Shown here: positions 1 to 64,000 of the stretch, in pieces
Layout of the letters: every line of letters begins with the position of its first letter
How positions within the stretch are numbered: the first letter of the stretch is position 1
Source: Klebsormidium nitens
Taxonomy: Eukaryota > Plantae > Klebsormidiophyceae
Assembly (NCBI GenBank): GCA_000708835.1
Contig: DF237128.1
Location: forward strand, 1 to 64,000
Reading direction: 5' to 3'
DNA length: 64,000 bases
The notes under the pieces: generated by a model
What the model was told of the DNA's origin: nothing
Database searches by the model: none
What the model saw: the letters and a program-made list of their open reading frames with translations, nothing else
Program-made: the position numbers and the translations under genes

Positions 1-470
1 ATAAGTGACCTAAAACTACACGATTGTGACACGCGTCGCTCGCTTAGCGATTACCCGAGCCGATATGGCACCGATGGATTATGGCATGACATCTGCATCG
101 ACGTCGAATGTGCGCGTACAAATCAATTATGCCATGATATTCTGACAAGCAGCGTATCGGAACATGCAAGTACACATGGTCCGACAATTAACGTAGGCCG
201 ATTTAATGCCCGACCAAGTCTTGACTAATTCAATGAATATTTCTGCGTATTATGGTGTACCTAAACCGCATACTGAAATTGCTCCGCCAGAGGCTCGATG
301 GAATTGGACATCCGCCATGCATGGCACAGGACATGGACCATCTCCGAAACGACTATTCCGTAAATCCTTCTGAACACCCAAGATTAAAACATTTACGATG
401 CGCTCTGGCGGCCAGGCGTGGGATTCGAATATGGCTAAGCGTGTGCAACATGCTAACTTGACGTTTTATG

Positions 471-1630
471 TCAATGATCTTTCGATTGCGTCCTTGTCTG
501 AGCATTTCCAGCAACACCTTCTTCTCCCCGTTCGTCCCCGTCATCTTCCTCGTCACTTTCATAAGAAGCCAATTCCAGCAGCACGGATGGTTGTGTGCTT
601 GCTTGTGATGCAGCTGCAGTCGTACCTGGCTGATCACTATCGGTGCTTTCGTCGGGTCTCCTGGACGGGCCTACCTGAGGGTTCGATGCACTGGTGGGCT
701 GCCCCATACCTGTGGTACTTTCATTTTCGTTGGGTTCCGCTTTATGTTCAGCCTTCGCTTTTTTTGGCTGGACCGCAAATGTCGTTAATGGCAGCTGCGA
801 TTGAAGCCTGTGAAGAAGGGAAGATCAAGTGGCGTTAGACACTACTGTAGCTTTTTCTTTGGGGCCTGTGCCTGCCGCATAGAGGATGCTTTCTAAATTG
901 TGGATGTCACATCAGCGCACTGGTCAACATTGACTGTCAAATCCAAGCTTCGATTCCCTCTTGGCTTGGAAGAAGCTGTGCCTGCCACATGCTTCTGCCA
1001 GTCTCCAGCGGGCATTTGAGCAGCCCACCTTGCGTTCGGCTTGGCCCTCTCCTTGCTTTGCCCCAGCACGGGCAGTGCGGCGGCCTCCGTCTTGGCCGCC
1101 GCTGCTGCGCGGAACTGGGCAAAAGCCCTGCGCTCCGCCTGAATGCGCGCACGCTCCGCGTCCTGCTCGGCGTCCTCCATCTCACGCAGGTACAGCAGGT
1201 CCTCGGTGTCGAGAGCACCACGCCCACGCAGATACCCGCCTGTCGGAATATATGGCGCAGCGTGAGCAGAGACCACGCCAGCGGATCTCCGAACAGTAGC
1301 AACAGCAGGGGAGCTTAAACAAGGACCAGCAGAGCCTCTCGGAGCAATCGCCCTTTCATTTCGAAACTGGGACATGTAGACCCTGAGTTTAGCGGCCCCT
1401 ACGGTTAGCACTGCCGATTCGCAAGGGCCCGTCCGTGGGGCAACTACAACAATACTTAGGAAGCACATGTCGGATTCTTATATGATGCAAAGTTTGGAGC
1501 CAACTCAGCAGCGGTGTGCCCCAGACCCTGGCTGGCTCAGCCTTACCCCGTTCATTCGCAGAATCTTGCATCCGCGCCACCATCTTCTTGAACTTCTTCT
1601 CTTCATCATCAACATCCTTCCGGGACTTGT
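471..1630 (-). CDS. Spliced nuclear protein, weakly FAM192A/PSME3IP1 (NIP30)-like; 5' end unresolved
   Basis: Exon-like pieces: ~1536-1630 DKSRKDVDDEEKKFKKMVARMQDSANERG (ag...gtaagg bounded), ~900-1290 ...RGALDTEDLLYLREMEDAEQDAERARIQAERRAFAQFRAA..., and 471-~640 ...SVLLELASYESDEEDD... The xLDxEDxxxL...E...F segment and the acidic 'LxSYxxDEEDD' tail resemble NIP30-family proteins as I recall them. Exact splicing was not fully resolved. Confidence 0.4.
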
Positions 1631-3004
1631 CTGCAGGAGGGGCAGAAAAATGTGAAATAAGCGAAGTGATTAAGCTTTTCGTACAGCTTTAGAGCTACGA
1701 CTTTGATAACCCATTGCAACATCCCCTACGACAAAGTATGACTGATGCTTCCCTGCAACAGAAAGCCTGGCCTAAAGACTGTGTGCCTGATTCTTTCCAC
1801 AGGAAGTTCATAGATCTCCCCTCATTAGTCGTTTCAACCGAACTCCTTGCAGGCAAGCTAACAGCTGCTGCAGGGATAGCTGCCCTTTTCCTCGCCACCC
1901 TCCGGAGCTCAGAAGCTGTCAACAAGTACGGCTTATACAGCACGCATTCTCAAACTTAGCGATGTTTTGGAGAGGGGGCAGGCCCTACTGAACAGCAGCT
2001 ATTCGCCAACACTTTCATCATGAAGAAGACTCTCATCAATCTTTTGAGCTTTAAGTTCTTACCATCCGAGAGGTTTGTGAAAATTTTCACTTCTCTCCTT
2101 GCCATTTCGCCTGGGCGCCAACCTTGTAACGCGACAATGGAGCTCTTCTCCAATCTCTACACAATTACATCCAGTGTTGCTGGCTATTTGTCGATAGAAT
2201 TATGCAGAGCGCAAAGAGAAAGATTTGGGTCCTCTTCCATTTGATGAAGTACAAACTAAGAAGTGGACGGATCCTTGAGACACAAAGCACCTCAGTACAG
2301 ATCAGGTGACATCGTCCGTGCCCCTCGACCGCCCTTCGCTTGCTTGGATGAAGAAAGTGGCAACTTCAAGAGCCCACAACGGAGAGAAGGCGCCTGTCGG
2401 GGAGAAAGGTCTTTTCAAAACTCTAGCACCAGAGCCCTCACAGAGTCACAGTGTCAGGCTCATTGAAGCACTTTGAAATTTGAGAGGGCTGTCCAAAAAT
2501 CCAGGACTGCAATGATCAGACTACATGAACGAGAACGGGGGTATTCTCGAGTCGGGGCCCGACAATGGTCAAATTAAACCTTTATCAGAGCCGGTTTTGA
2601 GGTTTGGATCAATAACAAAAAGAAATAGTAAATATTAGGAGCGGGCACTCGGGAAACCGGCAACATAGCGGCTGCCGTTTGAAACGACTGACACTGGTGC
2701 ACTGCAATCTCGCGAATTAATTACATTGAAAAGTTTGGTCGTCACTCGTGACGACTCGAGTGAGCTGAGAGCCGCGCAGAGACGAGCCGCGAGTCGGAGT
2801 CAGAGCACGGAAGACAACTCGGACTCAGTGTCAGAGCAGCCCTGTTGCATGAAGCCCGAGTCCTGACTGGGCTCGCATTCAGTGTCCACTCACATTCAAG
2901 CACTCGCATTCTTGATCATTTGGCGGGTTAAGTCCTAGGGGCAGTCTGGGAGTTCCTAGAGGCAGTCTCGTGCTTGAAGATTTTCAGCTTGAAGAACTGC
3001 AGAT

Positions 3005-5731
3005 ATGAGCGAAAAGCGAAAGCACCAGGGAAGCGGTGCGCAGGGTGGGGACTCCAAGAAGAAGAAGAAGGGACAGTACTTTGCAGTAAGTAATCTGTTG
3101 CGATCAGTTTTTGAATGTAATGCTGTGGCTTCAGCAAATTCGTCCTGCTCGTTTTGAAAACACTTGCTTCTTTCTGCCCAAGGTGGTTGGAGGCACCGTG
3201 GTAGAGGTGGGGGTATGATAGAAGATACCATGCTGGTCTACAAGACTTGCTCTCCAGGATTGGAACAGAATCGTCAGCGCAGAGAAGACACACGTGGCAG
3301 TCTGAATCTTGTAAAGTCGATGGATCAGAACTCTGACTGCTGGTCATACATCCGGTCATTCTTTTCATCCATTCCCGCTCTATATCGTTGGCACTGCTGG
3401 GAATCGGTGGTGGTAGGTCGTGCACGTGGTGGCTGCTGACGCTTTGTGTGCATGGTTGCAGCCCAAAGGTGGGAGGCCTGGGAAGGACATCCCTTTGGGG
3501 GTGCAGGGCTTCCTGCTTTCGTGCACCCAGGGCCGAGAATGGCAGGCGGGCAAGGAGATAGTCAATGTCCTGGAGGAGGTGGGGCGCACAAGACCATCCC
3601 TGATGCGCTGTGGCTTGCTGAACTCGAACATGCTGTGGAAAACCAGCTTCCGCAAAGAGTCTCCGTGTAAATGATAAGCTGCTATGGTGCAGCAGTCGTT
3701 GGGTACTGCAGAGGAAACCTTCAAGCCCCACTTTGTCAGGCATGCTGAGGATGTTATCTGATCAGAGTTGCCAGTGCCACCTGTCCAGGCCTGGGAGGAG
3801 CTCACAGGAAAGACCAGTGAGAGGAAAGGGAAGCCTGCTGAGGGTGCAGCTGAGGGTGGTGGCGGCGTTGAGGCGATGCTGGAAGAAGAGCTGGGGGAGC
3901 TGCGCGACACATCCAAGGTCAGGGCAAATTACACGCGGATTGCAGATACGCTTGCTCTGGCGCTGCAAACAAAATCAATGGCTGGGGCACTACAAGAAGG
4001 CTATGGTGTGATCGTCCTGCCCAGTCTGCCAGCATTGGAGCAGTACTACTTATGTGACTTTCAGGATGTCGAGGCCAGCTTAAACTGAGTCATCTTCGGT
4101 GGAGACTGCAGAACGTTGTTTCACATGTTGCAGTACAGAAGTTGTAGTCATAGATTTTGAAAGTAAACTTTTCACTCAAGCTCGGTCGTCAGTGGGAATC
4201 ACTCTATCTCTGTGTGAGCGCTGGTTGATTGCGCCCCTGTTCTTATTTGAGACACCACAAGGCTGCGAGCCGTGTACGGACGCTGAATTCGTTTGTGCGC
4301 AGGCTCGTTTCTGGCGGATCGACACAGGCTGCAAGTGCTTGACTTTCATCAAGTGGACCCCTGAGGAGGGGGATCCCTCCCCCGGCCAGATCGTGCTCCA
4401 CATCCTAGAGGCGGCCCAGAAAACCAAAGTCACCAAGACGAGGTACGCTGCATATCCTTGAGTTGCATACCTGCCTCTTCAGTGGTGGCAGGTACCGGCA
4501 CTTCCCAGCTGGGCTCTGCATTGTCTTATATGATGGTGCAGCATCACGATCTGCGTTCTGGATGTGACAGAGGCTCCAAGGTACGCACTGTCCTTCCCTG
4601 AATGGGTTGCCATTCTGCATGCAGAAACTGCTCGCGAATCTTTCCTGTGGAAGTAACGGCATACGCTTCGCTAGACAAGATCAAGGCGGCGGTGGCTCCC
4701 CTGATAGAGAGAGAGCTTCCCGAAGGAGAAGACGAGCCGACTTTCACAGTGAGCAGCTGGCACCACCATCTCAATCGTACTCGTGGCTTGCACAATCACC
4801 ATATAGGGCCCCGTGAGCCTCTTGAGAGACCACACTTGAGCCCGTCGGCTGAGCCCGATCACCTTCCCTGACGTGAAGAATAGTGTATTGCCGGTCGCTC
4901 TTTGGAGTACTGAGTGTTAGTCGACCCAGATCTAGTTACCCTTACTTTGCGACCCTCTTGCTGTTCGCATTGAGCTTGTTGACACACCGCTTACTCCTCG
5001 ACGTTGGCTCCTCTTACTCTCCTCAGTTCGGCATCCAGTACGAGTACCGGGCGAACGACAGCCTGGATCGGAAGGAGGTGATTGACGGCATCGCGAGCAT
5101 GGTGCCCAAGCGGCACAAAGTGGACCTGAACAAGGCGGACAAGACCATCCTGGTGCAGATCATCAAGGTAGGCCCGCGCAGCACGCACACCATAAAAGTC
5201 CTCGCAGCAAGAACCACAGGGACTAAAGGCCCTCGATGGTCTGAAGGCGATGATGTCAGATGTACTCGTCTCGACTGGTTTGGTTCTCAGGAACCTCCTT
5301 GAACGTGTTCTGAGCTAGTACAGATTAGCACGCGGCCCCGTACCAGGCTCTCATTTCTTTTGCCGATTCCCTGTGCAAGGCTAAGGCTGTGCTGGATAAG
5401 GTTTATGACACGCTGCCGATAGACATTGCACGGAAATTGAGAAGCCCACCACTCAAGCCTGTAGTTCTGATCTTGTACCTTGCAGACAACGTGCACGCTG
5501 AGCGTATTGCCTCGGTTTCGAGCCCTTGCGCGATACAATCTACAAACGCTGACCGATCCGAAGCAGGGCGGAGACAAGGGCACTCAGGATGCGAAGCCTA
5601 ATCCGAGCGCAGGTGAAGAATCAAAGAAAGGAGAAACAGGCAAGCAGGATGCGAAGCCCAATCCGAGCGCAGGTGAAGAATCAAAGAGAGAAGAAACAGG
5701 CAAGGAAACCCCTTTGTTAGGGGAGACCTAA
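3005..5731 (+). CDS. THUMPD1: THUMP domain-containing protein 1 (Tan1 homologue, tRNA ac4C adaptor)
   Basis: Exons: 3005-3085 MSEKRKHQGSGAQGGDSKKKKKGQYFA|gtaagt; 3462-3578 PKGGRPGKDIPLGVQGFLLSCTQGREWQAGKEIVNVLEE; ~3787-3917; ~4300-4440 RFWRIDTGCKCLTFIKW...GDPSPGQIV; ~4630-4750 RIFPVEVTAYASLDKIKAAVAPLI; ~5029-5168 FGIQYEYRANDSLDRKEVIDGIASMVPKRHKVDLNKADKTILVQIIK; ~5486-5731 TTCTLSVLPRFRALARYNLQTL...stop. These match plant THUMPD1 motifs (GVQGF, HKVDL, YNL). Confidence 0.93.
5585..5704 (+). repeat. Two-copy 60-bp in-frame tandem repeat in the THUMPD1 last exon
   Basis: caggatgcgaagcc(t/c)aatccgagcgcaggtgaagaatcaaaga(a/g)ag(g/a)agaaacaggcaag twice, encoding QDAKPNPSAGEESK(K/R)(G/E)ETGK. Confidence 0.95.
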
Positions 5732-7013
5732 GCTATTGAGCGGCACAGTGCATGCGTCTCGCAACCAGCGGCAATGGATACTCGTGCATCTGGAACGCCT
5801 GTGAATGAAGGGCTCAGATGATCGTCCAAAAGAATGCCGCCTCTTCATCAGCAAGCGCACGGTAACGTTTTGGCTCCGCATGCGAAGGTGCTAATATTGA
5901 CGTTTTGCATGAGAAAGTCACCAAAGACCGGGGTCCCAAATCAGGGCCTTCTTACTGAGGTTATGAAACTTTGGCACATATTGCTGTGGCGGTCACATGC
6001 ATGACCTCTATTGAATCTGAAGGCACTTAGCCTTGGTAGAGCGGGCATGAGGGACTCGTAAGGTATGCCGACGTTTAGTACCTGAAGTTTACGGCAGATC
6101 AACGTGCAGATGCACATGACGGACCTTAGCTCAAGTGCCTTGGTTCTGCATATTGTGCCTTGATACTGATGCACCTGCGCGTCCCTTATAATTAAGGTCA
6201 TGTCCAATGTCACCGCAGCAAATAGGCGTTGACGGCGCAAGCCACAGGCCATAGATGAGGTGCGATTCATGGATAAGCTGTGTACACATGGACTGCAGAT
6301 CAAATCGAGCTGCAAACTGATAGAGCTACGGTAGTAAAGAGTACAGGACGGCACTCACGCAGACGGTACGATGGTATGGGCGCAGATTATTGCAGCATCG
6401 TGACTGCGGGATATGGCACGCGCGCTGCGGCTATCTGAGTACGTGTTGGTTCAATCTTTGTAAGAATGCGACCTTGATGACAATTATGTGTTCCTCCATG
6501 ATGAGCATGCATGCGTACTTCGGCGGCCATCGATCCTGTAACCAACACAACGAACCAATAATCAGGTATGATGCCAAGGTCTTGCATCCTTGAGCAACGT
6601 CAACCAGTCTGGCTCATGCGGCCCAGGATGACAAACGCCTGGAAAACAAGGTGGCATGATTTTGGACGCATGCGGAATATATCGAAAAGATCATACCTCC
6701 CTGAGGCATCCCTGCCGCTGCAGTACCTGTTACCTTCCTTCCGAGAAAGTCGATCATCATCTCGCTTACAAAGAGTCGACTCTTCAGGATCAGTGTGGCC
6801 AAATGGACACTTGAAAGTGCAAGCTAATCAGGCCCATCACAAGTGGGCCACGTAATGCTCATTGGTGCCCTGCCGACAGGTAGCAGATTTGGAGGGGCAA
6901 AGGTAGAAGCCTACCCACAGCAACCTTTACATTAAAATTCTGCTTACTCTGATCCTCAATGGTGCTTGCAGAGAGACGCGCTGACCAGGCCTATCTTCTT
7001 CGAAGATTTGTAA

Positions 7014-8208
7014 TCACATCTCATGCTCAACTTGTATCATCATCCTTGCTAATTCAGCATCGGAAATCTTCTCTATTGAGGCACAGTGGAGGAGGTCAGC
7101 AATCCGGGCCGCCAGCTGATGCTTGCACTGCAGCAACAGGGTTGACAGGAAGATGGAGTACGTACGACATGCATGGGTCAAATGAGGATCACCCTTAATG
7201 GAATCAGAGACATTGCAAAATAGAGAGCTCTAAGCATTCGCAGATTTGTGACGGACTCTTTCATTTCGGGTGGACTGTCTTTTGCAGCATTTCAACCAAG
7301 TTGCCTGTGCTCTTCCTTGAGACAGCAACAAGCTTGCTGGGAACTCACATGCAGCTGCTCCCCTTTGGAGACGACGTCATAGAAGAACGAATGACAAGAG
7401 CAGAAGTGGCTGGGAAAGCAGGTGTACTTCTCGCCTCCGTGCCCGGCCACCTGCACAGGCTTTGAATGGTGGATCCGAGGATTTAGTGGCATGACCATAC
7501 AAGACAAGTAGCACTTCATATCTATCCGCGGTCTAGCTCTGCAAACATTCTGAGACTGAGCACCAATCTTGTGATGAGAAGCTCAGGAGTGTGCAGCCAG
7601 GTCATGACCCAGTGCAATACCACCGCAAGACTGCACCTGAAACATAGAGCGCCCACTGCGTTCTCCCACAATGCTCCGCACCCCGCCAGTTGTGGCGATT
7701 TGCAAGGCCCGCTCTAGATTCTTCCCAAAGAAAAAGGACAGGCTGCACAGAGGATGTAGGTGTAGGGAGTGCCTCTCAGCAAAATGCAAGTGAGCATGCG
7801 TAGATCTTTGCAAGAGCAATAAATCTGAACGATAAGTTGGATTCTGGACTAAGGGTGGGGGCTAGTACGTCATTAACTGACAATGTACATTTCTAGAAGG
7901 CTGGAGATGGTGTCAACTCACGAAAGCAGCTGCTCGTCCGTTACTGCACAGAAAAGCGCAAGATCAGCGACAAAGAATGTGAACCATCTGCAAATTCGGT
8001 GCAATGTTATTGAAGCAGCAATTAGCCCAGGGCCCTCAAAGGCGCTCTTTCAAAACTGGTCGTGGTCTGCGAGCTGTTTGCACTGATGATTCTCCCACTT
8101 ACGAGAGGTTTGCTTGTCGTCTGGCGCTTGGTCAACGACGGGTGCATCCTGCTCCTTTGCAATCGCTGTGAAGAGCGCGTCCACAATCTGCGAAGCAGGA
8201 ACCTGCAT
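7014..8208 (-). CDS. ZSWIM7: SWIM zinc-finger protein ZSWIM7/SWS1 (Shu complex, homologous recombination)
   Basis: Spliced exons: MQVPASQIVDALFTAIAKEQD...(ATG 8208); mini-exon (V)TDEQLLS (~7923-7944); LSFFFGKNLERALQIATTGGVRSIVGERSGRSMFQ; VAGHGGEKYTCFPSHFCSCHSFFYDVVSKGEQLH; CKHQLAARIADLLHCASIEKISDAELARMMIQVEHEM*. The SWIM CxC...CKH motif is intact and splice sites are canonical. Confidence 0.92.
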
Positions 8209-8629
8209 CTCTGGGGTGCCAATGGAGGTGGTGGCGCAGTTTCGTATTCCAGGGGCTTTCAAGACCCTTGTATCTGAGCGACCAGTCTAGGGCCCATTCT
8301 AGCTCTGGTGGCTAATAAATTGTTGTTTTAATCTTCTGTCTTAGATCCTGCACCTCCGCTTCATGTCCCTATCCTATGCTCTGGAGGGCGACAGCACGTG
8401 AGCAGTGTGGAGATGGAAGTGTGTCCAATGCAATAGCAGTGCAAGGCCAATGCAGGTACGAAGACATTGCACACACTAAGGACGCAACCGTCAGCCAGGG
8501 GCATCCGAGGGGATCCCCCTGCGCCTTGGCAAGTGAGTTAAACTTCTGAGATCCAGACGCCTCGAAGTTGAAGTCGCAAATTGGCACATTGCAGACACTT
8601 TTCGGATCATTGGCGTACTCTCTCAGTAG

Positions 8630-11600
8630 CGCTCTGCGCCTCCTCATCTCAAACGTGTGGGCTACAGATCAGTCAATCAGCTTGAGCTGAAGGAAGCGCA
8701 GGCCAGATTAAAAAGAGAAGCTGGTATGAAATATTGATGCACTAGGCGCGTACATCTGCAGGAATGGCGCGCATATGAACATCTGTCAATTAGCCGAGGC
8801 GGGGTGATACGAATGGCTCTGAATGCAGAACACGTTAGTTGCTGCCTCTCTGTGCCAACCCCATTTACAGACACAAAGGTGCAGGAATGCGAGACCTTTC
8901 AAAAATGCTGTTCTCTGAGGATAGGCAAGCAACGCAGCAGTGGCGCATTTGTACACCCCCGACGGCTACGCCTCCCACAATTTGGTGAACCATTGCAACG
9001 GGTGTCTGGCAAGCTGAAGTGCCATGATTGCAGACACGTAAACAGCGCTCCCACCACTGCGGGACTGGTTGACAGCACTGGGGGAACAGGAGGGCAAAGT
9101 GCGGAGACCTCAAGTGGCCCCTATGGACCTTCCAACGACCTTTGGTTGACACAGGAGGTGGACCGCTTGACGAGTATGCAGGTGAGGAATCAAGGCATGG
9201 TGAGCAGTCCCCAGCCATGGAGTCCCTACTGATGTGCCCATGGTCAATTGGTGCTTTGTATGCAGTTATAATGTATGCACTTGCAGCGCTGTGGTTGCCA
9301 ATGTCGCTGCCGCCTCCTTGGGGTCACACAGCATTCCGTGTCTGTCCCTGAATGCAGCGGGCGCTTCCATCTGATGGCCTCCTTCTGACGCGGGGCAAGT
9401 GGAGCTGCGAAAGGCGCACCGCCAGCGACATTGTGCTGGTGGGAACCATGCAGTAAGGCCTGCTCCTTGTCTGGCTCGCCCAAATTGTGACAATCTCAAT
9501 GCACTGGCATCGGTGTACGGCTTCCTCGTGCATTTGTGCCTGCCACAAAGAGATGAGGCCCTCTGAGCCCCTCCTGTGTGGTATCTGCAGTTTCCACAAC
9601 CTCTCCGACCGGCGGGAACTCTTCATTCCTGAGCTGCGCGCAGAGGCAACCCTGCTGGCATCCGATAGCCTCCGGAATGTGATCACGCACACAGAGGTGA
9701 GGCCTGCACTTCAGTGGACCTGGCTGGGCAAGGGGAGGTGGAGCACTTGGTAGCGTGGCCACTCATTCTCGCCTAATTCTGCTGAGCCAAGAGAAGGTGG
9801 TTGCGTGCTGGTTGTTGGGCCTTCTGACACACGTCTGAGCCCGGCATAGGTGGTACCTCGACACACAGGCAAGTACGCAGTCTCTGCGCGGCCAGACGGC
9901 TACTGGCAAGCCTTCATCCTGGAGGCAGGCAAAACCACCAGCATTGAGGTAAGTATGCTCCGACATATGACTGGCTTGTTCTTGCTTTCATGTCTGAAAA
10001 CACATCAGCTAGTACGTTTTCTCTCAGGATCTTGTTGCTGTATAGATGGCCTCAGGACACACAAACAAGGCAGCGATTGCATTGAGCGGTGCTTTGCATC
10101 CCTTCTCGACCAGTCTCAGCCAATATTCATTGTGGCCTTGTGACACAACTTGCTTTCTCGACGTGTAACCTTGCTTTCAGGGCGGCGCATGATATGCACG
10201 AATCGTCTTCTGTACAGGCCCGCGTCTCAATACGTGCCCCTGACGAGCAAACCTCCCTAGACTTCCTCCAGGTAAGTAACTTTCCCCGTACCCAGTCCAT
10301 GCTTCTTGACTAGCTGATTCCTCCAGACACCTTGCTTTCGGGGCCTCCGTGGTCAGCTTGCCATGCTGGGCAAGGCCTGCCATCTCCCCGCCAACATTTC
10401 TTGCGTGGAGCTGCTGCAGGCAGTGTGGTTCCGCGTCCACTACATTGCCTACGGTCCCCACGGCCGCACCCCCCACACCCAGCACGCCATCCTGCCCCTC
10501 AGCTTCCCGCAAGCAGACACCGCCACACCGCAATGGAGAAAGTAAGTCTCCAGCGTTCCTGTGACACTACTCTAGTAGATTTCACCGTCGACCTCTTAGT
10601 TTGAACACCCCTCGTTTTCATGTTTGCCCCATGGCTACAGTCTTGGTCCAACATGGTCAGGCTGCATCAGGCACCCTTGTCCTCCCCCTGCCTTCCTCCT
10701 GCTTCTGTCCTGACGTGCGTCCCTTTTCCGCCCAGAGCGGGCCCGCGCGCGCAGGTGCTGCCCATTCGCACGCATCTGCTCTCCCATCTCGACGACCCTC
10801 TCGCCATCTTCAACCGGTGAGCTCCGATCCTCAGGCTTTCTCTGGTGAAGGTAACCCCGGTCTTGAGTGGAATGGGGGGGCGTCTGTCGTCTGATCAATT
10901 GCTTCTCTCGCAATGCACTCGGAAATTTGCCTGACTACTAACAAGAAATGGGTCGGCGTAAAGTACTTTCTCGAAGTAGTTCTGAGAAACGGAAGGACAA
11001 GATATGGTCAGGCAGATTGCTGTCAGGGCTTGCCTTGCGCTGCTGCTTGTCCAGCTGGTGCGGTGCTGCGTGCCTGCAGGTACGTGCTGCCGCACGCGCG
11101 GCCAGGCGACATCTTGGCGCTCGGGGAGACGCCGCTCGCCATCATGCAAGGTCAGCCACTACGGGTGCTTACATCTAGTTGTCTCCTCATACAAGCAAGC
11201 GCAAAAGCGAGCCGCTGGTGAGTACTGCTCCTCCAAATTTGATGCCGGTCTGTAGCACGGCTGGCCCCCTGCGCATTGCGACCTCTGCCTAGCCTGGATG
11301 CTTACTCCGCTGGGTGTGCGCCCCTGGCGCCAGTGCAGGCCGGTTCCGGCACCCCAGCAGTCTCCGCCTGAGCTGGGTGGCCCTGTGGGCGTGCCGCCTC
11401 TTCCACCCCACCTCCAGCCTGGCCACCGCCTGCGGCATGCAGGCAAGCCGCACCGCTCACTGTTGCCGCCACGATCGGCTGCGGTTCGCCTAGCACCCGA
11501 TCGCCGACGAGGCGCCTGCCTGGCACTTGACGGCCCAACTTTGTCGCTTGTGCCCTCGAGATGGCTACTGGCGTGCGTGCTACTCCTCCTTGTGCTGACG

Positions 11601-13099
11601 TCATTCGATACCCCCAGCCGTGCGGTCTGCAGCCTCTTAATCTCGTTTTCGATGAGCCACGTTTGTCGTCCCACGTGACTTCGCAGGCCCTGGTGGACAT
11701 TGTCGGGCAGCTGCGGGTAGTAGCGGCCGCCCTGCTGGCCGGAGTCGCGCGGTGAGTACCTAAACCGGGCTCTCAGCGCTGCCTCTTGCCTGTCACTTGC
11801 GCCATTGAGTGAGCAAGGCACCTAGAGCTGTTCGCGGCTGCCGTTCTCTGCTCCACCCAGAAGTGCATCCACCACGGCATTTGGTTGGTACGAGAATCAT
11901 TTTGGAACGCCCTTTTTGGCTGGTCGCTGCCTCGGCAGCTCACGTGCTCGTTGGGTGTGCAGGCTGCTGCGCATCCGCGGCATGTTCTACAACCTGGCGG
12001 GAGAGCAGGTACGGACCACGAGCCTGCGCTGGACAGGCGGCCGAGCCGCTGGCCCAAAATTCACAGCGATCCTACTCGGATCAAGTCGTCCTTGCGGCAC
12101 TGTTCTGTGTGTCCCCCATACTCGTAAAGTCCCTGCTGACGGGCCGGTCCGTGGGGTATCATTTTGCTACAGCAGGGGCCCCGTTTCTTTTGCGTCTGAG
12201 TGAAAGTGGGAGCCCCGCACGTCCGGTCGCTGCGGCGTCATGTGCACTGCTGCCCCGTTGCTCGTGTCGCTGCAGGCCCGCCTGATTGATGACGTCAGCG
12301 GCACCCTGCCCCCGTACGACCAGTTCATCTGCCTGGGCCCGGTAAGCAGCCGTCTCCCGCCCGGCACTACGGCGGCCCCCCGGTAGGGCGCGCCATGCTG
12401 GGGTAAAGCTTGTCTGCTCTCGCTTCCGCTCTCGTTCGTGCTCTCTTGCTCGCTTGGATTCGCTGCGACGCGGGCGCCGTCGTGGTGAACCGATGCGAGC
12501 ACTCGCGCTGGTGGCAGGTGCGGCCGCAGCAGACGGTGGACGCGCTGCGCGAGCGGACGGGGGTCGAGGCGGCCATTGTGGACGTGAACGACCTGCGCAA
12601 GTGCCAGGTCCTCGCGGTAAGGGCGCCGCGCAAACGGACCCGCCTGCGCAAGACGCTCTGAAAGGTCCTGACTTGACTGAGCGAAAGGGTGTCCGATCGA
12701 CATGTATGTCTGTGAATTTTCTCCCTTGATTGGGTTTCGCTGGCTTCAAACATCGTGCCGGAAATTGTGAAGCGGGGGAGAACGCCTGTCTGCAGGCGTC
12801 CCGTGGAGTTGATCCTCAAGCGTTGGCGGCTGCACTGTTGGACAATCCAGCAGGTAAGAAGGACTACGCTGGTGTGCTCTGATCATTCTGCTGGCTGAGT
12901 AGTCTACGCTGAGCCCTCTTCCTAACTGCTCTTGTCCTCGCACCTTTGCCACGTCTCTTTTTGTCACGCGCATTTGCTTGGCCTCCTGTGCTGCAGCTCA
13001 CTGCTCATGCAGCTTGGATGGTGACACTAGGCCTCTTCATGTACAGGCAATGCGGACGAGCAGACACCTTTGGTGCTGGTCCGTATTGAGCCTCAATAA
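8630..13099 (+). CDS. Cyanobacterial-type F420-0:gamma-glutamyl ligase (CofE)-like protein with an N-terminal beta-rich domain of unknown function; true start upstream/unresolved (~8376-8630)
   Basis: At least 13 exons splice in frame: ...DLWLTQEVDRLTSMQ|RALPSDGLLLTRGKWSCERRTASDIVLVGTM|HFHNLSDRRELFIPELRAEATLLASDSLRNVITHTE|VVPRHTGKYAVSARPDGYWQAFILEAGKTTSIE|ARVSIRAPDEQTSLDFLQ|AVWFRVHYIAYGPHGRTPHTQHAILPLSFPQADTATPQWRK|AGPRAQVLPIRTHLLSHLDDPLAIFNR|YVLPHARPGDILALGETPLAIMQG|RFRHPSSLRLSWVALWACRLFHPTSSLATACGMQ|ALVDIVGQLRVVAAALLAGVAR|LLRIRGMFYNLAGEQ|ARLIDDVSGTLPPYDQFICLGP|VRPQQTVDALRERTGVEAAIVDVNDLRKCQVLA|ASRGVDPQALAAALLDNPAG|NADEQTPLVLVRIEPQ* (stop 13097-13099). This is colinear with recalled cyanobacterial proteins annotated as F420-0:gamma-glutamyl ligase. 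Confidence 0.88.
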
Positions 13100-14169
13100 G
13101 CAGGGGACTTGGGCTTGGGAACCAACTACCGTGGCTTCCACTTTCCCAAGAATCTTGTCCATCGTTGTCTGAAGCGCGGCAAATTTCGCTGTCAGTGTCT
13201 ATGCACCAAGCCTGATTCGAAGTGGCCGTTCAACTGTAAACCTGCCAATCACGGCTCAGAGTATGCCGGGGCAACAGACTGCGGAGTAAACCTGCTTTGT
13301 CTACTAACCTTCTTTTCATACTTTTCCGTCGGTTGGGCTAGAGATGATGGGCCTGGGTTTATGTATTTCTTGTTTTTGAAGCTTCGTAGCGGACCGCGTC
13401 TCCATGTTCCGTCCAAACGTTCCATTGTCGGGAATAATATCCATGCGTCCATGATTCTTTCGAGTGTCATGTCAGTACTTATATGAATTTGCGGCCGGGG
13501 CCAAGGCTCCGCGGTACAACCGATCGTCGTTACGGTGCTCCAATTGATGAGAGCCTGAGCAATTATATCAGGTATATAGTGTAGGAGCTAGACATATAAC
13601 ATGTGCGGAGCTCCGACAAGCGCATGTGCGGCTGCATTCAAGCGCCTCACGGTCACGCGCGGCCCTTCAATGTTTACGCATGGAGAAGACTCTCTCTTTA
13701 ATTATACACATTCGTAACCAGTCGAATCGATTGCATAGGTGCCGACCGTCTGATTCTTTGCACTAGGTTTCATGCGAAGCATTCGCAGGCGGCGCTGGCT
13801 GGTGCTAGCAACTGTCACTACCGTATTGCAGCAATTAGCAAAAGCTTTGTTTACAACAAAGGCTCACCAAGTCAACTTCAGACTGGCTGGCTGCAGTTCT
13901 AGTCCAACATGTGCATGCAGATTCAGCCTCCGATTCGTTCAAACATGCCAGGCCCATGAATCCAATCACAGAAAGCATCAATAACTGGCGGCACGTGGTC
14001 AACGATGTAGGTTAGCAAGCCATATGTGCAGTACCTTTTGAAGGCGGCATGGTGTTGTAGATCCCAACTAAGAATCCCTGCAAGCCAACTTTGTGAGTGG
14101 TTCGGAACAATACCTCGCACGTTGGGACTGCTTTACAAACCAGCTATAGCTAGCCAAACTCTTGAACAC

Positions 14170-17006
14170 CTACTTGTTCTTTTCAGCTGGCAACGGTCGA
14201 TTGAAACCTCCTGAAAAGGACAAAGGACAATAAAACCATCAGCAAAAGCAGAATATATAAGGAGTCTTGTTCACATGAACAATTCCTCTGCTGTTTTAAC
14301 ACTTCCAGTCAACGGGACCTCATTCGTTTTTCAAAGGAAAGAGCAGAGGCCGGACACAATCAATCCGCAAATGGTCGCATGTTCCGTTACCGAGTAAAAC
14401 ACCCAGACGAAAGGCTGTGGTTACGTGCACCCGACTCGAAAACGCACGCTAGAATCAAGCCAATGAGAGGCACTGATTATACTGCCCTACGAACCATTGG
14501 CATATAGGCTTCCATAACCCACGACATACGAACACGGGGATCGATTCAAATATCGATGCTTGATATTTGAGGGTGGTCTCGAAAAGCGAAAAGCAAGGAA
14601 CAATTAACAAGCATCCTCATACACTCGAAGCAGCTAACCGCCCTGAAGCAGCTGAACCCGAATGCTGTTGTGGAAGCAAAGCCGGGTCCCACGTACACCG
14701 TAAAGTCAAGTTACCAACAACACAGAAGTGCAAAGTAACGCTTCGTCCATCAAGAGCGGAGTAGCACCGCAGATACGGGACCTTGGAGCCTCCGATCAGC
14801 TGGCACCAACTAGAAATGGATTCGTGCCTAGTACCCTTGAAGATCCGTGAGAAGAGCTGCATACGCCGAGCTCGATATTTCCCGTGAGAACGTGGAGAAG
14901 TTGCTGCTTTTAGCTGCCACACGCCCTCGATGCATCGAGAGTATGGCGCAGAGAGGCAGCGTGCATTAGTAAGAGACTGCTCACCTTTCCGGTTCATAAA
15001 CTGTCGGGCCTGCCGCTTCGTTGTCACTTTTACCGCACTATGGTTGGCCCCTTCGACATACTTCCCCTGCAAGTTTCAGACGGGGATAGAAGCAGGTAGA
15101 TTCTCCTTCAAACCTCTCCAAACGAGATATCCATCAAGCAGTCCAAGCTGCTTTTTTGAATGAACAAGGTCCATAGTGACTGACTGTCGAGGAACTGCAA
15201 AATGCTTGGTGAAAAACACTCTCTATCACGTTTCCTGACATAGGTCGCAATAGCGATATGTGCTCGTGGCGATGGTCAGACTGCGCCTCCCGTGTAAGTT
15301 GGAAAATGCTTCTGTCCCGACAATGCAAAGTATCTTGCTCGATTCAGGACAGCCGCCAAAGGAAGGTAATACCCCGATTCTCAGACGCCGTTTGCACTTG
15401 CACAGAAGTCCCGGCATCCAAACGGACGAAGCTAACTGGCCAAACAGCATATCCTGCCTGATAATGTAACAAGCGCACCACGTACACTTTATGTAGACTC
15501 TTGCAAGTCATCTCCAAGAACCTTTCTCTCCACAGAAGCGGATTCGCTCCGCTCACCTTGGTGGTATCGAAGCCCCCCGGAAAGCCCATGAGCGCCATCA
15601 TCTGCGCCTCTTCCTGCAGTCTCCGCTCGACCTCTGCTTCTTGCGCGCTCTGCTCCCGAACCTCCTCGATAAAGCTCGCCACCTTGTCCCCCCCCCCAAT
15701 CTCAAACACGTCCTGAAAGTCGTACTCTTCCTCAGCCTGCGGCCTTTCCGTTTTCTTCCCCTTCGGCCCCTCCCCTCCCGCGCGCCTCTCCTCCTCCCCC
15801 CGCCGCCTCTCTCGCTCTTTCCGCTCTCGTTCTACGCGTTCCCTCTCCTCCGCCTCCCGCTCCAACCGATCCTGCTCTTTCTCTTCCCTCGTCTTTTTCA
15901 GGTCGACCGAGACACTCCTCCGCCGTGGTGGGGGCGAGTCTGAGCGCGATCGGGCGCGACGCTCGGGAGTTCGTGAGCGCCTTTTTCGTCCTGGAGATGC
16001 ATCCCGCCGTGGTCGGCGGTCCTTGTCCCGGTCAGTGTCCCGGTCCCTCCGACTGCTTCGCTCCTTCTCACGGTCTCTGCCGCGACCGTCATGGTCACGT
16101 ATCCGGTCTGCACAAAAATTACTGTCATTCAGCAGCTGTTCAAAGACCATCAAGTGCAGCCCTTCTGGATAAGGTTGGTGGTAAGTGATGTGTTTCCATT
16201 GGGTCTATCGCCACTAAGACCTTCTCTTAAGGTAAGCAACAGACCACGAAAGAGTGCAAGCAGAGACGGACATGTGAGAAGCTTGCGTCAGGAGTCCAGA
16301 TTTATCGCTTAACCCAGGAGTCCAGATTTATCGCTTAACCTCACTGAAGCACCCAACCCACGCAAACAAACTATGTCGTGCTCAAGTCTGGTGGCCTAGG
16401 ATCTCACAAACGCAATTTTTGGAACACTGGGAGCAATATAAATGAAGCCTGTCGGTCAGCTGCGGGTGCATTTTTCATAGTCCACCTGCAAATGCAGAAT
16501 CCCATGGGTGAACTGTTTCCGCTAAACAAGCCCCGGGTAATCAATCAAACAGAAAGCAGATGCACACTGCTTTGCTTGAGCGCTTGTTTCATAAGATTCA
16601 TCAACCACAGGAGGAATCGAGACCAGATCAGCCAATCGCACCTGGTTCATGTGAGTTTTTAAATAATAACCTGCACAATTTCACCACCACCTTTGTTCAT
16701 CACCACCATTGAACAAAAGAATCCCAATGAACGATCTCATCCAATGCTTACTCCCTCTCCTAAGACACTCTTGCATGGACCACATAATCAGCCCTCCCAA
16801 ACGTTGATCGGCAGGACCTCAGTCAACCCCAGTTTTTTCAGAGCTATCAAGCGTCCTCACAGTCTGTTAAACCATGCCAATCAAGCTTGTGGCTGCCTTG
16901 CGCTGCAACATGGCAAACCCTAATGCCAGCCGACACCATCAAAATCAAGCCAATAATTCAACTCACCTCTCCTAGGAGAGCGGGACCTTGAGCGGGAACG
17001 AGCCAT
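14170..17006 (-). CDS. SNRNP27: U4/U6.U5 tri-snRNP 27-kDa protein
   Basis: Exons: 16967-17006 MARSRSRSRSPRR(D); ~15555-16107 RS/RD/RE-rich region ending MMALMGFPGGFDTTK; ~14984-15068 GKYVEGANHSAVKVTTKRQARQFMNRK; 14170-14210 GGFNRPLPAEKNK*. The C-terminal GFDTTK...RQ.MNR.GGFNRPL motif is diagnostic. Confidence 0.95.
16289..16340. repeat. Perfect 26-bp tandem duplication in SNRNP27 intron 1
   Basis: caggagtccagatttatcgcttaacc repeated twice, directly adjacent. Confidence 0.95.
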
Positions 17007-17669
17007 CTCTCAGAGCTTCTCAAAGCTTTACAAGTGGGTGCAGATAACAGCCAGAACTTTTTCGTCCAAAGCAGCAGCTTCAGGCAGATGCCCTCGCCAG
17101 AATGCAAATTGCAGGCATGTAACTTTGATTCCAAAGGAGACGACCATCCAGTGGTAGTGACCCTTGCACTGCAACTCAGAGCCCAGCAACCACCGGCGTC
17201 TGCATGAACTTTCTGACCAGCAATCTTGGTTCAGTACTGTTTCAACAAGAGTCGTTGGGCAACCACACCGGCGCCACGCGCGTCTTTCTAGGATACTCTT
17301 CTATCTCAGTATCTGCTAGCCCCCCTGATTAGGGCGTTCTCCTTTCTCGGCTGTGGTGGCGAAGGATGAGCTGGATGAGTGCGCTGCTTTGCTTGAAGTT
17401 GAAGCCCTGAGGCTGAGGCGGGTGCCGTGACGACGTCACAACCCACGGAGAGCCAACGTGAACTTGGAAGTGACCCTCGGATGATCACCCTGGCCCTGAC
17501 ACCTGAGGCTGGGGCCCTTCACTGTCAGATTTGACAGCGCTTCTGCAATTGCATATTCGCATGGTTTTACATATATAAGCGGACAGCTGAACACGTGATT
17601 GAGCACATCACAATGATCACATACCTACCTGCCTACCTTTCCCCCTGCTTCTGAAAGCATCAGGAATAC

Positions 17670-17933
17670 CCGTACCGGCAAGGGAATTCAAGTTTTATTA
17701 ACTATTTTGGGGTCAGTGTGAAAACAATAAAACTAAAGGTCACCCCGACTGTGAAAAGGTGATTCCAACATTTTCTGGAAATCATATCATTTCGGGCTGT
17801 TTAGAGTGTGGCAAAAGGAAAAAAAACCGCTTGTGTGAAATGAATATATAATGTCAACGCGCCCGGTGAAACCTCAGGACGAACGAAATTGAATTTTCAC
17901 ACCAAAAGGTGGTGAATTCCCTTGCCGGTACGG
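17670..17933. mobile_element. MITE-like non-autonomous DNA transposon (possibly Tc1/mariner-type)
   Basis: Perfect 21-bp terminal inverted repeats: ccgtaccggcaagggaattca (17670-17690) and tgaattcccttgccggtacgg (17913-17933). The interior is AT-rich and non-coding. TA flanks the right end (17934-5), and TA plus one extra C flanks the left end (17667-9). Confidence 0.75.
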
Positions 17934-18424
17934 TAGTTGGACGTGTAACAATACCGCAGGCAATACACAGTGACATATGTAGCTAGACAATTGAGCTAGA
18001 GTTGGGAAAAATCTGCATAGGTACTCAGCTATCACTTTCAGGCCAGGGCTTCGCTTCGCAAGTCTTCTCGAGCCTTCAAGTTCAATCGACAGGGCTGGCT
18101 GGCTTGATACTTCGATTCAACATTTTTGTCCGCATTTGGAGAGGGTCCTTCGCCTCGAGCCTGGGGTTTCAAAGTAGGCTTTCATGCAGCCAGTCCCAGG
18201 AATCTAGACATCTGTGTTCTCAAGCTATGGGCTGCTTTGCGCTCAAGGGCAAGCCCTGTTAAGTCATCGCCCATGTAATCGACCAGGACGTAGAGCCAGA
18301 AGAGTGGGCAGAGGTATACGAGGCTTTGCAAAGCACGCATGTTGGTCGCAAGCAGGCTCCGCAGAGGGGAAGAGAAGGTTTGCAGGGCCTCTTTCCCAGG
18401 GGACAGTCACTTAAATACCAGGCC

Positions 18425-21400
18425 ATGAGACAAGAGGTCACGGAATGGGCCAATGATGATGTCGCCACGGAGCAATTGGGGATGCATGAGGGGCGCGAAA
18501 GTCCAAACATTAGGGCCGGGAGGACTGGGGCTTCAGAGTCAGGCATACAGCTGCTCCTCTTGAGTGCACGACGGGGTCTCAAAAGGAAAGGGTAAGCAGA
18601 ATTTTATCCCCACTCCTTTTGGCACATGCCCTATGGCTGAGCATTCGTACCTTGTTTGCATGCTTCCTGCATGCCGGTGCGGCTGGTGCAGATGATCATC
18701 ATGCTACCAAGCAGAATGCAAGAGCGGGCTCAGACTGATGCTCTTTTTGGTATTGTCTGATCATTACGTTGCATTCTTTTCACTCATCTTCTCACCAAGC
18801 AGAGAGAAAGATGGGGTGCAAAACGAGAGGTTTGAATCCCCCGTGATCATATCTTGCGAATCAGCCCCAGCATTGGTTTCATTCCAGCAACACTTTTTCA
18901 GCTCACTTGACTTCCGTGCTGCTCCTTTCTTAGGGAGCTGGAGGTGTTCAACTGCGATTCCCCCGAAGCTGACCCCCTTTTGGAGCTCGAGAGTTTTAGC
19001 TGGAACAAGGCTCTAGGCCTGCGATTGCGCAGCACCAAGTCGGGCAAGCTCCTGATGACGCTGGTGCCGATTCAGCGGCCAACGGGCTCCCTGCCCGTGG
19101 ACCTGCCCCAGGAGTGCCGCCTGCCAGGGATCGACAGCGAACAGCTGGAAAACACCTGGGAGCTTTGCAGGTGAGACTCTCAGTCTCTTGCCTTCCAAGA
19201 GATCTACCTGCACCTCAAATGCATGAGTGACTGCCATAGTATCGTCTGTCTCCCAAACTTCGAGTTTGGGGGAGTGCCCTCATGTGATGTTGTTTTGATG
19301 GTTTTCTTGGCTCTTGAATCCGGTGTCTTCTTTTGCCCTGTCCCTGTCTTTGTTACAAAGTTGATGGTGTTTACAGAAGATTTACTTCACTCTGAGAGTT
19401 GCTGCTGCTGTTTAGACTCCATGACCTGGGTGCCACCTCTCCAGTCCGGAAAATTGCGATTTTTTGCTCTGCGCAACTTCTGATATTTTTCTGGAGGCTA
19501 GGCGTGCCTTGGTAAATAGATCTGATGTCATGCACAGGGCTGGCCTCTTACAGCTGTCTGCATCAAATCTACCGCAATCTAAGTTTGTCTTTGAATGTCT
19601 CAGGTTGCTACCGTGCTAGGCCCTTAGCTTCTTCTGCTGAAAGAGTCCTTAGAATGAAAAGGTTTCTTTTCACCTTTTTACACTTCCGACCATTTTGGAT
19701 TGGCCCCTTCTCTTCAATTGCATGAGAGTAAGGAACCAAAGGTGCCAGTACTCCTAACTTGCAGGCAGGCAACAGCGTCCACACCCCACTGCCCAAGTTT
19801 TCTTGTCCGAGAATATAAGACAAACCTCAGGGTTTTTGGCCTTTGTCTTTCTCTCTGTCCGCTTGCCCTTTCCCTCGGAAGTGATAACGGTTCCCGGGCC
19901 CAGCACATCGCTGCATCATTGATGCGGGTCATCTTTGATAGCATTCAGAGTGCCTTCGAATCAAGCCTTCCCACCCTCTGACGAGTTCCTTAACCACTAA
20001 CTATCAGCCCCTCCCTTTTGGACAGAGTTTTTGACGCTTTTACCCCACCCTGATCATCTAAGAAGAAGCTTCACACTTTCTCTTCTTTCCCCCTTCTCGT
20101 CCGGCGCACTTGCCCATGCCTTAACTTACGCTTCGTGTCTTGCCAGAGTCTATGCCGACGGCCGGGTTGTGGCCTCCCTCCGCTGCTCCCCCCAGCCGAA
20201 CTGCCCCCCCCGCTCCTGCTGGCATGACTTAGGTCACCCGCTGAGGCTTCGGCGGCGGCCTTGCCGCCAGAGCTTCCGTCTCTGGGTCGCTGCTGCGGGG
20301 GCCGTCGAAGCTGCCTGCTCTCGGTGCGCCAGCTTCAAAACGGACGACTCCAGCGGCCACGAGCTGACATGGGCGCTGAGCCGGGGTCTGGGCGTGTCGG
20401 TGACGCTGCGCGCTTCTGAAGATGCGCCGCGCAACGTGAGAGAAGAACTCGGAAGCCGCAAGGAGTCGGGTGTTCGGAAGGACGTGGCGGAGTATTGGGA
20501 AGAGGTTGCAAGTGCGCGGAAACGGTGGGAGACGGGGCAGGCGAACGAGAATAGGGAGACTGGGGGGGACGGGGAGGCAGTGCGGGCAGCTGATGGGGGA
20601 GCATCTTCAACGGAGACTGACAAAGAAACTGAGGTCAAAGGCGTGGTTGAGCGGGATCAGGACACTTTACCGAGTAGGACAGAACATACCAGAGAGCGGA
20701 ATGGTGTGGACTCAAGAGTCAGCGATGCGGAGCCGTCAGGGAGAGGCCTGGGAGAGAGCATGGGGATAGAGTCAAAGAATGGCGGCACTGGCCCATCGGG
20801 AAGGGACCCGGAGGTTTCCGGAGCGGTTGCACGTGCAGACGCATGGGGGCACGTTCCTCAGCGGTCACTAGAGAGCGTCGACGAGTTTTTTGAGTGCGAG
20901 AGCAGGCGGTACTCCGAGAGCGGCTCGGAAGCGAGCGTTCGCGACATGGATGTAGGGGCCGGACGGCCCTCGTCAAAGAGCCTGAGCGGCATTGGGGGCC
21001 AGGGCTGGACTGCGAGACCCGAATCGGCTAACGGGCGTCAGCCGCACTCAACCGGAGCGTCGCATGATTGTAGCAGGAGCGTCGAGTGTTTTCGAGGGGG
21101 CGTTTTCCGAGAAGAGGGACAGTCAGGGAGCAGCAAGACTTGCCAGACAGACGCGCATCAAGCGGATGCCACCTGTCGGAGGGGAGACGAGGTTGCAGAG
21201 CCGCCTTTGAGGAGATTGGGAATACTGGAGTCATTCCTCTCGAGTTCGATGGGGAGCCGTCAGGAGTCTGGGATGAACGATCTCGAGCGACCGCTGCTCC
21301 CTTACCGGTCGTCGGGCCTGCAATACGACCCTGCTTCGGATATTCGGGCGTTGCATCCCCAGGGTTCGTTAGTTCCCTCGGGGTTCAACACGTCAGCAAT

Positions 21401-21635
21401 GGTGCCGTTGTCGGCAGAGCTGGCACAGGCCCCGGTTGGCAAAACGGAGATAGTTTTCAGTGACGTAAGCGGCGGCGCGCGGTCGGGGGAGTCCGTGATT
21501 GCGTCAGCAAGAAGTTCGGGTTTTGCTTGTAGGAAACGGCTCAATCTGAGAGTGTCAGCGACGTGCCCCGCTGATACCTTGGCACTGACCATGCTCGCAC
21601 ATTATCTGTGGGAGGTGGTGGACGTAGGGAGCTAG
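18425..21635 (+). CDS. Protein of unknown function with a long disordered S/G/E/R-rich insert; possible split Tubby-C/LURP-like fold
   Basis: Phase-compatible exons ~18425-18591 (...RRGLKRKG|gtaagc), 18934-19170 (ELEVFNCDSPEADPLLELESFSWNKALGLRLRSTKSGKLLMTLVP...WELCR) and 20147-21635 (VYADGRVVASLRC...LNLRVSATCPADTLALTMLAHYLWEVVDVGS*). The start ATG is uncertain and the fold guess is weak. Confidence 0.7.
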
Positions 21636-22155
21636 TGCACTGGCCGGTATGTGTACATGGCGGTGTAAGATTTATTACCAGGTACCTTGCATCCTACTAA
21701 ATGAAGAGAGATCACCACAAGACGGTACAGTTCGATTCATATCGAAAGCACTCGAATTGTGATCAAACAATCGTGCTCAGCAGTAGTTGTGTGTATGTTA
21801 GCAACTACGCTGTACATACGGATAGCATGGGTAGAGTTGATTTTTCACGTTGCATTCAACCAACGTTTGTTTGCGCTCGCTGGGCGGTCCGTATTGCAAT
21901 TAGCTGCCCCCTTAAAGTTTGCGACCGACATTCTATGCAGATAGAGATGATTATCAACGTGGCATTCGTTGTTAGGACTCGCGTTTGCCATGCTCCGGCT
22001 TAAAACTACATTGATCGATTGCAATTAGAAATGTTTCATGGGCCCGACCATCATACATAGGCTGTGCCATTGCAGCCTTGCATGATCCCTTCATGTGTAT
22101 AGGTGGTGAGTGAGTCCCTAGATTCTCCTCTATCTACCATACCAGTCGCTTAGGT

Positions 22156-22196
22156 TTCACTACTTCATATGCAATGTTCACTACTTCATATGCAAT
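22156..22196. repeat. 21-bp tandem duplication, intergenic
   Basis: ttcactacttcatatgcaat(g) repeated twice. Confidence 0.9.
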
Positions 22197-24664
22197 CTAC
22201 ATACACTTCGATTCACACACGGACCGCACATGATTGCTGCGAACTAGAAGTGGCCGACAAAAGCGCGCCTCTTGATAAGAGGCTGCAGGTTGTACGAATT
22301 CTTTGCTGGCCGCAATACTTGGAGGCGGGCGGAGCTCCCGGGGGCGACCTGGAGCGCGCTCGCGTCGACAATCAGCGCCCATTTGCACAGAAGCCGGAAA
22401 CCTTTGTTCTACAACGTCAATCTGGTTGCTGAACGAGCCACTTTTATCAAGTCGTTGTTGAACAGCCAATCAAGCGGCCGCAAAGCAATCACAATGAATC
22501 AAGCTATATAATACGTCGCCATTTCTTTCAATCAGAAACTGGGTTTAAATAAGGGACGCTCGCACGTGATTGACAGCGAAGTTAGCAAGTCACCTGAGCC
22601 AAAAACTACAAAACAGAGAAAGCCGCCGTCAAGAAGACTAACACTAATAACGGACCACAGAACAACAGAAGGAGACTTCAAAAGAGGCTCCAGCCGTACG
22701 GACCCTGGTTGATTGGGCATCTGGCGAATTTCAAGGGTATATGACATAATTGGGCAAGCCTTGAAGCTGCAAAACGAGGACGAGGACTTTCTCACCAGGA
22801 TGTCACGTACTACGAACTTTGTCGAAAGAAAGGCCACTATCTGAACACGGGCCTGGGGCCAAACGATTGCATGTCGAAAAACGTTACTCAAGTCGTCAAG
22901 AAAAAGAGAACACTTTAGCCAATGTCCCAAAAGGGAAGCCCGATTCTGAGTCGCCAGCCTAGATAGAATACTTGACGCAGTTTAGATCTGTGGATTCCGG
23001 ATGCTGCCGAACGAGATTGAGGAGCTCATCAAACCAACGACGTCAACGCTCAGATGGTCGACAAGGAACCGCGGCAAAAATATACAGACTAACGAGATTT
23101 CAGATGTACCAAGGACGCGCCCGCAAAAGCACTCCCTACCCGGTCGATGAGGGCGGTTTCAACGCAGCGCGCCCCGGTACACCGGTACAGCCTAGCGGGG
23201 CTGACACCGATCGAGCTGACCCAGTATGGCGCCAACTGGCAGTGGGAAAAGGAGAGAGGGAAACAAAGTGGCCGATTGCCGCTAGCACATGTACAACCTC
23301 TGCTCGATGTGGGACTCAACACCAGTCTGCACCACCAGCGTCAGGAATTTCAGCTGAGCAAGAGTTTGGACCGGTGAGCAGCTTGTCACAGGTGCAGCCG
23401 CATCGCGGAGAAAAAATCGAAACATTGCTGATCGCCGAACCTGATTACAGATCATTTGGACCGAACGGCCCCAAGAGGGCGGGAATGCTCAGGAAGACGG
23501 CGAGTCGTCAAGGAGTCGTCATCCGTAACGCAGCTGAGACAGATCGGAAAGCTGGAGGTTCATTTCGCCCGATACTGCCAAGGAAGAGACGATCGCGGCG
23601 CTCACCCGGATTGCAAGCTGACTCGGTGGACTCCTTCTACTAGATTGACCCCTTGACGGACAGCCGGGCCTAGCATCATAGCATACTAAATGTCTGTGAC
23701 AGCGGGGCAAACGTTGGAAGATAAGCTACGAGCGCTCGAGCGGACAACGATTGACGGAAAAGTAAACGTAGACGGCCAAACTCACTGGCGGCACAGCGGA
23801 TCGGCAGATTATCAGCCGGCGAGATCGCGGGATGGATTGACATCCAAGTTGATGTGTTGATGGTTCCTTTCATCACTGTAGACTCGTCTAGAACTTGGAA
23901 TACAATCTGACGGCGTCAGATCTAGGCCTCGACGTCACCAGCCCATATTCTCATATTCCAAACGGGTTCTCGGGTTCTAAACAAGTTACTATTTCTGGTG
24001 CTGGTGCAGCACCAGGCCGGCCGCCCTGCAGCCGCAAGCTCGCCGCGGCCGCCAGCGCGCGGGCCACCGTCCCTGCGCGGGCTGCGCGACGCGCACGGTC
24101 TAATTCGCAGCCAGGTGTCGTTGTACGGAACCAGTTTCGAGTTTCCGCCCAATCGGATGCCAGCTCTGGAGATTCTCTCCCTGCTTGGGTACCAGGCTAG
24201 TCCGATTTTGTTCTTCAACCTGAGGTCCCGAGTGCAGTGGCATGCACACAAGCCGGGCAGTACATACGGCCATACCGTACTGCATGCAAGGTATGAGGCC
24301 TCTACCTATGTATGTACGTCAGCGTCGGCATCAGCACCCCTCCCTTCAGAGCAATTCGCCGAGCCGCGCGGTCTGCTCTTGGATATTGTAATAGGTAGGC
24401 ACCTCAGACACAAGGGCCTGATCAGATTCCCCAGAACTTTTGAAATAGGTAGACCAGATAGAAGTCGAACCAGCTTAATTTGGGTCCTCGGAATCACTCG
24501 CTCGCCAAGTGATTGCTTCAAACAACATTATTGTGGATCCGGCATTTGCTAAAACAACGCAAGCCTTGAAATACCTGTTGCACCATCTAATCTGGTGCGC
24601 TGAGCTGTTTGCATTGCTAGTTTGCGAGTTGCACCCAGCTTGTTGAGCTCGTGAAGCTGCAACC

Positions 24665-26471
24665 ATGGCAGCCGCGGCAGCTGAGACCTTGAACACGACG
24701 GCGCACCACAACAAGGGCAAAGTGCTGGTGGGCATGAGCAGTGCCGATTACATCCGCACGAGCGACAACAAGAAACATGCGACAGGCTTCTTCTTGAGGG
24801 AGCTCGGGCGGCCGCTGATCAAGCTCCTGGAGGCAGGGTATGATGTGGAGGTAGGTCCGGGGGGCAAGGCCAAAGTGGAGCCATTTTTCCTCTCAAATTG
24901 GGACGCTGATTGCTCGCTAGCGACAGCTTGTGCAGAAAGGTCTGGGCTTTGTATCGACAATGTCAGCGGCATGTCTGACAGGAAGCTGTGCTATGCATGC
25001 AAGCAGCATAGCTCAGATGACAGGGTTGAGCTTGCTGATCTTGGAAAGTAAGATGGAGCAGGGGTCGTGTTTTGCCTGAGATATTCTACGGAGTGTAGCT
25101 CGCGAGTGCAACTGACTTACTTTTAGTAGAATCTGCGCCAAGATTGGTGTTGTATGGTTTGCATGCAAAAGTGGCCCACCACAGTGGGATAGACAAGTAG
25201 CATCCTTTTTGAGGAGTTATGCGAGCTCTGCTTTGGGTTGCTGTGCCACAAGCTCTGAAAGTTCAAGACTTGCATATGCAACCCGACAGGTGAGAAATCT
25301 TGTGGGACCACTGCGTTGACTTCGTAGTTTCACCAGCTCATGTTTCAGTTACTTACCTACGTAAAATTATGTGAGATATTTTATCTTCCGATTGTTGCAG
25401 TTTGCCAACCCCCAGGGCAACCCGCCCGCCTTGGACCCCATGAGTGACAACAAGATCTGGTTCCCCATGTCTTTGGGAGCGGAGAAAGAGCACGAGAAGC
25501 AGCTGCTCGAGCGGCTGGGGGTGGAGAAGAACTTCAAGAACCCGCGCCGATTTGCTGATATTGGCGACCAGGAGCTGGTGGGATATGCGGGCATCTTCTT
25601 GCCGGGGGGTCATGCGCCCATGACGGACCTGTGGAACGACAAGGATCTGGGCCGCATCCTCATGCACTTCCACAACAGGAGCAAGCCCACAGGTGAATGC
25701 GGGCAGGGGGGGGGGGCCTTGTCGTTGCTTGTGCATCAAGGTCTCAGTTTTTGTACACGTCAACGACCTGAAGCGTTGCAACAAAGTCACTGAGGATAGA
25801 GTAGTTTCTGTGCTCGAATGAGCCGCTTCTGATAGTGAGTGTTCTCTGCAGGCATCATCTGTCATGCCCCGGTTGCCCTCTTATCGACGACGCTGGTACA
25901 GCCAAAACCCTGGACATATGAGGGCTATCAGATGACGTGCTACAGCAATGCAGAGGAGAAGATGAACGAAATGCTGTGGCGCTCCAGTCTGCAGTTCAAG
26001 GTGAAGCCTATTACAATTCGGACGTGTTTCCTTGATATCTCATCGCAAACTTTTGGCGCAGCTAAGATCATGAGCAGCCTCAATCCGCCCTTGGTCAAAG
26101 TTTTGATGTCTGCAATAACCATTTAACGAGGTTAACTCCATTTAAACTGCCAGACAAGCGGTTGTTCCTCAACGAACAGCTCTGTGGAAATTTCGCAAGA
26201 TTTGGAAACTATGGTGCAGTCAACATCCAGACCGGGTGACCTTTGCAAAATTGCAATCGATCCTGACGGCTCTTTCTGTGATTAGGCTGAGGATGCTCTG
26301 CGGAACAGCGGCGCCATCATGAAGGAGGCGCTGCCAATGATGCCCAATGTGGTGGAGGACAGGGAGCTCATCACAGGACAGGGGCCCACCTCAGCGGACC
26401 GCCTCGGCGACGCCCTGGTCAAGGCGTTGGATCAGAGCTTGGGAGCTGTTCAAGGTCTAGCAGGGGCGTGA
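24665..26471 (+). CDS. DJ-1/PfpI (class I glutamine amidotransferase-like) protein, Hsp31/glyoxalase III type
   Basis: Exons: 24665-~24851 MAAAAAETLNTTAHHNKGKVLVGMSSADYIRTSDNKKHATGFFLRELGRPLIKLLEAGYDVE; ~25401-25692 FANPQGNPPALDP...YAGIFLPGGHAPMTDLWNDKDLGRILMHFHNRSKPT; ~25851-26000 GIICHAPVALLS...YEGYQMTCYSNAEE; 26286-26471 AEDALRNSGA...VVEDRELITGQGPTSADRLGDALVKAL...*. It has the conserved Glu (LRELGRP), PGGH and nucleophile-elbow Cys-His (ICH). Confidence 0.93.
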
Positions 26472-28258
26472 GCGTGGCCATGTACAACTGGACACCGACC
26501 CAAGGCAAATACTCGAGGTCTTTTTGATGGTGGAAGTTGTAGAATATGATTCGATACGCTTTTCCTTAAATCATTAATGTCACCATTTTGATTGTATGAA
26601 GGATTTTGGAGTGCAGGCTGGCCTCTGGCTGGATGAGTTATGCGATGGAAACGGTTTTTTCCAAAGCAAGAGGATCTACAAACGAGGATCTATAATCCGA
26701 ACATAATCTATGTATAATTTATACGATCGAGAATAGAGTAACATAGCAAGAATCGTTGATTAGTAATATAGGTCTGCTCAGATTTTGGCCTGTCTTTAAG
26801 TGCGACTTTGAGCTTTGCTTTTTGGCCAGCTCGACTCGGAATCTTGTTCTTATCTGTATTTAGATTCATAACTGTCTCGAAAATGCTGTTCTAAGAGTGC
26901 AATCTGCTCAATGTGCGCTGTCTATCCAAACATCGGTTACACTCCATTTCCAATATCATGCTGCCTGTTGATTGGTGAACATTAGTAGCTCCGTGCATGT
27001 CCCGAGTGACGGTACCTAGGCAAAGACGATGCAGCTTGCCCAAATCGACAATTCAAATAATGGCTTACCCTATATGGACTATAGCAAAGATTCACCTCGC
27101 ACCCGGGCATATGTACTTGAAGTATCGTTGGCCAAATCCACAGTAGACTTTGTGAAAGGAGCAGGCCAACCCCTCCGACCGTCTAGGTCCTATAGAGAAA
27201 GTTGCAAATTTCCGGATTGAACCAGCGGACCTTCGCACCGACCACAACGGGAGGCCACGTGGCAGTTGCATCGAACTGCACATAGCCAACCGAGCTAGCC
27301 GAGCGCGCAGAAGGATAAGCCGAAGTCACCACTCGAATATATGCGTACTCGGAGATAGGGGAGATAAGGAGTTGAAAGCTTAATGCATAGAGGACAAGTA
27401 TGCAGTTGGTAAACTTATTCTTGCATCTAGCTTTGGAGAAAAGAGCTAGCATGTTGTAGAACAATTGATCGTCGACTTAGCCGATCGCGGCTCCGAAACG
27501 ACCAATAAATTAATAACACTAGTAACTCGAGCTGCTATTTCTGGTTGCAAGAAAGCTGATTCTTGTGCCATTCCTCTGGTGAGCTCATCTAGCTGCGCCT
27601 TACGACATGTCTCATTATATAGGCGCATTAACTGCCTGTTGCGCAACCAGTGTATTTTCGTCATGGATGACTCGTTGTTATGAACCATGCAGTACTGCCC
27701 ATTTTCTCCATATGTGATCGCATGCAATCTTTTCTCCGTCTGCCGTAATGTACCGCATGGACCATGCTAGCTGGCCCGTCGTACTGTATGCACTTTCGCA
27801 AGATGGTGTGTATTTGAATGCATTGCTTCTATGTTGAAGGATGTAAGCCATTTGGATCTCATTGAACACTACCCATGTGCCCGACTCGGATAATTACTGA
27901 TGACGGCCTATTTGGTCGCTTGTGCGCAGATTGCGAAGCTGCGAAAACTCACGCCCAGAGCACCGGAGGCAACCAGACCAGATGATTCGGCTCGCAAGGG
28001 AATAGGCGCGAACATATCGTGACGAGATACAGGGAGTAACCCCCTGGACAACATGCCCGGCGTCTCTCATTTGCCCTGATCAAGCACTACGGCCGGAATG
28101 CATAGCAGCGCAACCATCTGGAAGACGGGGATATGCACTGTGATTCGGCAGGGTGCTTCCATTGCCGCCAACGAAGACAGAGCAACCAGTTGGACAGATC
28201 AACGCGAGCAAGACAAGCGTGCAACATTCATTACATAAATCCTAGTACAGTACAGTGC

Positions 28259-31200
28259 TCAGGCGTCCTGTCTCTTGGCTCTGTAGTACTCGGGGGCCTC
28301 CTTCAACCCTCTGGCGTGCAGCTCCGCCAGCTCTTGCGTCGTGAGCAGGCGCTGCCACTTTGGAGCCGGGGGGCACTCGAGAGACCGTAGCCGTTCGATC
28401 TCGGCCGCCATGCTCCCCGCGTCCACTCCTTGCACCATCAACTTGGCGGCCAGAAGCTTGCTGTCGGCTGCCCACCGCTTTCGGAAAGCCTGAACGCACA
28501 CGTTACCAAGGTTCGCAATTCTGCGGTGGCTCCTGGCTCATCACTGCCCAAAGGCCGCATTCGATGCTAACGATGGGATTCCGGCTTCGTGAGCTGTGAA
28601 ATCTATAGCTTTGACTGGTAGCCGAAAGACAGCCTACGCTCCACACGACAAGTCGTGGCAATACTGTTAGAACCTGTACAGCACGTTACTTTCCGGCCCC
28701 ACTGCGACAGCTTCCAGCGATGATCTGATATAGCAAGTTGGAAGGAGCGCAGCGTACCTGAAGCGCAAGCTGATGGGCCCGCATGCGCTCGCCAAACCGT
28801 CGTCTCTCCTCTTCGATGTATGTGACCGCAACCTGCATTTTGACGGCCCTGCAGAGCAGCAGCGAAACTCAGGTCAGTCCAGTCCAGAACTTCATCTAAC
28901 CGACACCCTACGCGAAAAGAAAGTTAATCAAACATTGCCTATCCCTAACAGCAAATCTGGAAAGCAACCAATATCCCGCTTAAGAAGGTATCAGGAACCA
29001 TGCACCAAGTACGACCCTACCTACAAGCAGCCAGCCACTACAAGACCACGATTCGTCCGCGGCAGAAACCCCAGCAGATCAAGTCGATCAGAATGGTCTT
29101 GTATCCCGTATGCTTGCAATACTGAACAGCCGCAAGAAGCGGACAACTTCCTCGAGCCTCCGCGTCGTCTCGACCTCACCGTGGGATGGTCACTCCCACA
29201 TAGGCGTCCGCCTGCTTCTCTGGCCCGGCCTTGCTCTCCGCAGCAGCCACGGGCCCCTCCTTGACGCTCCCGCCCTTGCCGTCCTTCGAGCCGCCTTTGC
29301 CGGCCGCTTCCCCTCCCTCGAAATGCACTCGCGCCGCCTTTCTGCGCAGAATCAAAGGAACGAACGGGCTCTTAGTACGGGCGCTGATTGCGTGCAGTGG
29401 TTCTTAAATTAGTAGTTTACACTCGTTTGCACTCGTGCCTTTTGCTATGGAGCTTCGATCGTCCCTCAAACTTCAAGAGCGATGCGCAATGCGGAGAGCC
29501 GACCAGAGCCCGCCGTATGGTGCCAGGCTGCGACGGCCCGCGGGCGTGCGCTCTCACCGTTTGCCTTTGGTCGCGACCTGTGCGTGCAGCGTGAGGTCCC
29601 TCTCGTACTTCTCCCACAGCTCGCACACCAGCACCTGTCGCGCCGCGCTCACCGCGCAGTGGTCCTTGAGGCACCGCTGCAGCAGCACACCCGCACAAGC
29701 GTCAAAAGGCACCTCGATAAGGATCTTTGACTCAAACAGGACCGCCTTCACCTCTGAGACACTCAGCGGCGCTCCTCTCGCAGAAGCATAGGGTGAGGCT
29801 TCAGAATATTCGTCATGGTATTGTGACGCTTGTCCTGGTCGAAGAACGAGGCAGCCTGAGGTAGGCGGCCTCGGCGTTTCGGGCTGGTGGTCACCTGGAT
29901 GAGGACCACTTTGCTGCGGAAGGCGCGGAAGGCCGCCGCCACCATGTTCGCCTTGCTCACTTGCCGCAAGAAGCTCAGGATCGCGCCCGCATTCCGCTGG
30001 CGAGCCCGTATGCCGTGCACGAACGCCCAACGGCGAAAATTGCTGCAGAGCACCGAAGTAGGGCCAGTCATTCAGAGCACCTGCCAGCCTGGCCAAAAGC
30101 ACGCAAGAGTACTTCGAGAAAGCGCGTAGACGATCGTGACAAGCAAGGCGGGCGTTAAATTCATGTGGGCCCTCGCTGGGAAAAGCGAGGGCGCTCACCG
30201 TTGAATAAGAAGAGCACTCTGATTCCTGCGCTCTTGGCGCCTCATAACGAGGCCAGCCCGATACCACGTCTGGATCGTCCGCGCAGCCCGCACCATGCGG
30301 TGGCGCTTGAACTCCAGCACTCGGTGCTCCTGTTCCAAGGCACAGCCAGGCGGGTCAGGCAAGCGAGCGCAGCAACGGTGGGCAGAAAATCACTTATCAT
30401 AATCGACACTCATGGCGATTCACGGCAAACCTGGCTCCAATGGTTCTCAGCCCTGTTCACTTGCCTGCACCCTCTCCCCCAGGAGGCTCAGCCGGCTGAT
30501 GAGAGCCACGAGAGTCAACCACGCTTTCGACGTTGCCTCCTGTCTCTCTCGCGTCTGCCGTTTCCGCCGTTGTTCCTCGCTCTCCTGCAGCACTCGACAC
30601 AAGTTTGAGCGCATCTCCTGGTTGTCCTCGCGAAGCTTCCATTCACAGCAAGCGACACAGAGAGAGCCTTTTGCAAGGAAGAGTTCAAACATACTGCTCT
30701 CCACATACCCAGCAAATGAAAGTGTCCGAAAGAGGGCCCCCAGCCATGACGACAGGTGACGGGAGCCGGTGCAGCTTATGTTGCCAAGAATTAAGGCCCT
30801 CTTCGTTTGCAGTGCGCACCATCGGTCTTCCCAGAGCAAACGCCATGGCATGGCCGTCGTCGCCTTTGACCGAGCGGGCCACGGTCTGCCGCAGCCGCTC
30901 TTCATGCTCGGCCAGCTGCAGGAGCCGCCGCTCACGCGCGCGCTCTAGCCGCTCCTGCTTCTGGGCCATCTGCTCGTGCAACTGCAGAAACACGCGCACA
31001 ATGCTTTCTGCATTCTGGCTTCGCATTGGCAGCTTCATGTGAAGGGGCACCCTCTGAGCTCGACACTTTGCAATATCCAGTTTTTGGCATTTGAGACAAC
31101 TCCTCAATGATTGAAAAACGGATAGAGGTGAGCCGTTACTTGGTCCTTGTTCGTTACCTTTCTTCGCCGCTCCTCGAGCAGAATGTCTGGACTGAGGTTC

Positions 31201-32837
31201 CGCACTGACTCCTTATTCTTCTCTACGATGCCGTGGAGCTCAGCTAACACGCCCTTCCCTCGGGGATGCTGACTGTCGTAGAACGCTGCGAGAGTCGAAA
31301 GCCAGCTTCAGGATTATAGTTAAGCCATGTCGCTCATGACGAGCAAGAGGCTTCAGCCTCCCCTTCCGATCTGACAGACACCTTTTGAGGTGAAGCATTC
31401 CGGCATTCGACGATGAAAGTACGGGGCCTCCTCAGAGCAGAAGCATTGACACTTGAGAGCCGGTCTCACCTACACGCTCTTCCAAGGCAACCATCTGTTC
31501 CGGGTCAGACCTGTACATGGCCAACCTTGCGCGGAGCTCGTCGGGGATGGCTGCGGGATGTGGCGAGCCAAATGTGAGGCGACAGGGTAGCAGAGCAGCT
31601 GGACCCCGGAGCTGGACGGCTATCTGTCCCCCGGCTATCAATGCGTTTTCATTTCGAAACAGAGGCCAAGCTGACTGTGGCTTAAGGACAGCTCAGCAAG
31701 AAGCGGGGCCAATCCCCAACTTATGCATCTGTCATTGTCATAGATGCTTCTCATCATCAAAGGTCACGATGTTTTCCGGCACACAGCAAACGTGGGGCAT
31801 AAGCTTCAAAGATGGAGTACTCCCCACCTTTCTCCAAGTGTCGTAGTGATGGTGTCAAAAATGACAGGGCGCTCGATGATCTCCCCCTGCCGCGTGCATT
31901 TGAGGCCTCCCAAGCCCCTTCGACTGGATGGCTGCGGGGGGCACCAAACACTGCGAGAATACACAATTGGAGACACGAGTTGAGTGTCCCGTAACTCGTT
32001 GTACTTTGAACGAATTTTCAAGCCCGAGCTAGGCTGCGCATCACATGTCAGAGAAGAGACCCTTGGCAGAGAGGAAACTGTTCTGAGTGTTGAATCAGGA
32101 ACCATTTTTCTGCAAGACCTGGTCTCCTTCAGTGTGCTCGCAGCTCACTCTGGCCAGCTTCAGATGGCCCGGGGCTCTTGCTGCTGTAGTGGTCCAGAGA
32201 AGTAGGCAGGCGGAGGCATCTTTCCAGTGAGGGAAGACGCAGGAAGGTGGCGCCATCAGCTTTTGTCCTGAGCTCAGCTTCTGCTGCCTCCCAGCGGATG
32301 CGGGCCTGTTCTGCTTTCCTGTAAATCTCATAGACCTCAACATCTGCAGCTGCGATTATCTCCTCCAATGCAGCATTTGGTGCTGAGCTGGCATGGCGAA
32401 TGCAACGAAGCTCCAGTTCCTCCAATTGTGCAGTTGCCGGATTCAAATCGAAAGGGTGAACTTTCTTTTGGCTGTCTCCTTGCCCTGCAGACGATGGTGA
32501 TGTAAGACAGCAGCGACATGGAGAGATTATGGGGCTCACTTAGCTGAAAACTAGCTCAAAAGCAAAGCCAAGGTCTCACTGGCTGTCTGAACTTGTGCCT
32601 GAACTACCACCTGAGCTTATGTGATATTAAGTTCACGAGAGTGTCGAATCAAGACTTGACCCATCTGGAGCAGTTGCAGTAGAATAGTGTGTAGCATGAG
32701 CAGGCCACCTTACCATTTGCGCCAATCCCCTCATAGCGGTGCCAAGCAACTGAAGGTGGCATAGGAGAAACTCTTGCAATGCCGGGCAGGGACGACAGCT
32801 CAAAGTTTCTTGCTTTGCCAAATTCAGGACCTGCCAT
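28259..32837 (-). CDS. Multi-exon coiled-coil protein of unknown function (possible IQ-like motifs); exon structure only partly resolved
   Basis: Splice-bounded, codon-biased segments: ~32711-32837 MAGPEFGKARNFELSSLPG...; ~32130-32490 ...PFDLNPATAQLEELELRCIRH...KAEQARIRWEAAEAELR; ~31160-31290 FYDSQHPRGKGVLAELHGIVEKNK; ~30760-31040 MKLPMRSQNAESIVRVFLQLHEQMAQKQERLERARERRLLQLAEHEERLR; ~29895-30050 FRRWAFVHGIRARQRNAGAILSFLRQVSKANMVAAAFRAFRSKVVLIQ; ~29590-29750; ~29180-29345; 28259-~28490 ...KWQRLLTTQELAELHARGLKEAPEYYRAKRQDA*. Confidence 0.6.
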
Positions 32838-33726
32838 TGCTTAGGCAGGGTTCGCCCTGCAAACTCTCACTTAGTACCGGTGGTACCTTTAAAAGTGCTT
32901 TACACGTCAATCCAAATCATCCTCGCATCAATAGTATCAGAAGCCTTATCAAGTGATTTGCACAGCTCTCAAGCCAAGAATGCGAACTTCCGGCCTGGCA
33001 TAAAAGCATCCATAGCCTAGCTTCCTTTCTCCCTTCCCCTCTTCTTCTTGCCACCACGGGAACTTGCCAGAATTAGGGTTTTGTCCCTGTTTTGTCAACA
33101 AGACGGGTTTGCAACTCGCAGGTCTGAGCACATGTGCTCAGCTGGGGTTTTCCTAGTAGGTATAATACTATGATTGTCAAGGAGATACGGGCTTCGTTGG
33201 GTAACTTCTCCCGCTGATTATTCAATTTCAAAATTTCACCCGAATTACCGGTTGCAGTTCTATGAGAGGATATACGGAGTGGGCCCCAGAGTTCGATCTT
33301 TTCCAGAATGTATTTCTTCGTCTATCCAGGCAATAAACGTCAATGCTGCACCTGCCTAATATGAGGCTCTGATCAATTTGTCGATCAAAACGAGTGAGCT
33401 GTGTACAGCTGTGTCCAGCGTTTTGCAGCAAACCTCTTGCTGCATGATGAGCGAGATGGGCGCTTGAAGTTGCAACGGGTTGCTAGGAAGGAGCCTAGAC
33501 ATCCTACTATTGGAATACTGGGGAAGTTTTTACTTTCCAGGTTTGGCATCTTCAAATCCTAGCATCTAGCATCTTACAGCACCTTCTATCGTGCCGCCGC
33601 CAGCCGCTTCTCCTGCTGCAATCTCCTCCTGCCACAAGGCCCATGGTCGACTCATACGTCCTGTAGTCCTTCACTGCTTCTCCAAGTCAATTCGGTGAAA
33701 TCTCAATCAGGAAGTACAAGCAAAGC

Positions 33727-42070
<8,344 letters not shown>

Positions 42071-43387
42071 GGGATCCGCTTGTTGCAACGGTTGGTAGGT
42101 AGGTAGGTGTCTAAAATACTCGAAGATATCGCTTTGATCTGTGTATTCGCACACTGTGTCTGTGTCTGACTTCGCCTGCACATCATTGGCGGAGAATGGG
42201 CTGCGGCATCGCTAATCTAATCCGGAGGTGATCAGGCAGTGTTGTGCGCATGGATCCTTGCTGATGCTGCAATGTTGGCAACTTTGGTATGTGCATTGGT
42301 TGGCAGCCTGCTATTGCTCTTGGGATAGCTGTGCGAATTTTTGCCGCCTGGCAGCCTCTATGTTAGGAAGCACCAACATTGAAATCCAGGTCACTAGTGC
42401 AGTCAAATTACTAAGGAAGAGTCTCAGGCTCAAGCTAGATATGGGTGGTGCACCGACAGCACTGGCACAGGCCCGTTTGCAGTATCCGACTTCGTTCACA
42501 TGGCTTAGGATAGACGATCGCATATACTGTGCCCATAATATGTCGCAAAGACGGGTGCTATTGAGATTCACACCATGTATATGTACGTATTGCTGCACAC
42601 AATTAGCAGATCTGTGCTAGCTCTATCATACACCTCATGATCAGGTCATGATCTCGAACGGAGATTATTGCCAAGTACAGGATTTACAACTTCTGAGACC
42701 TGTGGGCGCATATGTTGTGTCAAGCTGCGCAATTGTAAATGATGCCGGGAAGAAAGTGCCGACTGATTCTTCTCAATAAGAATAGTCAATGGGTCCTTGG
42801 GACAAAACAATTTGGCAAGTGGACGTTCAATGTCCAGCTCATCTTCTACCCATTCATGGGTGAGTAATTGCATTGTATGCTGTCACAGGGATGACCCGAT
42901 ACCCTGGTCTCCAACATGCCGAGCTTACATGCCTTGGCTCATGGCCTCCCGTCTCTGCAGAATTGGGGGATTGAAAGCATTTGGCAAGATGGCAAGACAA
43001 TTGTGAAGCATGTTTCCCATCAACGTCGGAGCCTTCTTCAGTACTCTGTGGTATCCAGAGATACCATTTGTCTTTATAAGGTTAATCCAGAACAGAATTA
43101 TAGAGATGCTGTAGCCGGATATCAATATTATCTCAAAAACCCATTCTGCTTACTGCAAAGATCTTTTGCAAAAAGAGTCACAGTAACTTGCCCTCTGACG
43201 AGTACTGAAAAATTACCAATGAGAAACATTCGCCACGTAGGCTGGCGGCAGCAGGCAGCTACACTATTGGGCTCCTCCTGCATCTACGAAGTATTTGAAG
43301 TGTCGAGGAGAAGCATTGTGAAAGAGTCCTTCACAGCCCACCTTGGTGTTTCCTAGCAGCTTGTGAAAGCTGCAACTTGTAAGGTCG

Positions 43388-43759
43388 CTAACCAGGGCCC
43401 ACTTTGGGGATATCATAGTGCTCTGTCAAGCTGGCTAATCTTTCATTGAAGTTCTGGACCCGCTCCCGATGGGACATCACAGCTTCTTTTTGCAACCGCC
43501 TTGCTTCTATTTTCCCCAGAGCTGCATCGTACTTCTTCTCCGCTGCGGTTCTGTGATCCTCGTCCTGCCCTGCCTCTGCTTCATCTCCATCGTGCTCTAA
43601 TCTTTCTCCGCCGCTGCCTGCCCGCTCCTCAGCCACTTCCTTCAGCACCAAAGCAAGCTGGTCCTTGGACTTCTTCTTCTTCTTCTTGATGCCCCCCTGC
43701 GAGGGGAGCTCCTTTCCTTTCAGCTTCAGTTTGCCTTTCACCACATGTTCTAGCGACAT
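43388..43759 (-). CDS. FAM32A: FAM32A-like protein, CDS intronless
   Basis: 123-aa ORF with VVKGKLKLKG...IKKKKKK, RTAAEKKY and SHRERVQNFNERLASLTEHYDIPKVGPG*, the signature C-terminus of FAM32A. Confidence 0.95.
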   Translation of the reverse strand: MSLEHVVKGKLKLKGKELPSQGGIKKKKKKSKDQLALVLKEVAEERAGSGGERLEHDGDEAEAGQDEDHRTAAEKKYDAALGKIEARRLQKEAVMSHRERVQNFNERLASLTEHYDIPKVGPG

Positions 43760-44488
43760 GTTGAAGCTCTGCAGGCGCCTGTAGGCTGTGGTTGCTCACT
43801 CAGGCTGTTCCATTGGCATCATGCCACATGTATGGCAAACCTGCAGCTGCCTAGCTGTGATTTCAAGTGAATTCTACCCGGTCGCTCCAAAATTAACACC
43901 AGGTATAGGATCCTTTTTAAATTTCAAGTTCTTCGCAGCAGCCGGGAAATGCCAAACCAAACTTGACCGATCAAAAGGAAACCCGTTCTTTCAAAAGCGA
44001 ATTGGCTTGCAGCCCTGTCGCTAATCCAAACCGGTCAATTTCAGGTTATAGCCAAACCGGTCAACTTCAGGGCATAGCCGGACCGAATTCTGGCCCCGTA
44101 TCTGAGGCCGAACGCAGAACTGAGCAATGTTGAAATGCGTATACCGGTAGGTAATACAGGCTACAGCCTTGGCCCTTGGGCCTTGGGTGCTGGAGAGCGC
44201 GTGCTGAAATTGAACACAGTCCTGAGTTGGAACAGCTGCCAGTGCCAGGGCGCTTGCTGCTTGCTGCCAGCTGCCGCCATTGATGCAAGGTATGTGAGCT
44301 TTCTCGTTCTTCAATCTTCCTTCCTGCAGGGCTGGCATGAGAATATGAAGAACTTGGTGGTGCTTTTGAAGAAGCTAATTGAATTTTGCTCGTATTGCCC
44401 TGAACTCCAAAAAGGTGCGCCAAGATTCCTTCGGATTGCCCTTTCAGCACTTTGAATAGATTATCACTCTCAAGCCCCGCTTTTGCAG

Positions 44489-44605
44489 ATGATAGACGAC
44501 AATGACCTTGGGTTTTTCACCAATGTTTTGGGATCTTTGATCTTCATCCTGGTGGTGGTCTACCACTACGTTGTTGCGGACCCCAAGTATGAGGGGCCTC
44601 AATGA
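44489..44605 (+). CDS. OST4: Oligosaccharyltransferase subunit 4 (38-aa microprotein)
   Basis: Read by hand (too short for the ORF track): [38 protein letters not shown]. It closely matches plant OST4 as recalled (MIDDxDLGF...YHYVxADPKYE). The ATG directly follows a 5'-UTR intron acceptor (ttttgcag). Confidence 0.93.
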
Positions 44606-46343
44606 CCTGGTAAACTTTGCACGAGCAAGATAAGCGGCGGACATAGCCAATCTGCCAAGTACTTCAACCCTGAGAGCAGGCCGCCATGATGCAGCTAGAA
44701 ATTGCGGCCATTCGGTCACCTATTACCTTGAAGGCAGACGGTTCTCAAACATTGGACATAACCACCAGGCTTTTTGATGTTCTTTTGTAAGTGTATAACA
44801 CTTCCGTCTTAAGGATTTAAAGATCTGACTCTCAGCGGATGAGGAAACATAGATTGCTCGGAGCACAACCCCGATGATTGTCCTTCTTCCACCATTTTCT
44901 ATTCCCCTTTTGCTTGTCATGGGATCCTGGTTAGTAAACATCTGCATGACATACCAAAACCTTGAGCCCTTCTGGACTCTTGTCAACGGAGAATTGCATG
45001 AGTCTTTCTGAATGTGCCATTGGGCAAAGCTACTCGGCTTGTTTTTGCGTACACTTCCACTGGCGTAATAGCGGGTCCTTAATGTGAGATGCGCTGGTTC
45101 TTCACCAGCATCTATTGGGCCAGGAAAGTTAAGGAGGGGCTACACAGACAATCAAACCGCGTGGGGTCTAAGAGGCCACTGAAAGGTAAGGCTGCATCCT
45201 GACGACCCTGGCGAACAACACGATGTGACCCCATGTTTCCAGAGTCACAGTCTGGCACTTTGACCAACTGACTCACAAGTATGCACCAGGCTTAGGACTT
45301 GGCGCGTCATCCATGGGGGTTCGAGTACGAACCAGCTTTATGGCTACGTGTACGTGCGGTATGTGGCAGCACGATGGGGTTGAGATGCACCATGTTAGCG
45401 GGCTTTAACTCAGTTATTTGCTTCAAGTTCTCTTTGACTTCTATGCTTACCCCTCAGAAGCATTTGATTGGTTCGGCCTTGATTGACTGCAAGACCTGAT
45501 GTTTCCACGCCCAAGATCGACCCAACATTCCGTCTCTCTTGCAATTCCCAGAGTTACAGTTCTGTGACGGTTGCTACTTAACGTAGTCACCATGCCAATT
45601 TTGGTTCGAGGCTGAAGCTACAGAACTTCATCAAGTTAGCAAAGCTGCTGCCGGATGAGATTGAATGAACCGCGTGGTGTAATTTCACCGTATGCATGGG
45701 GCCAGACAAAATGACTATTATATCATGACACTTGGGAGCACGCGTATGATGACCAGCAGCATATGCGGTAAACGGTGCATGCTGCCTAAAGTTGTTTTGC
45801 ATAATCGACATGTTACGGCCGGTCGCATGCACATCCGGGCAATTCAGGTGCATGATGGCACGTTTAATGCAATATATGTATGTCCGGCATGCTTCATTAC
45901 CCATGAAGGCTTCATGGAATCATTTGTATGCACGAACGCGGGCTGCTTCGGAAAACATCGTATATTAACTATACGTGATTATTATATTCTGTGGCTTGTG
46001 TATCATTTCCCATGTGCAGAATGCCCGTTTGAGTCAATTCCTATCCGCAACGGGCGAATCGATGCGCCGCAGGGCCTGTGATCTTGATTACTTTCAGGGC
46101 CTGTGATTGATTCTTTTGTCGCAGCGACTCTGGCAACGAAGTTTGCCAGGCTGCTTGCCGATTTGCCTTCTAAACAAGCTGCAAGGCGATCGCAGCTCGC
46201 ACACACGAGCGGGGAAGATTCTCGTGGGTGCTTTTCCTCAATTGGTTCGTCTACTCTAAATATACAACGTCCTGAAGCATGTATACCACCTTTGGCAGAG
46301 CTTGTATCCGCTTTCATACCACTTGTCAGTAGGGCAAAACCTG

Positions 46344-49300
46344 CTACTTCAATTGTGCGATTGTGAGCCCCTGGTTGGCTTCTGATTCAAGAGCAAAGCT
46401 TTCTACGTACGGATGTTTCTTCAGCATCTTCTCCACGGCCTGTCGGATGGCCCCAGTCCCGACTCCGTGAATAATATACATCTGGTCGCCCCCACTCGAA
46501 TGCATCAGGGCAGTCTCCAAAGCCTGTGCGACAAGGACAGCAATCAAAATCTGAATGGGAAAGCAGTACCGAAGTGGGCCCGTTAAAATGGGCAGAAACC
46601 TTTCGCCTTCATTGCCTGCGTGCTCCCGTGGAAAAGGTTTCCGCTGTAGAAAGACCGTTCCCAGGTGGCTCGTAATTGTAAGGTGGCATTTAACGCAGGC
46701 GCAACACTCAAGCGAATGACAAACATAACAGAGCATCCCAAGTCCGCTGGAGACGCCACCTCTGGTTTCTAGCAATTTCCTGCATTAGCTGGATCGGGGA
46801 CCCCTAACATACACCACCTGGGGGCTCACAACATCCATTTTGTCTCCAAGGGACACCCGCCCTGCATTCTCACCCTGGTAGCCTCGTCCACTCGCATCCC
46901 CCGCAGGTCCACCGTGTTGCCTGCCGTCTGCATGGCGGGGCCAGCCTCCGCGGGCCCCGTCAGTACGTCCACTCCGCTCACCCCCGAGATGGCGCCCTCT
47001 GACGTCCCCGCTTCGCCTTCAAACGCGCGCTGCAGCAGGAGAGAAACGAGCTCTGTCTTCTCGGAAGCGAGCGGCCAGTGAGCAGACTGTAGAATGGTCT
47101 CTTGACTCCTCTGATTGCACGAGGGCGGGTTTTGGGAGACAGCCATTCGCGTATGAAGACACGTGCAGCATCAACGTTCGTGCCCCTCACCTGCAGCTGG
47201 CTAAGCGAGGAGGGCCTCTTCTGCGGCTGTGCGGGTCCCCCCCCCGCGTCGTCGTCCCTGGCGAGGGGCAGCACCTCGTCCCGCTTGACGCGCAGCCGCA
47301 GCTGGCCCAGCACCACCACCAGGCTGCCCTGCCCTGCGAACGCCAACGCAGCACGCTGCTCAGAGAAGCAGGGCGGGGGACCACCTCGGACCACCTCTCA
47401 AGGGAAGTGCAAAAAGTAACGGAGGTCATTGTGCTAGATCAGAAAGCACTCAAGTATTGCGTCAGAACCCGTCACTGGCCCGGCATGGCAGATCCGCATT
47501 CCGGCATGTGGTTGGAAGGGCCTGGATTTCACCACAGGTCGCCATGCCGCAAGAAAGAGGGAAGCCGTGCTGGGGTGGCGGCCTCACTGTCGGTTGCCTC
47601 GGCGACTTGCACGGGCTTGGTACCCAGCCGCCGCACCAGCACCAGGTCGCCTGGCTCCGGCTGCCACGTGGCCCCCCTGGCACGGTCGACCCGCGCGCCA
47701 GCTGTAGCGGCAACGTAGTCTTCGAGCTGCAATCACGGTAATCAGAAGTTCCGTCAGCTCCCTTCAGTTTCAGTCATTCTGTACGGGGCCATGCAGTATA
47801 CCAGCCGGCATGTGAGAAGGGGGAAAGCAGTGGCATAGGCTCACGGCCTAGGAGATGCCTTTCGTTGTCGGTTCAGCGAATTGATACGACGAGGACCAAG
47901 GCGCAGGTTCGACTACCAGCGGCTGGGCTGAATTGCCGCTCTAGTTTTTGACTTCCTTCGTGCTTTCGCTCGCTATTGAGGAAAGCAAACGCCGATCACT
48001 TTCCTCAACCCCAGCATGCTCCTTATCCTTTCCACTCAGTCACATCGTGACCACTCGGTCTTCATCGCAGTTTGCAGGGGCTGTGAGTGCCGGACCTGCT
48101 GGCGGTCAGGCGAGTAGGCCGCCGCGATGTCCTGGAGGCGCGTGCCGGCCTCGTATGGGTCCACGTCACCGCCCCCTGCTGCCGAGCCTCCCGCGTTGGC
48201 CTGCCTCTGCAGCTGCTCCACCACCGCGCGCATCTCGCGCCGCGCCTCGGCAATCAGCTGCGCCACCTCCTCTTCCTGCAGCAGATGCAGCGAACAAAAC
48301 GTGAGGCCACCTGTTTGGACGTGTGGCACAGTCATCGTCGAGCAATAAAATGTGCTAGCTGGATAGCGGATCTCAATAGACATGATCCTGGATTGGCGGC
48401 GCCTCGAGTGCCCAGCAGTTGCTCTGCAGGCACCCTGCAAGCAACCAGACCAGCCCTCTTTGCCGCCCAGCAGTCCCGTAAGGCTCCGTGCCTGACCTTG
48501 GCCTTTTGCAGCCGCCTCTCCCGCTTGGCCAGCCCCGCCGCCTCCTCCGCAATACTGGCATGCACGTGCCGCGCCTCAGCCAGCACCCCCTCCGCCGCTG
48601 CCGCCTTGTCGCGGAAGCCGTCCGCCTGCTGCATGAGGGGCCCCAGCAGCGAGCTCGCGCGCTCGCCTGCGCCCGCGGGCGCCAGCTGGCGGAGCAGCAA
48701 ACGCGCCTCGCGCAGGACGTCAGCGTCGAAGTCGAGGGCGGACGCAATGTCGAGAGCGTTGGACTGGCCTGCGGGCCAATCACAACGGATATGACTCAGG
48801 AGGTCAGCGGTGAAGGGAGGTGCCAACATCCAACATTGAGCAGGCTTTACTGCCGTTCGCATTGCTGGTCACAACGTCAACTGATGGTGACGAATGTCTC
48901 GGCTGCCAATCAAAGACAAAATGTCCACCGAATACACCACCCTTTTTCGGTCAAGGTCTCCAATGTTCCATGCGCTGACAGCCAGGGATGCACACCCACG
49001 AAGCGCTCTTCAATCAGCATCGCACTTGGCCTTTGCCCTTCGCAAAAAGGGCGGCTTACCGGGCACTCCCCAGAGCACCTTGTAAGTCGGTCGCAGAGTG
49101 GCCCGGTCGAATTCGACAGAAGCGTTTTCGAACCGTGAGTCCTGCAGAGGAATTCACAGACAGGCGCGTCAAAAAACCGGCCTAAGGGACCTTGCTGGCC
49201 CCATCTCTCCCTACTCACGATATCAAGAACGCAGACATAGTAGTTCTTCCAAGAGTGACTCCAAAGGCGACAATGTGCTTATCACCGGCTCGTTCCATGT

Positions 49301-52300
49301 CGAGAGCAGGCCCATGATACGGCCAGTGGAACAGTCAATGGTCCGACAGCCTCCGGCAGCTGCCCCACCTGTTCCTTGAGGGCCTTGAGCTCGGAGTAAT
49401 GAGTCGTAGCGACTGTGAGCGCGGCAGTTCCCGCCAGGTGCTTCAGCAGCGCAGTCGCCAGCGCGGCGCCCTCAGACGGGTCAGTGCCCCCGCCTGCCTC
49501 GTCCAGAAGCACCAGCGAGGACGGGCCACACGCCTGGAGGGCAGTACGAAATCGATTTAAAAAAGCAATCACGACAAGACAGCGACTTGCGTACAATGCC
49601 TCTCCGACTCGATAATGATCACATAAGAGTAGCAGTGCTTTCAAGCCAATCGTCATGCTGCTGGCCAAAATTCGAGATAAGCGACCAGACACTGAGAGGC
49701 GGCGTTTTCGTAATCCTGGCAATCATGGCGAAATTGGAAAGAAAGACGTCGATGAAGTAAGCCCCGTCCCCACGTACTGACCTGCAGGATCCTGGTGAGC
49801 CTGCGCACGTGGCCGCTGAAGGTGGACAGGCTCTGCTGCAGGCTCTGCTCGTCGCCCACGTCCGCCAGCACCGCGTCGAACCACGGCACCACCGGCGCGC
49901 CCTGCGCCGGCACAAACAGGCCCGCGCGCACCATCAGCGCGGCCATGCCCAGCGTTTTCAGGGTCGCCGTCTTGCCCCCCGTGTTCGGGCCCGTGATGGC
50001 GACCACCCGAACGTGGGGGTCCACCCGGATGTCGATCGGCACGGGTAACCTCTCCGCCGATCCGTGCTCCGTCCGTGGATCCTGCTTCTTGTTCAGGGGC
50101 CCAATGGCTGCGGCCAGGAGCAGGGGGTGCCTCATTTGCTGAATGTCCAGCCACGTGGAGGTCTCGTCCCCTCTTCCGCTGCTGCTAGCCTCGGTATCTA
50201 CGCTCGGTGGGGCAGCGCTGAAGGTGGGCCGCGTGCCGTGGAGCCAGGCGGCATGGGCGGCCCGCGCAACGGCCAGGTCGAGGGCCGTGATGCGCTCCAG
50301 GAGGAGCAACAGTCCGGCCGCACGATGAGCCACCTGCAGGGCGGGATCTACGGACTTAGCACGAGGCTGACAACTGTGCGAGGAGGAGAAACGGGGTTGT
50401 TTGGAATGATCCATGATTCAGGTCACACCGTTATGCACAGCAAGCTAAGAACCCATCGTTCATCTTATCCAGAACCATGCAGCGATGGCGCTGTATTTGG
50501 AACATATTTTGCAGGAAATGCTTACCTGGCTGCTGAGCTGCTTGAGGATGCGCGTCTCCTCCTCTGCCTCCTGCCCGGATAGCTCCATCTCCCGGTTGTT
50601 CAGGGCGATTGCTTCCTCTGGCTCGACATACACTGTGACACCCGTGTTGCTCTGGTCCAGCGTGATGCCACCTGCACACGAAAGAGGCACTTCTGACTGC
50701 GGACAATCTGGAAAACGAAGTGGACACATCGGCAGAGTCGACTCTGATCCAGGTGCACGTGCCTGGAAGTGGATGCTGTCAGGGAAGGTGCTCCTTCTTA
50801 TCACCTCTCGGATTCCCCAACACAGAAGCAGAACAACTATGAGAGATGAATCCAACTGAAATACTGGTGTTAGTTCAGAGACAAAGTGATACTCCCAGAC
50901 CCCATGCACCAAACAAACAGGGCGAGCGAAGTGGCGCCGTACCTCGGATGTCCCCCCGTCGTGCTGCCTTGACGGCCACGCACAGCCTGCCCCTCCTGGC
51001 CACCACCATGCCCTGCTCTGCCGCGCCGCTGGCCTCCAGCTGCGCCGCCAGCGTCCCCAGCAGCTGCTGCAACGCTCGCATGTTGTCCCGCCGCTGCGAC
51101 CGGATGGAAGCCAGGGCAGCACTCGCCGTGTCCAGGATGAGGGGGGGCCTGAGGATGAGGGACGAGAGCCACTTACAAAGGGCGAAAGAGCGCAGCGGCC
51201 TTAGAACTTTATGAGTGCCCCCAGACCCAACAGTCCCTCAGCCCTGAAATTGACTACGATGAAAGTATCCAACTCATGCAGTCATCTCCAAAAAGATGAA
51301 CATGCATGATTTATTGGACTCACTCTGCAGAGAGGCAGCGCCTGATGTCTTGCGCCAGTTGCAGGTCCACTGTGACTGGCTCCAGGATGGTCAGCAGCGG
51401 GTCCAGGGCCCCTGGCGCAGCCTTTGCAGCAGCAGTGCTCGCGGCCACCAGCCCCCTCTGCACGACAATAAGCTGAACATCAACGGCGCTAGCCGTGATG
51501 CGCCCCGTCGCCCATTCCTGACAAGTTCTCTGCTGTGCTCAAGGTCTGTGCCATCCGTAACAAGGAACAACTGTGCCCTGAGAATAAAACCTGGCACTGC
51601 TAGTTAATGGTACTCTCCAGCCAACGGACCCATCACTGCGCACCTGCAGCCTGTCTGCGGCCTCCAGGCTGGCCCCGACGTCGGCCAGCTCCGCGATCTG
51701 GCAGCACTGCCCCGCGGCCGCCTTCTGCACCACCTTGCGGATGTCCCTCACCCCCTCAAACGTGAGGGTGCAGTGACGCGCCGCCTCCGTCTCTGCGAGC
51801 AGCTGCACGCTCTCTGCTTGGGTGCGGCCAATGCGGAGCTGGCCAGCCTGCGCCATGGCCACTGCAATGGGGGTGGAGGCAAACTCAGCAACCTGCAGTC
51901 GCCACAACCATACGCAGTGTCGGTCAAGCTTCGCAACTCACAGGCTGGCATCGGGGCCGGAAGACTGCAGCATTGCTGATGGAAGATGCGCGTTCACTCT
52001 TGAGCTTTGTCAGGTTGACCTCAATCAAAAGGCTGAACTTCAGCTCGGAGCTGCATCAACAGCAAGACTCCTATCTGCCAAAGCGAGGGCAGGGCAGGGT
52101 GTGTTAGGAGCAGGCTTCACTGTCCTCATGTTTCTCTTTCAAAAAGAGTGACTATGGCGCACCTGCTTGCACAAGGCCGGCCACTCCAACAAGCGCAAGG
52201 CTTCCTCCTGAACGCCTGCACCGGGTTCCTCGACCTCCGGCTCAATGCTAGGAGCGTCACCTTCACTGTCATCCTCAGTGCTAGAGTCACCTTCGTCAAC

Positions 52301-52645
52301 ACTTTGCGAGGCCGGAACCGAAGCAATAGCTGCAGAGGGCGTCGCTCTTTGTGGCTGCCAACGCAAGTGCTGCCTCCCACCGCCCTGCCACCACCCGGGT
52401 CTGCACCTCGAGAGGCCCGCCCTCCCATCAGCATTGCTCTGCAGAGCTGTACTCCCGTGCTGTCCCCTTGCGCGTAAGGGCAGAGCAGTCAGCCAACCAG
52501 GAACACGCAGAGCGATGGGCGAGGGGCGAGGTCCATGCGAAACAGTTCGCTGTCCCCCACACTCATTCGAAGCGGCTTCAGCGATGGCGGTACCACCTAA
52601 GGGCCTCCAAACTGGTGCCCAGCAAGCAGAGGCAGCTGAAACCAT
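46344..52645 (-). CDS. MUTS2: MutS2 family ATPase/endonuclease with C-terminal Smr domain and a likely plastid transit peptide
   Basis: Ala/Arg/Ser-rich N-terminus followed by [14 protein letters not shown]; [11 protein letters not shown]; [15 protein letters not shown]; [11 protein letters not shown]; Walker [18 protein letters not shown] (~49960-50000); [23 protein letters not shown]; [21 protein letters not shown]; ATTHYSELK; [33 protein letters not shown]; Smr [12 protein letters not shown]...[12 protein letters not shown]...GLTIAQLK*. Confidence 0.96.
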
Positions 52646-53501
52646 CGCCTGCTGTCCTGAGGGTCAGAAACCTCAGCTCAACATGTGAACGCCCCCCCCA
52701 ACACAATCGCCACATCACTGAAAAGAAGCCCTGCGCGAATCAATTTGACGACGCCCAGCAGCTTGTGCAGCACCTTGCCTAGACACTATGATGCAGAGTA
52801 TATTTCAGAAACATAACCGGGAAACATTCAACTGGGTTTCTGTTGAATCAAAGATATTTCTTGATAATACCGGTTTCTTGTACCACTACAGCTTTGCCTG
52901 TGGGTGCAATAAAAGCGCGCAGCCTTTAGATATTCTGCAATTTTTCCCCTCCAGAATCTCAATATATTAGTCCAACGGGTCAACCTGATTCCTGACTCTT
53001 GAAGTTGCTGAACTGTGTCCAGATTCCTTGCACAGCGCCGACTGGATATTTAGGGTTTGCAAGCAAGGTGGGGCGCCAACATGGCGGCCATATGGCGTAC
53101 GTGAATGAAGGAGAGCACTCGGCGCCATATGGGGGCAGTTGATCAAAGTCTGCCCGATGCATTTCGCTGGCCATTCAGCGCACGGCATTTCAAAAATAAG
53201 TCCTTTGTGGAGACCCGTCCTTTATTGACATTGAAAAGTTTGGGCCAGGGAAGCGTGATGCGCTGTCCTCCTTAAAAGGTACTGGTTCCTTGATTTGTAA
53301 CAAACGGGTCATTGCAATCTGGGCAGAAGTAGCACCTTAGAATTCATTCATTGCAGGTAGATGCCGCACGTTGGGCCTCCTGCCATTGGGTTGCACAGAG
53401 GGGGGGCGCTTCCTTCAGAATCAGTCAAAAGTAGATCTGATGCCCTATGTTCTCCGTAAGTCTGACACCTAGTTTGTGTAGGGCCCTATCCCCGCTCATC
53501 T

Positions 53502-56500
53502 ATGTCCGTCGATGGTGCGATACAAGGGTTGGGCGGGAGTAGCAGCGGGGACTCTGGGGCCATGAACGATAACAGCAAGGGGCTGGCGCTGGCCATCAGC
53601 TCCAGCCTATTCATTGGGGCCAGCTTCATTATCAAGAAAAAGGGGCTCAAGAAAGCGGGCGCCACGGGCATGAGGGCAGGTGCGGCGTGCTGGAGTATTC
53701 TGGTCCTGTTCAAGCCCTCTCTGGGAAGATGTTTGGATTGCTTATTGCCGTTAGTAGTCTCTGATGATATGCAGCTGCTGGTAACTCAGGACGAAGTTGC
53801 ACCAGCGTGGTGCTAGGTGGCATTTGCCTGCTTGTGTGGCACTTGTGGAATGCTGATGGTTTTGCTGTTTGCTTTGCAGGGGTTGGGGGCTACTCGTATC
53901 TATCAGAGCCGCTTTGGTGGGCTGGTATGACCACAAGTGAGGGCACTTTAAACAAAAGGTTACATCCCTAGGGAGTGCAAACCCGTAAATTCAGTTGCGC
54001 CCATGGTCAGCATCTTGGTGTCGTCTGATTCCGGATGTGAGCAGCACTGACTGCTCGCGACACAACCGGTTGTCGATTGCTCCTCTGTTTGTGGCACTAC
54101 TTCTATCTGTCATGGTCGTTGCCACCCTGCATCAATCAGGCAACCAACTCTGGCAACGCCCATGAATTGCGCTGTCTGTGTGCAGTGATTGTGGGGGAGG
54201 TCGCAAACTTCACGGCATACGCCTTTGCACCTGCCATCCTTGTTACGCCATTAGGTGCTCTTAGTATCATTGTAAGGTGAGATCCAGAGCTTCACCCACT
54301 GATTACACGGTCCGGGGGGGCCACACGAAGCAACGGCGAATCAGCCAGCTTATGTTTGAGATCTGTATGCCCAGTTTCGCGTCGACCCACTGTGCACACT
54401 TCTGATGCCAGCCCATTGCTTATGAGCTAGGCTTTGCAGCCCAGAGTCGGATGCTGTCAGAGTTGTCTCGTTTCTCTCTGTGTGGCAAGGCATCCTATCG
54501 TTGATAGGGCAGCCTGTTGTATCCACCTGGTTGCTCCCCGTGCGTGCAGCGCAATCCTGGCGCACATGCTTCTGAACGAGAAGCTGCATGTGTTGGGCAT
54601 CCTGGGGTGCGTCCTGTGCATAGTCGGCTCCACCACCATCGTGCTGCACGCGCCGGAGGAGCGCGAGGTGCAGTCGGTCAAGGAGGTGTGGCACCTGGCA
54701 CTAGAGCCAGGTGAGCGTGCAAGGGGGACCACTTTGGGAAGATCTACACTTGGGGCAAGCCGTATCACTTGGTTCGATACTTCAAAGGCCCTACAAGAAA
54801 GATTGATTGACAGATCGATCGAGACATGAACAACATCTGTCAAACGGGCTCTCTATGGATCGTGGAAGATGACCGCCAAACTCCTGTTCTGTTCCAAATG
54901 AGGGCATCTTTGGCCTTGAAAATCTTAGGCCTGCACGTTAACGGCCAATCGCGACGCTAGGAGGGAAAAGATAGAAATAAATGCATAATTTCGGAGTCAC
55001 TCAAATCCGCGTGCTGTCCGGGTACGGGTGCAGTACAATGATGCTCTGTTACTGCTGCAGCGTTTGTTCTGTATGCGGTGACGGTGGTGTCCCTGGTGTG
55101 CACCCTCATCTTCCACTTCGCCCCCAAGTTCGGCCACTCCCACATCCTGGTCTACATCGCCATCTGCTCCCTCATGGGCTCCCTCTCGGTAAGGGCCATT
55201 TCTCTTCTGAGACAACCGGCCAGTTACTGGCTTCCGCAGGAAGCTGGCGGTGCCACGTTCTGACCACAGTTTCAAATCAAAGGCGGTTCATGAGCCCAGA
55301 AACATGTGCAGTGACCAGGTCTCCTCAAAGATGGATAGCATCCCGCCTTTGAGTATCTGATTGTTTTCAATGCTGCTGGTTGGATGTGGTTGCGATGCCC
55401 AAAAAATTGCTGTCACGTCGCAGCAACTTCGGCACGATCTGGCGTTTCGGATCGTCAAAAGCTGAGCCCATGAATCCAGATGTGGCGGACCTGCAGCCCC
55501 TGCTTGCCTTGGCTCGCAGGTGATGAGCTGCAAAGCCCTGGGGATCGCCCTCAAGCTGACGTTCTCCGGGGACAACCAGCTCTTCTACCCGGAGACCAGC
55601 GTCTTCGCAATCATTGTTGTCACCTGTGTGCTCACGCAAATGAATTACCTCAATAAGGTGAGCATTGTCTCAAGCTCTTGGACAGTGTGTTCAACCGTTT
55701 GATTGCATACGCTCTTGGCGGATGGCTCGTGCAGTCCGCATTTGTCGTGATACGTTCATGATGTCTGAAAAGCTGTATCTGTTTTGGAGGCAGAGACAGC
55801 GGCTGCATCGTTTCCTTACATAGTAAAAGGATCAAAGCGTTGACCAAGCCAATGATCTTGACCATGGCTCTCGTCTTCGGACACTCTTCGGACACCGGTC
55901 CCTACTCGAGTCAATGGCGTCACACCTGGCCGCATTTTGAAGTTTCTAGCAAGCTTATGCCGTTCAACAACTCGATTGAGCAGTCAACACATATCTATTG
56001 GTTCAAGTTGGGGAGGCGGTCAAGATCGACGAGTTGTGATATCACGGTCGTTCTTTCTAGGGATAACTTTTTGCTTTTTCTACTATCTGGCGCGCCCTGA
56101 CTGCTGGTCCTGGCCGCGTGATGTGCAGGCCTTGGACACGTTTAACACGGCCATAGTGTCGCCCATCTATTACGTCATGTTCACCACGCTCACCATCCTG
56201 GCCAGCGTCATCATGTTCAAGGTGAGCCCGCCAGTCGCCATTCTCGCGACGGAACAGGCGCAAGCAAGCAGAGCGATCGCAGTACCTTCCAGCGCTCCTT
56301 AGCAAGCTTTTCTCTCATCTTTTGTTGGAAGGGAGATGCTTCTCTTCAGCAGCCCGGCTCGCTTCTGCAACAACCCGTCAGCTGCTCCGAGTTGTTTGTA
56401 TGATCTTGCTGATGTTGGCGAGGGACGAGTCCCGTTGAGGACTTCAAAGCTATTCCAGGGGTCGACTCCGTTCAAGATGATTATCTTGCTATAACATAGC

Positions 56501-57340
56501 TCGTTCCAGGAGTCTTCTCGGAGTGCTGCTTCCTGGAATTACAAGCTTGCTAGCATCCTCGAAGGGTGCAAATATTATCATATCTGTGCTATAGGAGGAA
56601 CGGTCCTGTCCTCCTATGTGGGTCATGTTTCAATGCTTGCAAAAATTTCTGACTTGTGTCCAAACACCTGTTAGCATGCACTTGGTTTTCCAAAGGTTGT
56701 TCGATCCGGCGATCACCCGCGTGCACGTTACAGAAACACACCCTGTCCGCTTGTGTTCCTGACGGCCATGCTAATTGCGCGCAGGACTGGAGCCGCCAGA
56801 ACGCAGCGCAGATCGTGACGGAGCTGTGCGGCTTCGTGACCATTCTGGCGGGCACGTTCCTGCTGCACTCCACCAAGGACATGGGCGACATGGGCTCAGG
56901 ACTGCGTAAGTGGGGGACCCTCGCGTTCCTAAAGGTATTGGCGACCTGGCGTGTGGGCTGCAGCCGCGTCCGGTCGCCGTTATGGCCAGCCTGCAATGCT
57001 TGTGTACGCAAAATAGTCCAGACTGGCCAGCTAGACACGTTATCATGCACAGTCATCTAACGTTTGGCAGCAGTCAGTGCTTCCCTGCGGGTTTCAAAGC
57101 TTTTCCAATGATTGAAAGCGTGTCGTCGACGTCCGCTGGCTGTGGTGCTTTCTTTGCTTCTGACTTGAGCTCCTTCAACTCCGTGCAGCAACGGTCCATT
57201 ATTCGGGAGTGGTGAACACGCCGCCCCGGCTGAGTTTCTCGGGCAAGAGGCCCGAAGATGAGGACGAGGAGATACCCATGCGGCGACAAGACACGATGCG
57301 AAACTCAGCCAATTCAAGGGATCTGGCGGTTTTAAATTAA
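53502..57340 (+). CDS. NIPA: NIPA-family (DMT superfamily) magnesium transporter
   Basis: Exons: DNSKGLALAISSSLFIGASFIIKKKGLKKAG; GVGGYSYLSEPLWWAGMTT; IVGEVANFTAYAFAPAILVTPLGALSIIV; SAILAHMLLNEKLHVLGILGCVLCIVGSTTIVLHAPEE; ILVYIAICSLMGSLS; VMSCKALGIALKLTF...QMNYLNK; ALDTFNTAIVSPIYYVMFTTLTILASVIMFK; DWSRQNAAQIVTELCGFVTILAGTFLLH; last exon ~57189-57340 ...EEIPMRRQDTMR...*. The start may be 53502 or the downstream MNDNSK ATG. Confidence 0.96.
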
Positions 57341-58401
57341 GATCGGAGAGAAATAACTCTGTCTAGAAATAACACAAACACTTTGATAAAACTGATTCTA
57401 TAAAACACTGAAGCTGCAGGCAAGCAGTATTCCAACCTTTGTCCTCATTCCGTGTTCCATCGGGTTCAGTCGTCATAATTCCTGCATGAGCTCTTGCAAT
57501 CGGTGTCTTACTTTACCCTGTCAATACAGCCAATCACGCGTATGTATGCATTACTGGAGATCTGCTACTTATAGCGTGAAGTTTGAAAGGACGGAACCTT
57601 CTGTAAATCAACATTGCATTATCGCGATCGGATCAGATTGAATATGCATAGGCCAAGATCGACACGATCATGGTCGCGGGCGGGTATATTGATTAGAAGT
57701 GCATACATCAATATTTCCTCACATGCATACCGGCTGCAATAAGTTTGCGCATATGATCAGCAAAATTGAATGTACGCCATGCAGCATGTATCGAATTATA
57801 ACATCAAATCTGCATGGATCCCGAATTTCATCTGTCACAATCATTCTGTAGGTGGCCGCGCGTACGTGATCGCATGACATGCAATAACGATCCAATTCAC
57901 ATACGTGCTCCACCTTACCGGGGGCTCATGAGTTCATTGGATGCATGCATGCACGGGCCAGGGACATGGGCGATGTACGTGTGTGAGATCCTAGATGCTC
58001 TGGATGGCCCTCGGTTCATCGTCGATCGTTGAAAAAGACATCCATCAGCGGTCCAACAGGTGTTTGTACAACCATTGCACGTTGACTTAGATAACGCTCC
58101 ACCGAGTTGGGCCTGAGGCTGAGTCAGCAGATCGCACAATCGGCAAGATTAGCTGTGCATTTGCATACGAGACCGTAATTTAGCCTGGGTCCAATTTCAT
58201 GGCAGGCCTTGAAACAATATGTTAAAGGTTGAGACTAGATCGACCTCAGGCTAGAAGCAACCGACTCCTGAACGCTACACGAGCCTGTGGGTATCTGCGA
58301 TGTGCACCGACTTGCCAGTCAACTTACACGAGCTCATGACAAGCTTCCGGTGATCGGGCATCTTTTTGCCGTCTCTAGCACACACAAAAGCAACCGTTGT
58401 G

Positions 58402-60492
58402 TCACGAAGACTTGGATTCTTGCCTACTTGTTAGCAACTGCATCTCGTACCACTGGTCTTTGCCATGAACAACCTCACTCGGACCCAGCAAGTGGAATCC
58501 GCTTCTCTCGTAGAATCTTATCAAATCCTGCATTAGGGATACAGGTAGATTGAAGCTCGATTGAGCGCATTGACTGGAGTGAGTCTGCACATTTGCCAGC
58601 AGATTTGACGCAAAAACGGCTCTCACGTTCCTCATGTGTGGCCTCAACATAGCCGCTACTCTTTTGGTCATCAACTTGCAGCAAACACCATCTGGCTCCA
58701 GACCTGACATCAGGTTGTCTTGCAAAAGCAAATTGTCTCAAGTCGCACTGCATCTCCGCATAGATAGAAAGGAAGATGCAACCTGGGCCTATGCAAGAAA
58801 AGCGACTCAGCAGACTCCTTACCTGTTTACAGATCAGCTTGATAGAATCTACTTGTGGAAGCGCGCTTCTGACATAGTTGATGTACGTTCGCATAATTCG
58901 GGGCCCCAAACCTCTTCGTTGTTGCTCCTTTGCAACGCACAAAGAGTGCACACACAAACACCCTGCAGAAAACGGCGGATCATTTGGGAATGCTCGTTGA
59001 ACACAACTTCAATCTTCCTCTATTCCATCAGCGAAGCACTCATTTTCATCATGTACATGGCTAGCTGCCCCGTCTACTGATAGAGAAGCGACAAGGAGAA
59101 ACAGTCTTCGGATCGGGCCGGTTGGAAAGGTGTTGACGTAAGGCTGGGCATTTACTGAGCTGGGTCCAATCGTTGGATAGTCTCCAGGAGAGTTTAATCT
59201 GATTGATCAATCAACTCCCTTGACAAAACTTGCACGGGCTGTGCCTAGCGTGGACACTCAAGGCGCAGCTAAAGAGCCGTCAGATCGTGCTTCAAGAAAA
59301 GCATCAAGGGCTGAGAACAGGGTGGCGGCACCAGACTCTGACACTAAGGCCGTCCAACAGTGTCCCTGGTCGCAATCCTGCAAAGACTGTTTTCCCTTAT
59401 CCCCATTTTAAGAGCTTATCCCTGCCAGCGGCCAGTCGAACTTCTGGTTGGCGCAATCCAATGGCCATCACCGGAATTTTGCACCAATCTGGAAAACTCA
59501 GAAAATACATGGAACATAGAGGAAGGAACAGCCTTTCGGCAGGTACTTCAACCGCTAGGGCGAGTTTCAACTTTCTGTTTGTCTCACCTCCCGTAGGGTC
59601 ATGCCGGTACATGGTCTCGTGGCTGAGCTGCGACCCCTTGGTCAGAGTGCCGCAGGCGTAACCAATGACCTCGTCCCCCTTCAATGCGACCAAGAAGCAG
59701 TGTCCAGCTGCACATGGTGAGGAAAACCAAACCGGCTGAAAGGAGAACGAGAGGCTTGCATCCATACCTCTCTAACGATTTATACAACCAAGCGCTAGCG
59801 GCCCAGAGAAAACACCAAGTCAGTCAAGTGGACAAGGCAGAGGAAGTGGGTAGCAGACAGTAGCCCGCATATAAGTCCTGTAACTATCTCTGATTCAACA
59901 ATGACCACTCTGCGAAGGACAACATTGATTCTCTTGGAACCAAGCTGTCATGAGAAAGTGGTTGAGAACGCACCCTCCCGCTGGCGAAATCCAAGAGTTT
60001 CTGGAGAAGCCGCTTCATCCACAGGGAATCCAGCCTGCATAAAATGATTTTACAGGATTACTGAAGTGGACTTCTAACATCTTCAATCTACCGTTGAGGC
60101 CATTCACATCACTAAGAGACAATCGATGGGAAGCACAATCCAGACTGCTTTGCATATACGTGTGCAAGCCTTCAAACCACGCTTTTTAATCACTAAATGT
60201 ATCCAACTGCAGCATATGTACCTCAGATCTGAATGTATTGGATGTTAGCTTTGCCAGCTACTTGTCAGAGATCGTCCGAACAATCCCAAAACTTCTTCTT
60301 CTGGCGACACACCAAGTAACTGAGACATGGTGCACATCGCACGACGAATTGCTGCCCACTCTCAGCTGGCATCCATCGTTCAATTGACCGACTAACCTGT
60401 TCAATTGCAGCTACTGCCGGAAGGTCTTCTTGTGCCACCGGCCTGAAGAACAGGTCCTCAGAAGAAAATGCTGTGTATGGTTCATTAGCCAT
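58402..60492 (-). CDS. GNAT acetyltransferase of the AANAT/PAA1 (arylalkylamine/polyamine N-acetyltransferase) type
   Basis: Five phase-compatible exons: 60397-60492 MANEPYTAFSSEDLFFRPVAQEDLPAVAAIEQ; 59974-60034 AGFPVDEAASPETLGFRQRE; ~59587-59707 AGHCFLVALKGDEVIGYACGT...HETMYRHDPTG; ~58831-58966 GCLCVHSLCVAKEQQRRGLGPRIMRTY...IKLICKQ; 58402-~58527 DLIRFYERSGFHLLGPSEVVHGKDQWYEMQL...*. The FPxDEAAS, HSLCV, QRRGLG and VHG...WYEM motifs are present. Confidence 0.9.
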
Positions 60493-62925
60493 GCTGCCAA
60501 CTTCGCTCCAACTGTAAACTCAGGTGGATGGCCTCAGCGCGCCCCCACGTCACAAAGGCCGTAAAAATTTAACGCGAGCGCTGGTCGCCGCTGGAACAGG
60601 TTCAAGCAGGTTCAAGCGTCAGATCTATGCCGGGATGCGAGTCCAGAATTCTTTACCCACGACCCTGACTCTGACTCCGAGGAGTCTACTGTCTGACTGA
60701 AATTCCGCTTGTCACTAGAGGAGCCCAGCCCCTTTCCTCCTAAACCTCACAAACACCCCAAGCAGCAGCTCAGCAGAGAGCTCTGCCCTTCCGCATCCGG
60801 CCCCTGGCAATATTGCTTAGCCGGACTCTTGCCAACAGGCAACTGGCGCTTCGAAGTTCGAAGCCTTCTGACACTGTCTTCTCAAGTGGCGGCTACCGGG
60901 GGGTACCGGGGCTTTTAGCATCGTGATCAGTTGCCGGTTTTATATTTAAGGAGCAAGAAATTGGTCGTTTCTGAGCCGCTGCGCGACGGTTACGCTCGCG
61001 GCATCTGCCGGTCCTTATGGCCGCTGCCCGGTTGAAAGTGATGAGCAATAATCAGACCTTCGTCCTGGCGCCAGCTGTAGCATCCATGGAAAGGGATCAT
61101 CCTGTGAAGCGCGTTTCATGATCAGACTTTGTCCTGGCACTAGTGGCAGTCGGTGCTGGGTAAAATTCGAGCCGCCAAAGACCAGCTGCCACATCTAGGA
61201 TTCCTGGCGGTATGGTTGTCTAGCGTTCTGGCAGGGCAAAACCGGCACTGCAGGAGATCTGCTGAGAACTTGTGCATATGTACTTTTTTGAGCGCGGGGT
61301 TGCTATGTTTCAGCACTCATGGCCCATGGGCTGCAGGGGAGAGACCAATGTTACAATCGGAGCACATGCAAGGTGGGATCTTTCTATTAAAAAAGGTGCC
61401 CCTCTGAAGCTCTGAGTCTGGGTTATCGGTTCCTGAAAGCCTTTAGCGTAGAGGGCCGCAGCGCGTCAAAGCCTGGGCTGCCCTCGATGCTGCCAGCGCT
61501 GGCGCAGTCACCTCTTCTCTTGCCACAAGAACTTATCCATCCTCATGATGAAACTCCATCTTTGCACCCCCTCCGTGCTGCTTCTAGTTGTTGTCGGCTC
61601 TCGCCCGCATCTGCCAAGGTCCCAACATCTATGACGTAGCTCCTTTTCAACTCAAGTGAACCTGCGCCTCCATGGACCGCTGCCCGGCCGGGCCGCTTAC
61701 TTCAGCGCCATGCTCTTAGGAGGGCGTAGAGATCCACACAATCTGGCTGTCAATGTGAGAAACTTTGTGACAACTCCTCAACTCCTGGCGGCCTAGTCAA
61801 GAAAGGTTATCTTTTGCTGACAACATTTGTCGTGAAAACCGCAATTGGGACGCCCCCTTTCATGAAGGTGCTGCTTGTTGTTGACACTGGAACCTGTGTG
61901 CTTCACACAGGGACCAAAGTGCTAAGGACTTGTCCCGGGGGTGGCGGATGCCAGATCAGTCCCTTTGGTGCGCATTCAGACTCAACATGTGCCCTATAAT
62001 ATATGGGGGCCCCAATCAATGACCCACCGAAGTCTTGCACAGCTCTCACCAGCGCAACAAGTGCCCAGTGTGCAGCTGGCTCGTTTAGGACGACGGGGTG
62101 CCTGGGTGAGGCTTCCCCCGTCACCCCCTCCTTGTAACACGTGCCAGCTTGAAATGAGGTTTGAGATAGGCAACGCGGCAACCTGGTTTACCCAGGAAGT
62201 TGTGTCGTGGGGTCTGTCTCCTCTTGGAATTGACGCTTTTTCATCGAGACTAACGTTATAATCCAGTCCGCCTTCGAGTGAACAGCGCGCGGGATTGCTG
62301 GGCTCCGAGCCGGCCGCTGTTTCCCTGCCATTTGAGCTGAAGCAAATATGCACCGCCTCAAAAAGTGCTTTTGATCAACTTTGGAAGTTGCTTCAGGAGG
62401 AGGGGGAGTGGGACATCATCAGTTTCTATTTCACACATGCTTTTTTCAGCAAATTGCCAAAGTCCATGACTGTCACTTCATGAGAAGTCACTTCATGTGC
62501 CTTTGAGAGCTGTCCCTTTCAACTTTAGAATTTGGAAAAGCACCCGAGATCTGACCTCTCAAGGACACTCCGTCTCTTTCAATGCCAAAGGAAATGATGC
62601 GTTTTGCCACTGTTCTCAGTCACTCTGCATGCCATGTTTTGACGGGTTCGAGGAGGTAGACTTCTTTGTCGTTTGGTCTCGCCAATAATTTTTTTCCTGC
62701 CTGGTTGGACGATAAATGCTTTTCCATGTTCAATATCATCAAGCTGTGTGCATCAATGGCAGTGTCAATCTCGAGTTTCAGACCCTATTTCCCCAGGCGA
62801 AACAGCGACTGGTAGGCCTTTCGAACAGCGGGCCAAAAACGGACGTCCATGTGGGCAGTGGCCCGGTAAAAGAATCGGTGTCAGCCTTCAGGCATGCTTC
62901 CGAATGTGAGACTTAGCCGAAGGAG

Positions 62926-64000
62926 ATGGGGAGTCTGGCGTGCCTGGCAGAGCTGAACAGAAAGAATGGGAATCGCTCACAATTGAGCAAGAGAATCATG
63001 GCCGTCTTCAATGGTGTATCCCCAAACAGATTGAACTTCTGGTTCCTTCTTGTTCCCATCCTATTGCTTACAATACCGGCTGCTTTCCTTGGCTTGCAGC
63101 GGATGTCTTCAAGCAGGAACGAATGGCAGATAGGCTGCATCGTCGCACGCAAAACAGACCAGCTAAGGTCTGTAAGTTCAGGTGAGGATCCTGGCAGAAA
63201 GGACCCCTTCGAGTTGTCTTTCAAGGTTGTCAATGACTCCATTGTGACAAGAGGTATGTCTGAAGATTTGGGCCATCACATCAATACTGCTGCAGCAAGC
63301 ATACTCATAATGGTACGGCAGACATACCTTACATGTAGCTTCTTGTAATTGATCAGTACTTTATGTTGGCACGCGCTGACATTCTCTTTCATTGCAGACG
63401 TGTCGCTCGCAAACCCCCGCGGGCCTCTGCACGTGGCTGTGTGCTTTTTCGGGTTGACTCGGTCCCTTCAATACACTGTTGACAGTCTGCGCCGGCAGAT
63501 TCTTGACCCTATGGCAGAAGCAAACTTTGAGACCTCTCTCTTTCTGCACACGTATAACTTGACCAGCCAAACAAACCCACGTAGCAACGAGAAGGATGCA
63601 CCAATTTTGAGTGACTCCTGGAAGTGGTTGCACCCAACTGCGTTTCTTGTGGAGGATGCTAACGTTGTGGAAGCGAGTTTTGAGCGGCACGTCAGCCCAA
63701 TATTGCAGCACGGGGATCCATGGGGGGAGGAACACCACACGAGCCTGAGAAATCTGCTCAAGCAGCTTCATTCTTTGGAAGGGGTCACGCGCCTGTGGCA
63801 AGCTGCGACTGCAACCTTTGACGTTGTCATCTATCTACGGTTTGACGTCTGGTATTTCAACCGGTTTGAGATGGGGGAGTTGCGGGTCGCATCGGGTCGA
63901 AAAGTACTGTTTACGCCAGCCTTTCACAAATTTGGGGGCTTAAATGACCGATTCGCATTTGGCCCGCCGTCTATCATGGCCCAATATGGTTTGCGTCTTA
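62926..64000 (+). CDS. Type II membrane putative glycosyltransferase-like protein (resembles plant DUF7796-type proteins); runs off the window end
   Basis: Exon 1 62926-63253 has one hydrophobic segment (LNFWFLLVPILLLTIPAAFLGL), then gtatgt...ttgcag. Exon 2 from 63398 is open to the window end: DVSLANPRGPLHVAVCFFGLTRSLQYT...SLFLHTYN...GDPW...NLLKQLHSL...FDVVIYLRFDVWY...TPAFHKFGGLNDRFAFGPPSIMAQYGLRL. Confidence 0.75.

Follow-up and report, generated by a model that had tools for sequence, protein, structure and literature searches.

The 64,000-nucleotide stretch of DNA analysed here (the window) contains a locus corresponding to the public gene KFL_001790040 of Klebsormidium nitens. The gene spans 8813-13099 on the forward strand and, upon removal of 14 introns, reads as a single frame of 495 codons. 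Its features are as follows.

8608..8812, + strand: 5' leader of exon 1, from RNA contigs, with four short uORFs
8726, 8737, 8764 and 8775, + strand: ATG codons of the leader uORFs
8813..9181, + strand: coding exon 1, donor junction in RNA contigs
9358-9452, 9591-9696, 9850-9948 and 10218-10271, + strand: coding exons 2-5, junctions in RNA contigs of four runs
10420-10541 and 10736-10816, + strand: coding exons 6-7, RNA contigs joining 10271 to 10420 and 10541 to 10736
11080-11150, 11339-11442, 11687-11751 and 11963-12008, + strand: coding exons 8-11, from RNA contigs, CofE-fold domain
11443..11686, + strand: intron 9, of GC-AG type, donor GCAAGC, a 244-base skip in three of the four runs
12276-12341, 12518-12616, 12796-12853 and 13047-13099 (TAA), + strand: coding exons 12-15, from RNA contigs, CofE-fold domain
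13100..13400, + strand: 3' UTR of at least about 240-300 nt, transcriptome contigs reaching 13275-13400 from the last exon

Splicing at AG/GT (GC in one case) gives a coding sequence of 1,488 nt in 15 coding exons, ending in TAA and with zero internal stops; 13 introns are GT-AG and one is GC-AG. Each of the 14 junctions is covered by transcriptome contigs, which derive from four runs belonging to four separate studies. A preliminary description of this DNA had proposed an intron-rich nuclear gene of a green-lineage eukaryote, with at least 13 exons in one uninterrupted frame, and this is borne out in what is a streptophyte alga. The four motifs it quoted are likewise found in the spliced translation: GDILALGETP in exon 8, IDDVSGTLPPYDQ in exon 12, AAIVDVNDL in exon 13, and NPAG joined to NADEQTPLVLVR across the junction of exons 14 and 15. 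The start it placed at 8630 is non-coding and lies in an unspliced leader: in two runs, RNA contigs start at 8608 and 8614 and stay unspliced as far as about 9175-9181, and the ATG at 8813 is the earliest in-frame one past the stop at 8735-8737. For exon 6, RNA contigs place the acceptor at 10419/10420 and not at an AG further upstream. Coding exon 1 presumably encodes a transit peptide and the onset of the conserved region (about residue 104); exons 2-5 encode the N-terminal beta-sandwich domain, as judged by the strands of the AlphaFold model, and exons 6-7 encode the end of the beta-sandwich, a linker and the first strand of the CofE-like domain.

Of the 433 residues of the public KFL_001790040 protein, 421 match the C-terminal part of the spliced product exactly; the public model opens instead with a 12-codon exon at 8363-8398, where neither a joint nor a loose end is reported for the RNA contigs. 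The N-terminus of the K. nitens protein, on which the public and present models disagree, is uncertain, and the leader carries uORFs. Our similarity searches used the public protein, with its 421 identical residues, in place of the spliced 495-residue product. UniRef automatically names this protein 'F420-0:Gamma-glutamyl ligase', a name that is misleading, as its carriers are not known to make F420. A literature search on the locus tags, and on the family in plants or thylakoids, returned no match.

Several hundred cyanobacterial species carry full-length orthologues (42-60% identity), and so, among eukaryotes, do prasinophytes, streptophyte algae, bryophytes, lycophytes, ferns and a conifer; in the ranked lists, no orthologue from flowering plants or core chlorophytes was seen among the matches listed. 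The spliced protein is collinear with eight full-length homologues (42-58% identity, 370-420 residues), a likeness which, at the level of sequence, lies far beyond what chance would produce. Both motifs of the orthologue group, PTSSLATAC and GD[IV]..[IL]GE[TS]P, are found in the K. nitens protein, the two-domain build is kept, and 40 residues of exon 6 sufficed to find homologues in a representative-library search. Conservation across green plants agrees with the earlier suggestion that the gene has been retained under constraint.

A genome scan gave at least 549 confirmed loci, of which the 80 retained were all cyanobacterial or MAGs, and cyanobacterial and plant proteins are 50-55% identical. 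Our tree gathers the 34 cyanobacterial rows into a single clan (SH-aLRT 99) that excludes every eukaryotic row, and its streptophyte portion matches the species tree. Because the cyanobacterial rows are set apart from the eukaryotes, a cyanobacterial origin of the gene, as the preliminary description had proposed, is supported. The tree is unrooted and its cyanobacterial sampling is biased towards best matches, and as such it does not separate an endosymbiotic from a later single cyanobacterial transfer; most simply, the gene would have arrived with the plastid endosymbiont. The neighbours at the K. nitens locus (UCH, SNRNP27 and MutS) are eukaryotic, and together with RNA-supported introns and cyanobacterial closest prokaryotic relatives they give the locus the character of an endosymbiotic-type nuclear gene.

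The protein has two domains, a family-specific N-terminal beta-sandwich and a C-terminal CofE-like domain of about 210 residues (AlphaFold model, pLDDT 85.5, pTM 0.84). By VIA, model residues 224-432 align on residues 2-222 of canonical Archaeoglobus CofE (2PHN/7ULD; Z 14.2, rmsd 3.1 A, 181 residues, 22% identity), and the next unrelated rows, at Z of 8.9 or less, all fall on the other domain, which is similar to the adaptin ear/GAE domain (Z 8-9). Foldseek also returns CofE as the best match (E 5e-6, probability 1.00), and by both searches the predicted structure has the CofE fold. The C-terminal domain is far more conserved than the beta-sandwich, with a mean column identity of 62% against 40% for the whole protein. 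The alignment has 56 invariant columns, among which Asp, Glu, Asn, His and Cys are frequent, and these columns take in the motifs DD..G..PPYD, VDVND and NPAGN..EQTP.

Membership in the PF01996 / CofE-like superfamily as judged from sequence is marginal. Against Pfam F420_ligase (PF01996), whose gathering cut-off is 25 bits, the K. nitens protein reaches 12.1 bits (E 0.14) and the Marchantia orthologue 12.6 bits; the model is found at E<=1 in 42 of 45 family members (best E 6.6e-8), and seven cyanobacterial orthologues just pass the cut-off at 25.4-29.4 bits, mostly over profile positions 2-63. The CofE equivalog models TIGR01916 and NF009809 do not match the K. nitens protein, the best cyanobacterial C-terminal domain reaches 16.9 bits where the cut-off is 180.65, and no NCBIfam family is matched by plant or cyanobacterial members. 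On PDB sequences, single-sequence phmmer finds CofE chains as its sole, weak matches, and profile searches with the whole protein or the C-terminal domain find none; Pfam searches with single exons also found no match, the pieces being too short. The proposal that the C-terminal half is CofE-like thus holds by its predicted fold, and by sequence only weakly.

The N-terminal strand and the GD(I/V)....(S/T).....GR motif can also be aligned with CofE, and in a single alignment the S40-T41...K45...G48-R49 stretch of CofE becomes E-T...(L/I)...G-R in the family; of the CofE motif GD..vvSTvvSKaeGR, then, G33-D34, T41 and G48-R49 are kept, while Glu stands in place of S40 and Leu/Ile in place of K45. 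We take S40 and K45 to be nucleotide-binding residues of CofE, and with these changed, nucleotide binding may differ or be lost. The K. nitens protein also stops one residue past the position aligned to CofE 222 (CofE has about 250), and is about 30 residues shorter at its C-terminus, with no counterpart to the segment that bears R234. In the CofE dimer, the partner subunit supplies R234 for stacking on the deazaflavin, and the contacts to F420 include a domain-swapped hairpin (PMC10861534). R234 presumably sits on this hairpin, and in the model the K. nitens protein terminates where the hairpin would start. As these cofactor-gripping parts of CofE are missing, the substrate is most likely other than F420-0. 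The family further adds to the CofE plan an N-terminal beta-sandwich and a membrane anchor or transit peptide.

The nearest structures to the C-terminal domain are short PF01996 'CofE-like' proteins (216-257 aa) of Bacillota, Actinomycetota and others, with a TM of 0.92-0.93 both ways for a 216-aa ESM Atlas cluster as against 0.71 for a CofE-CofC fusion. They are of similar length and likewise have no C-terminal hairpin, and some are fused to TPR repeats or asparagine synthase, but they come from other phyla and have no beta-sandwich; this comparison is one of structure and automatic cluster names. The cyanobacterial proteins named 'F420-0:Gamma-glutamyl ligase' (Planktothrix, Leptolyngbya, Trichodesmium) are true orthologues, 50-55% identical over about 370 residues and sharing the two-domain build and the invariant motifs, but they are intron-free and have an N-terminal transmembrane helix in place of the eukaryotic extension. 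This extension is Ser/Ala/Arg-rich and acid-poor in most orthologues examined, and S/T/R-rich in K. nitens.

Taken together, we consider it fairly probable that this expressed nuclear gene of cyanobacterial descent encodes a plastid amide-bond ligase with a divergent CofE fold and, probably, a substrate that differs from F420-0. Beyond the gene structure, expression, fold, orthologue range and cyanobacterial kinship computed here, we infer a plastid location, ligase chemistry and a non-F420 substrate. The N-terminal S/T/R-rich extension would serve as a plastid transit peptide, taking the place of the cyanobacterial transmembrane anchor. By analogy with CofE/FbiB and the FolC2 of Chlamydia, the enzyme would be a dimeric, metal- and nucleotide-dependent ligase that turns a substrate carboxylate into an acyl phosphate, an amino acid or amine then being joined to it by an amide bond, probably on the surface of a plastid membrane; a dimeric acyl-phosphate mechanism of this kind is, on that analogy, the most likely. 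The preliminary description had offered another GTP-dependent amide-ligation pathway, possibly in the plastid, as its fallback, and this is the reading we favour over a role in F420 synthesis.

Several alternatives merit consideration. One would tie the protein, as an amide ligase or accessory enzyme, to the peptidoglycan or envelope of cyanobacteria and plastids, and to this we assign a small probability. The gene and the full plastid peptidoglycan toolkit have similar ranges (PMC10784329, PMC4815162): Micromonas pusilla and other prasinophytes, streptophyte algae, bryophytes, ferns and Cupressaceae are positive, and most angiosperms and core chlorophytes are negative among the matches listed. 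However, other ancestral genes, such as phytochrome, are similarly distributed in prasinophytes (PMC4815162), and Citrus and Asparagus reportedly have the full toolkit (PMC10784329), whereas no angiosperm is among the matches listed. In many cyanobacterial genomes the gene lies between cruF-cruG and a GNAT-RuvX-DUF1292-MltG block, with mltG/yceG 2-6 kb downstream in 58 of 81 loci, although Nostoc keeps part of the RuvX-DUF1292-YceG block with no adjacent copy of the gene. On a compact picoeukaryote contig a VanY-type D-Ala-D-Ala carboxypeptidase lies 2.6 kb away and a PAP2 phosphatase is adjacent, but eukaryotic gene order seldom mirrors function, and peptidoglycan synthesis has no known step that needs such an enzyme. 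A hitherto undescribed amide-forming step common to cyanobacteria and the plastids of non-flowering green plants, tied to the envelope or peptidoglycan layer, which most angiosperms and core chlorophytes would have lost along with the associated biology, is held with the same slender confidence.

The GNAT gene is directly downstream in 69 of the 81 loci. It was set aside as strong evidence for an operon partner, since GNAT-RuvX-DUF1292 persists in Nostoc PCC 7524 while the gene is not beside it. The best 120 matches of a GNAT search were cyanobacterial only, and plant orthologues are neither shown nor excluded by it.

It is also conceivable, if rather unlikely, that the protein is a non-catalytic or regulatory one built on the CofE fold, for instance a membrane ligand-binding protein or scaffold. 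The alteration of CofE motif residues (S40 to E, K45 to L/I) would suit such a role, as would the resemblance of the beta-sandwich to interaction modules and the fusion of short CofE-like domains in other bacteria to TPR repeats. The 56 invariant columns and their motifs, however, form an active-site-like pattern, and conservation is concentrated in the C-terminal domain, well above that of the beta-sandwich.

A folate-type or other cofactor polyglutamylase finds a precedent in FolC2 (CT611) of Chlamydia trachomatis, a COG1478/CofE homologue that complements E. coli folC and has folylpolyglutamate synthase activity in an organism with no other cof genes (PMC1971073). That FolC2 acts on folate indicates that the CofE fold is not restricted to F420, and the K. 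nitens protein is likened to this superfamily member by description. We nonetheless regard a folate substrate as improbable: no folate genes lie in the 81 cyanobacterial neighbourhoods examined, and were the step central to folate metabolism, its loss in angiosperms would be surprising. Moreover, cyanobacteria and plants already own FolC/FPGS.

The preliminary description had put forward an F420-0:gamma-glutamyl ligase marking a deazaflavin pathway, in which case cyanobacteria and non-flowering green plants would make an F420-like cofactor from FO. It is true that CofE alone matches among solved folds, that public databases give the family this name, and that cyanobacteria and unicellular algae have photolyases that use FO, a review citing cyanobacteria only for these (PMC8498797). 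The same review finds no evidence of F420 in eukaryotes (PMC8498797), and FO has no carboxylate for ligation unless CofC/CofD act; no cof genes are among the called genes of the inspected neighbourhoods. Added to the failure of the cofE equivalog models, the missing hairpin that presumably bears the stacking arginine, the changed GD...SK..GR residues and a structure nearer to the short non-canonical proteins than to the CofE-CofC fusion, these points make an F420 role unlikely, and a true F420-0 or other deazaflavin ligase quite improbable.

Partnership with the myxoxanthophyll (carotenoid glycoside) genes cruF and cruG is very improbable. Their identities pass the NCBIfam equivalog cut-offs, and in 48 of 81 loci cruF stands upstream in opposite orientation, usually 0.3-0.9 kb away, but about 30 of the 81 have no cruF or cruG in the examined DNA (which is short for some), and related cyanobacteria may inherit gene order with no functional link. 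Furthermore, no myxol glycosides are known from green plants, which nonetheless keep the gene. Bacterial contamination or mis-assembly is refuted by the 14 spliceosomal introns with spliced RNA contigs in four studies, the eukaryotic neighbours, and the many plant-genome orthologues in species-tree order, and nothing was found in its favour.

The gene thus appears to encode an enzyme-like, well-conserved protein passed from cyanobacteria to the green lineage, where it extends from prasinophytes to conifers and has been retained for an estimated billion years or so. Its apparent absence from flowering plants and the usual model green algae may explain why it seems to have gone unstudied. The family is one among many uncharacterised plastid proteins of cyanobacterial origin, with no pointer to exotic biology, and is best read as an additional member of the known CofE superfamily, of moderate interest. 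It is directly testable in Marchantia, Physcomitrium and transformable cyanobacteria, and knowing what it acts on would extend the reactions of the CofE fold by a new one and might bring to light a plastid role that angiosperms have lost.

Transcriptome contigs from four public runs, belonging to four studies and placed on window positions 8500-13400, bear out the spliced reading frame of the preliminary description, here identified as KFL_001790040, albeit with corrected exon boundaries. Our exon model was built by reading 8000-13800, translating the three forward frames and joining stop-free pieces at AG/GT boundaries, which results in a single open frame; 14 splice joints are seen in the contigs, 13 of them exactly as in this model. 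The corrected gene comprises 495 codons spread over 15 coding exons, and all four of the motifs originally quoted for it are present. Its principal landmarks are as follows.

Landmarks of the corrected KFL_001790040 model
8813, + strand: ATG, main start codon, the first in-frame ATG after a stop
10420, + strand: start of exon 6, with its joint in the transcriptome contigs
11443-11686, + strand: GC-AG intron, with its joint in the transcriptome contigs

An earlier AG considered as the exon 6 acceptor is ruled out by the contig joint at 10420, which removes 31 codons and keeps the frame. At the 5' end there is one long first exon, rather than the exon at 8630 and following intron first described, because the contigs continue without a splice from 8608/8614 to 9175. 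Four short uORFs of 2-10 codons each (8726-8807) lie in the leader ahead of the main ATG, and may point to control at the level of translation, or to transcription that begins downstream of where the contigs place it. Three stretches (9920-10245, 11415-11712 and 11980-12301) contain introns wholly covered by low-depth contigs from the same runs, which derive either from pre-mRNA that had not been spliced or from genomic carry-over in the libraries.

A search of a representative protein library with exon 6 led, through a match of 40 residues, to a family of full-length proteins, eight of which are collinear with the spliced model at 42-58% identity over 370-420 residues. With the Marchantia member as query, the public K. 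nitens protein KFL_001790040 was recovered (433 aa; 'hypothetical protein' at NCBI, 'F420-0:Gamma-glutamyl ligase' at UniRef), the last 421 residues of which are identical to the spliced model. Its first 12 residues are encoded by a short exon (8363-8398) that is joined to exon 1 partway along it; the contigs of the four runs show no such joint, and no loose end where its acceptor would lie. The N-terminus is probably misannotated, and a start at ATG 8813 would add 74 residues. The surroundings of the gene are eukaryotic, given that open reading frame pieces at 37439-38617 (+), 15347-16153 (-) and 49656-50414 (-) match, respectively, UCH ubiquitin hydrolase, SNRNP27 (just below the Pfam cut-off) and MutS domain V; a 534-aa open reading frame at 20031-21632 had no Pfam match.

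The CofE-like character first described for the C-terminal half is supported by structure, and by sequence profiles only in part. Full-length orthologues score 11-19 bits against Pfam F420_ligase (PF01996), below its cut-off of 25 bits. When only the C-terminal domain is compared, 42 of 45 family members match at E<=1 (best 6.6e-8), and seven cyanobacterial members reach 25.4-29.4 bits, mainly over profile positions 2-63. The K. nitens domain does match PF01996, at 12.1 bits, but this is sub-threshold, and the protein has no match to the cofE equivalog TIGR01916, for which the best cyanobacterial member reaches 16.9 bits where the cut-off is 180. NCBIfam holds no model for the family; family profiles found no match among PDB sequences, and single-sequence phmmer matched only three there, all CofE, at E 0.4. 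The DD, VDVND and NPAGN..EQTP residues are invariant in the family. An AlphaFold model built on an alignment of 45 sequences is confident (pLDDT 85.5, pTM 0.84), and its residues 224-432 superpose on residues 2-222 of Archaeoglobus fulgidus CofE with Z 14.2 and an rmsd of 3.1 A over 181 residues (22% identity). All other structure-comparison matches have Z <=8.9 and fall on the other domain, a beta-sandwich (residues ~60-207) with generic resemblance to adaptin ear/GAE, ApaG and LEA_2 folds (Z 8-9), for which the comparison found no named relatives.

The reading of the gene as an F420-0:gamma-glutamyl ligase is not supported. In CofE, as described at high resolution, a domain-swapped hairpin makes critical contacts with F420, and R234 from the dimer partner stacks on the deazaflavin (PMC10861534). 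The K. nitens protein ends one residue past the position superposed on CofE 222, and as such has no counterpart of the segment carrying the hairpin and R234. Furthermore, in one sequence alignment with CofE, the stretch GDVLVVCSTVISKAEGR becomes GD(I/V)..(L/I)(G/A)ETP.A.MQGR in the family, with S40 replaced by an invariant Glu and K45 by Leu/Ile; we take both to be nucleotide-contacting residues in CofE. In the ESM Atlas, the structures nearest to the C-terminal domain are short PF01996 proteins of 216-257 residues (TM 0.92-0.93) from Bacillota and other phyla, TPR and asparagine-synthase fusions among them, whereas a CofE-CofC fusion cluster reaches a TM of only 0.71. A review reports no evidence of F420 synthesis in eukaryotes; where it turns to cyanobacteria and algae, it is solely for their use of FO as the antenna of photolyases (PMC8498797). 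Nor does the CofE fold dictate F420, since the Chlamydia homologue CT611 complements E. coli folC, indicating another substrate (PMC1971073). Taken with the missing segment, the altered motif and the closer short relatives, F420 is probably not the substrate of the K. nitens protein.

Orthologues are found across the following green lineages.

Eukaryotic orthologues of the family
Liverworts: Marchantia (MPTK1_2g07820), Riccia, Calypogeia
Mosses: Ceratodon, Sphagnum
Lycophytes: Diphasiastrum; Selaginella (apparently truncated models)
Ferns: Adiantum, Ceratopteris
Conifer: Cryptomeria
Streptophyte algae: Mesotaenium, Closterium, Klebsormidium, Chlorokybus, Mesostigma
Prasinophytes: Micromonas pusilla CCMP1545, Pyramimonas

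Two further groups are judged eukaryotic from nearby genes: one has linker histone and TMEM208 beside the orthologue, the other Sec20 and clathrin. The matches listed, in which fern and conifer orthologues appeared at 54-61% identity, include no angiosperm or core chlorophyte, and we regard this evidence of absence as good but not exhaustive. The Selaginella moellendorffii models (P0021, P0173, P0174; 251-308 residues, two loci) end within the CofE-like domain, and could be copies in decay or the result of poor gene modelling, and the Riccia sorocarpa orthologue, with a precomputed UBP zinc-finger Pfam match and a ubiquitinyl-hydrolase name, suggests a gene model fused with its neighbour.

The proposed cyanobacterial origin is supported. 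A genome scan confirmed at least 549 prokaryotic loci, and the 80 of these kept were all cyanobacterial or MAGs. In a 56-row maximum-likelihood tree (LG+C20 with a quick search, support by SH-aLRT, midpoint rooting for drawing only), the 34 cyanobacterial rows form one clan with support 99 and all eukaryotic rows lie outside it; streptophyte branching matches the species tree, and the positions of three long branches (Micromonas, a TARA picoeukaryote and one ENA sequence) are insecure. These patterns fit a single ancient acquisition from a cyanobacterium, with vertical inheritance and losses thereafter, and the transfer may have been endosymbiotic or another single event. At the N-terminus, the cyanobacterial transmembrane helix is replaced in eukaryotic members by an extension, Ser/Ala/Arg-rich and acid-poor in most, which on this composition we read as a putative transit peptide.

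Gene order was counted in 81 cyanobacterial loci (L001 and L004-L084).

Widely conserved order
L001:5461-13318 and 80 further loci: cruG, cruF (divergent), CofE-like, GNAT, RuvX, DUF1292/DUF3727, YceG/MltG

In 69 of the 81, the next gene downstream, on the same strand, encodes a 400-residue GNAT; RuvX (64), DUF1292/DUF3727 (59) and YceG/MltG (58) come after it. The cruF gene occurs in 49, upstream on the opposite strand in all but one of these (48), and cruG in 43; both exceed their NCBIfam equivalog cut-offs. The GNAT protein is uncharacterised, with 61-70% identity among distant cyanobacteria. Given that Nostoc PCC 7524 keeps GNAT-RuvX-DUF1292 with no CofE-like gene alongside, while Geitlerinema PCC 7407-like DNA has the complete arrangement, the neighbours represent inherited order and provide only weak evidence of function.

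One such neighbour, MltG, also belongs to a proposed tie between the family and plastid peptidoglycan, which we consider improbable, a lead and not a finding. Among eukaryotes, the family has a range similar to the one reported for the full set of plastid peptidoglycan genes (PMC4815162, PMC10784329), but other ancestral genes show similar patterns, and Citrus and Asparagus are reported to have the full set, yet the matches listed include no angiosperm orthologue. On one compact, intron-poor picoeukaryote contig with Sec20 and clathrin neighbours (L089/L090:6001-10943), the orthologue sits beside an AA_kinase gene, and a PAP2 phosphatase lies <=3 kb from it, as does a D-Ala-D-Ala carboxypeptidase of VanY type. 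Such a peptidoglycan-type enzyme in a eukaryote merits attention.

Literature searches bearing on the family found no publication about it, and its members are already annotated by automatic pipelines. In our best description, the K. nitens protein belongs, uncharacterised as yet, to the CofE-fold ligase superfamily; it is probably located in the plastid and probably acts on a substrate other than F420.
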